A stretch of 64,000 nucleotides of DNA from positions 13,048 through 77,047 of the forward strand of contig CAZHEA010000003.1 in NCBI GenBank assembly GCA_964531165.1, written 5' to 3'. The notes beneath the pieces were generated by a model, which saw nothing but the letters and a program-made list of their open reading frames with translations, searched no databases and was not told where the DNA came from. Source of the stretch: an uncultured Thiotrichaceae bacterium (GTDB taxonomy: Bacteria > Pseudomonadota > Gammaproteobacteria > SZUA-229). Below, in pieces: positions 1-64,000 of the stretch. A program made the position numbers and the translations under genes. The number at the start of each line of letters is the position of its first letter. Position 1 is the first letter of the stretch.

Positions 1-22
1 TGATTATTTATACGCAACGCAA

Positions 23-655
23 ATGAAGCTGGTTTATCGGGATACGTTATTGTTGGCTTTATATGTTCTGGCACCGGTTTTGTTTATTCTTATTTCCCGG
101 ATTCGCTGGCTGGTTCGGCATAAAGTAGATGCAGCGGAAACGATTTCCCGATTCAGCTGGTTGGCAATTAGCGTATTCGGGTTTTTATTTCAGTTTATAT
201 GGTATGAATGGAACACAGTTTATTTTGCAAATCATTTAATTTTTTTATGCTTTATGGTGTTAGCTCCCGTTGTTTATTTCATTCCGCAACTATATGCAAA
301 TCAACATGCCAATGTACACCTGGCGATGCGCGTTGTTTTAATCAGCGTTTTTGTTAACGGTGCGACGGCCGCCTGGTTTAATTATCACATAGAGCTGGTG
401 GGGGCATTAAGTAACCTATTGTATCTTTGTGTGCTTGCCTGGGCCGCCATTAAAATAAAGTCTACGGCTTTGTTTAATGTGATGACAGCGGCTATCAGCT
501 TGCGCATCTTAGTAATTTATTTTGAAGTTTTCGGCTCAATGCTGGAAACCGGTTTCGGTTTGTTGATTGGCGGCGTACTGACTTTGTTGATTTCCTGGTG
601 GTGGTTTAAACGTTCGAATAAACTGGCTGTGCGTTTGTCAGCTGCCGGAGAATAA
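23..655 (+). CDS. polytopic membrane protein, DUF4401-like; probably 5'-truncated by the window edge
   Basis: The frame is open from nt 2, so the ATG at 23 may be internal. The product has multiple hydrophobic helices. Its stop lies 1 nt before the GDYXXLXY-type gene, the usual partner arrangement for this family. Confidence 0.5.
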   Translation: MKLVYRDTLLLALYVLAPVLFILISRIRWLVRHKVDAAETISRFSWLAISVFGFLFQFIWYEWNTVYFANHLIFLCFMVLAPVVYFIPQLYANQHANVHLAMRVVLISVFVNGATAAWFNYHIELVGALSNLLYLCVLAWAAIKIKSTALFNVMTAAISLRILVIYFEVFGSMLETGFGLLIGGVLTLLISWWWFKRSNKLAVRLSAAGE

Positions 656-656
656 T

Positions 657-1235
657 ATGTCGAGAAATAAAATTATTTTAATAGCGGTCGCTTTGCCTTT
701 TATTGTGCTTTGCTTATTAGTGGTGCGTGCTGAATATAATATTAGAAATGGTGAGCAATGGAGCTTTGAAATTACCGGCTATGACCCGCGAGACTTATTG
801 CGCGGCCATTACCTGCAGTTTAATTTGAAATATAACTGGCAGGATAATAAAAATAACTGTAAAACTAATCAGGATTGCTGTTTATGTTTAACTGAAAATT
901 CGTCAGCCTATCCGGATGTACATAAAACAGCCTGCGATATAGCCAGGCAGCAATGTGATGGTTATATGCTGATGGATAGTGATAATGTGCTCAAACGTTT
1001 TTATATTCCTGAGGACAGTGCGAAAACAGCAGAAAAATTATTACGCGATGCACGTAGTCAACAGCAGGTGTATCTAAGTGTCTCAATTAATAAAAAAGGT
1101 CAGCCTACTATTATTGATTTGTTTATCAATCAACAGTCAATTAGCGAAATTTTAAAGATGCAGCAGGAAGACTGGCCAGAAAACCGGCAGGAAAACCGGC
1201 AGGAAAATCGACCAGAAAATCGACAAGGCGAATAG
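657..1235 (+). CDS. GDYXXLXY-domain membrane-anchored protein with C-terminal ENRQ repeats
   Basis: N-terminal TM helix (IILIAVALPFIVLCLLVV). The motif TGYDPRDLLRGHYLQFNL resembles the GDYXXLXY signature. It is tightly coupled to the upstream membrane protein gene. Confidence 0.6.
   Translation: MSRNKIILIAVALPFIVLCLLVVRAEYNIRNGEQWSFEITGYDPRDLLRGHYLQFNLKYNWQDNKNNCKTNQDCCLCLTENSSAYPDVHKTACDIARQQCDGYMLMDSDNVLKRFYIPEDSAKTAEKLLRDARSQQQVYLSVSINKKGQPTIIDLFINQQSISEILKMQQEDWPENRQENRQENRPENRQGE
1179..1226 (+). repeat. 4 x 12-nt in-frame tandem repeat (gaaaaccggcag x2, gaaaatcgacca, gaaaatcgacaa)
   Basis: Read directly from the sequence. It encodes ENRQ-ENRQ-ENRP-ENRQ at the C-terminus of the 657..1235 product. 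Confidence 0.9.
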
Positions 1236-1366
1236 TCAAAGGCCTCGCTTATCAGCTTATTAATTCGCTGACTTAAACCAACAGTAAATCCGGCAATAGT
1301 GCCCGGTTAATGGTAAAATGTTTTTTGTGTAATACATGCAGGCAATTTACAAAAGAGTAAAAATAT

Positions 1367-2107
1367 ATGAACAATACTTGCTTGCAGTTAAAAGGCAGCG
1401 TAGTCACCACATTCATTCTTGAGCTCTACCACTACTCATCTGATATCTTCAGCCGTCAGCTAAGTGAAAAAATAAACCAGGCACCGGAGTTTTTTGCGCG
1501 CTCTCCAGTGGTTATCAGTCTGGAAAAATTCGAGCACGACGTGAATGATATTGATTTGTTAGAAATGCTGGCTATTTGCCGGCAGTTCAATTTGCAGCCG
1601 ATGGCTTTTAAAAGTTCCAGGCCGGATTTCGTTGCTGCGATACAACAGACCGGACTGGCTCATTTATCTGCAAGTGCCATGCGCTCTGAAAGTATCGTCG
1701 CGCCGGTAGCTGATACGCCTGAAAAAATACCAGCAGAAATAGATTCAACGCAAGATGCACAATCACTTAAACCTGTATTACCTAAAAGTAAAATAATCAC
1801 CAGACCCGTGCGCTCCGGTCAGCAGGTGTATGCGGAGGGCGGTGATTTAATTATTTTGTCGCAGGTCAGCGAGGGCGCCGAAGTACTGGCTGACGGTCAT
1901 ATTCATGTTTATGGCAGATTACGTGGCCGCGCACTGGCCGGGGTAAAAGGTGATGAAACTGCGCGGGTATTCTGCAATAGTCTGGAAGCAGAATTAATTT
2001 CAATTGCGGGTAATTTTATGCTCAGTGATGCACTGCGGGAAAAAACCTGGAAACATGCAGCACAAGTTTATCTCGATGCTAAGACCTTGCATGTGGAAGC
2101 GGTTTAA
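1367..2107 (+). CDS. minC: septum site-determining protein MinC
   Basis: Size, a C-terminal beta-helix region (GGDLIILSQVSEGAEVLADGHIHVYGRLRGRALAG) and its position directly upstream of minD-minE. Confidence 0.9.
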   Translation: MNNTCLQLKGSVVTTFILELYHYSSDIFSRQLSEKINQAPEFFARSPVVISLEKFEHDVNDIDLLEMLAICRQFNLQPMAFKSSRPDFVAAIQQTGLAHLSASAMRSESIVAPVADTPEKIPAEIDSTQDAQSLKPVLPKSKIITRPVRSGQQVYAEGGDLIILSQVSEGAEVLADGHIHVYGRLRGRALAGVKGDETARVFCNSLEAELISIAGNFMLSDALREKTWKHAAQVYLDAKTLHVEAV

Positions 2108-2161
2108 TGAATACTTGCGGGCTTTATTTTTAATCACAATCTCATTTATAAGGAGCCAGCA

Positions 2162-2974
2162 TTGGCTGAAATTATTGTAGTAACCTCGGGTAAAGGTGGT
2201 GTGGGCAAAACCACTACCAGTGCAGCAATCGGCAGTGGTTTAGCACTGCGCGGACATAAAACCGTGATTATAGATTTTGATGTGGGCCTGCGTAATCTGG
2301 ATCTGATTATGGGCTGTGAGCGCCGGGTGGTTTATGACTTTGTTAATGTATTAAATAATGAAGCAAATTTAAATCAGGCTTTAATTAAAGATAAGCGTAA
2401 TGACAAACTGTTTATTTTACCCGCTTCACAAACCCGGGATAAAGACGCGCTGACTCAGGATGGCGTGCAGCGCATACTTAATGAGCTGGCGCAAACCTTT
2501 GAATATATCATTTGCGACTCACCTGCGGGCATCGAAAAAGGCGCGCAGATGGCGCTTTACTATGCGGATCAGGCAATAGTGGTGACCAACCCTGAAGTGT
2601 CTTCAGTGCGCGACTCTGATCGAATTTTGGGCATACTACAAAGTAAATCATTACGTGCTGAAACCGGTGCTGAACCGGTTAAAGAGCATTTATTGTTAAC
2701 CCGTTACAACCCGCAGCGGGTTGAAGACGGTGAAATGCTGAGTGTTGCTGATGTTGAGGATATACTGGCGATTCCTTTATTGGGTGTTATACCTGAGTCT
2801 GAAGCTGTACTGAAAGCTTCAAATCAGGGTGAACCGGTGATTTTTGATGAGCAGGCGGATGCGGGAATAGCATATAACGATGCGGTAGCTCGTCTATTGG
2901 GTGAAACTTTGGAATTTCGTTTTGTAGAGGTTGAAAAGAAAGGCTTTCTGAAAAGATTACTGGGAGCCCGGTAA
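2162..2974 (+). CDS. minD: septum site-determining ATPase MinD
   Basis: Deviant Walker [14 protein letters not shown] and a C-terminal amphipathic helix [10 protein letters not shown]. The TTG start is preceded by AGGAG at 2151-2155. Confidence 0.95.
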
Positions 2975-3228
2975 TGAGCATTTTTGATTATTTTCGTACC
3001 AAAAAAACCAGCTCAGCATCATTGGCAAAAGAGCGCTTACAGGTGATTGTTGCCCATGAGCGTGGCATGCGTAAACAGCCGGATTACCTGCCGGCAATGC
3101 AACAGGAAATTATTGAGGTTATAAAAAAGTATATTGCCATTGATAATGACCAGGTGACGGTGACTCTTGATAACAGTGATAACTGTTCGATTCTTGAGTT
3201 AAATGTGACCCTGCCCGATAGTCAGTAA
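2974..3228 (+). CDS. minE: cell division topological specificity factor MinE
   Basis: The N-terminus FDYFRTKK...[14 protein letters not shown] matches the MinE pattern. There is a TAATG overlap with minD. Confidence 0.95.
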
Positions 3229-3248
3229 CTGGTCTTCAAAAGTTTATA

Positions 3249-3277
3249 CCACGTCCATATGCTACGGGCGTGGTTTT
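3249..3277 (+). terminator. rho-independent terminator after minE
   Basis: The stem ccacgtcc (3249-3256) pairs with gggcgtgg (3266-3273) with one G:U pair. The loop is 9 nt and is followed by tttt (3274-3277). Confidence 0.75.
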
Positions 3278-3459
3278 AGATGAATACCTTCTGCATAATG
3301 CTCTATTTACGAATACCGTAACCGGCAACTCTTTCCAGTAACTTTTTTCTGGAACAGGCTGGCACTAACATAGACCATTCAGTTAAACAATCACATAGTT
3401 GGCTAAGCCCCTTGCATTGCTCTACACTCATGTAATCCTATATTATTAAAGAGTCTTTT

Positions 3460-4368
3460 ATGTCCCAGTTACAGGGTGGTATTAACCGCAGCAGTGCGAC
3501 CACTGAACTTGAGATAATTCAACAGAAACGCCTTGCATTACAGAAGCTGGTAAAGCTGACAAGCATGTTAAATCAGCTGCATCATGGCTTACAGTCGGTT
3601 ATTTTAATGGGTAAAAGCGCCAGTCAGATCCCTTTAAAAATAGTTAATAAGTTTAAGTCACTGACCGAAAGCCTGAAAGAAAAGCCCACTGAAGTTATTC
3701 AAAATACCCTGACCTCTACAGATGTTAAGATTGAGCGGGATATTAAACGAGTGCTGCAAATATCTCAAAAAAGCAATGAGTTGTTAGAGCAGGAAATGGG
3801 TAGTAGTGGTACCAAACTGGCGGATGCGCTTAAAGAAGATTATCATGATTTTGTTGTTGGTTTTAAGAAGAAATCACAGGCTTCGATTACACTTAGAATT
3901 ACACTTAAAACCCGGAACGCAATTGTTAATGCATTTAATTTGCCGGTACCAGAAGCCTTTATAAAAAATCAGATTATTTCACTTAATGTTAAAGAAGAGC
4001 AATGTCGAAAATTAATTAATCAGGATATGAGTAGTCTGCAAACTGATGTAGACTCAATGTTAACAAAAACAGATTGTCCGGATGCAGTTAAGCAGGTTTT
4101 ACTAAAAATTAAAACCGAACTGAAAGACAATGTTGAGTGTTTTAACTCGGGTAAATCTATTGATGAAATGCCGATTATTTATGAAAGTATTGAATTGTCG
4201 GGCTCACCTCAGGTAGTCGAGGAAGTAGAAGAAATAATTGCCCCGCACAAAGTACCGGCTAGTATTGATGTGCCGGTGGCTGAAATCAGATTAAAAGCAG
4301 GTTTTTTTCAGCACCTGTCTAACTGGTTAAAAGCGCCATGGGGAAAAAGCTGGAAAGACACTGAATGA
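3460..4368 (+). CDS. hypothetical protein (302 aa, K/E/Q-rich, probably largely helical)
   Basis: Long ORF with no competing frame. I recognise no signal peptide, TM helix or family motif. Confidence 0.6.
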   Translation: MSQLQGGINRSSATTELEIIQQKRLALQKLVKLTSMLNQLHHGLQSVILMGKSASQIPLKIVNKFKSLTESLKEKPTEVIQNTLTSTDVKIERDIKRVLQISQKSNELLEQEMGSSGTKLADALKEDYHDFVVGFKKKSQASITLRITLKTRNAIVNAFNLPVPEAFIKNQIISLNVKEEQCRKLINQDMSSLQTDVDSMLTKTDCPDAVKQVLLKIKTELKDNVECFNSGKSIDEMPIIYESIELSGSPQVVEEVEEIIAPHKVPASIDVPVAEIRLKAGFFQHLSNWLKAPWGKSWKDTE

Positions 4369-4457
4369 CTGCAGTGTACTGTGAAAATATTAACAGTTTT
4401 ATATTAGCCCAGTAATTCTTAAAATCAGCTTTGTACACATTAAAAGGATGTATGTTT

Positions 4458-5438
4458 ATGAATGCTTTACCTGGTCTCAATCAATTATATTGTGAAGTTT
4501 GCGAAAGTAGTATTTCATATCCTGATTTTTTAAAGTCTCAGCACCTTGACTATACGGTTTGTCAGTCTTTTGATTGCCGGCGTACTATGGGACAAAAGTC
4601 AAAAATGTCATCGGTGTTTTTTAAGGCACACCTGAAATTTTGCAAACAGTTAATCAAGCAGCGCATTGAAACAGACCGGTTAAGAAAAGCACATATTGAA
4701 GATGTCGTTAATAAAGAGGCATTGGAAAACTCTTCTATATATAATAATGTACTGAAGATGTCCTGTGAGCTGTCCAGCCTAAACTCTTATTTGATCACCA
4801 TTCCATCGGGCTTGACAAAAGTAGGTGCTCTATCAATTCATAGAAAGCAACAGTATATAGAACATTTAAAAGACATAATTGCACAGGCCGGAAATTTCAA
4901 AAATGCATCTGAAGTTATGTATGATGAACATCATGATGCGCATTTTAAACGTCAAAAAATAGACCTGCGTTTAAATGCAGTACCCGCATTAAGAATGACA
5001 AGTGATAACTTGTGCTGTAAATGTAAAGGCGGTTGTTGTGTGTCAGGTAAAGATCATGCTTATCTTTCGGTTTATAGTATGAGACGTTTTATGGATGAGA
5101 ATTTGCAACTGGCTAGTCATCAAATTTTAAATTTGTATAGTAGTAAAGTGAGTGAAAACACTATTGAAGGTTCATGTATTAATCAAACCAGTAGTGGATG
5201 TGTGTTACCCCGTTATATGCGATCTGATATTTGTAACGGTTACTACTGTGATGCTTTAAAGGTATATCAGATAAAAATGAAAGCAATAAATCAGGCATTA
5301 CCTGTGGTTGTGGTTCAGCGTTCTTCTACATACTGGAGTCGTTTTTCTACGGGTGTAAAAAATGATATTGTTGATGTATCTATTTTATGTGAAACAGGTG
5401 AGTTGTCCTGTTCGTCGGTGAATCGTGTTACTAAATAA
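4458..5438 (+). CDS. Cys-rich protein: N-terminal zinc-ribbon-like CxxC...CxxxxC plus C-terminal YkgJ/FliB-type CxCxxCC metal-chelating domain
   Basis: N-terminus CEVCESS...CQSFDC. C-terminus CCKCKGGCCVSGKDHAY ... GSCINQTSSGCVLPRYMRSDICNGYYC resembles the putative Zn/Fe-chelating domain of YkgJ/FliB. ATG 4458 lies 9 nt after AGGA (4445-4448). The ORF track begins at TTG 4431, and ATG 4452 is another alternative. Confidence 0.6.
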   Translation: MNALPGLNQLYCEVCESSISYPDFLKSQHLDYTVCQSFDCRRTMGQKSKMSSVFFKAHLKFCKQLIKQRIETDRLRKAHIEDVVNKEALENSSIYNNVLKMSCELSSLNSYLITIPSGLTKVGALSIHRKQQYIEHLKDIIAQAGNFKNASEVMYDEHHDAHFKRQKIDLRLNAVPALRMTSDNLCCKCKGGCCVSGKDHAYLSVYSMRRFMDENLQLASHQILNLYSSKVSENTIEGSCINQTSSGCVLPRYMRSDICNGYYCDALKVYQIKMKAINQALPVVVVQRSSTYWSRFSTGVKNDIVDVSILCETGELSCSSVNRVTK

Positions 5439-5568
5439 TAATATACCTTAATGTTAATAAATAGAATGTTTGATATTGATCAATAAATATTTGACGTTTA
5501 CCTGTTTAATATCAGAGTGCTCGAAAAACTGTTTGAGTAATAAATGATTATAACTACAGGAGATGGAT

Positions 5569-5673
5569 ATGCAGGTAGAAGATCAGTATATTATGAGTCG
5601 TGTTGCCACTACGGTGGTTGTGTTAATCGGGGTAATGTTTGCGTTAATCATTATTGCTAATTCAATAGCCTGA
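5569..5673 (+). CDS. small membrane peptide, 34 aa (MQVEDQYIMSRVATTVVVLIGVMFALIIIANSIA)
   Basis: Not in the ORF track because it is under 60 aa. AGGAG at 5558-5562 lies 6 nt before the ATG. The product has a single hydrophobic helix. A strong terminator begins about 30 nt after the stop. Confidence 0.5.
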   Translation: MQVEDQYIMSRVATTVVVLIGVMFALIIIANSIA

Positions 5674-5704
5674 TAGATTTTTGTTACATCAAGTTGGTTT
5701 AAAA

Positions 5705-5731
5705 AGCCTGTGTTTTTAACACAGGCTTTTT
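5705..5731 (+). terminator. rho-independent terminator, possibly bidirectional (A-tract upstream, T-tract downstream)
   Basis: aaaaa-agcctgtg (5705-5712), loop tttttaa, cacaggct (5720-5727), then ttttt. The 8-bp stem is perfect. Confidence 0.85.
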
Positions 5732-6172
5732 ATTGGCTATTAAATTTATATGTTGAAAATTTAACTATTTTAAAATGTCCAAATCTCCGATACAGGTATT
5801 CGCAGATGACAGGCTCTTATGCTGTTTTAATTATTAATATCATCGCATTCTATAGCCTAAACAAACATGACATCCCAGTATGCTCCTCGCTGTGCCCCAT
5901 TAACAGGTAGACCGGATCGTAGTGTGAGAAGACAGGAATTTAGTTCTCATCTCATGCTTATAGCGAGCATTATTTTGACAGATCGGCATTACACTCTATT
6001 AATCTATGCCGATATTTGATGCGACGGTAGCCTGATAAGTCTGCTAAAATCCGCCATTGCAATAGTTGATGATGACTTTATAGCTTATAGACAGGCTTCA
6101 GTTTGGGCTACTCTGATAAGTCAAAAGTGACATGGTGTTGCGTAAATTATATTTTTTCAGATGAGGTGGTAA

Positions 6173-7417
6173 ATGTCAGAGGTTGTATTAATTACTATCT
6201 CCGGTCAGGATCGGGCAGGCTTAACGTCTGCAGTTATGCGTATTTTGTCCAGTTATAATATCAATGTGCTGGATATCGGTCAGTCAGTCATACATGAAAG
6301 TCTATCTCTGGGGTTTCTCATTGAATCTTCAGAAGATCAGAATAGTTGCTCCGTTTTCAAGGATATTCTTTTTAAAGCCCATGAGCTAAATCTTAATGCG
6401 CGCTTTACGCCAATTACCAGAGATGCTTATGAGCACTGGGTTAATGCACAGGGGCAGGCAAAACATATTGTTACTCTACTGGCGAACCAGATTACCGCTA
6501 AACATTTAAGTCGGGTGACAGAGGTGGTTAGTGAGCTGGGTTTTAATATTGAACAGATCAGCCGGTTGTCCGGACGTTTGTCTTTAAGTGATATAGATCA
6601 GTCGGCACTTCCCAGAGGGGCATCGGTACAATTAACATTGAGCGGTGACGTGCAGGATGTTGCAGCGATGCATGCCCGCTTTTTACATATTTCACAGCAG
6701 TTGGATTTAGATGTGGCGGTGCAGGAGGATAATTTATATCGTCGTAGTCGCCGACTGGTATGCTTTGATATGGACTCAACCTTAATTCAGGTTGAGGTGA
6801 TAGATGAATTAGCAAAAGCGGCGGGTGTTGGTCAACAGGTAGCTGCCATTACTGAAGCTGCTATGCGCGGGGAAATTGACTTTTCAGAAAGCTTTCGTCA
6901 GCGTATGGCTTTGTTAAAAGGTATGGATGAATCGGTACTTAAACAAATTGCAGAGAACCTTCCTATCACCGAGGGTGCGGCCCGACTTATTAGTCACCTG
7001 CGTCACTTTGGTTATAAAGTGGCTATTTTATCCGGTGGTTTTACCTACTTTGCTAATTACCTGAAAGAAAAGCTCGGGGTTGATTATGTGCATGCAAACC
7101 AGCTTGATTTTGAGAATGGTAAACTCACCGGTAAAGTAAAAGGCGAGATCATTGATGGCCAGATGAAAGCTAAATTATTAATGCAGATAGCTGAACAGGA
7201 AGGCATTAGTACTGAGCAGGTCATTGCTGTTGGTGATGGAGCAAATGATTTGCCGATGTTGGCTATTGCGGGTCTGGGTGTCGCATTTCATGCGAAGCCG
7301 TTGGTTAAAGAGCAGGCGAAGCATTCGATTGCTAATCTCGGGCTGGATGCAATTTTATATTTATTAGGAATTAGGGATCGTGAGTTAGCTGAGCTTGATG
7401 GTAACGGCGTTAAGTAA
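6173..7417 (+). CDS. serB: phosphoserine phosphatase SerB with N-terminal tandem ACT-like domains
   Basis: HAD motif I FDMDSTLI and motif III GDGANDLPM. An N-terminal ACT-like region (ITISGQDRAGLTSAVMRIL) is present. Confidence 0.9.
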   Translation: MSEVVLITISGQDRAGLTSAVMRILSSYNINVLDIGQSVIHESLSLGFLIESSEDQNSCSVFKDILFKAHELNLNARFTPITRDAYEHWVNAQGQAKHIVTLLANQITAKHLSRVTEVVSELGFNIEQISRLSGRLSLSDIDQSALPRGASVQLTLSGDVQDVAAMHARFLHISQQLDLDVAVQEDNLYRRSRRLVCFDMDSTLIQVEVIDELAKAAGVGQQVAAITEAAMRGEIDFSESFRQRMALLKGMDESVLKQIAENLPITEGAARLISHLRHFGYKVAILSGGFTYFANYLKEKLGVDYVHANQLDFENGKLTGKVKGEIIDGQMKAKLLMQIAEQEGISTEQVIAVGDGANDLPMLAIAGLGVAFHAKPLVKEQAKHSIANLGLDAILYLLGIRDRELAELDGNGVK

Positions 7418-7450
7418 TATTGAAGTTTAATTTTTGTTTTAAGTGTGTGT

Positions 7451-7876
7451 ATGAAGTATTTGATGTTGTTAGTAGTCATGTTTCCATCTACATTGATGGC
7501 AGCAGAAAAGCAGTTTGGTAATGCGGTTGTTTCGCAGGTAACCAGTATTTATGATGCGGATACTTTTCGAGTGAATATTAAAGGTTGGCCGGATATTGTC
7601 GGTAAGCATATGTCAGTAAGGGTGCTCGGCATTGATGCGCCTGAAATACGCGGTAAGTGTAAAGCTGAAAAAGTGGCAGCACGTCTGGCTAAGCAGTTTA
7701 CAGTTGAGGCGTTGCGTAACGGTTCGTTTATTGAATTAAAAAATATTAAACGCGGTAAGTATTTTCGTCTGCTGGCAGATGTATATATCGATGGTCAGAA
7801 CCTTGCAGAGGCTTTAATACTGTCTAATCAGGCGCGTCCTTATGATGGTGGCCATCGAAAGGGCTGGTGCCAATAG
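7451..7876 (+). CDS. secreted thermonuclease (staphylococcal nuclease, SNase-like) family protein
   Basis: Signal peptide MKYLMLLVVMFPSTLMA. SNase-type motifs DADTFRV and VRVLGIDAPE. The ORF track starts at GTG 7445. Confidence 0.75.
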   Translation: MKYLMLLVVMFPSTLMAAEKQFGNAVVSQVTSIYDADTFRVNIKGWPDIVGKHMSVRVLGIDAPEIRGKCKAEKVAARLAKQFTVEALRNGSFIELKNIKRGKYFRLLADVYIDGQNLAEALILSNQARPYDGGHRKGWCQ

Positions 7877-7922
7877 TCAGTATAAAGGAAAAGCATTCAT
7901 TGTTATTCTGTTAATAATAAGT

Positions 7923-7952
7923 GTCGTCATTTCTATGAAAGCAGGAGTCTAG
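7923..7952 (+). repeat. degenerate REP-like palindromic element (gtcgtcatttctatgaaagcaggagtctag)
   Basis: About 74 percent identical by hand alignment to the reverse complement of the element at 42736-42760. It lies in a 368-nt convergent spacer. Confidence 0.4.
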
Positions 7953-8244
7953 TGGCTTTAAAAGCCGACAAGTACTGGGAGTTATAATTGCTGGATCAGG
8001 AGTGAAGAAGCTTTTTATCTATTATATTAGTTTCTTCAGATGACTAACTTAAGTCTAAACTTATTACTGCGACGGAAGTAAAGGGTGCTTACCAAATTTT
8101 CTGCAGGTGCAAATGAATTCGTACCTGCATGGTACTAATGGGTTCTTATTTTACTGACCGGTTAATACATTGCCATTATGTAGTTGTGTATTTATACAAT
8201 CTGTTGAGGGCTGGCGGTATAGCAGTAAAAATATAAAAAATTAA

Positions 8245-9393
8245 TTAGCTTTTGATGGCTTTCAATATAACAAACTTTTTATTACTGGCAATCATCTCGC
8301 ATTTACCAAATAGTTTTTTAAGTTTGATATGATAGCCGAGGTGGCGATTACCAACAATAATGAATTCGCCGCCGGTTTTTAACTTTTGTCTGGCTTCAGT
8401 AAACATTTGCCATGCGATAAAATCACCGACTACGTGGTTCTGATGAAAGGGCGGGTTATTTAAAATTAGATCCTGCGAACTGTCGTCAATTCCCTGCAGG
8501 CAATCGGAAACTTTAAACTCGCAGTGTGTGCTTTTTTTGAGGATGTTTTTAGCATTTATTCTGGCGGATTCAACAGCCATATAAGACTCATCAACAAAGC
8601 ACAGATCAGCATGCGGGTTGGCTTTAGCGGCGGCAATACCGAGCACACCATTACCGCATGCCAGATCAAGTATATGGGAATAGTTGTCTGTTGTCGGGAT
8701 ATGTTGCAGCAAGAATCGACTGCCTATATCCAGTTTGTCTCTTGAAAATACATTTGCATGATTATAATAAATTTCTTCGTTATCACCTAAAGTATAGTGG
8801 CTTGGGTAGGGCGAGTTGTCGGCACTAATTGAGCTATCCAATTCACTGAATACCAGACGGGCTTTTTTGCGCGCTAAAGACGTTGTCGTCGTTCCGATAA
8901 TGCGTTCAAATAATTTTAGTGTTGAAGTGTGAATATGTTTGCTCATGGCAGCAGAAATGATGCAGGTTTCTTCATTGCAATATTTGCGTATGCGATGTAG
9001 CTGATCTTCAAGCATGGCTAAATTTTTGGGTATTTTTATAATAACCAGGTCGTAAGTATCGCTTAAAGGCTCAAAACAGTTTTTCTGAGCAACCGTATCA
9101 GTGTCGATATTGTTTAAGGCTAAGTTAATAGTCAGAGCCTGTTGTGACAGAAATGAATCGGATACCGATGTTGGCGAGTATTCTGATAATGCTGTACTCA
9201 GTGCACCAAATGCATCGTTTAGAATAAGCAATCGGGACTGAGCGTTTAATTTGAGCTTGTTTTCCTGTTGCAATGTCTCCAGTTGCATAAGAATGTAGTC
9301 ATCCGCCGCATCCCAGGCCCGTAACTGTTTGTCTTTGGCTACTGGGTAACGCTCGAGTTTGAAGTCGCCGCGATGGCTGGTGAATGTTTGCAT
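8245..9393 (-). CDS. rlmG: 23S rRNA (guanine-N2)-methyltransferase RlmG-like
   Basis: Two-domain RsmC/RlmG architecture of 382 aa. SAM motif ILDLACGNGVLG and catalytic LILNNPPFH. Confidence 0.8.
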   Translation of the reverse strand: MQTFTSHRGDFKLERYPVAKDKQLRAWDAADDYILMQLETLQQENKLKLNAQSRLLILNDAFGALSTALSEYSPTSVSDSFLSQQALTINLALNNIDTDTVAQKNCFEPLSDTYDLVIIKIPKNLAMLEDQLHRIRKYCNEETCIISAAMSKHIHTSTLKLFERIIGTTTTSLARKKARLVFSELDSSISADNSPYPSHYTLGDNEEIYYNHANVFSRDKLDIGSRFLLQHIPTTDNYSHILDLACGNGVLGIAAAKANPHADLCFVDESYMAVESARINAKNILKKSTHCEFKVSDCLQGIDDSSQDLILNNPPFHQNHVVGDFIAWQMFTEARQKLKTGGEFIIVGNRHLGYHIKLKKLFGKCEMIASNKKFVILKAIKS

Positions 9394-9510
9394 CTGTATT
9401 TAACCTGAATGGAATTGCAGTAGTTTAGCAAATTACGCGACTATTATATATTTGTAATTGCTATAAAGAGTCATTAAACTCATTTTAATTATATTTTATA
9501 CGGTCATGTT

Positions 9511-11091
9511 TTGTTATTAATTCCATATAGTGCAGCTTTATCATTCAGAAAGCGTCCTTTTGTCACTTATGCCATCGTGCTGTTATGTCTGTTTGTTTAT
9601 TATGCTCAGTTTAATAATAATATAAAAATCAATCATGCGGTTGATGGTTATTGTAATGCGATGGAGTTTAGTACCAGTGAAACAACATTGGATTTCATCG
9701 GTATAAATAAACAACGGTGTGTTGACTATTTGACTCTATTGCATGAGCGATATGAGCATGGTGTGCTGGAAATTATTTTACAGGAGATTAGAGATAAATC
9801 TGAAAAATATTATTCAGAGCCTCAGCTAGTCGAAGTAAGTAAAAATTTTGTACGTCATCTAACGGCTTTTCGTAAACATGCACCTGCCAGTCTTGATGGT
9901 GCATTTATGAATTTTCCGAATGAGTTTAATCCGCTAACAATGCTGACGTCATCGATAGCACATGCAAGCTGGAGTCATGTGATATTTAATTTAATATTTT
10001 TTATGGCTTTTGCGCCAGCTGTTGAAACCATTATTAATAATCGATTGAAGTTTGTTGCGGTTCTGATTGGTATCGCTGTCGTCACATCCATTGCTTATTC
10101 TGTTACGGTTTTTTTGTCGCGATCTTATCCTGCGCCTACTCTGGGGTTATCGGGGGTGGTTATGGCAATGATTGGAATGTCCGCTTATTTAATGCCGCAT
10201 GCAAAAATCAGAGTGTTTTTCTGGTTTTTTACGTTGATAAGGACTTTTCATGTCTCAGCCTGGATTCTGGCTGCGTGGTATATCGGCTGGGATGCATTGG
10301 ATATGCTTTTTAGTGATGATTATGGTGGAACCAATCTTGTTGCCCATGTTAGTGGTGGTGTGTGCGGATATTTAATCGCTTATTTTTATTTAAAAGACCG
10401 CCGTGATGAGGTTAAGGACGAACTGGCTGATGAAGTTGAGTATATACGTTCAAGTCGAACGGTCGGTTCTTTTGATGCGACCTATAGTGGTGGACGAACA
10501 GAAATACACAATAAAATGCAACAGAAACAGTTCACCCAGGACTATGATGCGTATATTTCCAGAGTACATCGGCTGGTACGTATCAATCAGCACTCACAGG
10601 CTATCGCCTTAATTACGGATGACTATGAGTTACAGTCTGCTAGTGTAGAAATTTATCAGCAGCTGTTTTATAAGATACAGCAATGGGGCGACTCGAAGAC
10701 GCTGTTATGTGTCGGTCGCCTGTTAATTAATCTGCTGATTGAAAATAGAAAATATGCCAGAGCATTGATGTTTGTTGAGTTATGTCAGCAGGTAACAGCC
10801 GATTTTGTAGTGGCAGATCCAGTGCATGTTATGTTGCTGGCACGTATGGCGCGTGATAATAAACAATATAAAATATCCCTCCAACTGGTGTCCAAATCTT
10901 TTGAACGTTATGGCGATGCGGTGGATAGTGAACAGGCCAGCCTGTTTGAAGTTGAGTTACTCTGGCATTTTTTAAATCTGCCTGATCAGGCCAATGCCAG
11001 AATGAAAGTGTTACTGGCGACAGCTGGTGGTGATTTTAAAGTAAGTTTGTTGAATCTGGCTAAATTGATGCAGGTTGATGCAGAAAAATAA
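9511..11091 (+). CDS. rhomboid family intramembrane serine protease with about 230-aa C-terminal soluble helical domain
   Basis: HASWSHVIFNLIFF, GLSGVVMAMIG (GxSG) and AHVSGGVCGY (catalytic His). The TTG start is required because there is no in-frame ATG for about 50 codons. Confidence 0.8.
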   Translation: MLLIPYSAALSFRKRPFVTYAIVLLCLFVYYAQFNNNIKINHAVDGYCNAMEFSTSETTLDFIGINKQRCVDYLTLLHERYEHGVLEIILQEIRDKSEKYYSEPQLVEVSKNFVRHLTAFRKHAPASLDGAFMNFPNEFNPLTMLTSSIAHASWSHVIFNLIFFMAFAPAVETIINNRLKFVAVLIGIAVVTSIAYSVTVFLSRSYPAPTLGLSGVVMAMIGMSAYLMPHAKIRVFFWFFTLIRTFHVSAWILAAWYIGWDALDMLFSDDYGGTNLVAHVSGGVCGYLIAYFYLKDRRDEVKDELADEVEYIRSSRTVGSFDATYSGGRTEIHNKMQQKQFTQDYDAYISRVHRLVRINQHSQAIALITDDYELQSASVEIYQQLFYKIQQWGDSKTLLCVGRLLINLLIENRKYARALMFVELCQQVTADFVVADPVHVMLLARMARDNKQYKISLQLVSKSFERYGDAVDSEQASLFEVELLWHFLNLPDQANARMKVLLATAGGDFKVSLLNLAKLMQVDAEK

Positions 11092-11102
11092 GTCAGAAAT
11101 TT

Positions 11103-11144
11103 AAGTAGTGATAGTTTTATATGGGCTTGTCAGCACTACTTTTG
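11103..11144 (+). terminator. possible terminator after the rhomboid gene
   Basis: aagtagtg (11103-11110) pairs with cactactt (11134-11141) and is followed by a short T run. The 23-nt loop makes it weak. Confidence 0.35.
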
Positions 11145-11275
11145 TAATAATATACAGTATGTGATTAACTTATTATAAAAATGGTCTAATAAACGCTATA
11201 ATTTCTCTGTCAGTTATCAGGTATTAAATCAATATTTAATTATCTGCTCTAGCGTTGACATATATTGAAAGGTAA

Positions 11276-11635
11276 ATGAGTGTGATTAAATTAAAGCATA
11301 TCGTAAATGGTGTTGTAATTTCAGATATCGAGATTACCGAAGGTGAGTATACGATTGGCAGAGGAAATGATAATAGTCTGCAGTTAGATGAGGGAGTGGT
11401 TAGCACACATCATGCGAAATTCTTGATTGAGCGTAGTCCTTATATGGACTCAATTTATGATATAACCCTGGAAGATCTTAACAGTACTAATGGAATTTAT
11501 GTCAATGGTAAGCGTATTACCAATCAACGCCTTAACCACAGTGATCAGATACGAATCGGGACCCATGAGTTTAAAATTTATGATCCGGCATCAGGTATTG
11601 GAACGCAGACAGAATTTTATATACCCGATGAGTAG
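11276..11635 (+). CDS. stand-alone FHA domain protein
   Basis: YTIGRGNDNSLQL ... VSTHHAKF ... LNSTNGIYVNGKRI matches the FHA core (G-R, S-xx-H, N-G). Confidence 0.85.
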   Translation: MSVIKLKHIVNGVVISDIEITEGEYTIGRGNDNSLQLDEGVVSTHHAKFLIERSPYMDSIYDITLEDLNSTNGIYVNGKRITNQRLNHSDQIRIGTHEFKIYDPASGIGTQTEFYIPDE

Positions 11636-11700
11636 CTGTCACTTTATGAGTAGTTGCAATCCTTAACAACCATCAGCCTGTACGATCAAAAGAAGTCCAT

Positions 11701-12558
11701 ATGCATACAGCTCAAAGCCTGGTAAAAGAATCAGTTGAACTGGTATCCCTGCCCGATGTGTATATCCGCTTAAGAAGCGTGATTAATTCTCCGCATACAT
11801 CGATGTCCGATGTGGCGCAAATTCTGGTACATGACCCGGCAATTACAGCACGATTATTAAAACTGGTTAATAGCCCGTTTTATGGCCTGGTATCTAAAGT
11901 CGACACCATGACCCATGCGATTAATTTACTGGGTACACAACAGGTACACGACCTGGTGCTGGCAACGGTGGTTATAGATAGCTTTTCCGGCTTCAGCAAT
12001 GATTCCCTGAATATCTACGATTTCTGGTTTAACGGTGTGTATTGTGCTGTTAGTGCACGATTACTGGCTTATCATTGTGACAATATTGATACTGAAAGGC
12101 CGTTTATAGCTGGATTGTTACATAATATTGGTCATCTGGTGATGTTTCAAAAATTACCCGCGCTGTGTGTTGAGAGCGCACAACTTGCCAGCCAGCAAGA
12201 TATAGAGCTATATATTGCAGAGCGCTCTGTGCTGGGTTTTGACTATGCACAGGTCGGTGCTGAGTTAATGCGTGAGTGGATGTTGCCTGATAGCTTGCAA
12301 AATATCACTGAATTTCATAATGAGCCGGCGAAGGCGCCACAGTTCAGGCAGGAAACGGCGATTATCCATATTGCTACTGCCATCACCCGCAATGCTATTG
12401 CTGACATTGCTATCAGCGAAGATACATTGAAAATCAATCCGCTTTGCTGGCAGCTAACCGGGCTGGATGTCAATCACATGACAGACATCAAAAAAGACGT
12501 TGATCAGCAGGCTTCGCAGGTAATGAACCTGTTATTTACCCATAAAAAGAGTGCCTGA
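11701..12558 (+). CDS. HDOD domain signalling protein
   Basis: VHDPAITARLLKLVNSPFYG and LLHNIGHLVM are typical HDOD motifs. Confidence 0.85.
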   Translation: MHTAQSLVKESVELVSLPDVYIRLRSVINSPHTSMSDVAQILVHDPAITARLLKLVNSPFYGLVSKVDTMTHAINLLGTQQVHDLVLATVVIDSFSGFSNDSLNIYDFWFNGVYCAVSARLLAYHCDNIDTERPFIAGLLHNIGHLVMFQKLPALCVESAQLASQQDIELYIAERSVLGFDYAQVGAELMREWMLPDSLQNITEFHNEPAKAPQFRQETAIIHIATAITRNAIADIAISEDTLKINPLCWQLTGLDVNHMTDIKKDVDQQASQVMNLLFTHKKSA

Positions 12559-12662
12559 TTGTGCAGTCTCAAACCCGACTATTTTCTAATTTGTCTCAAT
12601 TCCAGTATATTCATATAAATATAGTCATTTCTTCTGACGCTTAAGTAAGGTATAACAGCGCC

Positions 12663-13520
12663 ATGAAAACCCCTAAACGATTACAGCCGCTAGTTGAAGA
12701 TGGCCTTATTGATGAGGTCATGTATCAGCTGATGAGCGGCAAGGAAGCAACCGTATACGTTGTGCGTTGCGGTTCTGAGATGCGTTGTGCAAAAGTCTAT
12801 AAACAGGCGAACCAGCGTAGCTTCAAAAAAGCCTCTCAATATCAGGAAGGTCGAAAGGTACGTAATAGTCGCCGTGCCAGAGCCATGACACGGGGCTCAA
12901 AATATGGTCGTCATGAGCAGGAGCAAACCTGGCAAACCGCTGAGGTAGATGCCTTATATCGTCTGGCCAATGCCGGGGTGCGTGTACCTGAGCCTTATGG
13001 CTGTATTGATGGTGTGCTATTGATGGAATTAATTACGGATGCAGACGGCAATGCTGCACCACGCCTCGGTGATGTTGAAATGTCATCGGAGCAGGCGCTA
13101 CAGGACCATGCCATGGTGATGCAATACATTACTCGCATGCTGTGTGCCGGCATTGTGCATGGCGACTTATCTGAATTTAATGTGCTGGTTGATGAAAACG
13201 GGCCGGTGATCATTGATCTGCCGCAGGCGGTGGATGCGGCTGGAAATAATCATGCACAGGCAATGTTAAGTCGTGATGTTGATAATATCAGTCGCTATTA
13301 TGGTGAATTTGCCTCGCAGCTGAATTCAAGCCGTTATGCTGAGGAAATTTGGGAGCTATATGAAAACGGTGATCTACAGCCGGAAAGTGAGCTTAGCGGA
13401 TTGTTTGAAGAGTCTGATCAGGCGGCGGATGTGGATACTGTGCTGCAGGAAATAAAAGCGGCCTGGGAAGAAGAGCAGGAGCGGTTAGAGCGCATTAATG
13501 GCGATCAGGCACCGGTTTAA
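12663..13520 (+). CDS. RIO1-family atypical serine protein kinase
   Basis: GKEATVYVV (P-loop-like), CAKVYK (Lys), VHGDLSEFNVLV (catalytic loop) and IIDLPQAV (metal-binding loop), followed by an acidic C-terminal tail. Confidence 0.85.
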   Translation: MKTPKRLQPLVEDGLIDEVMYQLMSGKEATVYVVRCGSEMRCAKVYKQANQRSFKKASQYQEGRKVRNSRRARAMTRGSKYGRHEQEQTWQTAEVDALYRLANAGVRVPEPYGCIDGVLLMELITDADGNAAPRLGDVEMSSEQALQDHAMVMQYITRMLCAGIVHGDLSEFNVLVDENGPVIIDLPQAVDAAGNNHAQAMLSRDVDNISRYYGEFASQLNSSRYAEEIWELYENGDLQPESELSGLFEESDQAADVDTVLQEIKAAWEEEQERLERINGDQAPV

Positions 13521-14047
13521 TGGTGAGTACAAAACCGCATAGTGTCAGAATTGGTCTAATCAATCCGAAGAGCCCGGATAATGTTAATTCGGTTATGCGC
13601 GCAGCGGCTAATTATGCGGTTGATGCGGTGTTTTACAGTGGTAGCCGATATCAGCGTGCGCTTGAATTTTCCAGCAAAATACCGAATATCAGTCGTAGCC
13701 TTTGCCGGGATATTCCAAAGAGCCCGGTTGATGATATGACAGATCAGTTATCTGAAAATATGCAAATGGTCTGCGTAGAGTTTGCTGAAGATGCAATATC
13801 TTTACCCGAATATCAACACCCGGAAAAAGCACTGTATGTTTTTGGGCCGGAAGATGGCAGTATTTCACAGGACATTATCGACCATGCTGATGCGGTTATT
13901 TATATTCCAACGCACGGCTGTATGAATTTAGCAGCAACCGTTAATGTATTGTTATATGACCGGCTTGCCAAAGCGCAGCGTAGTTTGGCGGGTAATGGAT
14001 TAATTCGTGAAAGTCGTGATGTTAATAATAATTTAAAGGTGCGTTAA
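13520..14047 (+). CDS. SpoU/TrmH-family (SPOUT) RNA 2'-O-methyltransferase
   Basis: LYVFGPEDGSI and IYIPTHGCMNLAATVNVLLYD are SPOUT knot motifs. There is a TAATG 1-nt overlap with the RIO kinase gene. Confidence 0.8.
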   Translation: MVSTKPHSVRIGLINPKSPDNVNSVMRAAANYAVDAVFYSGSRYQRALEFSSKIPNISRSLCRDIPKSPVDDMTDQLSENMQMVCVEFAEDAISLPEYQHPEKALYVFGPEDGSISQDIIDHADAVIYIPTHGCMNLAATVNVLLYDRLAKAQRSLAGNGLIRESRDVNNNLKVR

Positions 14048-14050
14048 TTA

Positions 14051-14100
14051 GCATTTATTTAAATATAGTGTATTTGTCGTATTTATATATAAATATAGAG
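14051..14100. promoter_or_regulatory. two direct repeats (atttat..taaatatag) spaced 30 bp, upstream of the 14163 gene
   Basis: taaatatag occurs at 14060-14068 and 14090-14098. Each copy is preceded by atttat. Confidence 0.3.
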
Positions 14101-14162
14101 AGAAACACGCTGTTCCGTTAAGGACGCAATATTTAAGTTAACGGCGCAGCCGTGATAAATAG

Positions 14163-14765
14163 ATGAAACCATATTCGTGTTCTGAGATGATATATTCCAT
14201 GATGAAATATTTTAAACGTTATTTGATGATTATAACTTTTTTGTTAACGGTTAGTGCGTTCAATTTACATGCGGCAACTGAAAATAAAAATATTTATAGT
14301 GATGATGATATTTATTTGCGCTTTATACAGTTAACGCCACATCAGATTGCATCGTTTTATGAAGGCCGTGAATTTTCTAAAGCTGCCGTCGATAAGCTTA
14401 CCGCTTCCTGCTATGTCACCGTTATTATAAAAAATAAGTCAGATACTTTTTTGTGGGTTGATATTGCTGAATGGAAGTTCATTGCAAACGGTAAAAATAT
14501 ACTGCAGCAGGATAGATCGTACTGGGATAAACAGTGGGATGAAATTGGTTTGAAGCAGGCACATCGTTCAACCTTTAACTGGACGTTGATGCCAGCGGTG
14601 CGGGATCTTTATCCGCAGGAGGAGGTTGGTGGGCGGATACCGATTGCAATGCAAAACGAACCGTTTACCGTGGTTTTGAATTTCCCTACAGGTGAGAATA
14701 GGCAAGGTAAGTTAAAAACAGTGACGATGGAAAATGTTGTCTGTAAACAGGACGAAAGCAATTAA
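14163..14765 (+). CDS. secreted hypothetical protein
   Basis: Signal peptide MMKYFKRYLMIITFLLTVSAFNLHA. The real start is more likely ATG 14199 or 14202. I recognise no family. Confidence 0.6.
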   Translation: MKPYSCSEMIYSMMKYFKRYLMIITFLLTVSAFNLHAATENKNIYSDDDIYLRFIQLTPHQIASFYEGREFSKAAVDKLTASCYVTVIIKNKSDTFLWVDIAEWKFIANGKNILQQDRSYWDKQWDEIGLKQAHRSTFNWTLMPAVRDLYPQEEVGGRIPIAMQNEPFTVVLNFPTGENRQGKLKTVTMENVVCKQDESN

Positions 14766-14786
14766 ATTCTAATAAAGCTATCTATT

Positions 14787-15335
14787 ATGAAACTAAACAC
14801 ATTACTCTTTATAACGTTACTGATTTTTTTAAATCAGGCTATTGCTCAAAAAAATGTTCCCAAGGGAAGTCTTTCCCAGCAAAACCTTCCCCATGGCATC
14901 ATTAAGCAGGATGGACGCAGTGCACCGACATTTAAACTCAATGATATTGATGGCGAGCCCTATCGTTTTGAAAGTTCAAAAGGCAAGTGGTCTTTTGTGC
15001 ATTTCTGGGCCACCTGGTGCGGGCCGTGCCGCAAGGAAATTCCGACGATACAGGCGATAATTAAAAAATTCGAGAACACAAATCTTGATATTATTATTAT
15101 TAATACCGCTGAATCGGAAGATGCGGTATTTAATTTCTTAGGGTTGTTAGCTCCGGACATTAATCCGTTAATGGATGTCGACGGGCTGGTAACTGAAAAA
15201 TGGCAGCCTAGAGGATTGCCGGCAACGTATTTTGTTGACCCGCAGGGTAAGATTCGTTATCTGGCACTGGGCGGTCGTCCATGGGACAGAGATGAATATC
15301 TTGAGTTTTTAAATGGCTTGAAAAATAATCGCTGA
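14787..15335 (+). CDS. periplasmic TlpA-like thiol:disulfide oxidoreductase (thioredoxin fold)
   Basis: Signal peptide plus the active site WATWCGPC. Confidence 0.85.
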   Translation: MKLNTLLFITLLIFLNQAIAQKNVPKGSLSQQNLPHGIIKQDGRSAPTFKLNDIDGEPYRFESSKGKWSFVHFWATWCGPCRKEIPTIQAIIKKFENTNLDIIIINTAESEDAVFNFLGLLAPDINPLMDVDGLVTEKWQPRGLPATYFVDPQGKIRYLALGGRPWDRDEYLEFLNGLKNNR

Positions 15336-15358
15336 AGATATTTTTTACATATATTGCT

Positions 15359-15392
15359 GTCGGTGCTATTTTATTCGCACCGACCATTTTTT
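15359..15392 (+). terminator. rho-independent terminator after the TlpA-like gene
   Basis: gtcggtgc (15359-15366), a 10-nt loop, gcaccgac (15377-15384), then cattttttt-like T run (catttttt, 15385-15392). Confidence 0.8.
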
Positions 15393-15458
15393 AATGGTGT
15401 CCTTTTAAACTGGCTTATAAGTGCTGTGCCATCAGCTGTCAGGTAGAGCTAAGTAAAT

Positions 15459-17042
15459 ATGACAGTAATGTTATCCACAATTAAAATTATCGTTTTATTC
15501 ATAACACTATTTATGGTTCTACTGATACAGGGCTGTAACTATCCCAGGGATAATAATTCGAATGCGCCTTTACCATTAATTGAAAGCACTATTGCTGACG
15601 TGCATTCTGCAATTGAAAACAATCAGTACAGTTGTGAAAAAATTACACGTGCATTTATTAATCGAATTAAATATTATAAGAATAATTCTAATCTGAACGC
15701 GGTTATTCTGTTAAATAAAAATGCCTTAACTAAGGCAAAAATGCTTGATCAGGAATTTCAACAAACCCATAAGTTAAGAGCACTTCATTGTATCCCGGTA
15801 GCATTAAAAGATAATTTTGATACTGCAGATATGCCAACGGAAGCCGGCTCTATCGCTTTAAAAGGCTCGCTGCCAAACGATGATGCTTTTATGGTTAAAC
15901 GTTTACGTGAAGCCGGTGCCATTATTATTGCAAAAACCAATATGGGGGAGTGGGCGTTTAGTCCGCTTAACACCATTAGCTCAACCCACGGTGAAACACG
16001 CAATGCCTACAATTCTGATTATGTTCCTGCGGGTTCCAGTGGTGGAACTGCGTCAGCCATTGCCGCAAGTTATGCCATTATTGGCATGGGAACAGATACC
16101 GGTAATTCAATTCGCGGCCCTGCTTCGCATCTTGCATTAGTGGGTATGCGTTCAACCATTGGATTGACCAGCCGTGATGGTGTTGTGCCGTTGCTGCTTA
16201 ACCGGGATGTTGCCGGCCCTTTAACCCGTAATGTTACAGACGCGGCAAAAACATTTAGCGTTATTGCCGGATATGATGTTGCGGACCCGATTACACATAA
16301 TGCACATGCACAACAGAAAGTTGATTACACAACTTATTTGAATAAAAATGCTTTGCAGGGTGTCAGATTGGGTGTTATCCGGCAAATGTATGAAACTGAG
16401 CTGGCTGATTTTGAAGTGATGGATTTAATGGAACAGGCGATTATAGATCTTAAATCTGCCGGTGCGGTTATTATCGATCCATTTGAAATTAAAAACTTTG
16501 TAAAGCTCAGTAACGCCACAGGTTTCTGTAGCCGCTTTAGATATGACCTGAATCATTATTTAATCAGCAGTCATATTAAACCGCTAAAGCGCTTTCAGGA
16601 CATAGTGGATCAAAACAGGTTTAATGCGCGTAATACCGATAATATGCATTGGGCGGCATCAATAACGCAGGTGCCAGAAAATATGCAGCCACCCTGTATC
16701 GATGTACAGGGTGATCCGCGGCGAAAACAGTTTCTCGATGCGGTTGTTGGCGCCATGAATACACAGCATCTGGATGCAATTATCTATCCTAGCTGGAGTA
16801 ATCCGCCGCTAAAAATTGCTGATACTACAAGTCCACATGGCAATAACAGTCCGATAATTGCACCGCATAGCGGACAACCGGCGATTACAGTACCGATGGG
16901 CTTTACTAGTGGAAACTTGCCAGCGGGTTTACAGTTTCTGGCGCGGCCCTACGACGATGCAAAATTATTTGGCTATGCTTATGCTTATGAGCAAATAACT
17001 CAGCATCGCAAACCGCCGATATTGTTTCCAGCCATTCAATAG
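15459..17042 (+). CDS. amidase-signature family amidase, probable lipoprotein
   Basis: AS motif GSSGGTASAIAA with an upstream K/S region. Lipobox LLIQGC follows the N-terminal hydrophobic helix. Confidence 0.85.
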   Translation: MTVMLSTIKIIVLFITLFMVLLIQGCNYPRDNNSNAPLPLIESTIADVHSAIENNQYSCEKITRAFINRIKYYKNNSNLNAVILLNKNALTKAKMLDQEFQQTHKLRALHCIPVALKDNFDTADMPTEAGSIALKGSLPNDDAFMVKRLREAGAIIIAKTNMGEWAFSPLNTISSTHGETRNAYNSDYVPAGSSGGTASAIAASYAIIGMGTDTGNSIRGPASHLALVGMRSTIGLTSRDGVVPLLLNRDVAGPLTRNVTDAAKTFSVIAGYDVADPITHNAHAQQKVDYTTYLNKNALQGVRLGVIRQMYETELADFEVMDLMEQAIIDLKSAGAVIIDPFEIKNFVKLSNATGFCSRFRYDLNHYLISSHIKPLKRFQDIVDQNRFNARNTDNMHWAASITQVPENMQPPCIDVQGDPRRKQFLDAVVGAMNTQHLDAIIYPSWSNPPLKIADTTSPHGNNSPIIAPHSGQPAITVPMGFTSGNLPAGLQFLARPYDDAKLFGYAYAYEQITQHRKPPILFPAIQ

Positions 17043-17133
17043 TCTGTTAATTCAGCGTAAACAATGATTACGCCGCCTGTTGAATTCATTTATAATTCAG
17101 CTTTAGTGTGTATAACTGCTTTTAGGAATTTAG

Positions 17134-18366
17134 ATGCTTTTCTCTTCCCTTGATTTTGCTGATGAAATTCAGCGTGGCATAAATGCCTGTGGATATTCTG
17201 ATATGACAGAAATTCAGCAAATGGCAATCATCCCTGCACGTCGAGGAAAAGATTTGCTTGCCAATGCACAAACCGGTACCGGTAAAACCGCAGCTTTCGC
17301 ATTACCGGTACTTCAACAGATGTTAGACCGCCCAAAGCCGACGCAATCTCAACAGCCCCGTACATTGATATTGACCCCAACCCGTGAACTGGCTGAACAA
17401 CTGGCTCAGACGATTGCTGGCTATGCACAGTTTACCGGCTTGTCTGTTCTGGCATTATATGGCGGTGTGAAATTATCCGCGCAGCAAAAAAAGCTTAAAG
17501 CAGGCGTTGATATTTTAGTATCAACCCCGGGTCGGCTAATTGAACACCTGGTTCAATGTAATGTTCACTTGTCACAGGTTGAATTTGTAGTACTTGATGA
17601 AGCAGACAGAATGCTCGATATGGGGTTTATATCCGATGTTAATGCACTGTTGCAGAAAGTACCTGAGTCTCATCAAACCTTAATGTTTTCTGCAACGATG
17701 AATCAACAGGTCAGCAATCTGGCAAAAAAATTATTAAATAAACATCAGGTCATCAGTGCAGCAAAACAAAATGCCACGGCAGATACAGTTGATCACATTG
17801 TTTATGAAGTTGAAGAACGACGTAAAGTGGAATTGTTTATTGATTTACTTGATGACAAAAACTGGTTTAAAGTACTGGTGTTTACCAGTACCAAAGCTCA
17901 GGCTGATGAATTAAAGCATTATCTTAAACAGGAAAAAATTTCAGCGGCAGTTTGTCACAGTGATAAAAGCCAGGGTGCACGCCGGCGGGCAATCGCCGAT
18001 TTCAAATCAGATAAATTACAGGTGTTAATTGCAACAGAAGTGGCGGCCAGAGGCCTGGATATTCAGGGGCTGGATCATGTAGTAAATTTAAACCTGCCTT
18101 ATCTGGCAGAAGATTATGTGCATCGAATTGGTCGTACTGGTCGAGCAGGGGCTAAGGGTGAAGCTATTTCATTTGTGAGCCGGGAAGAAGAGCGCACTTT
18201 AAACAGTATAGAGCGTTTAATCGGAGTGAAAATTAAGCGCCTGAAGATGCCGGGTTATGAAGTGGGTAGCCGGCAGACCTTACAGGAAACTATAAATAGA
18301 ACCTCACGGCCATCACGTAAAAACAAACAGACTCAAACTCGTGTAATACAGCGTAATAAAAAATAA
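17134..18366 (+). CDS. rhlE: DEAD-box ATP-dependent RNA helicase, RhlE-like
   Basis: AQTGTGKT, DEAD, SAT and HRIGRTGRAG motifs, plus a basic C-terminal tail. Confidence 0.85.
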   Translation: MLFSSLDFADEIQRGINACGYSDMTEIQQMAIIPARRGKDLLANAQTGTGKTAAFALPVLQQMLDRPKPTQSQQPRTLILTPTRELAEQLAQTIAGYAQFTGLSVLALYGGVKLSAQQKKLKAGVDILVSTPGRLIEHLVQCNVHLSQVEFVVLDEADRMLDMGFISDVNALLQKVPESHQTLMFSATMNQQVSNLAKKLLNKHQVISAAKQNATADTVDHIVYEVEERRKVELFIDLLDDKNWFKVLVFTSTKAQADELKHYLKQEKISAAVCHSDKSQGARRRAIADFKSDKLQVLIATEVAARGLDIQGLDHVVNLNLPYLAEDYVHRIGRTGRAGAKGEAISFVSREEERTLNSIERLIGVKIKRLKMPGYEVGSRQTLQETINRTSRPSRKNKQTQTRVIQRNKK

Positions 18367-18375
18367 CAGTACTGT

Positions 18376-18588
18376 ATGTGCTACTTGTTAATTGACTGGA
18401 AACCATCTCAATCTGCTATTGACCTGATAAAGTTAAACGGTGTGAATGATGAGCAGATTTCCACTTCAGTAGAGTATTTAAAAAATCAGAGTGAAATTAG
18501 CAATCTTGATGATTTGTCCGGTTACGATAACTGGAATTCATTCTTTATACTATTTTGTATTAAAGCGCATGCCGCGCCAAATCAATAA
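18376..18588 (+). CDS. small hypothetical protein, possibly a DnaT-like domain
   Basis: 70-aa ORF 9 nt after rhlE. The W-x-P-S ... L ... G ... W ... F spacing loosely resembles DnaT-type domains. This assignment is weak. Confidence 0.35.
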   Translation: MCYLLIDWKPSQSAIDLIKLNGVNDEQISTSVEYLKNQSEISNLDDLSGYDNWNSFFILFCIKAHAAPNQ

Positions 18589-18665
18589 TGATGTTAATTT
18601 CTGGTTCTCGTCAATCAGAAATGACAATCCCGGTGTTTGTTATTTTAATTTTTAAAAAATCATAA

Positions 18666-21272
18666 ATGCAACAACTTCCCATTAATAATGTCTTAGATGA
18701 TATTAAGTTAAAACTAAGTCAACATCCGTGTGTTGTTTTACAGGCTCCTCCCGGCGCCGGTAAAACAACGGCAGTTCCGCTTGCGCTGCTCAATCAACAC
18801 TGGCTGGAAAAAAGAAAAATAATTATTCTTGAGCCGAGGCGTCTGGCAGCTCGTAATGCCGCTTCCAGAATGGCATTTATGCTAAATGAAAAGGTCGGAG
18901 AAACGGTTGGTTATCAAATACGGCAGGATCATTGCTTTAGTGCTAAAACAAAAATTCTTGTCGTTACCGAAGGCATATTAACACGCAAGCTGCAGGCGGA
19001 TCCGGAACTTGCTGATATTGCGCTGGTGATATTTGATGAGTTTCATGAACGCAGCTTGCATGCTGATTTGTCACTTGCACTGTGCCTGCAGAGCCAGCAG
19101 GTATTACGCGAAGATTTAAAAATACTGATTATGTCAGCCACACTTAATACTCAGGCGATTGTTAAGCTGCTTGATGATGCGCCGTTAATTATCAGTGAAG
19201 GTAAAAGCTACCCGGTCGATATTCATTACATGGATAAACCGATGAAGCAGGGTTTTAATGCTTATGAAAGTAATCAGTTGTTAATATCTCAGTTATTTGA
19301 AACAGTTAAACATGTTATAGAAAATCATACAGGCAGTTGTCTGGTTTTTTTGCCCGGCGTAAAAGAGATATCACAGTTAGAAAATAGACTTTCAGTGTTT
19401 ATTGAACAACAGAAAATACAGAACATTTTACTGGCTCCCTTACACGGTAGTTTAAGTAAATCACAGCAGGATGCAGCGATAGCTCCGGTTTCTAATAAGG
19501 AGCGTAAAATAGTATTGGCAACTAATATTGCGGAAACCAGTTTAACGATTGAAGGTATAAACTGTGTCGTTGATTCAGGCCTTGAGCGGGTTATGGAGTA
19601 TAGCCCTGCATCAGCAATGAATGCTTTGAATACGCGACATATATCCGAAGATTCTGCCATACAACGAAGTGGCAGGGCGGGTCGTTTAAGTGCTGGTGCC
19701 GGTTATAGATTATGGACCTCACAGCAACAAAAGCGCATGCAAAAACATTCGCAAGCAGAAATATTACACAGTGACCTATCTATTTTAGCGCTTGAACTTG
19801 CGAATTGGGGAGTTGATGATGTTACAGAATTGCAGTGGATGAACTTGCCACCTGCAAGTGCGTTGTCTCAAGCCAGGCAGTTATTGCATCAGTTTTACGC
19901 AATTGATGATACAGGAAAAATTAGTGATCACGGGCGGATTATAATCAGTCTCGGAATTCACCCTCGACTCGCGCATATGGTTGTTTGCGCTGTTGAAATT
20001 AAACAGGTTTATCATGCCTGTTTGATCGCCAGCTTATTGACAGAGCGTGATATTTTTTTAGCTGCGGCTAAAAGGGGAGTTGATATTGAAGATAGAATTG
20101 CTGTTCTTAAAAATGCAGATTCATTAAAAACTCAAAAATATCACGTTGATGTTCATCAATGTAAACGTATTATTCAATCTGCAGATGATATCTTTAAACG
20201 TTTAAAAAGATGTTATAAAAATATTTCTAAAGAAGACGTAAAGTCTGATATCAGTGGTGTTTTACTGGCATTTGCCTATACGGACAGGATATCAAAGCAG
20301 CGTACGCCAACACAGGCTAAATATTTATTGAGTAATGGCAAGGGCGCATTCATAGCGGAGCATTTACAACAAAATTTACATGAATATATTGTCATAGCGA
20401 ATCTGGATGCAAAGCTCAGCAGAGGAGAAGCACGTATTTACTTATGTGCGCATATTTCTAAACTACAAATAGAAGAGTATTTCGAGCAGATGATTGTAGT
20501 TGACGAGAACCTCTCATGGAATGACAAATCTGAGCGTGTTGAAATTAATAGACAGCGCTCTATTGGCAACCTGGTACTCGATAAAGTTCGATCAAGTGAA
20601 GGTGATAGCGCTAAAGTTCAGGCGTGTCTGCTCGAGGGACTTGCATTAGTTGGTTTGCAGTGTTTGAACTGGACGCCTAAAGCACTTAGTCTGAAGCAGC
20701 GCATTGTATTCATCAATCAACAGTTGGTTTGTGAGCGTTTACAGGGCAAACTTACAGATGTGAATCTGCCTGATTTTACTGATGTGTATCTGACTGAAAA
20801 CTTGTCTGAGTGGTTGCAGCCCTATATGAGTACTGAGAACAGCATTAAACATTGTCATAAACTTGATATTTATAGCATGCTTAAAAGTCTGTTGAGCTGG
20901 GAGCAGATGCAATTAATTGATCGTCTGGCACCTGAGTCAATTCTGGTTCCCAGTGGTTCTAAAATTAAAATTGATTATAATGATCCGCTTCAGCCGGTAC
21001 TGGCTGTCAGACTACAGGAGGTATTCGGATTGCATCAAACCCCGGTAATACTGGATGGCCATTGTCAGTTAATGATGCATCTATTATCACCGGCACATCG
21101 TGCCATGCAGGTTACACAGGACTTAGGTAGTTTTTGGGAGACAACATATCATGACGTCAAAAAAGAATTACGTGGACAGTATAAAAGACACTATTGGCCG
21201 GATGATCCCTTAACGGCAACTGCAACCAGTAAAACAAAAAAGAATATGCATAAGCCATCTGTTTCAAAATAG
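18666..21272 (+). CDS. hrpB: ATP-dependent DEAH-box helicase HrpB
   Basis: APPGAGKTT, DEFHER, SAT and QRSGRAGR motifs. The 868-aa length includes the HrpB-type C-terminal domain. Confidence 0.9.
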   Translation: MQQLPINNVLDDIKLKLSQHPCVVLQAPPGAGKTTAVPLALLNQHWLEKRKIIILEPRRLAARNAASRMAFMLNEKVGETVGYQIRQDHCFSAKTKILVVTEGILTRKLQADPELADIALVIFDEFHERSLHADLSLALCLQSQQVLREDLKILIMSATLNTQAIVKLLDDAPLIISEGKSYPVDIHYMDKPMKQGFNAYESNQLLISQLFETVKHVIENHTGSCLVFLPGVKEISQLENRLSVFIEQQKIQNILLAPLHGSLSKSQQDAAIAPVSNKERKIVLATNIAETSLTIEGINCVVDSGLERVMEYSPASAMNALNTRHISEDSAIQRSGRAGRLSAGAGYRLWTSQQQKRMQKHSQAEILHSDLSILALELANWGVDDVTELQWMNLPPASALSQARQLLHQFYAIDDTGKISDHGRIIISLGIHPRLAHMVVCAVEIKQVYHACLIASLLTERDIFLAAAKRGVDIEDRIAVLKNADSLKTQKYHVDVHQCKRIIQSADDIFKRLKRCYKNISKEDVKSDISGVLLAFAYTDRISKQRTPTQAKYLLSNGKGAFIAEHLQQNLHEYIVIANLDAKLSRGEARIYLCAHISKLQIEEYFEQMIVVDENLSWNDKSERVEINRQRSIGNLVLDKVRSSEGDSAKVQACLLEGLALVGLQCLNWTPKALSLKQRIVFINQQLVCERLQGKLTDVNLPDFTDVYLTENLSEWLQPYMSTENSIKHCHKLDIYSMLKSLLSWEQMQLIDRLAPESILVPSGSKIKIDYNDPLQPVLAVRLQEVFGLHQTPVILDGHCQLMMHLLSPAHRAMQVTQDLGSFWETTYHDVKKELRGQYKRHYWPDDPLTATATSKTKKNMHKPSVSK

Positions 21273-21401
21273 TTGGTGGAAATGATTTTCACATGATATA
21301 AAATTGCGGTCACGTTTTTTATAGCGCTAATGCAGAATTAGAGTTTTGCTATAATGGCGTTAATTTATCAAGCAGGTTTTTAAAAGAGATGTTGAGTTAC
21401 T

Positions 21402-22103
21402 ATGAATAAAAGTTTAGTTACAAATTGTATTGCGCTGACAGTTGTTGTTATCGGCTATTATCTACAGAACCCAATTATATTAAGTGTAGGTTTGTTTGCC
21501 GTTTCCGGTGCGGTGACTAACTGGCTTGCCATCTATATGCTATTTGAAAAAGTTCCCGGATTATATGGTTCTGGAGTTATCCCGGCCCGTTTTGAAGAAT
21601 TTAAACGGGCGATTAAAGATCTAATGATGGTGCAGTTTTTTACGGATGAAAATATTGATCGATTCTTAAAGGGCTCAGACGGGGTACCTGAGTTTAAACT
21701 GTCACCGGTCATTGAAAAAGTCGACCTGTCACCCTCATTTGATGCGCTTGTTGAGGTTATTATGAAATCATCTTTTGGTGGAATGCTCGGCATGTTTGGC
21801 GGAATTGACGCCTTAACCCCATTAAAAGAACCTTTTATCGAAAGCATGAAAACATCTTTAGTTAATCTGACTGAAGAGGAAAGCTTCCAGGAACTGCTGC
21901 GTAATGAAATTGAACGGCCAGATGTGCTTTCTGATATCAAGCAACAAGTTGAAAAAATTGTAGAATCACGATTAGAAGAATTGACGCCAGAGATTGTAAA
22001 AGACATCGTGCAAACGATGATAAAGCAACATCTTGGCTGGTTGGTTGTCTGGGGTGGTGTGTTTGGTGGGTTAATCGGTTTTGCTTCTGCGTTGCTGCTG
22101 TAG
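21402..22103 (+). CDS. DUF445-like membrane protein
   Basis: GAVTNWLAIYMLFEKVP motif and a C-terminal TM WLVVWGGVFGGLIGFASALLL. Confidence 0.55.
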   Translation: MNKSLVTNCIALTVVVIGYYLQNPIILSVGLFAVSGAVTNWLAIYMLFEKVPGLYGSGVIPARFEEFKRAIKDLMMVQFFTDENIDRFLKGSDGVPEFKLSPVIEKVDLSPSFDALVEVIMKSSFGGMLGMFGGIDALTPLKEPFIESMKTSLVNLTEEESFQELLRNEIERPDVLSDIKQQVEKIVESRLEELTPEIVKDIVQTMIKQHLGWLVVWGGVFGGLIGFASALLL

Positions 22104-22114
22104 TGTGGGAACGT

Positions 22115-24529
22115 TTATACGTTGATGACATTATTTAAGGTTGTTTTAAACCTTTTACAATGTTCTAAAACTAAGCTGATTGAATCAGAAACGTCATCGC
22201 TTGAAACTTTGCCGGCTTTTAAAATCTGTTGCAATTGTAATGTTTCATTGTGCAGTGCTATGGCTCCAATGGCGCTTGCAGAGCCAGCCAGCTTATGAAC
22301 TGCCTCGTATAAACCGCTATAGTTTGAGGCAGATCCCAGGTCTTGAATTGATGATATGTTGTCATCTAATGAACTAAAAAAATCATCTAGCAACTCTTTT
22401 GCTACTATTTCATTGCCACCAACTGTTTCTAATGCAATCTCATGATCATATACAGGGAGTCTCTTAGTTGTTAACTGTGAGTTGGGTGATGTGTGCTCTG
22501 CATTATGCCTGTGGGAGGTGTTATACCATTTATTTATCATTGAAAAGAGCTGGTCGGGTTTATATGGTTTAGCAAGTAAGTCACTCATGCCTGCTTCAAT
22601 TGCTTCCCGGCGAACATCGGAAAATGCATGAGCTGTTAGCGCTATAATGGGTATGGTTTTTCTAAATGTATCTAATTTATGTATTTTTCGAGTCGCTTCC
22701 ATGCCACTCATTTCGGGCATTTCAAGGTCCATCAATATTAAATCAAATTGATTGTTTTCGGCTGTATTTATTGCTTGCATACCGCTTTTAGCGGTTACAA
22801 CATTTGCACCCTCATTTGTAAGTAATGTTGTGGCGACCTTGAGGTTTATATTGTTATCATCAACGACTAATATATTCATATTTTTCAATATAGATGATAT
22901 AGCGGTATGTTGGTTAATGACTTCCTGCTTATTGTTTTCAATGTATTGCTTTGTAACATTCGCCTCATCGGTTCTTTCTACTTGTTGTGCAGGTGTCAGC
23001 AGGGGAATATATACAGAAAAAGTTGATCCTTCGCCATAGTGGCTTGTTAGTTTTATCTGTCCCCCCATCATGTTTACCAGGCGCTGTGTGATTACCAGCC
23101 CCAGACCTGTGCCGCCATACCTTCGAGTGATTGAACTGTCACCTTGTTGAAACGGCTGGAATAATCTTGCCTGTTGCCCGGGGTGTATTCCGATGCCGGT
23201 GTCTTCTACCGTTATACATAAATTAGATATTTTCAGGCTCTCAGGATGTTTCGCTATATTTAAATTTAATTTTTTAAGCTCGTTATCAATGCAGAGTTTT
23301 ATAGTGAACTTAATCTCACCGGTGTCTGTGAATTTTATGGCATTACCAATTAAGTTAGTAAATATTTGACGTAATCTAATCGGGTCACCAATAAAGGTTG
23401 TTGGAACTTCGCTATCAATGCCGGTTGTAAATTTCAGTCCTTTGTCTTTTATACTGCTGGAGAAAAGCGCTTTAATGTCATTTACTTCAGTTTGAATAAA
23501 AATGTTAGTTTTATCGAGGTTTAATTTACCGGCTTCGATTTTTGAAAAATCAAGTATGTCATTTATAATTGTCAGTAGACAATCAGTTGAGTTGGTAATA
23601 TTACGAACATAATCTTTCTGGATATTGTTGAGGCCGGTTTTTTCTAACAGACTGGTAAAACCTATTACGCCATTCATAGGTGTTCTAATTTCGTGACTCA
23701 TTATAGCGATAAATTCACTTTTAGCCTGATTAGCTGTTTCTGCCTGATTTTTTGCTGATTCAAGTTCACGGGTTCTATCAATAACGAGGCACTCCAGATC
23801 CTGTTGGTAGTTATTCAGTTTTTTATCATAATCCTGAATTTGATCTAACATAGAATTAAAGCCATCTACCAGTGTACCTAACTCGTCATTACTGATGTTT
23901 TGAGCACGGCAGCTAAAATCCTGATTTTTGGCAACCGTGTTCATTGTTTTGAGTAAGCGTTCAACAGGTGTAGATACAATGCGTTGTAAGCGGCTGGATA
24001 GCATGAAGGCAAGCATCATCGAAATAGTAAATATACCCAGGCCAAGGTATGCCTGCTTTTTGAGAATAGCATGAGCCAGACTCATGTCGCCGACTATATA
24101 AAAATAACCGATGATTTCGTTATCAAATAATATTGGCTCATTGATTTTTACATGCCCAAACATCAATGACGATTTGGATTGAGACTGCAAAATTTCTGCC
24201 TGTTGAAATTTGTTGAATTCTAAATATTGTGGTGACTGGTATTCTGCCAACACTTCGTTGCCAAGTAGTATGCCAGCCCAAATAACATTTTTTTGTGATG
24301 ATAACGTTGCAAGTATTTCCGTTGTCGCATTTTTGTCATGGTAGGCAATTGCTGCACTACTATTAGAACCCAGGATAGTTGCTAATGTGCCTAAACGTGT
24401 CGCTGTGTCATCACGTGCAGAGATCATTTCAATTGCCATAAACAATAGGAAGCTAAGCAATAAAACTGCTGCTGCAGTGACCAGTATAATGGCTTCCAGC
24501 TTTTTCTTTATTGATGCATTGCGTAGCAT
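22115..24529 (-). CDS. hybrid sensor histidine kinase (CHASE8-like sensor, HAMP, HisKA, HATPase, REC, HPt)
   Basis: Two TM helices flank the N-terminal sensor ([33 protein letters not shown]). H-box [11 protein letters not shown]-boxes DTGIGI and [25 protein letters not shown]. HPt [12 protein letters not shown]. Confidence 0.9.
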
Positions 24530-25098
24530 TACGGCTTCACCTTAGTGTTTATCACATCGGCAAGAATGAGTAATCTGGAGCTTATTTCAAGGTTTGCATT
24601 ACGCGCGGTATTGAGGTTAATAACTAAACGAGTCTGTCCTTTTTTGCGATAGAACTGAATGATGCCGCCATGTTCTACAAAATCGGGAATGTCACTTACC
24701 GTCAACAATGGTTTTTCATGTACGGACTTAAGGATTTTTTTATAATGTTTGCTTTTTGACTTACTTATGTAAAGCATATGGCAGTCGTTTATAGATTGGT
24801 TTTCTGTTTTTGACTTAATGCTAACTTGTCTGCCTTTAATGACTTTTCCTTTAAGTCGGATTAAATTTAATTCATTTTTCTGATTGTCAATAATACATAA
24901 TACTAATGGACTATTGTTTGGAAATGCTGATTCCGGCCAGGTGGTGAATTTGGCAAAGTTGTAAATAAATGCGGCTTTGAAAAGCGCTTCATCTGATGCT
25001 TTTAGTGTAGGCGAGGCGGCATACAACGTTGTCTTTGTCAGCAATAATATGCTGATAAAAACAAACTTGATAAAAATATGAAAGAGTATCTTTTTCAA
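24529..25098 (-). CDS. periplasmic YfiR-like / DUF4154 protein
   Basis: Signal peptide plus the [12 protein letters not shown] motif. TTG start. There is a TAATG overlap with the downstream kinase gene. Confidence 0.75.
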
Positions 25099-25102
25099 TT
25101 TA

Positions 25103-25128
25103 TAACCTGCACGAATCCTTGCGGGTTA
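25103..25128 (-). promoter_or_regulatory. hairpin whose 3' arm overlaps the Shine-Dalgarno region of the DUF4154 gene
   Basis: The minus-strand RNA reads TAACCCGC-AAGGATTCGT-GCAGGTTA, followed by TAAA and the TTG start. The stem is 8 bp with one G:U pair. Confidence 0.35.
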
Positions 25129-25261
25129 GTAAACCTGCTACTCTGAATATTTTTTGTATCATTATGTTAAAAAAATTAAGCATCCTTATTTTTCAAGCTA
25201 TCCTGTTTTGTGTAATGGTGTTTTTATAGTCATATTGTTATTATTGTCATTACCAAGAAAA

Positions 25262-27385
25262 TTAAAACTTGTAACGTATTTCTGCATAGCCGTTACGCTC
25301 AGGTAAAGGTAAATCATTGGGGATGGAACGGCCGGTAAACTCACGTGCATCTACATCAAATAAATTTCGAATAGAAACGGCAAACTCCCAACTATCACTT
25401 GCTGCATAGTGTAATGTTGTATCGCTCATAAAGTAGTCGTTAACAGGTGGTCGTAAATCAGGATTGATACCGGCTGTGTTTCGTGGGCGTTCTCCAATCC
25501 AGCTGGACTGTAAATTCCAGTTCCATTTCGGCATAAACCCCCAGTCTAAACGGATATAAGCATCCTGATCTGGCTCCTGAATGGAACGAAAACTAGTTTC
25601 ATCCTGTTCGCGTGTAGTGAAGTTGGCATACAGGTTGATGTCATTATTGATCTGCCAGCGAGCCTCGAGTTCAATGCCGCGTATGGCATGATCGCCACTA
25701 TTTTCAAACTTTCCGGTCGTTCTGTTGTTAGTGATAATATCCGTTAGTTGAAAATAGAAAATATTGGCACCTAATTGTAACTTTTTGTTAGCCGCGTAGG
25801 AAAAAGCGACTTCCAGTGTTTCGGAGCGTTCGGGGTCCAGATTAGGGTTCGGCTCAGTAAATGAAGTGCGATCGAACAGTTCGAGATAAGAAGGAGGTCT
25901 GAATGCCTGGCCGTATATGAATTTGGTGGTTAATTTTTCAGTGCTTTGCCAGACTAATGCAAGGCGCGGATTAAAGGTGCCACCAAAATCAGAATAATCG
26001 TCATAACGTGCACCGGCGGTTAATTGAAGGGTGTTTGAAATTGACCAGATATCCTGTAAATAGACATGGCTGATTTTGCGGGTATCTTCAGGTACAAAGG
26101 CATAAGGTGTATTGGATATATCCACTAAACCTGAGCCGGGTGGTATCGGGTTACCATCCGCACCGATACCGAAATTAACCTTGTGATTAATTGAGTACAA
26201 ATCCTGCCAGGTATAACCTGCGCCAATGCGCACCGCATGATCATTTAAACCAGAATAGAGGGTACTGGCTTCGAAGACTATGCGACGTTCATCTGAGCGT
26301 TGCTGATTAATCTGTCCATCCGGATAGATGTCGCCATTTCCGTCAACATAATCAGGTGGGCGTTCCTGAAAGCCACTGCCGGATGAGTAATTATAGTGCT
26401 GAAAGCGTAATTCCATATCCAGCTCCCAGTTTTCAGTGAAATTACTGTCATTGTATAAAAGATCAATATTCAGTCGGCTATCATCGGCCTGGGTTAGAGG
26501 ATCGAGTACGCCAAAGCCGGTTAACCCCGTTTCCAGATTGTTACTACTCATATAGGCTGCATTCATGCGCCAGTTTGCACGGGCAACGGATAAGCGTATA
26601 TCTTTATTCTCCCAGCCATATTGGGCATTACCGGGAGCATAGGATACGTTGCTGTTGTTATTGTTGTCCTCCGAGGTCTGCCCATCTTCTGTTATAAGGG
26701 GGTTATATCCATCGGTTGCGGAAATATTGGCGGTGAAGTTAACGTTAAACCCGCTATAAATATCACCATGCTGTAACCAGGCTGATTTTGTATTAAAGCT
26801 TCCTGTTCGGATACCGGCTTCGGTATTTTCAATTTTTGCTGCTGCTTTGGTTATGACATTGATGACGCCAGCAGATGCATCGGCACCAAATAAAGCGGAT
26901 CCCGGGCCGCGAATAATCTCAACTCGTTCAATTGCACTGGCTGGAAGACCTTTCCAGAAAATACCGAAATTCCATACCAGATCAACCATCGAGTTTCCAT
27001 CAATCATCATCAGGGTCTGAGTGCCCTTGGCCCCTCTGAACTGTACAATCGGTCGGTTTCCAAACTGGCTAATTCTGACATGTAAGCCGGGTACACCCTC
27101 AAGGACTTCAACAAGATTAGTCGCACCGGTGGCTTTAATATCATCAGCCGTTATCAGGGTAACAACCGCCGGTGCCTTGGTGGTGGTTTGCTTGGATGCG
27201 GTGGCTATAGTAGTTTCTAGACTGATAAGGTCTTCAAGACTGAGTGAAATAAAATGCTCAAACCTGTCATCAGTATTGTTTTCGGCATAAAGAGGCTGTG
27301 CAGAGCTATATAGAACTGTTATTAACACGCTCAAAGTCACGCTGCGTTTAAGCATAAAAAGCCTGACGCATTCGTTAATATTCAT
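25262..27385 (-). CDS. TonB-dependent outer-membrane receptor
   Basis: Signal peptide, plug region (VVTLITADDIKATGATNLVEVLEGVPGL), a long beta-barrel and the terminal YAEIRYKF. An alternative start is Met11 (27355). Confidence 0.9.
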   Translation of the reverse strand: MNINECVRLFMLKRSVTLSVLITVLYSSAQPLYAENNTDDRFEHFISLSLEDLISLETTIATASKQTTTKAPAVVTLITADDIKATGATNLVEVLEGVPGLHVRISQFGNRPIVQFRGAKGTQTLMMIDGNSMVDLVWNFGIFWKGLPASAIERVEIIRGPGSALFGADASAGVINVITKAAAKIENTEAGIRTGSFNTKSAWLQHGDIYSGFNVNFTANISATDGYNPLITEDGQTSEDNNNNSNVSYAPGNAQYGWENKDIRLSVARANWRMNAAYMSSNNLETGLTGFGVLDPLTQADDSRLNIDLLYNDSNFTENWELDMELRFQHYNYSSGSGFQERPPDYVDGNGDIYPDGQINQQRSDERRIVFEASTLYSGLNDHAVRIGAGYTWQDLYSINHKVNFGIGADGNPIPPGSGLVDISNTPYAFVPEDTRKISHVYLQDIWSISNTLQLTAGARYDDYSDFGGTFNPRLALVWQSTEKLTTKFIYGQAFRPPSYLELFDRTSFTEPNPNLDPERSETLEVAFSYAANKKLQLGANIFYFQLTDIITNNRTTGKFENSGDHAIRGIELEARWQINNDINLYANFTTREQDETSFRSIQEPDQDAYIRLDWGFMPKWNWNLQSSWIGERPRNTAGINPDLRPPVNDYFMSDTTLHYAASDSWEFAVSIRNLFDVDAREFTGRSIPNDLPLPERNGYAEIRYKF

Positions 27386-27662
27386 GTGTGTTACCCGCGT
27401 TTATTTGGGGTGCTGAAGCAGTGACGGAATTAAATTGATAGAGTGATTGGATTACGAGTAATTTGAGGCGTTGTCTGTATAAAAATTGAACCACTTTTCT
27501 ACCTGAATCTTCATATTTATAAAATTGTTGTCCATATAATATAAATAGTACATATGAACTGATTTAATTATAGTCCAAGTTTAAAATTGTGTATGAAAGT
27601 TTGTTGTAATTTAATGGCATTGAGTGTGTTTATTCTGAGAACAGGCAAAAAGTACAAACGCA

Positions 27663-29978
27663 CTATTTAGGTGCGCTTTGGTTACGTAGCTGCTGAGAAA
27701 AAATATCAGGATCAGTTGTCGGTAGCTTACATGCCCCATATTCACAAACATAGGCGGTGGATTTATTATTTATCGCTACTTTACCTTTTGCGATTGCTAT
27801 TATCCTGCTCTGAGTCTCAAGGTCGTCTCCTTGTGTCATAACCGACAGGGTATGGTTGGGTAAAAAATGCTCACGGAGTGAATCAAGCATCAACTGCCCC
27901 TTAGAACTATTATCAGCTGGGTTAATAATAACAATTTCCTTTGCACTATCGTAGTAAAAATCAATAGCCAGTAGCATCTTTGAGAGGGCCATTGGATTAT
28001 TGTTTAAAATAGATGAAAAATACTGCAGTGTTTTTTCGGCACGTTTTTGATAACGGGTGTTCGAGGTGAATTGCGATAATCTGAGTAAATTAAGTACCTG
28101 TACTGAGTTTCCAGATGGTAGTGCACCGTCATAGCCGGGCTTTTCACGTGACAGCAGTTTCTCATGATTATTTCCAGTCATGTAATAACCACCATGGGTA
28201 CTATCTTCGTAGTGTGTTTCTAAAATAGCATCGAGCTTGCTGGCTTCAAGTACCCAGTAAATGTTATGAGTGGTTTCATATAGATCAAGTAAACCAGCTA
28301 TCAAAAAAGCGTAATCATCAAGATAGGCGTTATGCGTTGCCTGTTTATGATGATAACTTCGATATAGTTTGCCATTGTAATATAAGTTTTTAAGAATAAA
28401 GTTTGCAGCTTCAACCGCTTGCTGAGTATATTGTTTATTGTTGAGCACAAAACCGGCCTTTGCAAATGCAGAAATCATCAGGCCATTCCAGGCCGTAATA
28501 ATTTTTTCATCTCTCAATGGAGAAGGCCTTTTGTTGCGGCTTTGATAGAGCAGGTGCCTTGAGTCTAAAAGTAATACTTTTAATGTGTCGATTTTAATAT
28601 TATTTAGTTTTGAAAATTCGCTTAAGGAGACCGGGGTATTTAAAATGTTACGGCTCTCAAAGTTACCGTTTTCAGATGTTGCATAATATTGACTGAAAAT
28701 AGCAAAACGTTGTTTGCCTAATATGCTTAGTAGTTCATGGTTATCCCAGGTGAAATAATAACCTTCTTCCGTATGTAATGAAGGTGTTAGACTATCCGCA
28801 TCGGTTGCTGAATAAAAGCCACCCTGATCTGATGTCATTTCGCGAATGATGTAGTTCAGAGTTTCCTCAACAATACGTTTGAAATTGTGGTTTCTGGTCA
28901 GTTGATACGCTTCAAGATAATCAATACTTAATAGTGCATTGTCATAAAGCATTTTTTCAAAATGCGGAACTAGCCATTCATTGTCTGTGGAATAGCGATG
29001 AAAACCTCCGCCAATCTGATCGTAAATTCCACCACTGGCCATTTTGGTTAGTGTAAGATTTACAATATTTAAAATGTCTTTATCACCCGTTTGAAGATAG
29101 CTACGCAGTAAAAAACCAACAGGTGTGGTGCTGGGGAATTTAGGAGCGTGACCAATACCGCCATAAAAACTATCAAAATTAGCTTTATAATATGCCGCTG
29201 CAAGTTTCATAGTGTCGGGACCGGGCAATGTTGTGCCAGCGATTGAAACTAAATTATCCTGTAAAGTACGAGTGATTATTTTACTGGTTTCAGTGATTTT
29301 ATCGGGTTGTAAAATATAAATTTGTTTTAACTGCGTTAACAAGCTTAACAGACCGATATTTGCACCCCGGTCACCATCTCTTGCAGGAAAATAAGTGCCA
29401 CCATAAAAAGGCTCCCGCTCTGGTGTTAGCCAGACGTTCATTGGCCAGCCACCGTTCTGGCCCATTGCATGAAGTGCTGCCATATATACAGCATCGATAT
29501 CCGGGCGCTGCTCACGGTCAACCTTTATTGCAATATAGTTTTGATTAATAAATGTTGCAATTTCAAGATCTTCAAATGATTCTTCCTCCATCACGTGGCA
29601 CCAGTGACAGGTTGAGTAACCGACACTTAGAAGTACCGGCAGATTGAGCTTTTTTGCAGCTTTAAACGCCTCATCTCCCCATGGATACCAGTTAACTGGA
29701 TTATGAGCATGCTGTAAAAGGTAGGGGCTGGTTTGTAGAAAAAGTCGATTGGTATATTTTGCTTTGCCCGTTGAAGTAAGGTGTTTGGTTCGCGGCTTAT
29801 AGTCGGTCCCCCGTTGTTGCTGTGTTTTTAACAGTTTGCTGATGAGCTGTGGAGTATATTTTTCTATTCCTGGTGGAGTGCCGTTAAAACTTTCAGATTT
29901 GACATCTGCGTAACACAGCTCAGTTACGCTAAGCAGTATGAATATGATGGACGAAATATAGCTAAGCAGTGATATCAT
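27663..29978 (-). CDS. thioredoxin-domain / six-hairpin glycosidase-like protein (YyaL / DUF255 family), secreted
   Basis: [16 protein letters not shown] thioredoxin-like motif, a long alpha/alpha-toroid-like C-terminal region and an N-terminal signal peptide. Confidence 0.8.
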
Positions 29979-30220
29979 AGGTACTTGTCAATAGAGTTTA
30001 ATAATGATGAAAAGATAAGCATATTAATGCTCACGTATTTAATAATACAGGTGAAGGCTTTGAAATACTATTATATAGCGTCATAACAGGCTAACTACGT
30101 CATTGCAATAGTGCTGCTATAATCGCAAATTTTCTATTGTTAGCGTAATACGCTATGCTGATATTATTTTCTAATGACGTTTTATCTGTTTTAAGCAGAA
30201 AATTATAAAGGATACTATTA

Positions 30221-31132
30221 ATGAAATTTTACCAGAAAATACTCATATCGATATTCGTTACAGTAAATTTATATAGCACTGTCGTATCAGCTAAAGCAAT
30301 AAATGATGAATATAGTGATGTAGACATTAAAACCATTAATCTGGGGCATGGTATTTATATGCTAATGGGTAAGGGTGGAAATATTGGTGTGTCAGTTGGT
30401 GATGATGGCGTATTCATGATTGATGACCAGTTCGCACCACTAACAGAAAAAATTAAACAGGCAATATCTGAAATTACAGATAAACCTATCCGCTTTATGA
30501 TAAATACGCATTGGCATTATGATCATACAGGCGGTAATGAAAATTTAGGGCAGGACGGTGTTGTTATTGTCGCACATGATAATGTATATAAACGTATGAG
30601 TAAGGATGGGTTTATAAAGGCATTTAATAAAAAAATACCGGCGGCAGTCGATGTTGCGCTACCTGTGATCACCTTTAATGATGAAATTACTTTTCATCTT
30701 AATCAGCAGGATATAGAAGTTATTCATCAACAAAATGCCCATACTGACGGTGACAGTATCGTGATTTTTAAATCTGCCAATGTTGTGCATATGGGGGATA
30801 CTTTTTTTAATGGTATGTACCCGTTTATCGATGCTTCAAGTGAAGGCAGCATCGCAGGTATGATTAAGTCGGTAGATTTTGTGCTGACAATGGTTGATGA
30901 CAAAACTAGCATTATACCCGGACATGGTCCATTAGGTGATAAACGCTCACTAAAGGAATACAGGGAAATGTTAGTCACCGTTGAGGCGCGTATGCAAAAG
31001 TTGATGGATGAAGGTAAATCAATGCAACAGATTATAGCGCTTAAACCTAATGCAGACCTGGATAAAAAATGGGGTGCAGGTTTTTTAAACGCTGAAGTAT
31101 TTCTAAAAATATTGAATTCAGCTATGCCTTAA
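30221..31132 (+). CDS. secreted MBL-fold metallo-hydrolase
   Basis: Signal peptide and the HWHYDHTGG metal-binding motif. Confidence 0.85.
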   Translation: MKFYQKILISIFVTVNLYSTVVSAKAINDEYSDVDIKTINLGHGIYMLMGKGGNIGVSVGDDGVFMIDDQFAPLTEKIKQAISEITDKPIRFMINTHWHYDHTGGNENLGQDGVVIVAHDNVYKRMSKDGFIKAFNKKIPAAVDVALPVITFNDEITFHLNQQDIEVIHQQNAHTDGDSIVIFKSANVVHMGDTFFNGMYPFIDASSEGSIAGMIKSVDFVLTMVDDKTSIIPGHGPLGDKRSLKEYREMLVTVEARMQKLMDEGKSMQQIIALKPNADLDKKWGAGFLNAEVFLKILNSAMP

Positions 31133-31184
31133 TCGTTGGGGTTCAGTTGTGATTTATGGCTTATCTGTATATCGGCGTTTTATC

Positions 31185-31805
31185 TTAGGTAAGGCTTTTT
31201 AATAGTCTGTTTAATTTTTTTAAGTCCTGAGCGATATCTATATCCTGGTGGATAAACTTATCAGTGGTGATGATCTCTCTGACTGCTGTTGAATGATTTC
31301 TTATTATAGATTTAGCACCAGTGTCTCCAGTGAGTTTGCTAAGTTCTGTGTAGTAACGTTTGCCAAAGTAGACGGGATGGCCGGGTTTACTATTGAATAC
31401 GGGTAAGATAATAGCATTATTAGTGGCATTATTTGCCTTGTCGAGTATGGTTTTATAAGTCTGTTGTTTTATGAGTGGCATATCACCGAGACAGAATAAC
31501 CATCCGTCTTGCTTTGGACAACATTTAACCACATGGGAAATCGTCTTCCCTAACCCGGTGTTTTCTCCGTCAGGTATAATTAAATGCCTGATGTTATATT
31601 TATCAGCCGTTTTTATTAATGTTGAATTGTTTTCATTTATGGCGATCAGTACATTAGGCGTAATATTGTTAATGACCCTGCAGATGTATATAGCCATGGG
31701 TAGACTATTTATTTGTATCCGTGTCTTATCACTATTAAACCGGTTACTTTTACCGGCGGCAAGGACGATGGCCTGAATGTCATTATCAATGTTTTTATCG
31801 GCCAT
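31185..31805 (-). CDS. mocA: MobA-like nucleotidyltransferase, probable molybdenum cofactor cytidylyltransferase
   Basis: AIVLAAGKSNRF N-terminal motif. It overlaps the xdhC-family gene by 11 nt and sits next to a Mo-hydroxylase locus. Confidence 0.65.
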   Translation of the reverse strand: MADKNIDNDIQAIVLAAGKSNRFNSDKTRIQINSLPMAIYICRVINNITPNVLIAINENNSTLIKTADKYNIRHLIIPDGENTGLGKTISHVVKCCPKQDGWLFCLGDMPLIKQQTYKTILDKANNATNNAIILPVFNSKPGHPVYFGKRYYTELSKLTGDTGAKSIIRNHSTAVREIITTDKFIHQDIDIAQDLKKLNRLLKSLT

Positions 31806-32766
31806 TATTTTTTGGTCGGTTTTTCAAGCTAATTAATTCAGCAAAAATCGATATGGCTATTTCTGCTGGTGTTCTACTTGATATGTCAAGTCCAATAGGG
31901 GCGTGAAGTTTATTGATGTCATTGTCGTTTAAATCTAAATATTGTAGTCGTTTAATTCTTGCGGTATTACTCTTTTTCGAACCGATGGCACCAACATAAA
32001 ACAGATCAAGTTCGAGTGCCGTCATTAATGCCATATCGTCTAGCTTAGGGTCATGACTTAGCGAGAGTACAATGCTGAATGTATCGTTTGCAAATTTTCT
32101 TACCGCATCATCCGGCATCAGTCGAGTCAGGTTGCAATCCTGATTTTGCCATGCAAGTCTATAGTCTTCCCTGGGCTCGCAAATGGTAAGCTTAAATTCA
32201 AGCATTTGTGCAAGCGGTAGAATATAACTGGCAATTTGATTGGCGCCAATCACTAAAATTTTCCAGGCTGGTCCGAAGGTTTTAATCAGTGTTATGTCGT
32301 CATAGAAAAAATCTTCGGTATTTTTATCGGCTATATCTAATGATGAGGTTTGGTTTTGTATATCGAGTATGCGGCAAACCCGATTACCCGCATTTAATAA
32401 ATCAAGAATACGTATAAATTGTTCTCTATATGTGATTTTTTCAACACAGATAACTAATGATGCGCCACAGGGAATATTGATCTTAATGTTTTCTTCATTG
32501 GCAGAGTAATGTAAAGTTTTTATATATGAATCATCGAAAAAACCGTGCTTATGCTTGAGCTGCAGATCATCTTCAATGCAGCCACCTGAAACCGATCCGT
32601 AAATGTGGTTATGCTGGCTAATTATCATTAAAGACCCGGCTGGACGTGCAGATGATCCCCAGGTTTTAACGACTGTGCATAGTAATAGATATGAGTCTGA
32701 GCCCGAGGCTAGTAACTCAATTGACTTTTTGATGATTTCTTTATCTGCGTATTCGGTAGCTACCAT
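31795..32766 (-). CDS. xdhC: XdhC/CoxI-family Moco insertion accessory protein
   Basis: GSVSGGCIEDD motif and a Rossmann-like central region ILVIGANQIA. Confidence 0.8.
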   Translation of the reverse strand: MVATEYADKEIIKKSIELLASGSDSYLLLCTVVKTWGSSARPAGSLMIISQHNHIYGSVSGGCIEDDLQLKHKHGFFDDSYIKTLHYSANEENIKINIPCGASLVICVEKITYREQFIRILDLLNAGNRVCRILDIQNQTSSLDIADKNTEDFFYDDITLIKTFGPAWKILVIGANQIASYILPLAQMLEFKLTICEPREDYRLAWQNQDCNLTRLMPDDAVRKFANDTFSIVLSLSHDPKLDDMALMTALELDLFYVGAIGSKKSNTARIKRLQYLDLNDNDINKLHAPIGLDISSRTPAEIAISIFAELISLKNRPKNNGR

Positions 32767-33025
32767 CGCATGTCTGCCATTTTATCCTGTATTTATACGA
32801 TTGATTCTAATGTTGAAGCTGGGTATTATCGATATTCACATGAATTTAACTAATGAAATATATGTATCCATGTGGTAATTTAGTTTAAGGATTCCAGGTG
32901 TTCATTTAAGAATATAAAGCAATTTAATACTTAAATACATAATATCTTAACAACGGATTTTAATGTTAGTCATAATCGCTTAATGCCTGGATAATTTTCA
33001 TAACTCAGTATACATAATCATTATT

Positions 33026-33511
33026 ATGCAAACTACAAATACATATACCTTTAGCGTAAATAAACAGTCTTATACTCTCGAATTGCCCGCTGATATTCCA
33101 TTGTTATGGGTGCTGCGCGATTATATAAAGTTGCCCGGAACTAAATACGGCTGCGGTATTGGTGCATGCGGGGCTTGTATGGTATTGGTTTCAGATCAAT
33201 TGACACAATCTTGTTTGATTACGGCTGAGCAATTCAAAGATAAAAATATTACAACCATTGAAGGTTTAGCTAATGATAGTCTGCATAAAGTTCAGCAGGC
33301 CTGGCTGGATAATGGCGTTGTTCAATGTGGTTATTGCCAGTCTGGACAAATCATGGCAGCAGTGTCATTAATGAATTTGAAAACGCCACCTGATCATCTT
33401 CAAATAAAAAGCGTAATGTCGAAAGTTCTGTGTCGTTGTGGTACTTATCCGCGTATTAATAAAGCGCTTGTTAATTTACTTGAGTCAGATGAAAGTAATG
33501 CCAATGAATAA
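33026..33511 (+). CDS. (2Fe-2S)-binding small subunit of a xanthine-oxidase-family Mo hydroxylase (IorA type)
   Basis: The CGIGACGAC and QCGYCQSGQIM / CRCGTY cysteine clusters. Confidence 0.9.
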   Translation: MQTTNTYTFSVNKQSYTLELPADIPLLWVLRDYIKLPGTKYGCGIGACGACMVLVSDQLTQSCLITAEQFKDKNITTIEGLANDSLHKVQQAWLDNGVVQCGYCQSGQIMAAVSLMNLKTPPDHLQIKSVMSKVLCRCGTYPRINKALVNLLESDESNANE

Positions 33512-35663
33512 AATTGATAGAAGAGAGTTTATAAAGTTATCTGTAACGGGTAGTGCTTTTCTGGCTATCGGTTTAAACGTGTCACTGGCACAATCATCAA
33601 CTCCCTCGACAGACAAAAAAGTAAACTTTTCATCCAGTTTGTGGATTAAAATTGATATAGATAATAAATGTGTACTCAATATACCCGAGTCAGAAATGGG
33701 GCAGGGTATCTATACTGGGCTGGCGACATTGTTGGCTGAAGAACTGGACCTTAACTGGTCTGATGTAACAGTTGAGCGGGCGCCGTCTTTAAATGTTTAT
33801 GGTTATCAGTCAACAGGTGGTAGTACCAGTATTAAAAAACGCTGGATTAAATTCAGAGAAATAGGTGCATTAGCACGTCAAATGCTAGTTCAGGCAGCAG
33901 CTAAAAAGTGGGCCATTCCTGTCAATAAGTGCTACACAGAAAATGCAACGGTGTATAGCTCAGTTAATCATCAAAGCATTAAGTATTCCGAGCTTATTGA
34001 GCTGGCTAATCAGTTAACCATACCTGACAATGCACTACTTAAAGATAACCATCAGTTTAAACTAATTGGTAAAACTACAGCACGTATTGATTCCCTTGAT
34101 AAGGTGAAAGGTAAAGCTGTATTCGGCATTGACGTGCAGTTAGCGAATATGATATTTGCGACAACGCTACACCCACCTGTTTTTGGTGCAACGGTAGGCA
34201 AGATTAATGACAGTAAAGCGATTGAGATTCACGGTGTTATAAAAATATTCAAAATAGACAATGCTGTCGCAGTTGTTGCAGATAATAGCTGGAGTGCATT
34301 TAAGGCAGCTAAACTATTAGAGATAGAGTGGCAAAACAACCATAGCGTAATCGATAGTGCATTGATTCGAGAAAAATCATTAGCCGCATTAAAATCACCG
34401 TCATCTATTGCCAGTGAAAAAGGTAATGTTTTTTCTGAAAAATATAAGAATGAAGTGTCGGCAATCTATTCAGCACCATTTCAGGCACATGCTACGATGG
34501 AACCAATGAATTGTACGGCACATATTCATGATGGAGTTTGTGAAATATGGGCGCCGACACAATCACCGAGCAGAGCTAAATCTGCAGCTAAAAAACATTA
34601 TTACAATACTGCAGATCGTATTTATGCAAAGGCCAGGTCATTGCTTAAAGCCGATGAAGTTGAAGATATTATAGTTAATACCACTTTCTCCGGAGGTGGT
34701 TTTGGACGTCGATTGCAGCAGGATTTTGTTGCTGAAGCAGTTCAAATTGCTAAGCGGTTCGAGCACCCGGTAAAATTAATCTGGAGTCGTGAAGAAGATG
34801 TACAACATGATTTTTACCGACCGGTTGCCTATACCAGCTTAAAAGCGAATTTAGACAGTAGTGGCTATCCGTCATCACTTGTTCACCATCTGGCCTCGCC
34901 ATCGATAAAAGAGAGTTTATGGCCAGGGGCTTTATCGAAAAAAAATGCTATTGATTCGGTCGCTGTGGATGGCGCTTCAAATTCGGCTTATGATATTGAT
35001 AACCATAAAGTACAATATTCGCATGTTGAAACACCAGTACCATTGGGTTTCTGGCGTTCTGTGGGTTCATCTATTAATGCTTTTCATCTGGAGTGTTTTA
35101 TTGATGAGTTAGCACATAAAGCAGGTATCGATAGCCTGCTTTATCGGCAGGAATTATTGCATTTAAATCCTCGTTTATTACAGACATTAACTCGTGTAAG
35201 TGAAATGTCAGGCTGGAAAAAAGACCCAAATGCTTATTATGGAATAGCTTGTCATACATCTTATGGAAGCCATGTTTCACAGGTTGCAAAAGTGATAACG
35301 CGCAACGATGAGCTGATAATAGATCATGTTTATTGTGTCATTGACTGTGGTTTTGTTGTTAATCCGGATATTGTTAAGGCACAGTTGGAAGGCAGTATTA
35401 TATTTGGTTTAAGCGCGCTGTTTAGTGAAATAAAGATATCTAAAGGCAAGGTTCAACAAAGTAATTTCCATGATTTTCCTATCTTAACTTTCCAGCAATC
35501 ACCCTCTATTAGCAGTGAAATTATCAATAGTCCAGAAGACCCGGGCGGGGTAGGTGAGCCTGGTGTACCGCCCGCAATTCCGGCAGTTTTAAATGCTATG
35601 TTTTCTGCTACCGGCAAGAGAATTCGTCATCTACCAGTCCAAGCTTCTGATTTTAGTTTATAA
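33504..35663 (+). CDS. molybdopterin-binding large subunit (IorB / aldehyde oxidase beta type) with Tat-like signal
   Basis: MNKIDRREFIKLSVTGSAFLAIG twin-arginine leader, plus GGGFGRR and GEPGVPP motifs. The start overlaps the iorA-type stop. The ORF-track start at 33438 is probably an over-extension. Confidence 0.85.
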   Translation: MNKIDRREFIKLSVTGSAFLAIGLNVSLAQSSTPSTDKKVNFSSSLWIKIDIDNKCVLNIPESEMGQGIYTGLATLLAEELDLNWSDVTVERAPSLNVYGYQSTGGSTSIKKRWIKFREIGALARQMLVQAAAKKWAIPVNKCYTENATVYSSVNHQSIKYSELIELANQLTIPDNALLKDNHQFKLIGKTTARIDSLDKVKGKAVFGIDVQLANMIFATTLHPPVFGATVGKINDSKAIEIHGVIKIFKIDNAVAVVADNSWSAFKAAKLLEIEWQNNHSVIDSALIREKSLAALKSPSSIASEKGNVFSEKYKNEVSAIYSAPFQAHATMEPMNCTAHIHDGVCEIWAPTQSPSRAKSAAKKHYYNTADRIYAKARSLLKADEVEDIIVNTTFSGGGFGRRLQQDFVAEAVQIAKRFEHPVKLIWSREEDVQHDFYRPVAYTSLKANLDSSGYPSSLVHHLASPSIKESLWPGALSKKNAIDSVAVDGASNSAYDIDNHKVQYSHVETPVPLGFWRSVGSSINAFHLECFIDELAHKAGIDSLLYRQELLHLNPRLLQTLTRVSEMSGWKKDPNAYYGIACHTSYGSHVSQVAKVITRNDELIIDHVYCVIDCGFVVNPDIVKAQLEGSIIFGLSALFSEIKISKGKVQQSNFHDFPILTFQQSPSISSEIINSPEDPGGVGEPGVPPAIPAVLNAMFSATGKRIRHLPVQASDFSL

Positions 35664-35665
35664 AC

Positions 35666-36358
35666 ATGCAGTCTCAATTGCTTGATTCGGTCAATACAGT
35701 GCAAACCCCTGAAGGTATTGATATTCATCTAAGGCTTGCGGGAATATGGCCAAGAAGTGTTGCGTGGTTAATTGATGTTGTAATACGTAGTGTAGTGTAT
35801 GTTGCACTGGCTATACTCACACGATTTTTTGGTGATTTTGGTGCGGGCTTGATGTTAATTGCATTCTTTTTTATGGAATGGTTTTACCCGGTTTTATTCG
35901 AAGTATTTAATAATGGTATGACACCGGGTAAAAAATATCTAAAAATACAGGTGCTAAATAGTGATGGTACACCGATTGGCTGGTCTGCATCATTACTGCG
36001 TAATATTTTGCGGACGGTTGACTTTCTACCGTTTTTTTATGGGCTTGGTTTTATATCAATGTTAATGAATAATCGATTTCAAAGGCTTGGTGATCTTGCT
36101 GCAGACACCATTGTCGTTTATGACAAAGGCATATCAGGTATACAGGTTATTCCACAATATGCGCATTTAAAAGCTGACTATCCTTTAAGTTTACAAGAGC
36201 AGCAATCTATTATTCGTTATGCTGAACGCTGTAGTCAATTATCTGATGAGCGTTTACAGGAGCTTGCAGAGTTCTTAAATTCTGTTGATGTTAAGGATCA
36301 TAAAATGACTAAAGAAAAGCTTCTCGGTATCGCTAATGGATTAGTAGGTCATCGATGA
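35666..36358 (+). CDS. RDD-family membrane protein
   Basis: RSVAWLIDVVIR ... RLGDLAADTIVV (R-D-D pattern) and about 3 TM helices. It starts 2 nt after the iorB-type stop. Confidence 0.75.
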   Translation: MQSQLLDSVNTVQTPEGIDIHLRLAGIWPRSVAWLIDVVIRSVVYVALAILTRFFGDFGAGLMLIAFFFMEWFYPVLFEVFNNGMTPGKKYLKIQVLNSDGTPIGWSASLLRNILRTVDFLPFFYGLGFISMLMNNRFQRLGDLAADTIVVYDKGISGIQVIPQYAHLKADYPLSLQEQQSIIRYAERCSQLSDERLQELAEFLNSVDVKDHKMTKEKLLGIANGLVGHR

Positions 36359-37371
36359 AGCAGGCTGATTTTGAAAAAAAATATTCAGTATTCTGGCTCG
36401 AAATTGAAAACAGTTTATCTATTCACGTTAATCGCACTATGACAGATGAAGCGACGAAGGGAAAAATATTTAAACGCGGACGTTACGCACAAGGACCGGC
36501 AGATGATTTTCCAGAAAAATACCGATTAATTTGTCATCATTTATCGCTGGCGCGTTCGAGACATTACAGCCCATTACTGGTTGAACGACTCGAACGCCTG
36601 GTTATCCATGCGCATCAGGTTTTCTATAAACGTAAATCACATTTAATTTCATCAGTTTTAATCTATTTTACTTCTGGTTTTGCACAATCTATTCGAACAG
36701 AGTGGCGTTGGGTATTATTATCCGGCGTGCTGTTTTTTGGTACCTTATCTGCCATGTTAATTACATTGCAATTTTACCCGGATATGGTCTATACAGTTAT
36801 TTCAGCTGAACAATTATCATCGATGGAGTCGATGTACAATCCGCAATTGCGGGAAATGGGCCGAGAGCGTGGAGCCGGTAGTGATTTTCAAATGTTTGGA
36901 TATTATATTTTCAATAATACCAGTATAGGATTGAAAACGTTTGCCAGTGGTTTGTTGTTAGGTATAGGGACCGTGTTGGCGTTGATCTTTAATGGTTTAA
37001 CTATCGGTGGAGTCGCTGGTTATTTAACCTATATTGGATATGGTTCTACTTTTTGGCCGTTTGTGTCAGGCCATAGTGCACTTGAGTTAACAGCAATTGT
37101 ATTTTCTGGTGCCGCTGGTTTTAAACTTGCATTTTCTATTATTAGTCCGGGTAGAAAACATCGTTTATTGTCATTAAAAGACAGTGCAAAAGACGCTGTA
37201 TATATGATGTATGGTGTTGTAGTGATGTTCGTAATGGCGGCATTCGTAGAAGCTTACTGGTCTTCTATGGCAGGTGTTCCGTCATTAATAAAATACAGTG
37301 TTGGAATTATAAGCTGGTTATTACTATTGGCATATTTTGTTTTTTCAGGTCGTCAGTATGCAACTCGATAA
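36355..37371 (+). CDS. SpoIIM-like (DUF95) integral membrane protein
   Basis: NNTSIGLKTFASGLLLG and GHSALELTAIVFSGAAG motifs, with about 5-6 TM helices. There is an ATGA overlap with the RDD gene. Confidence 0.7.
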   Translation: MKQADFEKKYSVFWLEIENSLSIHVNRTMTDEATKGKIFKRGRYAQGPADDFPEKYRLICHHLSLARSRHYSPLLVERLERLVIHAHQVFYKRKSHLISSVLIYFTSGFAQSIRTEWRWVLLSGVLFFGTLSAMLITLQFYPDMVYTVISAEQLSSMESMYNPQLREMGRERGAGSDFQMFGYYIFNNTSIGLKTFASGLLLGIGTVLALIFNGLTIGGVAGYLTYIGYGSTFWPFVSGHSALELTAIVFSGAAGFKLAFSIISPGRKHRLLSLKDSAKDAVYMMYGVVVMFVMAAFVEAYWSSMAGVPSLIKYSVGIISWLLLLAYFVFSGRQYATR

Positions 37372-38158
37372 AATCATTATCAGGTTACGTCAGCGTAGCG
37401 CATGGGAGGCAATGGATCTTGGGGTCATGCTTATGCGTCGCCTGTGGCCCGTTCTGCTTTTACCCTGGCTTATTATGATGTCCTTTGTTTTAGTATTTGT
37501 GCTATTTACTGAAATTAATGGCTTTGTATATATTGGCAGCTTTATTATGTGGCTTAGTAAGCCAATATATGAAAGTATGATTTTATATGTTTTAAGTCGT
37601 GGCGTATTTGGTGACTACCAATCCACATCGAGTGTTTATTCTTCAATGGGTAAGTGGATAAAAACAGGTTTATTAACCACGGTTTTTTTCTGGAGATTTT
37701 CACCTTCACGATCATTTAATATGGCTGTTCATCAGCTTGAAGGCCTATCAGGTAATAAACGCAAACAACGCTTAAGAATATTGCACAATGTTAAAGGCTC
37801 TCACTCTTCCTGGCTAACTGTTATAGGTGTTTTCTTTGAGTATATTTTCACATTAACTTTATATGTTCTGGTTTTTTATATTGCACCGGATACTTCTGTA
37901 GAGTATATAAATGATTTAGTTGATAACCCTGAAGATCCACTGGTGTGGATTGTAATGGGGTCAATAATATATGCAATTACACTTTTTGTACTCGAGCCAT
38001 TTTATGTGGCCTCAGGTTTTGTGCTGTATCTTAACAGAAGAACTCAATTAGAGGGCTGGGACATAGAACTGGATTTTAAAAAAATAGCTCAGAGAATTCA
38101 ATCGCAATATCATAAGCCGTCTGTTATACCGTCATCGCATAATGATTTTAAAAAATGA
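37358..38158 (+). CDS. membrane protein of unknown family (about four TM helices)
   Basis: ATG 37358 overlaps the upstream stop by 14 nt. The ORF track starts at TTG 37337. I recognise no motif. Confidence 0.6.
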   Translation: MQLDKIIIRLRQRSAWEAMDLGVMLMRRLWPVLLLPWLIMMSFVLVFVLFTEINGFVYIGSFIMWLSKPIYESMILYVLSRGVFGDYQSTSSVYSSMGKWIKTGLLTTVFFWRFSPSRSFNMAVHQLEGLSGNKRKQRLRILHNVKGSHSSWLTVIGVFFEYIFTLTLYVLVFYIAPDTSVEYINDLVDNPEDPLVWIVMGSIIYAITLFVLEPFYVASGFVLYLNRRTQLEGWDIELDFKKIAQRIQSQYHKPSVIPSSHNDFKK

Positions 38159-39066
38159 TAGTGCATCATAGTAAAATTCGTTTATCTATATTAACAATTA
38201 AGATGTGTAGTGTGTCGTTATTGTTTCTATTACTTATAACGCTACCGGTGTTTTCACTAATGGCGGATAATCAGGAGACGGTCTCAATGAGTAGTCGACC
38301 TGTATTAGCCGATGAAAGGCTGCCGATTTCTGAGTCAAAAACTATTATTGATGATATAAAACTCAAACAACCTTTTATCAATATAGAGGATGAAGTTGTC
38401 TGGGATTTTGAAGGTACAGAAGATAGTGAAGACAGTGAGATAGACGAAGAAACAAACGATAGTGTTGGATTGAGCTGGTTAAGCGATGTAATAAACTTTA
38501 TGGCTATTGTCATTGAGTTGGTTTTATGGATGATACCTTTGCTGGCGCTATTTTATATATATAAATATAGAGAATACTGGCTGGGTATTTTTCACAAACA
38601 ACCTAAAAAAATCAAAAAGCAGTTATTGCCGGAAACCCTGTTCGGTCTTGATATGAAAGCAGATAGCTTACCGGATAATATTGAAACAACAGCTTTTGAA
38701 TTATGGTCCAGTCATCACTATAGAGAAGCCGTAAGTTTATTATACCGTGGATCACTTCTGAGTTTGTTTGAACGATATCGTTTTTCATTGCCCTCTGGTG
38801 CAACGGAGCAGGACTGTATTCGATACCTGCAGACATCCATAGATAGTACAGATCAATCAGCGGGTAAAGATGAAATGCTATTTAAAGTTACACGCTTTAA
38901 ACAGATAACGGATGTGTGGATAGCGATTGCTTATGCACATAAAATACCTGAAAAAAGTGCATTTAATGAAATATGTAGTGACTGGAACAATGTGTTTTTT
39001 AATAGCAGAAATATAAAGAAAAAAAGTGCTGATCATCATAGTCAGCAGGTAAATAATGATGAGTAA
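38155..39066 (+). CDS. membrane protein with acidic stretch and DUF4129-like C-terminal domain
   Basis: ATGA overlap with the upstream gene. N-terminal hydrophobic segment, EDSEDSEIDEETNDS, then a TM helix. The C-terminal W..HHYREAVSLLYRGSLLSL...GATEQDCIRYL resembles DUF4129. Confidence 0.6.
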   Translation: MIVHHSKIRLSILTIKMCSVSLLFLLLITLPVFSLMADNQETVSMSSRPVLADERLPISESKTIIDDIKLKQPFINIEDEVVWDFEGTEDSEDSEIDEETNDSVGLSWLSDVINFMAIVIELVLWMIPLLALFYIYKYREYWLGIFHKQPKKIKKQLLPETLFGLDMKADSLPDNIETTAFELWSSHHYREAVSLLYRGSLLSLFERYRFSLPSGATEQDCIRYLQTSIDSTDQSAGKDEMLFKVTRFKQITDVWIAIAYAHKIPEKSAFNEICSDWNNVFFNSRNIKKKSADHHSQQVNNDE

Positions 39067-40231
39067 CAGTCGTATATCATCAGATGTAGTGCTTTATACT
39101 TTACTGATTATAATTGTAATTATGTGCGGCTACTGGCTATCTATTAATCTTAGTTATCATACTGTTAAAAAAGATAAAGGCTATCAGGGTGAAGCTCTTA
39201 CTAACCGCTATCTGGCGGCAGAATACTTTCTTTTACGCATGGGGCAGGATGCTGAAAAAGTGACGTTATTTGATGCTAAAGCGCTTCAGCTTAAGCGTAA
39301 TGATACCTTATTTATTCCGAGTATACGTCTGGCTTTTGACAGCAGACGATCTGAACAGATACTTGACTGGGTTAGAGATGGCGGGCACTTAATTATTACC
39401 GGCCGAGTTGAGGCAGAAAATGATGCCAGTCAACGGGATTACATTCTTGAGTATGCAGGCCTGAGTGTTGAGCGGCAGGTATTGATCGAGGGATCTACTC
39501 AGGATGAGACACCTGTTAATGTATCAAGTGTTGATGATGTGCTTTTATTAGTCGACTTTGATGACTATCTGGTGATAACCAAAAGACCTGATTTTGATTT
39601 TGAAGTTACCTGGGTTATTAAAGATGAAGATAGAATTCATGGTTTGCAAATTTTACTTGGTGACGGACGTTTGACATTATTGTCTGATGTCAGGTTGTTT
39701 GATAATGATTATATTGATAAATATGATCATGCTGCATTTCTGTATTTATTAGCAACAACTCAAACAGAAAAACTGCATTCAGGGGTTTTTAAATATTCAT
39801 TATATGAAGATCAGTTAACATTGCTGCAGTGGCTATGGAAAAATGCACAGTTATTTGTAATGTCCTGTATTTTATTATTTACAGTCGTCTTATGGATGCT
39901 GATGCCTCGCTTTGGACCTTTGATAAAAAATAGTGACCCAGTTAGAAGGCGATTTCTGGATCATTTACATGCATCGGGAAACTATCATTGGCGACAGGGT
40001 AGCTATGCGTTTTTATTAACGGATGTAAAACAGTTGTTGAATCAGCAGGTACAAATGAAATATCCGCAATGGTCAAGTTTAAACCGTCAGGAGAAAATTT
40101 TACATTTTGCTGATATTAGTCAGATAGACTCAAAAGATATTGAAAAAGCACTTTTTGATACTGAAATTAACCATGTAAGTGGTTTTATAAGTACCATGAA
40201 AATCCTGGAAAAATTGAGGAAAAGTTTATGA
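39056..40231 (+). CDS. DUF4350-like membrane-anchored protein
   Basis: N-terminal TM, the DGGHLIITG motif region and a second TM (LFVMSCILLFTVVLWMLM). It overlaps the upstream gene by 11 nt. Confidence 0.6.
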   Translation: MMSNSRISSDVVLYTLLIIIVIMCGYWLSINLSYHTVKKDKGYQGEALTNRYLAAEYFLLRMGQDAEKVTLFDAKALQLKRNDTLFIPSIRLAFDSRRSEQILDWVRDGGHLIITGRVEAENDASQRDYILEYAGLSVERQVLIEGSTQDETPVNVSSVDDVLLLVDFDDYLVITKRPDFDFEVTWVIKDEDRIHGLQILLGDGRLTLLSDVRLFDNDYIDKYDHAAFLYLLATTQTEKLHSGVFKYSLYEDQLTLLQWLWKNAQLFVMSCILLFTVVLWMLMPRFGPLIKNSDPVRRRFLDHLHASGNYHWRQGSYAFLLTDVKQLLNQQVQMKYPQWSSLNRQEKILHFADISQIDSKDIEKALFDTEINHVSGFISTMKILEKLRKSL

Positions 40232-41196
40232 ACGAAGTTACTACGCAGGATGATGTTAAAAGTATCCAGCAGTTTATACAACACATCAACAGCGTGTTTA
40301 TCGGTCAGCAGGAAACCGTAGAGCAGGTTGTCATTGCGATGTTGGCTGCGGGCCATATTCTTATTGAAGGTGTACCGGGTTTAGGGAAAACCCTGCTGGT
40401 ACGCTTATTAGCAAAACTGATTAATGGTGAATATGCACGTATTCAGTTTACTCCTGATTTAATGCCCGGCGATATTACAGGTCATGTAATGTTTGATAAC
40501 CAGTCTAATAAGTTTCGAATACGCCGGGGGCCCGTTTTTGCAAATTTATTATTGGCGGATGAAATTAATCGCGCACCTGCAAAAACTCAGTCCGCACTAC
40601 TGGAAGTAATGCAGGAGCATCAAGTGACGTTAGAGGGGAAATCATTACCTGTTCCCGAACCCTATCTGGTGATGGCGACCCAAAATCCTCTTGAACATGA
40701 GGGAACATACCCTTTGCCGGAGGCGCAATTAGATCGATTTATTATTAAAATCAAAATTGATTATCCGGATGCAGATAATGAGCTGTTAATGATTAAATCT
40801 GTAACCAGTAATCAGGTGGGAGATCAGTTTTCTATCGATAATATTGCTCAAGCATTTTCAACGAATGATATCGTACGTATGCAAAAGTCTGTCACCGAGG
40901 TATCAATTGACGATAAAGTGTCAGCCTATGCTGTTGCTATCGTCAGGAAAACCCGTGACTGGTCTGGTATTTCAAATGGTGCTGGGCCTAGAGGTGGTAT
41001 TGCGATTATACGTTGTGCCCGGGCCCGTGCTTTTATGCGGGGTCGTGATTTTGTTACTCCGGAGGATATAAAGCAGGTTGCTCTGGCGGTGTTGAGGCAT
41101 CGTATTATTTTATCACCTGAAATTGAGCTTGAGGGCATGGATGAGGATCAAATTTTAAATGCATTACTTGAACAAGTGCCGGCGCCACGTGAGTAA
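40228..41196 (+). CDS. MoxR-family AAA+ ATPase
   Basis: Walker A GVPGLGKT and Walker B LLADEINRA, plus ATQNP and the C-terminal lid. ATGA overlap with the upstream gene. Confidence 0.9.
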   Translation: MNEVTTQDDVKSIQQFIQHINSVFIGQQETVEQVVIAMLAAGHILIEGVPGLGKTLLVRLLAKLINGEYARIQFTPDLMPGDITGHVMFDNQSNKFRIRRGPVFANLLLADEINRAPAKTQSALLEVMQEHQVTLEGKSLPVPEPYLVMATQNPLEHEGTYPLPEAQLDRFIIKIKIDYPDADNELLMIKSVTSNQVGDQFSIDNIAQAFSTNDIVRMQKSVTEVSIDDKVSAYAVAIVRKTRDWSGISNGAGPRGGIAIIRCARARAFMRGRDFVTPEDIKQVALAVLRHRIILSPEIELEGMDEDQILNALLEQVPAPRE

Positions 41197-41219
41197 TCAC
41201 GGGTTATTGATATATAAAA

Positions 41220-42536
41220 ATGATTAAATTTAAACCCGCTGAGCGAACGCTATACATAGTTACCGGATTAACTATTTTTGCTCTGTTATCGGCGATATGG
41301 ACGACACTGGATATTCTTTGGTTATTAATTTCAGGCTGTTTTATTTTCGTTGCTTTTATTGACTTATGGTTTGCATATAAAGCGCCGTTACCATTGGTTA
41401 AACGAACACTTGCCGGGTCATTATCCGTCGGCGTCGTTACAGATGTACTCCTTACTGTTAAAAATACCAGTCAACGTAAAATTATAATTGATATTTTTGA
41501 TCACTTTCAGAATAATTCAGATGTCACCGGCATGCCCAGGCGTTTATTGCTCGATGTAAACGAAGTTGCTGAATTAACTTATTATTTAAAGCCACTGATG
41601 CGAGGCGAGTTAACAATCAGGCAGTTGGAGTGTCAGTTGTTGTCGCCACTTGGTTTATGGCATTATCTACACTTGCTTCCACTGGAGAGTCATTCGCGGG
41701 TATATCCTAACTATGCGCCGGTTATTAAGTATGCTTTTCTGGCGACTGAAAATCATTTAAGCATGATGGGAATACTAAAACACCGGCGTCGTGGCCAGGG
41801 CATGGATTTTCATCAGTTAAGAGAGTTCAGAGAGGGTGACAGCATAAAGCAAATTGACTGGAAGGCGTCATCCAGAATGCGAAAAATGATTGCGCGAGAA
41901 TATCAGGATGAACGAGATCAGCAGATTATTGTGATGTTGGATTGTGGCCATAGAATGCTTGCACAGGATGGCGAACTTTCGCATTTTGATTACAGTTTAA
42001 ATGCACTTTTACTGCTGTCGTACGTTGCATTGAAGCAGGGAGATTCGATTGGTGTCTCAACGTTCAGTAATGAGTCCCCGCGCTGGATTAAACCGGTCAA
42101 AGGTGTAGTAAATTTAAAATTATTATTGAACGGTATTTATGATTTGCAGCCGGGCTCAGCGGCACCTGATTATTCCAGTGGTGCTAAGGATCTAATCTTA
42201 CGTCAACGTAAGCGATCACTGGTTCTGATACTGACCAACTTACGGGATGACGACTCTGATGATTTAATTTCAGCAGTACAAATACTTAAAAAGCATCATA
42301 AGGTGGTGGTTGCAAGTCTTCAGGAACGGGCTTTAGTAGACAGGCTTGAGCAACCGATTCAAAGTCTAGATGATGCACTATGTGTTGCAGCAACGCATTC
42401 ATACCAGCTTAAACGTAATTTACTGGTTCAGCAGTTACGTAATCATGGAATTAATACGCTGGATGTACTGCCTGAAAAGCTGGCGTTATCTTTGACCAAT
42501 ACATACCTTGATTTGAAGTCATGTGGTCAAATTTAA
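41220..42536 (+). CDS. DUF58 (VWA-like) protein, MoxR partner, with two N-terminal TM helices
   Basis: LREFREGDSIKQIDWKASSRMRKMIAREYQDERDQ and VMLDCGHRM motifs. Confidence 0.85.
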   Translation: MIKFKPAERTLYIVTGLTIFALLSAIWTTLDILWLLISGCFIFVAFIDLWFAYKAPLPLVKRTLAGSLSVGVVTDVLLTVKNTSQRKIIIDIFDHFQNNSDVTGMPRRLLLDVNEVAELTYYLKPLMRGELTIRQLECQLLSPLGLWHYLHLLPLESHSRVYPNYAPVIKYAFLATENHLSMMGILKHRRRGQGMDFHQLREFREGDSIKQIDWKASSRMRKMIAREYQDERDQQIIVMLDCGHRMLAQDGELSHFDYSLNALLLLSYVALKQGDSIGVSTFSNESPRWIKPVKGVVNLKLLLNGIYDLQPGSAAPDYSSGAKDLILRQRKRSLVLILTNLRDDDSDDLISAVQILKKHHKVVVASLQERALVDRLEQPIQSLDDALCVAATHSYQLKRNLLVQQLRNHGINTLDVLPEKLALSLTNTYLDLKSCGQI

Positions 42537-42603
42537 TTATTCTCCTTGGTTTTGTTTGATATTAGGTTTCTGTATTTACTGCTGCCTGATGTTTTTGTTC
42601 CTT

Positions 42604-42641
42604 CAGCGCCAAATATCCAGTTATATTAATGGATAGCGCTG
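42604..42641. repeat. compound bulged hairpin (cagcgc-caaa-tatcca-loop-tggata-gcgctg)
   Basis: Read directly from the sequence: 12 paired positions, a 4-nt bulge and a 10-nt loop. No T-tract follows. Confidence 0.5.
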
Positions 42642-42735
42642 TGTTCCAATATTATTAGACATATACCTTATTATGAATACTTCGTTATATCTGTAAAGGC
42701 AGGTGACCCGTGTCTATCGGCTTTTCAACATAACC

Positions 42736-42760
42736 GGATTCCCGCCTTCGCAGGATGACA
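42736..42760 (-). repeat. REP-like palindromic element (minus strand tgtcatcctgcgaaggcgggaatcc)
   Basis: ATTCCC-N8-type imperfect palindrome in a 302-nt spacer. It is related to the element at 7923-7952. Confidence 0.5.
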
Positions 42761-42838
42761 GCACTTTAAGCTGCTGCCGCTACACCGTGAAGTACAATAA
42801 TTACTGATCATTTATCTACTATGTTGTAAAATCAGCTT

Positions 42839-44674
42839 ATGAATAGTAAGAGTCACTCTGATCAGATCAGCTGGTCACATATCATATCGACAGCTAAATC
42901 CTATAAACGAAGCCTCTGGCAAGCTAACCTGATTGCAATTCTGGCGGCAGTTTTGAGTGCCCCGGTACCGATGTTAATGCCGTTATTGGTTGATGAAGTG
43001 TTGTTAAATAAACCGGGGTTTCTAGTTCAGTTTGTCAGCGCTATTTTCCCGGATGACTGGTTAGGCCCTGCATTTTATATTGTTGCTATCATGTTACTGA
43101 CGATAATGTTGCGGCTGTTATCAATGCTACTTGCTGTCTTTCAGACCTATCAATTCACCTTAATCGCAAAACAGATTACCTATAAAATACGCCACAAGTT
43201 GCTGACAAAGCTGCAGTATGTGTCGATGGCTGAGTATGAAACACTGGGCAGTGGAACAGTCGCTTCGCATCTGGTGACTGATGTTGAGGCAATTGATACG
43301 TTTCTTGGCAGTGCATTAAGCAAGTTTATTGTTGCCGTATTATCGATTATTGGTGTAGCGATTATACTATTGTGGATTCACTGGCAGCTGGCATTATTTA
43401 TATTAATAATGAATCCACTGGTTATTTATTTTACAACAGTGCTGGGCCGTCGAGTTAAACATTTAAAAGCGCGTGAAAATTCCGCATTCGAAATATTTCA
43501 GCAGTCTTTAAGTGAGACGCTGGCTGCGATTCATCAAATACGTTCGGCTAACCGTGAACGTCATTATTTACAGCGTGTGATTGATAAGGCACGAAATATT
43601 AAAACCCACTCAGCAACTTTTAGCTGGAAGAGTGATGCGGCAAATCGAGTGTCTTTCTTTGTGTTTTTAATGGGTTTTGAGGTGTTTCGAGCCGTTAGCA
43701 TGCTGATGGTTATTTTCTCTGACTTATCAATCGGACAGATGTTTGCTGTATATGCCTATCTCTGGTTTATGATGGCGCCGGTACAGGAAATATTAAGCAT
43801 TCAATACAGTTACTATTCTGCAAATGCAGCAATGGGACGATTAAATACATTGTTGAAGCTCGATACAGAACCACAGTATGAACATAACTGTAACCCGTTT
43901 AATAATCAGAGGACGATTGGTTTACGCGTAGAAAATATTAAATTCAGTTATGGTAAAAGCCGTAGTCTGCAAAATAGTGATGATTTTGATAATGTAGAAC
44001 CTGTTTTAAACGGTTTGTCGCTTTCGATAAAAGCCGGCGAAAAAGTTGCCATTGTAGGTGCCAGCGGTGGTGGTAAATCAACTTTAGTACAAATTCTATT
44101 GGGCATGTATACGCCTCAGCAGGGAGAGGTCTACTTTGGCGATGTCAATGTTAAAGATATAGGCCTGGATATTGTGCGTGAAAATGTAGCTACTGTATTA
44201 CAGCATCCCGCCTTATTTAATGACACTGTCCGTAATAATATCAGTCTCGGTAAAGATTATGATGATGGTGAATTGTGGAATGCCTTAGAGGTTGCACAGC
44301 TTAAATCTACTGTTGAAGATTTGCCGCAGCAGTTAAATACTATCGTTGGTCAGAACGGGGTTAGATTTTCCGGTGGTCAGCGTCAGCGGCTAGCGGTTGC
44401 ACGTCTGGTTTTATCACAGCCTAAAATTGTTATTTTAGATGAGGCAACTTCAGCCTTAGACACTAAAACTGAGTCTGATCTACATTCGGCTATGCGTGAT
44501 TTTTTACAGGACCGGACAACATTAATTATTGCGCACAGGTTAAGTGCAGTTAAGCAGGCCGACCGTGTTCTGGTGTTTGATGATGGACAGGTTATTGATG
44601 AAGGTGTGCATGAAGAAATGGTACAAAGAGACGGGGTATATAAGCAGCTCTATGGAAGCCATGTTGAGACGTAG
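42839..44674 (+). CDS. ABC exporter, fused permease/ATPase (MsbA-like paralogue, substrate unknown)
   Basis: Six-TM N-terminal half. Walker A GASGGGKST, signature FSGGQRQR and Walker B ILDEATSALD. Confidence 0.9.
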   Translation: MNSKSHSDQISWSHIISTAKSYKRSLWQANLIAILAAVLSAPVPMLMPLLVDEVLLNKPGFLVQFVSAIFPDDWLGPAFYIVAIMLLTIMLRLLSMLLAVFQTYQFTLIAKQITYKIRHKLLTKLQYVSMAEYETLGSGTVASHLVTDVEAIDTFLGSALSKFIVAVLSIIGVAIILLWIHWQLALFILIMNPLVIYFTTVLGRRVKHLKARENSAFEIFQQSLSETLAAIHQIRSANRERHYLQRVIDKARNIKTHSATFSWKSDAANRVSFFVFLMGFEVFRAVSMLMVIFSDLSIGQMFAVYAYLWFMMAPVQEILSIQYSYYSANAAMGRLNTLLKLDTEPQYEHNCNPFNNQRTIGLRVENIKFSYGKSRSLQNSDDFDNVEPVLNGLSLSIKAGEKVAIVGASGGGKSTLVQILLGMYTPQQGEVYFGDVNVKDIGLDIVRENVATVLQHPALFNDTVRNNISLGKDYDDGELWNALEVAQLKSTVEDLPQQLNTIVGQNGVRFSGGQRQRLAVARLVLSQPKIVILDEATSALDTKTESDLHSAMRDFLQDRTTLIIAHRLSAVKQADRVLVFDDGQVIDEGVHEEMVQRDGVYKQLYGSHVET

Positions 44675-44776
44675 GTGTAAGGATATTTTAATAATGTTAT
44701 TTTCGTGTATAGTTTTTAATTAAAAGCTATATTCAGATTATTCAGGATTCGGCTATATTTATAACGAGAAAAATTG

Positions 44777-45262
44777 ATGAATACGATTCGTATAGGCCAT
44801 GGTTATGATGTGCATGCTTTTGAAACGGGCGAGCATATTATTCTCGGTGGCGTTAGCATTGCTTACCATAGAAAATTTAAAGCGCATTCTGATGGTGATG
44901 TATTAATCCATGCTGTATGCGATGCTTTATTGGGTGCACTGGCCCTCGGTGATATTGGGCATCACTTCCCTGATACGGATGATGCGTTTAAAGGCATCAA
45001 TAGTCGGGAATTATTAAAAAAGGTCTATAAATTAATTAATGCTTCTGGTTATGTTTTGTTGAATCTAGATACGACTATTGTTGCTGAAGCACCTAAAATG
45101 GCTTCTCATATCATGCAAATGCGAGCTAATCTAGCCGATGATCTGAGTGTTGATATTAAGCAGATAAATGTAAAAGCCACAACCACTGAAAAATTGGGGT
45201 TTATCGGCAGACAGGAGGGTATAGCTGTACATTCAGTTTGCTTAGTTGATAAAACAGATTAA
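44777..45262 (+). CDS. ispF: 2-C-methyl-D-erythritol 2,4-cyclodiphosphate synthase
   Basis: [10 protein letters not shown] and [10 protein letters not shown] motifs. The ORF track begins one codon earlier at TTG 44774. Confidence 0.95.
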
Positions 45263-45375
45263 TTGTTGTGGATAATCAAATAATCACCATAAATAACCAG
45301 TCAACTTCACATAAAACCTTAATATCTTATATACTAAATTGTAATGATAAATGAATATGCACAATACATGTATAT

Positions 45376-45975
45376 ATGCTGATCTATATTCACGGGTTTA
45401 ACAGTTCACCAGAATCTTATAAAGCAAGTCTGCTTCAATCCTTCGCGCAAAAAATAAATATGCCCGATATGCTGGAAATACCGGCGTTGTCTTACGAGCC
45501 TGTTCAGGCAATGGACCAGTTATTACAACTTATTCGCGCTTATCAGGCACATAATGGCATGCGCCCACTGTGTTTTATCGGTAGCTCGCTGGGTGGTTAT
45601 TATGCAACCTGGCTAGCTGAAAAGTTTGAAAGCCGGGTCGTGCTAATTAATCCGGTGGTTAAGCCACTGGAGCTGTTTGAAGATTATATTGGTTTTAACA
45701 AAAACCTTTACAGTGGTGAAGAGTACCAGCTAACACTCGAGCATCTTGATCAGCTGATGAAGTATCAGGTAAATGAAATTACAAAACCGGACCGATATCT
45801 GCTGATGTTGCAAAGTGGAGATGATGTTCTGGATTACAACCTGGCGTTAGAAAAATATGCTGCGGTGCCTTCTATTGTTGAAGAAGGTGGTGGGCATGAG
45901 TTTACGGAGTTCGAGCGTCATCTTGAAACAGTATTAGCTTTTTGCGGTATTAACTGTTTAAAAGCTTATTCCTAG
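45376..45975 (+). CDS. yqiA: YqiA-like alpha/beta-hydrolase esterase (UPF0227)
   Basis: IYIHGFNSSP and GSSLGG nucleophile elbow in a 199-aa product. Confidence 0.75.
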   Translation: MLIYIHGFNSSPESYKASLLQSFAQKINMPDMLEIPALSYEPVQAMDQLLQLIRAYQAHNGMRPLCFIGSSLGGYYATWLAEKFESRVVLINPVVKPLELFEDYIGFNKNLYSGEEYQLTLEHLDQLMKYQVNEITKPDRYLLMLQSGDDVLDYNLALEKYAAVPSIVEEGGGHEFTEFERHLETVLAFCGINCLKAYS

Positions 45976-46117
45976 AACAGATTGCGAACTGGCCAGGAGC
46001 ATTCCCGGATTTTATAAATTTAGCATTTCTGTATAATACTCACATTATTACTGTCACCACTTATTGCTTATAAATGGCAATACTAAAAATCATTAGCTAT
46101 TAATGAAGGGAAATTAC

Positions 46118-47164
46118 ATGTCGCTTGGCCCTGTCATGCTCGATCTGCTGGGAACAACCATTACGCCTGAAGAGCGGGAAATGTTGCGACACCCGCAAAC
46201 CGGTGGTGTTATTCTGTTTACCCGCAACTTTGAATCGATAGAGCAGATTACAGAGCTGGTGTCTGAAATTCATAATTTACGCACGCCACATTTATTAGTT
46301 GCCGTTGATCATGAAGGTGGAAGGGTTCAGCGGTTTCGTGATGGGTTTACGCATATTCCTGCTGCAGCAATGTATGGCAAAGTCTATTTGAAAAATAAAT
46401 TACAAGCCAAACAGTTGGCTAATGAATGTGGCTGGTTAATGGCGGCTGAATGTCGAGCAGTCGGCATTGATATGAGTTTTGCGCCCGTACTTGATATTGG
46501 AATTGGTCTTAGTGGTGTCATCGGCGATCGTGCTTATCATTCCAGTCCACAGGTAATTTCTGAACTGGCCCATGAATTCATGTCGGGAATGCAACATGCT
46601 GGAATGGTGGCAACCGGTAAACATTTTCCGGGTCATGGTTCGGTAAAAGAAGATTCACATACGGCTCACCCCGTAGATCATCGTACATTGAGCGATATTA
46701 TGCTGGAAGATGTGATTCCATTCGAGCGTATGATTCACTATGGTCTGGCGGCTATTATGCCGGCTCATGTGGTATACCCCAAAATTGATGATAAACCAGC
46801 GGGTTACTCATCAGTATGGTTACAACAGATTTTACGTCAGAAACTAAATTTTCAGGGCGTGATTTTTAGTGATGATTTAAGTATGGAGGCAGCCGGCGTC
46901 GTCGGGAATTTTTCCGAACGCGCAGACATGGCGTTATCGGCAGGTTGCGATATGGTGCTGGTTTGTAATCACACTGAGGCAGCACAACAGGTATTACAGT
47001 CGTTGGAAACATATTCCAGCCCGGTTTCACAGATGCGTTTAGTTAGAATGCATGGCAGAGCCGCTTTAAATCGACAGGATTTAATGGCATCTGATAAATG
47101 GCAATCTGTGGTTAAAAAAATAGAAACATTAGAAGATGAGCCAAATTTAGAGTTGGATGTTTAA
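46118..47164 (+). CDS. nagZ: beta-N-acetylhexosaminidase NagZ
   Basis: VAVDHEGGRVQRF and KHFPGHG motifs. The ORF track starts 5 codons earlier at 46103. Confidence 0.9.
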   Translation: MSLGPVMLDLLGTTITPEEREMLRHPQTGGVILFTRNFESIEQITELVSEIHNLRTPHLLVAVDHEGGRVQRFRDGFTHIPAAAMYGKVYLKNKLQAKQLANECGWLMAAECRAVGIDMSFAPVLDIGIGLSGVIGDRAYHSSPQVISELAHEFMSGMQHAGMVATGKHFPGHGSVKEDSHTAHPVDHRTLSDIMLEDVIPFERMIHYGLAAIMPAHVVYPKIDDKPAGYSSVWLQQILRQKLNFQGVIFSDDLSMEAAGVVGNFSERADMALSAGCDMVLVCNHTEAAQQVLQSLETYSSPVSQMRLVRMHGRAALNRQDLMASDKWQSVVKKIETLEDEPNLELDV

Positions 47165-47244
47165 GTCTGATTGCTTAATTAAACTCTAACCACGTTTTGC
47201 AGCGTGGATTACTTATAACACATTGATAGTAGAAAATTTAAGTT

Positions 47245-48348
47245 ATGGAATATTTACAGGAACTACTTAACAAACTTCAAATTGATAAAGACTCAATCTG
47301 GATTACGCAGGTTTTTGTCATTGTATTTGTGACACTATTGATCAGCTTTTTTCAAAAACGTGCTTTTCACAAATTAAATATTAAGTTAACGAAAACCAGA
47401 AATCCATGGGATGATTTGTTAATTGGCTCAGCAGCGGGCCCGGTAGGTTATCTAATCTGGTTGCTTGGTGTTTTGTTTGCTGCGGAAATAGTACAGGCAC
47501 AGAATCAGGCTGCAATATTTAATGTGATTGATCCGCTTCGTGACGTTGGTGTAATTACGATTCTAATTTATTTTATTCTCCAGTTAATTAAAGGTACTGA
47601 GCAGATTCTGATAGCCAATCAGGCTAAGGACAAAGAACAGGACTTTGATAAACATACTGTGCATGCCATCGGCAAGCTGGTGAGAATTTCTGTTTTTATA
47701 ACCGGAGGATTAATTTTACTGCAAACCCTTGGTTATAGTATATCCGGCATCCTTGCATTTGGTGGTGTTGGTGGTATTGCTATTGGTTTTGCGGCAAAAG
47801 ATTTATTGGCGAACTTTTTTGGTGGTCTGATGATTTATCTGGACAGGCCGTTTAAAGTAGGGGACTGGATACGCTCGAGTGATCGGTCTATAGAAGGCAC
47901 TGTAGAAAATATTGGCTGGCGTTTAACCCGAATTCGTACGTTTGATAAACGACCGCTTTATGTACCCAACTCTATTTTTAATAATATCTCGGTTGAAAAC
48001 CCTTCGCGCATGACGAATCGTCGAATTAAGGAAACGCTAGGCATTCGTTATGATGATGCAGATAAAATGGCAACTATTATCGAACAGGTGAAAGCGATGT
48101 TAAAGAATCACCCGGATATTGACAATAATCAAACATTAATCGTTAATTTTAATAGTTTCGCTGCTTCATCGTTAGACTTTTTTATCTATACTTTTACTAA
48201 AACGACAGACTGGATACTGTTTCATGAAATCAAACAGGATGTTCTTTTAAAAATTGTTGAGATAATAGAGCACAATGGTGCTGAGTTTGCATTCCCAACA
48301 TCCACACTGCATTTGCAAACAATGCCGGAATCAGGAATGCATAATTAA
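47245..48348 (+). CDS. MscS-family mechanosensitive channel
   Basis: TM3-like GGIAIGFAAKDLLANFFGG followed by the PFKVGDWI beta-domain motif. Confidence 0.85.
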   Translation: MEYLQELLNKLQIDKDSIWITQVFVIVFVTLLISFFQKRAFHKLNIKLTKTRNPWDDLLIGSAAGPVGYLIWLLGVLFAAEIVQAQNQAAIFNVIDPLRDVGVITILIYFILQLIKGTEQILIANQAKDKEQDFDKHTVHAIGKLVRISVFITGGLILLQTLGYSISGILAFGGVGGIAIGFAAKDLLANFFGGLMIYLDRPFKVGDWIRSSDRSIEGTVENIGWRLTRIRTFDKRPLYVPNSIFNNISVENPSRMTNRRIKETLGIRYDDADKMATIIEQVKAMLKNHPDIDNNQTLIVNFNSFAASSLDFFIYTFTKTTDWILFHEIKQDVLLKIVEIIEHNGAEFAFPTSTLHLQTMPESGMHN

Positions 48349-48716
48349 TGGCTGACAAATTACTTGTAGTTATGGCGAATGTTGATATCACTCGACCGGC
48401 AGAAATATTGCCACCTCTATTGCAGGCTACGGTAGCTGCGGCGATGGAATTCGAAGTGGAGGTGTTGTTTACCGGTCAGGCAGGCCAGCTGGCGATGAAG
48501 GGGGAAGCTGAAAAACTATTGTTACAGGAAGACGATAGCAACAGTGTCTATGATCATATAAAACAGGCGCGACAGGCGGGGGTTGTTTTTAAGGTGTGCA
48601 CACCGGCTTTAAAATTTTGGGGAGATAATATTATACCCGAAATTCAGGAAACGGTTGGTGGCGCGTATATTATTAATGAATCAATGGATGACAGTGTCGT
48701 TACCTTTACTTACTAA
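48348..48716 (+). CDS. DsrE/DsrF-like family protein
   Basis: KLLVVMAN ... VEVLFTGQAG ... VCTPAL pattern in a 122-aa product. TAATG overlap with the MscS gene. Confidence 0.5.
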   Translation: MADKLLVVMANVDITRPAEILPPLLQATVAAAMEFEVEVLFTGQAGQLAMKGEAEKLLLQEDDSNSVYDHIKQARQAGVVFKVCTPALKFWGDNIIPEIQETVGGAYIINESMDDSVVTFTY

Positions 48717-48717
48717 T

Positions 48718-49272
48718 ATGCAAAACTATTTGCAGGCGCAACAGGTTTTAAATGATGCGCAGTTAATTTTCACTGCAGAGCAGGTTCAGCAGGCGATTAT
48801 TCAACTGGCTGAAAAAATTAATGCTCGGTTTTCAGATGTATCAGAGCCGGTTATTGTTTTGCCTGTTATGAATGGAGGGTTGATATTAAGTGGACAGTTG
48901 ATTACACGGTTTAATTTTCCATTGCTAATTGATTACTGTCATGCAACCCGTTATAGAGATGAAACAACTGGCAGTCAGCTACAATGGATAGTAAAACCGC
49001 AAAATAATCTTGCAGGTCGAACCATTTTAATTATCGATGATATCTTTGATGAAGGCTATACGCTTAAGTCGGTGACAGAGTTCTGTCAAACAGAAAATGC
49101 ACAACAGGTTCTATCCGCGGTTTTATTAGAAAAAAATCATCCACGAAAAACGGCTGATCTAAAAAGTGATTTTATCGGTTTACAGGTTGAAGATAGATAT
49201 GTGTTCGGATTTGGAATGGATTTTAAAGGCTTTCATCGTCAGCTTGATGCTATCTATGCCGTTGCTGAATAA
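48718..49272 (+). CDS. hpt: hypoxanthine-guanine phosphoribosyltransferase
   Basis: PRPP-binding motif ILIIDDIFDEGYTL. The start at ATG 48718 avoids the 62-nt overlap implied by the ORF-track start at 48655. Confidence 0.8.
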   Translation: MQNYLQAQQVLNDAQLIFTAEQVQQAIIQLAEKINARFSDVSEPVIVLPVMNGGLILSGQLITRFNFPLLIDYCHATRYRDETTGSQLQWIVKPQNNLAGRTILIIDDIFDEGYTLKSVTEFCQTENAQQVLSAVLLEKNHPRKTADLKSDFIGLQVEDRYVFGFGMDFKGFHRQLDAIYAVAE

Positions 49273-49289
49273 AAAATATGGAATTATAA

Positions 49290-50042
49290 GTGGATAAAAA
49301 TTATAACATCAACACAGCTATTATCGGCGGTACAGGCTTATATGAACTCGACGGTTTTGAGCAGGTCGATCGGTTAACATTAATGACACAATGGGGAGAG
49401 CCTTCTTCAGATATCATTATAATGAAGGTAGATGAAACCCATATAGCATTTTTAAGCCGTCATGGATTTGAACATAATATACCCCCGCATAAAGTTAATT
49501 ATCGAGCTAATTTGTGGGCGCTAAAAGAATGTGGAGTTAAGCAAATTATCGCTATCGCAGCGGTAGGCGGAATTACTGATCAAATGTCACCACAGACCAT
49601 TTGTATTCCGGATCAAATTATTGATTATACCTATGGACGACAGCAGACCTATTTTGAATCAGAGCAAGAGAGCGTTACACATATTGATTTTACCGAGCCC
49701 TATTGTTCACATTTACGTCAAACTTTACTGCAAACGTCTAAACAACAGTCAATCGAAGTGATTGATGGCGGGGTTTATGCCGCGACTCAGGGCCCAAGAC
49801 TGGAAACAGCAGCTGAAATACAGAAGTTAAAACGAGATGGTGCCGATATCGTCGGCATGACAGGTATGCCGGAGGCGACACTGGCACGCGAACTTGAGAT
49901 TGATTATGCCTGCTGCTCACTGGTGGTTAACTGGGCTGCGGGTTGTGCAGGTACGCATAAAATTGAGCATAGTGAGATGCAAAAGATCGTTGATTCGGGT
50001 ATGTTGAAGGTGAAATCACTGTTAAGTACTTTGTTTGTTTAA
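49290..50042 (+). CDS. MTAP-family purine nucleoside phosphorylase (methylthioadenosine/methylthioinosine phosphorylase)
   Basis: AIIGGTGLY, ATQGPRLETAAE and VGMTGMPE motifs. GTG start. Confidence 0.85.
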   Translation: MDKNYNINTAIIGGTGLYELDGFEQVDRLTLMTQWGEPSSDIIIMKVDETHIAFLSRHGFEHNIPPHKVNYRANLWALKECGVKQIIAIAAVGGITDQMSPQTICIPDQIIDYTYGRQQTYFESEQESVTHIDFTEPYCSHLRQTLLQTSKQQSIEVIDGGVYAATQGPRLETAAEIQKLKRDGADIVGMTGMPEATLARELEIDYACCSLVVNWAAGCAGTHKIEHSEMQKIVDSGMLKVKSLLSTLFV

Positions 50043-50198
50043 CTAATGGGTCGCTGATATGGCTGATTTAGGCATTTTTGTATGATCTAAACCCGCCAGA
50101 TGCTATTCATTTCATGCACTTAAGTCATTAGAGCATATCAATCAATATCACAATGTTATAAAATACCCGCGCTTTCAAAGACAGATAAAGGGTGAATA

Positions 50199-50780
50199 AT
50201 GTCACGTGCCGATAAGGTATCAGACGCTACAGGTCTGGAAAAACTCATACTTACACTTCGCTATCATGAGCAATCACGTCAGTGGTTTGCAGTGATATTT
50301 GTACTGGTTGTTAGTCTACTAGGCTCATATACACCCATATTGTTTATCATTGGTGGTGTGGTCGCTGCGGTCGGTACGCTTGTCCGCATGTGGGCTTCAG
50401 GCTATGTTATGAAAAACAAGGAGCTGGCTACTAACGGGCCATATGCTTATGTTCGTCATCCACTTTATGTGGGTAATATACTGTTGCTGGTTGGATTCTC
50501 AATTGCTTCATCTCAGTGGTGGCCATTTGTAGCGATGGTGGCATTGCTATGGTTTTATTATCCACCGACTATTTCATATGAAGATAATAAATTGCGTGAT
50601 ATTTTTGGTGCAGAGTGGGAAGAGTGGTCGAAAAATATTCATGCTCTTATCCCTACTTTCGGATCAAAAGCCGGGAGTGTAAAAAGCTCATGGTCTTTTA
50701 AGAAAAGTCTGATGCAGAATGCCGAGCCGCTTATTGTTATTTATCTGATAGGCTGCATGTATCTGCTTTATACCCGTTAG
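50199..50780 (+). CDS. ICMT/PEMT-like membrane methyltransferase
   Basis: GPYAYVRHPLYVGN motif and 4-5 TM helices. Confidence 0.7.
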   Translation: MSRADKVSDATGLEKLILTLRYHEQSRQWFAVIFVLVVSLLGSYTPILFIIGGVVAAVGTLVRMWASGYVMKNKELATNGPYAYVRHPLYVGNILLLVGFSIASSQWWPFVAMVALLWFYYPPTISYEDNKLRDIFGAEWEEWSKNIHALIPTFGSKAGSVKSSWSFKKSLMQNAEPLIVIYLIGCMYLLYTR

Positions 50781-50783
50781 TAA

Positions 50784-51485
50784 ATGTTAAACAATCTGGA
50801 TTTTATTTCAGAAGCCCAATTAACCCGCTGGGTTAATGAGCATCTGAATTCAGATAAGTTTGCTTTATCAGCAGGTTATCAGGGGAAAACTCTGCTGTTT
50901 GACGAGCTTAATCATAAGCTCGTTATCAAAGCCCCTCTGGGCAACTTTTTTACACGTCCCGTCAATTTAGCACTGCTACGACACGAATATAAGATTTATC
51001 AAAAACTACAGGGTATGGATGCGGTTCCGGTTTGTTACGGGATGGCTAATAATGAATTTTTGGTTATTGAATATATCGAAGGGCAGACAATTCGTCATAA
51101 CAGGCCTGCTGCTGATTCTGAGTTTTTTATACAGTTACTGGCGGCGATAAAAGAAATGCACGCAAGAGGTGTGGCACATTTTGACTTGAAGCGTTCGGAA
51201 AATTTACTGGTAACTCATAATTGCGAACCCAGACTAATTGATTTCGGCGTTTCTATCAATCATAAAAGTGGCCTGCACTGGCTCAATCAATTTTTATATA
51301 AGCTGGCCTGTCAGTTTGATTATAATGCCTGGGCCCGGCATAAATATAATAAGCAAATGGATGAGTTGAGCGAAGATGATAAAGTCTATTATAAAAAAAC
51401 AGCTATTGAAACTTTAGCTAAAAAAATTAAACGTTTTTATAAAGATAAAATTATCAAAACACACAAATCAGCTGTAAAAAAATAA
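50784..51485 (+). CDS. minimal protein-kinase-like (ePK/RIO/Kdo-kinase superfamily) protein
   Basis: LVIKAP (Lys), HFDLKRSENLLV (catalytic loop) and LIDFG (DFG). It starts 3 nt after the methyltransferase stop. Confidence 0.7.
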   Translation: MLNNLDFISEAQLTRWVNEHLNSDKFALSAGYQGKTLLFDELNHKLVIKAPLGNFFTRPVNLALLRHEYKIYQKLQGMDAVPVCYGMANNEFLVIEYIEGQTIRHNRPAADSEFFIQLLAAIKEMHARGVAHFDLKRSENLLVTHNCEPRLIDFGVSINHKSGLHWLNQFLYKLACQFDYNAWARHKYNKQMDELSEDDKVYYKKTAIETLAKKIKRFYKDKIIKTHKSAVKK

Positions 51486-51514
51486 ATAGCCAGCCTGTAA
51501 TCCGATAAAAGATA

Positions 51515-52138
51515 TCAGATTTGTTTTAATAAAGTTTTAGCCGTATCCATATATTTCTTTCTGGATATAAGCAGTTGCCAGCGACTTCCACCACATTGTC
51601 GCCAGAGTACAGCAGAACGAATTCCAGCAAATAACAAAGCGCGAATCTTATTGGCATTCTGACTTTGTGACAGATAAATCTGCTCTCCCTGTACCATGAT
51701 CTTAGGCCCGACAGGGCTGATGTTCTGTTGATAAATGTCAGCTAGCCCTGCAATAATATTCTCATGGGTGATATGGAAATATTCAATTTTGTTTTGTGTT
51801 TTTTCCAGGGCGCCGGTTAACTGATCCATAAGTTGTGGGTTTTTTCTAAGCATTTTTTCTAGCTGTAAAATTTGGATAACATAGCGGGTGATATCCATAT
51901 CCATCTTTTGTTTACTGCCTGATAGTTGTTCGTGTAGAGCAGTAAGGCCTTTTTTTATAGTGAATGTATCGGCATAAACATCCATTACCTGATTGGCATC
52001 AAATCTGAATAGTGTCTCCAGAATAGATGATAACTGAGCATCGGCAACATTACCGGTGGTGGCAACTTCTTTTACAAGAATAACCGCCTGATAAATGCCG
52101 GCGAGGGCGAGTGTTCTGTCTTGCTGGGTATGTTGCAT
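51515..52138 (-). CDS. hflD: high frequency of lysogenization protein HflD homologue
   Basis: DRTLALAGIYQAVILV N-terminal pattern, a 207-aa product and a position downstream of mnmA as in enterobacteria. Confidence 0.85.
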   Translation of the reverse strand: MQHTQQDRTLALAGIYQAVILVKEVATTGNVADAQLSSILETLFRFDANQVMDVYADTFTIKKGLTALHEQLSGSKQKMDMDITRYVIQILQLEKMLRKNPQLMDQLTGALEKTQNKIEYFHITHENIIAGLADIYQQNISPVGPKIMVQGEQIYLSQSQNANKIRALLFAGIRSAVLWRQCGGSRWQLLISRKKYMDTAKTLLKQI

Positions 52139-52163
52139 TATTAGTTGTATTTACTGGTTAAAA

Positions 52164-53267
52164 TTAGTTGTACATATTATCAATTACACCACCGCCAAGA
52201 CAAATATTCTGTTGGTAAAATACCACAGATTGACCGGGTGTAATTGCACGTTGAGCCTGCTCAAATTTAACGGTTACTGATTTGTTATCAAAACTGACTA
52301 TGGTGCACGCTTGATCGCTCTGGCGGTAACGAACTTTGGCATGGCAGGTGTAAGGTAGTGATGGCATTTCACCGCTAACCCAGCTTAGTTGAGATGCAGA
52401 TAATTGTGTATGGTATAGCGCAGAGTCATCGCCCTGAGCAACATACAGGATATTATTATCTAAATCTTTTCTCACGCTGAACCAGGGCTCTTCACTGGCA
52501 TTTTTCACGCCGCCAATACCGAGTCCTTTGCGTTGGCCCAATGTGTAGTACATAAGGCCTGCGTGCTTACCAATGATCTGTCCGTCGAGGGTTTTAATGT
52601 CACCGGGTTGAGCCGGTATAAAGCGCTGTAAGAAATCTTTAAATTTTCGTTCACCAATAAAACAGATACCGGTGCTGTCTTTTTTATCGTGAGTAATAAA
52701 TGCCGATTTTTCGGCTAATTTTCTTACCTCAGGCTTTTCAATATGTCCTATCGGAAATAAGCTGTGGCTGAGTTGTTGCTGATTTAACGTATATAAAAAA
52801 TAGCTCTGATCTTTATTTGCGTCCAGACCTTTTAGTAGTTCAAATACACCTTCATTTTGTGCGCTTTGTACGTAGTGACCAGTCGCAATGAAGTCTGCTC
52901 CGAGTTGAAGTGCGTAATCTAAAAAAGCTTTGAATTTTATTTCTTTATTGCAGAGTATATCCGGATTCGGCGTTCTGCCAGCTGAATATTCATCGAGAAA
53001 ATGTTGAAAAACTCTATCCCAGTACTGGTCAGCAAAATTCACACTATGCAGTTTTATATTTAATTTATCACAAACCTGCTGAGCATCCTTTAAATCATCG
53101 GCAGCTGCACAGTAATCTTCGTCATCATCCTGTTCCCAGTTCTTCATAAACAGACCTTCTACCTGATAGCCCTGTTCAATCAGGCACTGTGCAGCAACAG
53201 ATGAATCAACCCCACCTGACATCCCCACAATCACGCGTTGCTTAATATCTGTACTATTCAAAGTCAT
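52164..53267 (-). CDS. mnmA: tRNA 2-thiouridine(34) synthase MnmA
   Basis: PP-loop [15 protein letters not shown], with catalytic Cys regions PNPDILCN and [10 protein letters not shown]. Confidence 0.95.
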
Positions 53268-53859
53268 CGTTATCTAATGTATTACTGGTTTGATCATTAT
53301 CGAGTTCAAACAGGTCTGATGTTTTTTTGTAGTCTTCAATGGCAGCAGAATTTCCCAGTTCTGTACCGTAGCTTTCTAAAATATATAGCTTAGATGTGTT
53401 TAAAGACTGAAGTAGTAATGCTGTTTTATCGACGCCTAACCAGTTTGTGCTGGTAATGGTTTTGCGCATAAGATGATGTTTTATTAAATAGCGATCCAGT
53501 AAAATGCTGAGGATATTTTTAATGTTTCTATAATTGTTTTTAACGGAGTTAGAAACATACAGGTCATTGGCGCTCAGCGTTTGTGATGGCAGCTTGGCCA
53601 GACTGTGATAAATATCATTTTCGATAATACCAATAGCACTCACAATACTGTCCTGTTCATCTTTGTCTGTAGTAAACGCGGATGAGAACATGGCTTTGAC
53701 TTCAGACCAGCTCTTATGAGAGATTTTTATTTGATATGGTGTCCGGCACTTTTTATCAATGCAGAGTTTAAAGCTCGGATTGGATGATTTAGCCTGAGCT
53801 AAATTAACATTGGAAAATATCAGTATGGATAGCGATAAAATAGCAATTAGTGATTTCAT
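53254..53859 (-). CDS. secreted hypothetical protein with acidic C-terminus
   Basis: Signal peptide [23 protein letters not shown]. It overlaps mnmA by 14 nt and the nudix gene by 1 nt. I recognise no family. Confidence 0.6.
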
Positions 53860-54311
53860 TATATAATATCGGTTAATAATTCTAGTGGGTATTTCTTTCC
53901 AGCGAGATAATCATCAATACAACGTAGTACCAGAGGGCTGCGTAATTGTTGGGATTTTTCAATTAGTTCATCCCGACTCAGCCATAATGCCTGAATTATA
54001 CCAGTATCTAATGGCTGGTCTAGATCATGGTTTTCACAACTGCCGACAAAACACACACGTAAATAGCAACGCTCGGTAACCGGTTGTTCCCAGCGATAGA
54101 TGCCACTGATATATTCGGGTTTAAATTGCCAGCCGGTTTCCTCAAGGGTTTCACGCATCGCCGCTTCAATTAAGCTTTCATGCGGGTCGAGGTGCCCTGC
54201 GGGCTGATTATATACAATTTTGCCAGCAGACTTCTCCTCAACCATTAAAAAGCGGTTCTCTCTTTCTATAATGGAGGCTACAGTTGCATGGGGCTTCCAG
54301 ATTGTTGACAT
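53859..54311 (-). CDS. nudJ: NUDIX hydrolase, NudJ-like
   Basis: Nudix box GHLDPHESLIEAAMRETLEETG, and a position upstream of mnmA. Confidence 0.8.
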   Translation of the reverse strand: MSTIWKPHATVASIIERENRFLMVEEKSAGKIVYNQPAGHLDPHESLIEAAMRETLEETGWQFKPEYISGIYRWEQPVTERCYLRVCFVGSCENHDLDQPLDTGIIQALWLSRDELIEKSQQLRSPLVLRCIDDYLAGKKYPLELLTDII

Positions 54312-54323
54312 GTGGCTTTCTCT

Positions 54324-54845
54324 TTATTTGCTGTTGCGGCGTTTTTTCTTGTTACTTAAATAGCGGGCAATGTGTAATCGCCATACCAGTCTGATACCAA
54401 TGTAGCCGGTGATAGAGCTGATGATACCCAGTGTCAAACAACCGAGTAAAAAGGGTTGCCAAATGATCGCCATCTGTTGAGCGATCCAGTCAAAAGAGGC
54501 TTCGAATTCACTCATGCCAGCTGGCAGACCGAGCATCCAGTTGCCCAGTATATAGGCCGCATAAAACATCGGGGGCATAGTGAGTGGGTTGGTGATCCAC
54601 ACCAGTGCAACAGAAATGGGCAGGTTGCAGCGTAATAAAATAGCACCGCCTGCGGCCAGTATCATCTGTGAGGGTAGAGGTACCCACATAAAAAACAGCC
54701 CGACCATAAAGGCCAGAGACACGGACTTGCGGTTCATATGCCACAAATTGGGTTCGTGTAATAAACTGCCAAACATACTCAGTGATTTGGATTGAGTTAT
54801 TTTGTGGGGATCAGGTAGACACTTACGTAAAAACTTTTTTGGCAT
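54324..54845 (-). CDS. DUF2062 membrane protein
   Basis: KSVSLAFMVGLFFMWVPLPSQMILAAG pattern, 3-4 TM helices and a basic C-terminus. Confidence 0.65.
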   Translation of the reverse strand: MPKKFLRKCLPDPHKITQSKSLSMFGSLLHEPNLWHMNRKSVSLAFMVGLFFMWVPLPSQMILAAGGAILLRCNLPISVALVWITNPLTMPPMFYAAYILGNWMLGLPAGMSEFEASFDWIAQQMAIIWQPFLLGCLTLGIISSITGYIGIRLVWRLHIARYLSNKKKRRNSK

Positions 54846-55194
54846 GTTTGTTTATTAACGTCACTCTGAAAATGGTCGGCCATGCATGTACTTTATATAC
54901 ATTCTATGGAGGCTATTCCATTAGGTTATCCAGGAGGTTTTGAAAAAGTTTAATTATTTCAGACTGGCTAAAATAGTCTGGATATAACTATGCTTAATGA
55001 ACGTGAGCCTGGCTTGAATTATATCGCCATGATATGAATTTCGCGTGCATATCATAACGGCAAATAAGTATCTGTCATATAGCTTCGTGCATATATGCCA
55101 ATATTTCATCAAATTTACTTATAATTTTACTTGGCAAGTTAGTTTGAATCAGATTTAATTATAACAGACAGATCAAATAATAAGGATTTTAGTT

Positions 55195-57600
55195 GTGTCT
55201 GAAACAGGGATGAATTCCAGTGCGGCGTCTATACCGGTGCAGGCAATCGCCTTTTTATCGGGGGTTTGTTTTATACAGCTCCTGCCAGATCTATCAATGC
55301 CGTTGTGGATTGATCCGGTTCTATTTCAGCTTATTCCGAAACTGCTTCTGGCATTGTCTTTATGCGCATATATCGTATCAGCAATGCGGCAATCACCCAC
55401 ATCTAAAATAGTTAGTATCTTCATTATCAGTGCATGCTGGGCATTGTTAAGTGCTCAAAGTTATCTTTTTCAGCGCTTGCCTGAAAATCTCTCGGGTGAA
55501 GACATACTTATCGAAGGCTTCGTTAGCGGCTTGCCCCACTATAGTGAACATTCGGTACGGTTTAATGTTGATGTAACCCGTTATATAAAAGTCGGAGACA
55601 ATTCAGTGCCGGTGAATATGCCGTCCACACTCAGATTGAGCTGGTATTACCATACCGAAAAAATATATACGGGCGAACGCTGGCAACTGATGGTTAGATT
55701 GAAGCCTCCGCATGGTTCACAGAACCCCGGTGGTTTTGATTACGAAAAATGGCTTTATCAGCAGTCTATACACGCTACCGGCTATGTTAGAAAACATAGT
55801 CGTAATCGCCGACTAGCAAAAGCACACTTAAGTATAAGTGGTTTGCGAGAAGCGCTGTTAACGACTTTATCTACTTTGCCGGATAAGCGTTATCAAGGTT
55901 TATTGCAGGCATTAACCATCGGCCATAAGTCAGCGATCAGTCAGCCGCAATGGGATGTACTCAGGCGTACCGGTACTCAGCATTTAATGGCTATATCAGG
56001 CCTGCATATAGGGATGATAGCGGCACTGATATTTTTTAGTGTTAAATATATTGTGCCGGCATCTATCTGTAAAGTTATGTGTTCAGCGCAAATAGCTGCG
56101 TACTTCAGCCTGGTAGCTGGCGGGTTTTACGCTTTGTTGGCCGGTTTTAGTATACCAACGCAACGCGCGTTTATTATGCTGCTTATCTTTATGCTGGCGC
56201 TGATAGTTAAGCGTCCGGCCTTGAGTATAAACACCCTGGGTCTAGCACTGATTGGTGTATTAATGATTAATCCGGTATCGGTACTCTCTGCCGGTTTCTG
56301 GCTGTCATTTATTGCGGTTAGCATTATTATGCTGGTTTCAGCAGCACGCCCGGCAGGCGGTTATAGTCGATTTAATAAAAGCCTGCAAAGTATCAGAATC
56401 CAGTGGTTAATTGCTATGGGTATGCTGCCATTAAGTTTTGTATTGTTTCAGCAGGGCTCTTTCATTTCGCCACTGGCTAATTTAATTGCGATTCCATTAG
56501 TTGGTTTAGTTGTTGTGCCTTTAGCGCTTTTCGCCAGTCTGATGACAGCTATCTCGGCGGATGCAGGGTTATGGTTTTTTGCTTTAGCCAGTGACTGCCT
56601 GTCTATTATCTGGCTGATTTTACAGTGGTTTGCTGAATTGCCCCTGTCCAGCTGGCAGCGTTCATCTATACCCGTGCTGGAAAGTATGTTGGCACTAAGC
56701 GGTGTTTTCCTGCTGTTATTGCCAAAAGGTTTCCCGTTAAAATACGCGGGGATACTGTTATTACTGCCGTTGATTTTATATCAGTATCCACGACCCGCTG
56801 TTGGTGAATTTCGTGTGGATATTATAGATGTCGGCCAGGGCCTGTCAGTGCTGGTGCAAACTCGTGATAACACTTTGCTCTATGATACCGGCGCACGATA
56901 TAGTGATCGATTTGATAGTGGCCGGCGTGTGATCGTGCCGTATCTAAATTATATCGGTATACAAAAAATCGACAAATTGGTAATCAGTCATGGTGATAAT
57001 GATCATGCTGGTGGGGCTGATGCGGTGCTGGAAATGCTTAATGTAGAACATGTTTTGACTGAAGCAGAGCTATATAAGCAAAAATTCAACTTTCTTGATA
57101 CAGCTGAGTCATGCCATCTGGGGCAGCATTGGCGCTGGAATGGTGTTGATTTTGCAATATTGCATCCATCAACGTCTTATTATGACAAGCAGACGAATAA
57201 TCGTAGCTGTGTTTTAAAGGTCTGGAATCGTAACCACAGTATTTTGCTATCCGGAGATATTGAACGCAGAGCTGAGCGCCATTTGTTACAAACCCAGGCT
57301 GAAAAATTAAAATCAGATGTTTTGATCGTCCCGCATCATGGCAGTAATACATCATCTTCACTATCCTGGATTGACAGCGTAAACCCGGAACTTGCCATTG
57401 TTTCGGCGGGTTATAAAAATCGTTTTGGGCATCCTACAGATAAAATTATCAATCGGTATCGCTTTCAAGGGCTTGAGTTGATAAATACCGCGTCTAGCGG
57501 CATGATTATGCTCAATTTTCCAGCAGGTTTGCCGGCGCGCCCGCTAGAAATCAAACTCCAGCGAAAAGTTAGCACACATTATTGGAATCATCGCCTGTGA
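55195..57600 (+). CDS. comEC: DNA internalization-related competence protein ComEC/Rec2
   Basis: Polytopic competence domain plus a C-terminal MBL domain (ISHGDNDHAGG). GTG start; ATG 55210 is an alternative. Confidence 0.9.
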   Translation: MSETGMNSSAASIPVQAIAFLSGVCFIQLLPDLSMPLWIDPVLFQLIPKLLLALSLCAYIVSAMRQSPTSKIVSIFIISACWALLSAQSYLFQRLPENLSGEDILIEGFVSGLPHYSEHSVRFNVDVTRYIKVGDNSVPVNMPSTLRLSWYYHTEKIYTGERWQLMVRLKPPHGSQNPGGFDYEKWLYQQSIHATGYVRKHSRNRRLAKAHLSISGLREALLTTLSTLPDKRYQGLLQALTIGHKSAISQPQWDVLRRTGTQHLMAISGLHIGMIAALIFFSVKYIVPASICKVMCSAQIAAYFSLVAGGFYALLAGFSIPTQRAFIMLLIFMLALIVKRPALSINTLGLALIGVLMINPVSVLSAGFWLSFIAVSIIMLVSAARPAGGYSRFNKSLQSIRIQWLIAMGMLPLSFVLFQQGSFISPLANLIAIPLVGLVVVPLALFASLMTAISADAGLWFFALASDCLSIIWLILQWFAELPLSSWQRSSIPVLESMLALSGVFLLLLPKGFPLKYAGILLLLPLILYQYPRPAVGEFRVDIIDVGQGLSVLVQTRDNTLLYDTGARYSDRFDSGRRVIVPYLNYIGIQKIDKLVISHGDNDHAGGADAVLEMLNVEHVLTEAELYKQKFNFLDTAESCHLGQHWRWNGVDFAILHPSTSYYDKQTNNRSCVLKVWNRNHSILLSGDIERRAERHLLQTQAEKLKSDVLIVPHHGSNTSSSLSWIDSVNPELAIVSAGYKNRFGHPTDKIINRYRFQGLELINTASSGMIMLNFPAGLPARPLEIKLQRKVSTHYWNHRL

Positions 57601-57647
57601 TAACGTATTATGTGGCCAATAATTAATACTGAAATAAGGCGGAATAC

Positions 57648-58301
57648 GTGTTTGAAATGGTTAAAGCCGGTGGGTGGTTAATGTTCCCCATCATTGCGGG
57701 TTCTATAATAGCCTTTGCAATCATTCTTGAGCGCTTCTGGGCGCTGCAAAAGAAAAAAGTCATTCCTGATCATCTGGTTGCGACGATATGGCACTGGGTT
57801 AAAGAAGGTCAACTTGAGCGATCGAGGATTGAAGAAATCAGTAAGCAGTCGGCACTTGGTAAAATACTGGCTACCGGTTTGAATAATCGGCATCTAGAGC
57901 GTGACCGAATTAAAGAGTCTATTGAAGAGGCAGGGCGACAGGTCGTGCATGAAATGGAGCGGTTCCTGAATACGCTGGGTACCATTGCTTCAATATCACC
58001 TTTACTCGGTTTACTGGGTACAGTCATCGGCATGATTAAAGTATTTAACGCGATTACCAGTGCAGGTGTGGGTAATGCCGCACCGCTGGCAGGAGGTATT
58101 TCACAGGCCTTAATTACCACTGCTGCAGGTTTAAGCGTCGCTATTATTGCGCTGATTTTTCACCGCTATTTCCGTGGTCGGGTTGATGAGCTTGTGGTGA
58201 AAATGGAAGAAGAAGCTATTAAAATGGTTGATGTGTTACATAATAACCGCAATATGCCGGCACCCACAAAAGCAAAAAAAGTTGCTGGGAAGGCCGCTTG
58301 A
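57648..58301 (+). CDS. exbB: MotA/TolQ/ExbB-family proton channel
   Basis: VKAGGWLMFPII N-terminus and the TolQ/ExbB-type TM2-TM3 region (LGLLGTVIGMI ... ALITTAAGL). Confidence 0.85.
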   Translation: MFEMVKAGGWLMFPIIAGSIIAFAIILERFWALQKKKVIPDHLVATIWHWVKEGQLERSRIEEISKQSALGKILATGLNNRHLERDRIKESIEEAGRQVVHEMERFLNTLGTIASISPLLGLLGTVIGMIKVFNAITSAGVGNAAPLAGGISQALITTAAGLSVAIIALIFHRYFRGRVDELVVKMEEEAIKMVDVLHNNRNMPAPTKAKKVAGKAA

Positions 58302-58720
58302 ATCTTAAGCCCGAACGACGCGAAGAGATTGACTTAAATTTGACGCCTCTAATCGATGTGGTTTTTTTATTGCTGATTTTTTTCATGGTATCTACCACCT
58401 TCGAAAAAACCTCTAAATTAAAAATTGATTTACCCGAAGCATCAGCACAGGCAACACCGCAGTCTGATAAAAAAATTGTAATCGGTATTGATGTTAAAGG
58501 GCGGTATTATATTAATGACCGGCAGCTGGTTAACACACAGTTAAAAACATTAAAAATTGCATTACTAAAAATCGCCGGTGATGACAAAACGATTCCAATT
58601 GTGTTACGTGCTGATGCTAAAACACCACATCAGTCTGTTGTTACTGCGATGGATGCAGCTTCGCAAGTTGGTTTAACTCGTCTTTCTATTTCGACACTTG
58701 AAACAAATGGTAGTCAATAA
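58298..58720 (+). CDS. exbD: ExbD/TolR-family biopolymer transport protein
   Basis: LTPLIDVVFLLLIFFM. The TTG start overlaps the exbB stop by 4 nt. Confidence 0.85.
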   Translation: MNLKPERREEIDLNLTPLIDVVFLLLIFFMVSTTFEKTSKLKIDLPEASAQATPQSDKKIVIGIDVKGRYYINDRQLVNTQLKTLKIALLKIAGDDKTIPIVLRADAKTPHQSVVTAMDAASQVGLTRLSISTLETNGSQ

Positions 58721-58723
58721 TTC

Positions 58724-60517
58724 ATGTCCAGTGAACCTGAGCAAGTTAGCTCAAAAATAACGTATCGTAGATTGCTCTCTTATACCTTTCAAAATAAAGG
58801 TGTATTTACTTTTTCCGTAATCAGTATGGTTCTTGTTGCCTTATCTCAGCCTGCCTTTGCAGCGATGATGGAGCCGATGCTTGATGGTGGTTTTGTTAAT
58901 CAGGACCCTCAGGTAATTAAGTGGTTACCATTCGGTATTGTCGGTTTGTTTATGGTTCGCGCGGTTGCCGGTTTTGCATCTGATTATGGTATGAGCTGGA
59001 TAGGGCGCACGGTTATTCAAACATTAAGAGATGAAATGTTTTATCGCTTACTGGTTCTGCCTAATCGCTATTATGATAATACGTCAACGGGTGAAACAAT
59101 TTCACGCTTTACTTTTGATGTTGAACAGCTTGCTACTGCTGCCACAACCGCCGTGACGATTTTAATCAAAGATGTATTAATGATCATCGCTTTGATTGGC
59201 TGGATGTTTTACATCAGCCCTAAACTGGCGACTATTTTTTTAGTGGTCGGGCCAATGCTGGCACTTATCGTTATGTTTGTGTCCCGGCGTTTTAGAGCTA
59301 TTTCACGACGTATTCAAAATTCAATGGGATCAATCACTCATGTGCTGGAGGAGTCTGTACAGGCACAGCGAGTGGTTAAGATTTATGGTGGACAGGCTTA
59401 CGAACAGAAACGTTTCAGCAAAAGTAATAATCAGAATCGTCAACAGAATATGAAACTGATGGTGAGTAGTTCTCTTAGTACATCAATTCTACAGATGATA
59501 GTTTCATTTGCGTTGGCAGGTATTGTGCATCTTGCGATACAGGAAGGTCTTAATGAAAGTCTAACGGTAGGTACTTTTACGGCGTTTATCGTATCGCTAA
59601 CCATGTTATTTGCACCGTTGAAGCGACTAACAAATATCAATGCCATTATTCAGAAAGGTGTCGCTGCTGCAGAGAGCGTTTTTGTTTTTCTGGATACGTT
59701 GCCTGAAGCTGATTGTGGCACACACCAGCCGGATAAAGTCTCAGGCGAATTACGTATTGAAAATTTAAATTTTTCGTATGAAAATCAACCGGACAGACTG
59801 GTATTAAATAATATCAATCTTACGATTAATTCGGGTGAAACCGTAGCATTTGTGGGTCGCTCGGGTAGTGGCAAGTCTACTTTAGTCAATTTGATTCCAC
59901 GTCTTTATGAAGGCTATCAGGGAAATATTCTACTTGATGGTATTAATTTAAACGATTATAAAATTGAAAATTTGCGTAGTCATATCGCATATGTCGGCCA
60001 GGAAATTGTGCTGTTTAATGACAGCATTGCACATAATATTTCATACGGTTGTACTGATGTGAGTATTGATGATATCAATGAAGCAGCAAAAGCCGCTTAT
60101 GCTCTGGACTTCATCGAACGCTTACCTGAAGGTATGCAATCACTAGCCGGTGAACGGGGTGTGTTACTGTCTGGCGGGCAGAGGCAGCGTCTAGCGATAG
60201 CACGTGCTTTACTTAAAAATTCACCAGTATTGATTATGGATGAAGCGACTTCAGCGCTCGATACTGAGTCAGAAAAAGCCATACAATCTGCATTAGAAAC
60301 ATTAACTAAAAACCGTACCACTTTAGTTGTAGCGCACCGTCTGTCTACCATAGAAAAGGCAGATAAAATAGTTGTTATGGAAGATGGCTGTATCGTTGAA
60401 ATGGGAACGCACAATGAGTTGCTGGATAAAAAAGGCGTATATAGTGCTTTGCATAATATACAATTCTGCGATCCCGTGCCACCGGTAGAGACATCATCAA
60501 TAGATAATAAACAGTAA
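58724..60517 (+). CDS. msbA: lipid A export ATP-binding/permease protein MsbA
   Basis: Six-TM domain. GRSGSGKST, LSGGQRQR and IMDEATSALD motifs. It lies immediately upstream of lpxK. Confidence 0.9.
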   Translation: MSSEPEQVSSKITYRRLLSYTFQNKGVFTFSVISMVLVALSQPAFAAMMEPMLDGGFVNQDPQVIKWLPFGIVGLFMVRAVAGFASDYGMSWIGRTVIQTLRDEMFYRLLVLPNRYYDNTSTGETISRFTFDVEQLATAATTAVTILIKDVLMIIALIGWMFYISPKLATIFLVVGPMLALIVMFVSRRFRAISRRIQNSMGSITHVLEESVQAQRVVKIYGGQAYEQKRFSKSNNQNRQQNMKLMVSSSLSTSILQMIVSFALAGIVHLAIQEGLNESLTVGTFTAFIVSLTMLFAPLKRLTNINAIIQKGVAAAESVFVFLDTLPEADCGTHQPDKVSGELRIENLNFSYENQPDRLVLNNINLTINSGETVAFVGRSGSGKSTLVNLIPRLYEGYQGNILLDGINLNDYKIENLRSHIAYVGQEIVLFNDSIAHNISYGCTDVSIDDINEAAKAAYALDFIERLPEGMQSLAGERGVLLSGGQRQRLAIARALLKNSPVLIMDEATSALDTESEKAIQSALETLTKNRTTLVVAHRLSTIEKADKIVVMEDGCIVEMGTHNELLDKKGVYSALHNIQFCDPVPPVETSSIDNKQ

Positions 60518-61491
60518 TGAAACGGCTGGATTATTACTGGAACAGTATTAATTTTATATCATTGCTTTTACTGCCATTGTCGGTGGTATTTTTTATGTTG
60601 AGCCAGGTTAGAAGGTGGCTGTATAAAATTAATTTTTTGTCATCTTACAAAGCACCGGTTCCGGTTATTGTTATTGGTAACATTACGGTAGGTGGTACGG
60701 GTAAAACGCCATTAATAATTGAGCTGGTTAAACAGCTCCAGGCGATAGGTAAGCATCCCGGTGTTATTAGCAGAGGCTATGGTGGTGCTGCACTGAGTTG
60801 GCCACAAATTGTTAATTCACAGAGCCAGTCACAGCAGGTGGGTGATGAGCCGCAGTTAATCTTTCAACAAACCTTATGTCCGTTGGTGGCCGGTCCTGAC
60901 AGAAAAGCCGATATAACATTATTACTTAAGCAGTTTAACTGTGATGTTATTCTCGCAGATGATGGCTTGCAGCACTATGCACTTCAGCGACAGGTAGAAA
61001 TTTGCATTGTTGATGCAACACGATTATGTGGAAATGGCTGGTATCTTCCTGCGGGTCCTTTAAGAGAGGGGCAGAGCAGGCTTAGCCAGGTTGATCTTGT
61101 GTTGTATAATGGTGGCTCAAACGATGCACTGTCATTTAATGTACAACCACGAAAATGTATACCTGTTGTACGTAATCACTTACAAAGTTTCTTAATAAGT
61201 GAAATATCCGGTGAAACGGTACATGCTATCGCCGGTATAGGCCACCCGCAGCGGTTTTTCACGATGCTTGAGCAGTATGGGATAACAGTCATTGCCCATG
61301 CCTTTAAAGACCATAATAACTATCAATCATCAGATCTGCATTTTGATGATGATCTGCGTGTATTAATGACTGAAAAAGATGCGATAAAATGTACGGGTTT
61401 TCAACTGGATAATCATTGGTCTGTGCCGATTGAAATTAAGCTGAGTGACTCGGCACAGAAAAAAGTTGATAAAATATTTTCATCACTTTAA
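60517..61491 (+). CDS. lpxK: tetraacyldisaccharide 4'-kinase LpxK
   Basis: P-loop GNITVGGTGKTP. TAATG overlap with msbA. Confidence 0.9.
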   Translation: MKRLDYYWNSINFISLLLLPLSVVFFMLSQVRRWLYKINFLSSYKAPVPVIVIGNITVGGTGKTPLIIELVKQLQAIGKHPGVISRGYGGAALSWPQIVNSQSQSQQVGDEPQLIFQQTLCPLVAGPDRKADITLLLKQFNCDVILADDGLQHYALQRQVEICIVDATRLCGNGWYLPAGPLREGQSRLSQVDLVLYNGGSNDALSFNVQPRKCIPVVRNHLQSFLISEISGETVHAIAGIGHPQRFFTMLEQYGITVIAHAFKDHNNYQSSDLHFDDDLRVLMTEKDAIKCTGFQLDNHWSVPIEIKLSDSAQKKVDKIFSSL

Positions 61492-61522
61492 ATAATATAA
61501 TGTGATATTAGAGAGAATTACC

Positions 61523-61705
61523 ATGAATAAAAAAAACCTTGAATTATTAGTCTGTCCTGAGTGTCAGGCTAAGCTCAGTTATAATAAAAATCAGCAAAAC
61601 CTTAGCTGTGATAATTGTAAACTTGAGTATCCTGTTAAAGACGGAATTCCTGTGATGCTGGTTGAACAAGCAACAAAAACTGAATCTTCAAATACTACCA
61701 CCTGA
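61523..61705 (+). CDS. ycaR: Trm112/YcaR-family small zinc-ribbon protein
   Basis: LLVCPECQAKL ... CDNCKLEYPVKDGIPVML. The ORF track starts at GTG 61502. Confidence 0.8.
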   Translation: MNKKNLELLVCPECQAKLSYNKNQQNLSCDNCKLEYPVKDGIPVMLVEQATKTESSNTTT

Positions 61706-61723
61706 TTAACCTAAGACTAACTA

Positions 61724-62470
61724 ATGACACCTTTCCATATTGTAATTCCTGCTCGTTATGCCTCCAGCCGTTTTCCGGGTAAGCCTTTGCAGCTGATTAA
61801 TGAAAAAACCATGTTGCAGCATGTCTATGAGGTCGCAAAAAACTCACCTGCTGAAAGTGTGGTGATTGCAACAGATGATAAACGTATTGCTGAGGTTGCA
61901 AAACATTTTTGTGAACAGGTATTAATGACTTCCAATAAACATGAATCGGGCACAGACAGGTTGGCAGAAGTGTGTGCTTTGCAGCAGTGGGCAGCAGATG
62001 AAATTGTTGTTAATTTACAGGGTGATGAACCACTGACACCAGCGCAGCTACTTGTACAGGTGGCTGATAATATACATAACAATGAAGCCGCATCAATTGC
62101 GACATTGAGTACGCCGTTAACGACGATCGAAGAAATAACTGATGCGAATATTGTTAAAGTGGTCACCGACAAAAATGGCTATGCACTTTATTTTAGTCGT
62201 GCGCCTATCCCATTTAAACGCGATGCTGATAGCTTGAGCTTATCGAACTTATATCAACGACACCTGGGTATTTATGCATATCGCGTGGGCTTTTTAAATG
62301 AATACAGTCAACTATCACAATGCGAAATTGAAGTTTTTGAAAAATTAGAACAATTACGCGCAATGTATCATGGGCATAAAATTCATGTTGAGCAGGCACA
62401 CTCATTACCCGGGCCGGGAATTGATACGCCTGAAGATTTACAAAAAATAAAATTATTACTGGCTTGTTAA
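61724..62470 (+). CDS. kdsB: 3-deoxy-manno-octulosonate cytidylyltransferase KdsB
   Basis: IVIPARYASSRFPGKPL and NLQGDEP motifs. Confidence 0.95.
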   Translation: MTPFHIVIPARYASSRFPGKPLQLINEKTMLQHVYEVAKNSPAESVVIATDDKRIAEVAKHFCEQVLMTSNKHESGTDRLAEVCALQQWAADEIVVNLQGDEPLTPAQLLVQVADNIHNNEAASIATLSTPLTTIEEITDANIVKVVTDKNGYALYFSRAPIPFKRDADSLSLSNLYQRHLGIYAYRVGFLNEYSQLSQCEIEVFEKLEQLRAMYHGHKIHVEQAHSLPGPGIDTPEDLQKIKLLLAC

Positions 62471-62474
62471 AATT

Positions 62475-64000
62475 ATGAATGAAAATATTACGTTTTTTGC
62501 AACCTGTTCGAAAGGTATGGAAGACCTGTTATATAACGAACTGATTGCTTTACAGATAGACACAGCTAAACAGGAATACTCCGGCGTTAGTTTTACCGGC
62601 ACACTTCAACAGGCTTACCGGGCATGTTTGTGGTCGCGACTGGCGAGCCGCGTATTTTTGAAATTAACCTCATTTGAAGCACTTGATGAAGACGCATTGT
62701 ATGCAGGTGTGCAAACCATAAACTGGCCACAGCATATCGATATGGATGGTACTTTAGCGGTTAATTGCACAATCAATCGATCTGAAATTACTAATTCTCA
62801 TTATGCCTCGTTAAAAACAAAAGATGCAATAGTTGATCAGTTTAATGAGCTGTATGAAACGCGTCCATCAGTAGATCGTGAGCAACCGGATGTGCGTATT
62901 AATGTTCATATAGATCACGATGCAGTTGATATAAGTATTGACCTTTCCGGTGAACCGTTACATAAACGCGGTTATCGTATTTCGAGTGTGCAGGCACCGC
63001 TTAAAGAAAACCTGGCAGCCGCAATTTTAATCCGCAGTGGCTGGTGCTCAGATAAAGGTGATGACAAGCCAAAAGATTTGCTGGATCCGATGTGTGGTTC
63101 GGCAACATTTTTAATTGAGGCCGCAATGATGTGCTTAAATATTGCACCGGGTCTAAAACGTCAATTTTATGGTTTTTTAAACTGGAAAGGCCATGATCAA
63201 CAGGTCTGGAAAAAGTTATTAAGTGAGGCAAAAAATGCTGTATTACCTTTGTCTGACTGTAGTATTCGTTTCACCGGTTATGATGCAGATAAGTTCTCGG
63301 TAGCTAGCGCAAGGCAAAACGTACATAGCGCAGGCTTACAGGATTTAATTACACTCGAGCATAAAAACTTTTCGCAGTGTTGTGAAGATATGCAGACTAA
63401 TGCTGACTCTATAATTCCTTCAATGTTGATTGTAAATCCACCGTATGGTGAACGCCTTGGTGAAAGACAGGAGCTTGCTCATTTATACTCTGAAATGGGT
63501 GAATGCTGGCGCGAGCACTTTCCTGACTGGAAAATATGTCTGTTTACAGCCAATGATGATTTGATAAAGCACATTGGTTTACGCGCCCATAGAACAAATA
63601 GTTTTTATAATGGCGCTATTAAATGTAAGTTATTGCAATATCAAATTCGCCCGGCACTTTCCGTCGAAAAAAAGCAGGAAAGAGATCAGCGAAATACCGA
63701 GCAACGTGCAGCAATTTTAAATCGCTTAAAGAAAAATGTTAAACATATTGGTCGTTGGGCTAAAAAGAATAATATACAGGCCTATCGGGTATATTCTGCT
63801 GATATACCCGAATATGCTGCGGCAATTGATGTTTATGGTGACTGGGTGCATGTGCAGGAATATCAGGCGCCTTCAACTATCGAAATTAACAAAGCAAAAC
63901 AGCGGCTGGATTTATTGGTCGAAGTGGTGCCTGAAGCACTGGGTATTGATAAAGACAATATCGTAATCAAAACTCGCCGGCAACAGAAGGGACTTGCACA
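62475..64000 (+). CDS. rlmL: bifunctional 23S rRNA methyltransferase RlmL/RlmKL, 3'-truncated by the window edge
   Basis: The frame stays open from ATG 62475 to the end of the window, so it is absent from the ORF track. N-terminus FFATCSKGMEDLL. Further motifs are APLKENLAAAIL, VNPPYGERLG and the downstream RlmK-type region AYRVYSADIPEYAAAIDVYGDWVHVQEY. Confidence 0.9.
   Translation, partial: MNENITFFATCSKGMEDLLYNELIALQIDTAKQEYSGVSFTGTLQQAYRACLWSRLASRVFLKLTSFEALDEDALYAGVQTINWPQHIDMDGTLAVNCTINRSEITNSHYASLKTKDAIVDQFNELYETRPSVDREQPDVRINVHIDHDAVDISIDLSGEPLHKRGYRISSVQAPLKENLAAAILIRSGWCSDKGDDKPKDLLDPMCGSATFLIEAAMMCLNIAPGLKRQFYGFLNWKGHDQQVWKKLLSEAKNAVLPLSDCSIRFTGYDADKFSVASARQNVHSAGLQDLITLEHKNFSQCCEDMQTNADSIIPSMLIVNPPYGERLGERQELAHLYSEMGECWREHFPDWKICLFTANDDLIKHIGLRAHRTNSFYNGAIKCKLLQYQIRPALSVEKKQERDQRNTEQRAAILNRLKKNVKHIGRWAKKNNIQAYRVYSADIPEYAAAIDVYGDWVHVQEYQAPSTIEINKAKQRLDLLVEVVPEALGIDKDNIVIKTRRQQKGLA

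Follow-up and report, generated by a model that had tools for sequence, protein, structure and literature searches.

A widespread membrane-bound MoxR-DUF58 operon with a split membrane subunit, a candidate envelope-remodelling module in an uncultured gammaproteobacterium

Positions 35666-42536 of the window, by which we mean the whole 64,000-nucleotide stretch of DNA analysed here, carry seven open reading frames on one strand, and this locus is, on the evidence of its layout, one genuine, closely packed operon that encodes a membrane-bound MoxR ATPase machine. Two of the frames, genes 3 and 4, are by homology the N- and C-terminal halves of a protein that most relatives make as one chain, so that the module has six functional components. 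We tentatively propose that these six form a MoxR-DUF58 remodelling complex in the inner membrane, whose targets would be the co-encoded membrane partners and whose output would most likely be envelope maintenance or remodelling. By sequence homology the cluster is present in hundreds of bacterial species, relatives of gene 3 occurring in at least 598 places in a one-genome-per-species collection, and a literature search found no functional characterisation of it. The first-pass annotation had inferred a membrane-anchored AAA+ remodelling machine and had taken it for the window's best candidate for an undescribed system. The former description is borne out in so far as an intact MoxR protein, a membrane-anchored DUF58 protein and several membrane proteins lie in one module; the latter has to be given up, because the cluster is co-conserved and is annotated in RefSeq under the same family names, five of its families have been tabulated at a Mycobacterium locus (PMC8191103), and its DUF4350-MoxR-vWA core was predicted in 2015 to serve secretion or membrane remodelling (PMC5898192).

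When recomputed, the coordinates and the junctions between consecutive genes were identical to those given previously, namely -4 nt (ATGA, 36355), -14 nt (37358), -4 nt (38155), -11 nt (39056), -4 nt (40228) and +23 nt (41220), and comparably tight junctions are found in two relatives, L004 and L005. The stop codon of an upstream IorB-like gene lies 2 nt 5' of gene 1, and the transcription unit in this genome may therefore begin further upstream than gene 1; promoter-like and terminator-like sites at the locus occur at chance-level counts. The idea of a single coupled module also gains from co-conservation, since every family is found, in identical order and on the same strand, at all 59 Gamma- and Betaproteobacterial loci with sufficient flanking DNA, and the five membrane genes do not vary freely. 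The adjacent DUF58 gene is missing at one locus, L035, and possibly also at L059. In Rhizobium and Paracoccus, the DUF4129-like, DUF4350, MoxR, DUF58, SpoIIM and RDD families occur in permuted order and the gene-3 domain is missing; beyond the Proteobacteria, the survey consisted of a single plasmid from a haloarchaeon and a table from the literature. Across the surveyed loci no other gene family consistently adjoins the cluster, so the clients of the ATPase are most simply the co-encoded proteins themselves. Conservation is concentrated in the transmembrane (TM) and cytoplasmic segments, and the periplasmic parts vary. The membrane topologies given in the first-pass annotation are backed by hydropathy and Lys/Arg counts.

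The relationship between genes 3 (37358..38158, + strand) and 4 (38155..39066, + strand) is new here. Gene 3 encodes a 266-aa protein with a 4-TM domain, for which Pfam and NCBIfam searches gave no match, and it aligns with residues 1-245 of a fused homologue, P0039 (33% identity, E 4e-45); gene 4 aligns with residues 265-496 of the same protein (29% identity, E 4e-29). Relatives of gene 3 fall into 2002 representative clusters (E<=1e-3), and among the best 150 of these, 131 are longer than 430 aa, at about 500 aa, with both halves present. Outside the window, the split recurs only in four related assemblies. The count of seven genes thus holds for the window as a lineage-specific arrangement of what is otherwise a six-gene module, and gene 3, earlier called unassignable with about four TM helices, does lack a Pfam or NCBIfam family and is the N-terminal half of a longer chain in most relatives rather than a separate protein. 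Its alignment has 24 invariant columns, its Lys/Arg counts indicate an N-in/C-in topology, and its AF2 model (pLDDT 87, pTM 0.80) matched no fold in the PDB (best E 1.2).

In gene 4, two TM helices, the first a signal anchor, flank a periplasmic loop of about 70 aa that is acidic and variable, and a DUF4129-like helical domain follows on the cytoplasmic side; conservation is confined to the second helix and this C-terminal domain. The acidic stretch EDSEDSEIDEETNDS, to which attention had been drawn earlier, is not conserved. A direct hmmscan of gene 4 against DUF4129 (PF13559) gave no match at E<=0.1, nor was there any other Pfam match, and the proposed DUF4129 assignment holds by transitive homology only: gene 4 aligns with the part of P0039 in which fused homologues match PF13559. 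Seven of ten fused homologues do so at their C-terminus, P0039 itself (residues 427-493, 29.4 bits, cut-off 24.8) and six of the nine others. In the model of the fused protein, the C-terminal helices 402-496 have block pLDDT values of 93-98, and the inter-domain arrangement is only moderately confident (pTM 0.64). For gene 4, the only matches were to HEPN-like four-helix bundles, none of them significant.

The family assignments of the remaining products stand on firm profile matches, as RDD, SpoIIM, DUF4350, MoxR (AAA_3) and DUF58 all score above the curated Pfam cut-offs. Gene 5 (39056..40231, + strand) matches DUF4350 (PF14258, 4e-12; 47.3 bits, cut-off 30.4). Its product has a TM helix on either side of a periplasmic domain of about 235 aa, and about 105 aa of conserved cytoplasmic tail (RFGP...RR...H) follow the second helix. 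In the PDB, the DUF4350 profile shows a weak match (E 0.1) to the GIFT domain of IFT52, which agrees with the HHpred similarity of DUF4350 to GldG reported previously (PMC5898192). Such a GldG/GIFT-like periplasmic domain, together with the membrane proteins, could be part of a secretion or surface-translocation apparatus, a MoxR-powered conduit or motor, and a prediction of this kind exists for the combination of arCOG01314, COG0714 and vWA proteins (PMC5898192). However, the cluster has no outer-membrane component, cargo-like gene or conserved neighbour, the S-layer and Ig-domain proteins of the archaeal model are absent, and conservation is lowest in the periplasmic domain. Moreover, MoxR-type ATPases are not known to work as translocases, and an apparatus of this kind seems unlikely here.

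Gene 1 (35666..36358, + strand) encodes an RDD-family membrane protein of 230 aa with about 3 TM helices (PF06271, 2e-23; 83.5 bits, cut-off 24.1), a conserved N-terminal TPEG motif and a C-terminal extension of about 90 aa. Gene 2 (36355..37371, + strand) encodes a SpoIIM-like polytopic protein of 338 aa (PF01944, 1e-30; 106.9 bits, cut-off 26.9), in which 5-6 TM helices follow an N-terminal domain of about 115 aa that is rich in Lys/Arg and presumably cytoplasmic; in relatives this domain carries a precomputed match to PF28475 (DUF8413). PDB sequence searches found no relative of either product. The RDD gene is present in 59/59 complete loci, and an RDD protein of Halobacillus is reportedly a cation/proton antiporter. 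The operon might be imagined as a regulated stress module for the handling of ions or solutes, with RDD as the effector and MoxR-DUF58 controlling its assembly, given that MoxR operons are generally tied to stress tolerance (e.g. Riemerella MoxR). This view gives no reason why SpoIIM, DUF4350 and the gene 3+4 protein should be needed, and no component has a transporter signature in Pfam or NCBIfam; we regard it as improbable.

Gene 6 (40228..41196, + strand) encodes a cytoplasmic MoxR-family AAA+ ATPase of 322 aa, with strong matches to AAA_3 (3.5e-63; 211.8 bits, cut-off 27) and AAA_lid_2 (8e-24; 83.5 bits, cut-off 22.7). Conservation across 72 orthologues extends to the motifs GVPGLGKT, LLADEINRA, ATQNP, LDRF and GPRG, the Walker A, Walker B, sensor 1, arginine finger and sensor 2 elements are intact, and by these motifs the ATPase is catalytically intact. 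Its closest solved structure, 2R44 (7e-81), is itself uncharacterised. An adjacent DUF58 gene is the Snider and Houry criterion for an MRP (cited in PMC12067865), and gene 7 begins 23 nt 3' of gene 6.

The pairing of the ATPase with a membrane-anchored DUF58 partner was thus rightly recognised in the first-pass annotation. Gene 7 (41220..42536, + strand; 438 aa) matches PF01882 (4e-22; 79 bits, cut-off 23.4) with a conserved GDxxRxIDWKAxxR motif, and has an N-terminal 2-TM hairpin followed by a cytoplasmic vWA-like domain, whose match to VWA_2 is weak (17.4 bits, below the cut-off of 27); a PDB sequence search found no relative. At the MIDAS position gene 7 reads D-C-G-H-R, with D241-C-G243-x-R245-M conserved in 68 orthologues, and DUF58 proteins of the same type in Alphaproteobacteria have D-[ST]-G. 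The other DUF58 types compared were confined to two Bat-type sequences and one from an archaeon. Members of this cluster type read D-[CST]-G-x-x, against D-I-S-A-S in a Bat-type DUF58; of the two Bat-type proteins, one is canonical (DxSxS) and the other has D-x-S-S-A. The gene 7 product lacks the canonical MIDAS (DxSxS) site expected of a functional vWA domain.

These observations bear on the metal-insertion chaperone that the first-pass annotation had entertained as an option. MoxR relatives do mature metalloenzymes, and by comparison with CoxD, NorQ/NorD and CbbQ/CbbO the module could be a cofactor-insertion or maturation chaperone whose client is the adjacent IorAB-type molybdenum hydroxylase; the IorB-like gene ends immediately before gene 1, and in L004 it adjoins the cluster likewise, with XdhC and a MobA-like gene nearby. 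However, L001 and L005, where the rest of the synteny is kept, lack the IorAB/XdhC block, as do all other surveyed loci, so that the molybdoenzyme genes are, judged by synteny, a lineage-specific insertion. This insertion and the missing DxSxS site of the DUF58 protein argue against a cofactor-insertion role; in addition, membrane proteins make up five or six of the components and have no evident part in the maturation of a soluble enzyme, and the option is disfavoured to the point of being very improbable. Equally hard to credit is a biological-conflict (anti-phage or thresholding) system of the kind described by Kaur, Burroughs, Iyer and Aravind: MoxR-vWA pairs are found in conflict systems (cited in PMC12067865) and gene 6 also matches bpMoxR (PF20030, 3.5e-13), but far below its AAA_3 score, the PADLOC defence models gave P-loop-level noise only (matches to the N-terminal part of the ATPase were weak, 3e-5 at best, and gene 1 had a single marginal match, 0.007), no beta-propeller or effector domain is found, and the neighbourhood (ABC transporter, ispF) is stable and syntenic across L001, L004 and L005 rather than a variable island.

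In the remodelling complex that we propose, a cytoplasmic MoxR hexamer would be tethered at the membrane by the DUF58 protein through its 2-TM hairpin, with the vWA-like domain as an adaptor that probably binds partners without metal. ATP hydrolysis would drive the assembly or conformational switching of the membrane proteins encoded alongside, by way of those conserved parts of theirs that lie in the cytoplasm, namely the DUF4129 domain and the basic loop in the gene 3+4 protein, the tail that follows the second TM helix of DUF4350 and the N-terminal domain of the SpoIIM-like protein. The change would then be passed on to the periplasmic DUF4350 domain and to a SpoIIM-like/RDD membrane scaffold, with envelope maintenance or remodelling, and not the maturation of a soluble metalloenzyme, as the most likely outcome. 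The envelope is probably the site of action, by analogy with SpoIIM and from one co-immunoprecipitation list in which the Mtb proteins Rv3694c (SpoIIM-like) and Rv3695 (RDD), together with PbpA and LamA, are among those recovered with Rv0954, a divisome-associated protein (PMC8093794). A bolder and more doubtful extension is that the cluster is a self-contained, widespread envelope machine whose mechanism lies outside all characterised MoxR systems, the AAA+ ring transmitting force across the inner membrane. If true, the force would pass via a dedicated membrane domain with no Pfam family or detectable relative of solved structure, and the clients would be the machine's own membrane subunits, not a soluble enzyme.

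Several known systems share parts of this design. The Bat-type operons (MoxR-DUF58-BatA-BatB-BatC-BatD) have the same succession of an MRP-type MoxR, a DUF58 and then membrane proteins; these differ in having true VWA proteins, TPR proteins and BatD, none of which is found in the cluster when compared with the true Bat loci L091 and L092, and in lacking RDD, SpoIIM, DUF4129 and DUF4350. Bat-type MoxR operons are known from Bacteroides aerotolerance, Borrelia BB0170-0176, Riemerella and Rhizobium RL3499-3502, and they are generally tied to stress tolerance and envelope integrity. In the MoxR-DUF58-transglutaminase/DUF4129 trios of the B. subtilis yeaC-yeaD-yebA type, the third partner is likewise a polytopic membrane protein; YebA ends in a TM helix and a cytoplasmic DUF4129 domain, which is the layout of the fused gene 3+4 protein. 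The bifidobacterial PFNA cluster (PMC12067865) is of the same type, and compared with such trios the present cluster lacks the transglutaminase core and has DUF4350, SpoIIM and RDD in addition.

SpoIIM is a membrane scaffold for peptidoglycan hydrolases in Bacillus (PMC5898192), and the polytopic scaffold of the SpoIID-SpoIIM-SpoIIP engulfment complex, which serves envelope-remodelling partners, belongs to the same Pfam family as gene 2. Gene 2 differs in its extra N-terminal domain, the host lineages of the cluster are not spore formers, and neither SpoIID nor SpoIIP lies in or next to the cluster at any surveyed locus. Five families are shared, by published names, with the Mycobacterium locus Rv3689-Rv3695, which includes MoxR2 (Rv3692); the order and orientation of its genes differ, and it is also functionally uncharacterised. 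By RefSeq names, it includes DUF4350 (Rv3691), MoxR (Rv3692), DUF58 (Rv3693), SpoIIM (Rv3694c) and RDD (Rv3695), and the expression of these five and of the membrane protein Rv3689, also part of the locus, changes together in M. chelonae (PMC8191103).

Finally, Makarova, Galperin and Koonin in 2015 predicted a 'novel secretion or membrane remodeling complex' from arCOG01314 (DUF4350), MoxR (COG0714) and vWA proteins, and also noted bacterial SpoIIM homologues adjoining vWA and COG0714 genes (PMC5898192). On a haloarchaeal plasmid, DUF4129, DUF7269, DUF58 and DUF7519 are found with MoxR on the opposite strand. The archaeal system, a computational prediction only, has S-layer-like and Ig-domain membrane proteins (arCOG02884 etc.), of which Pfam finds no such domains in genes 1-4, and is without RDD, SpoIIM and the gene 3+4 protein; what it shares with the present operon is the core trio of a membrane-anchored DUF4350, a MoxR ATPase and a vWA/DUF58-type protein, corresponding to genes 5, 6 and 7.

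The seven plus-strand genes at 35666-42536 encode, in order, an RDD protein, a SpoIIM-like protein, a 4-TM protein (gene 3), a DUF4129-like protein (gene 4), a DUF4350 protein, a MoxR AAA+ ATPase and a DUF58 protein with a vWA-like domain. The first-pass annotation had read them as a single coupled operon, and its open reading frames are borne out exactly, with junctions that recompute to -4, -14, -4, -11, -4 and +23 nt, as it had claimed, three of the six being ATGA overlaps; the junctions are similarly tight in the closest relatives (L004 and L005 among the numbered homologous loci). Since the stop of an IorB-like gene lies only 2 nt 5' of gene 1, the transcript in this genome may start further upstream. 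Promoter and terminator scans stayed at chance level, and an Rfam search across 30-45 kb gave no match. Profile-HMM searches place five of the proposed families above the curated Pfam cut-offs, namely RDD (gene 1, 2e-23), SpoIIM (gene 2, 1e-30), DUF4350 (gene 5, 4e-12), AAA_3 with AAA_lid_2 (gene 6, AAA_3 at 3.5e-63) and DUF58 (gene 7, 4e-22), and the membrane topologies proposed earlier are in accord with hydropathy and Lys/Arg counts. In L001, L004 and L005, precomputed Pfam data for the SpoIIM-like proteins put PF28475 (DUF8413) on their cytoplasmic N-terminal domain; for gene 2 of the window (36355-36700), it is unreported by the local Pfam copy.

Genes 3 and 4 have no direct match in Pfam or NCBIfam, and a fused homologue relates them to each other. 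P0039, a 497-aa protein encoded between the SpoIIM and DUF4350 genes of a related metagenomic contig, aligns to gene 3 over its N-terminal half (33% identity, E 4e-45) and to gene 4 over its C-terminal half (29%, E 4e-29). An exhaustive phmmer search gathered relatives of gene 3 in 2002 representative clusters at E<=1e-3, and 131 of the best 150 of these exceed 430 aa in length, with the gene-3 domain in N-terminal position. PF13559 (DUF4129) lies at the extreme C-terminus of seven of ten such fused proteins, above cut-off in three, and it is because of these matches that gene 4 can be called DUF4129-like, although its own product lacks a DUF4129 match; the acidic run emphasised in the first reading is not conserved. 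In the neighbour-joining tree built from the gene-3 domain, only the window, L001, L004, L005 and L006 share the split form, which is therefore lineage-specific and no sequencing error. Apparent splits in L046 and L048 were traced to contig-end truncation and a fragmented assembly, respectively. The fusion evidence, added by the present analysis, cuts the seven genes to six components, and the one thing that the window adds beyond another copy is to show that two separate polypeptides can serve as the 4TM-DUF4129 protein. An 80-aa, Ser-rich, low-complexity antisense ORF within gene 4 (38271-38513, minus strand) is almost certainly a shadow ORF.

The present analysis recognises the gene-3 domain as a 4-TM family that is so far unclassified. 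It shows 24 invariant columns, with the motifs RPRxPWEAxDLG and EPFYVAxGFxLYLNRRTxLEGWDIE among them. AlphaFold models it confidently (pLDDT 87, pTM 0.80), and a Foldseek search of the PDB with this model gave nothing significant (best E 1.2). For the DUF4129 domain the predicted structure is a small bundle of helices; when the fused model was compared with the PDB by Foldseek, the matches to this domain were all non-significant HEPN-like four-helix bundles (E 0.5-1.8), and the HEPN label is withheld because the Rx4-6H motif is absent. PDB sequence searches with DUF58, SpoIIM, RDD and fused-protein profiles found nothing significant.

Relatives of gene 3 were scanned in one genome per species, with at least 598 loci confirmed, and iterative profile searches were run over all ORFs of the best 80 of these, which include Pseudomonas, Metapseudomonas, Stutzerimonas, Thiothrix, Cellvibrio, Sulfuriferula and Burkholderiales. 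Loci were counted when flanked by 2.5 kb or more on the upstream side and 6.5 kb or more downstream. All families are present in 59 of the 59 that qualify, on one strand and in the invariant order RDD, SpoIIM, gene 3+4 protein, DUF4350, MoxR, DUF58, and this quantified co-conservation is a contribution of the present analysis. In two related river-sediment Pseudomonadota MAGs, the DUF58 gene is missing directly downstream of an RDD/SpoIIM through MoxR series (L035, 4509-5837) or possibly not adjacent, the next ORF being unassigned and running off the contig (L059, 5417-6541). In L019 and L037, gene order looked anomalous because ORFs were over-extended in high-GC DNA. No eighth family is consistently adjacent in the surveyed loci outside Pseudomonas-level synteny, and a profile search for distant DUF4350 relatives was filled by Pseudomonas orthologues, with no new phyla among the matches listed.

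Further afield, the Rhizobium leguminosarum and Paracoccus aminovorans replicons carry, in this order, DUF805, DUF4129-like, DUF4350, MoxR, DUF58, SpoIIM and RDD genes, the DUF4129-like protein (about 250 aa) being standalone as in gene 4; since the families are kept there in another order, the core set survives rearrangement. The gene-3 domain was not detected in these two clusters. One or two DUF805 membrane-protein genes lie directly 5' of the DUF4129-like gene (L088, 3447-4548; L090, 4111-4551), and as they occupy the gammaproteobacterial gene-3 position, DUF805 may be an analogous component. On a haloarchaeal plasmid, DUF4129, DUF58 and MoxR are linked with different partners. The actinobacterial Curtobacterium flaccumfaciens plasmid pCff1 (NZ_CP045288.2; L087, 1775-8734) holds a fragmented copy, in which an RDD gene is found with short pieces of AAA ATPase and with a DUF58-like stretch, unannotated, that is 44.5% identical to gene 7 of the window. 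The neighbouring DUF2167, glutathionylspermidine synthase and DUF1190 genes look gammaproteobacterial, a picture that suggests either decay after horizontal transfer or a faulty assembly.

Within the proteins, conserved positions cluster in TM helices and in predicted cytoplasmic segments. In gene 3, the cytoplasmic segments concerned are the basic loop at 80-151 and the amphipathic helix at the C-terminus; the others are the DUF4129 domain and the DUF4350 tail with its RFGP...RR motif. Conserved motifs on the predicted cytoplasmic side include LLYRG/AYA..P, RFGP..RR and RRTxLEGWDIE. The gene 4 loop and the DUF4350 domain that predicted topology puts in the periplasm both vary. The MoxR catalytic motifs are all conserved, and DUF58 retains its family signature GDxxRxIDWKAxxR. 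The best supported reading, given somewhat less than even confidence, is an inner-membrane MoxR-DUF58 remodelling complex that would have as clients the membrane subunits encoded along with it, and an output on the cell envelope. A secretion or surface-translocation device, the best placed of the alternatives, is unlikely; for DUF4350 with MoxR and vWA in archaea, Makarova, Galperin and Koonin predicted a secretion or membrane-remodelling complex (PMC5898192). The DUF4350 profile gave a weak match in the PDB to the IFT52 GIFT domain (E 0.1), in keeping with a similarity to GldG that was reported in 2015 (PMC5898192). More doubtful still is a stress module for ions or solutes with the RDD protein at its centre.

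Least probable are the last two readings, the first being a chaperone for metalloenzyme maturation, against which stands the degenerate MIDAS site of DUF58, added by the present analysis. The position reads D-C-G-x-R-M across 68 orthologues, as against D-[ST]-G in same-type Alphaproteobacterial DUF58 and D-I-S-A-S in a Bat-operon DUF58, the comparison set being small, and this non-canonical form makes a metal-mediated contact unlikely. Nor is the adjacency of the molybdenum hydroxylase pair IorAB conserved. The IorA-like 2Fe-2S subunit (33026-33511) and IorB-like Mo-binding subunit (ending at 35663), with minus-strand MobA-like and XdhC-like ORFs (31185-31805 and 31795-32766) assigned by synteny with L004 alone, form an insertion (31185-35663) between a metallo-beta-lactamase-fold gene (30221-31132) and gene 1. 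In L004 the pair likewise occurs, accompanied by XdhC-like and MobA-like genes; L001 and L005 lack the block and otherwise keep the flanking neighbours on both sides. The molybdoenzyme genes lie outside the module, and IorAB was rejected as a client because its adjacency is a lineage-specific insertion. Downstream, an MsbA-like ABC exporter, ispF and a UPF0227 hydrolase (42839-45975) are followed, by comparison with relatives, by a GH3 glycosidase and then an MscS-type channel, an order syntenic in L001, L004 and L005; the neighbourhood is therefore stable and chromosomal rather than a mobile island. No tRNA or tmRNA genes occur across 1-64000, and a GC skew that stays positive along the whole stretch fits a single replichore arm. 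A conflict system is equally improbable, as synteny is stable and PADLOC hits are absent, the result on which a defence-system reading was rejected.

Few AAA+ systems are as widespread in prokaryotes as the MoxR ATPases with their DUF58/vWA partners. For the large MRP/DUF58 branch, client and mechanism are unknown, as are the role of DUF58 and its relation to MoxR, according to a 2025 review (PMC12067865), and the present cluster type lends itself unusually well to a clean test: its partner set is fixed and co-conserved, so that candidate clients are named, and a gene fusion ties two partners together. Cultivable carriers that should be genetically tractable include Stutzerimonas stutzeri, Pseudomonas resinovorans, P. 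citronellolis, Cellvibrio and Rhizobium plasmids. Mycobacteria also carry the cluster by annotation, as DUF4350, MoxR, DUF58, SpoIIM and RDD in Rv3689-Rv3695, whose expression changes together (PMC8191103); in M. tuberculosis, Rv3694c and Rv3695 co-purify with the divisome-associated Rv0954, alongside PbpA and LamA (PMC8093794). A literature search, with most subscription journals outside its coverage, found no paper characterising this cluster. The first-pass annotation had put it forward as an undescribed system; the observation holds and the module is genuine, but systems of this kind had been seen before. Bacterial SpoIIM homologues have been noted beside vWA and COG0714 genes (PMC5898192), and RefSeq names the genes on the Catenovulum adriaticum chromid as RDD family protein, stage II sporulation protein M, hypothetical protein, DUF4350, MoxR family ATPase and DUF58. 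Overall, the cluster is a copy of a widespread, routinely annotated, partly discussed and functionally uncharacterised type, which belongs among the MoxR/vWA-type membrane-associated modules.
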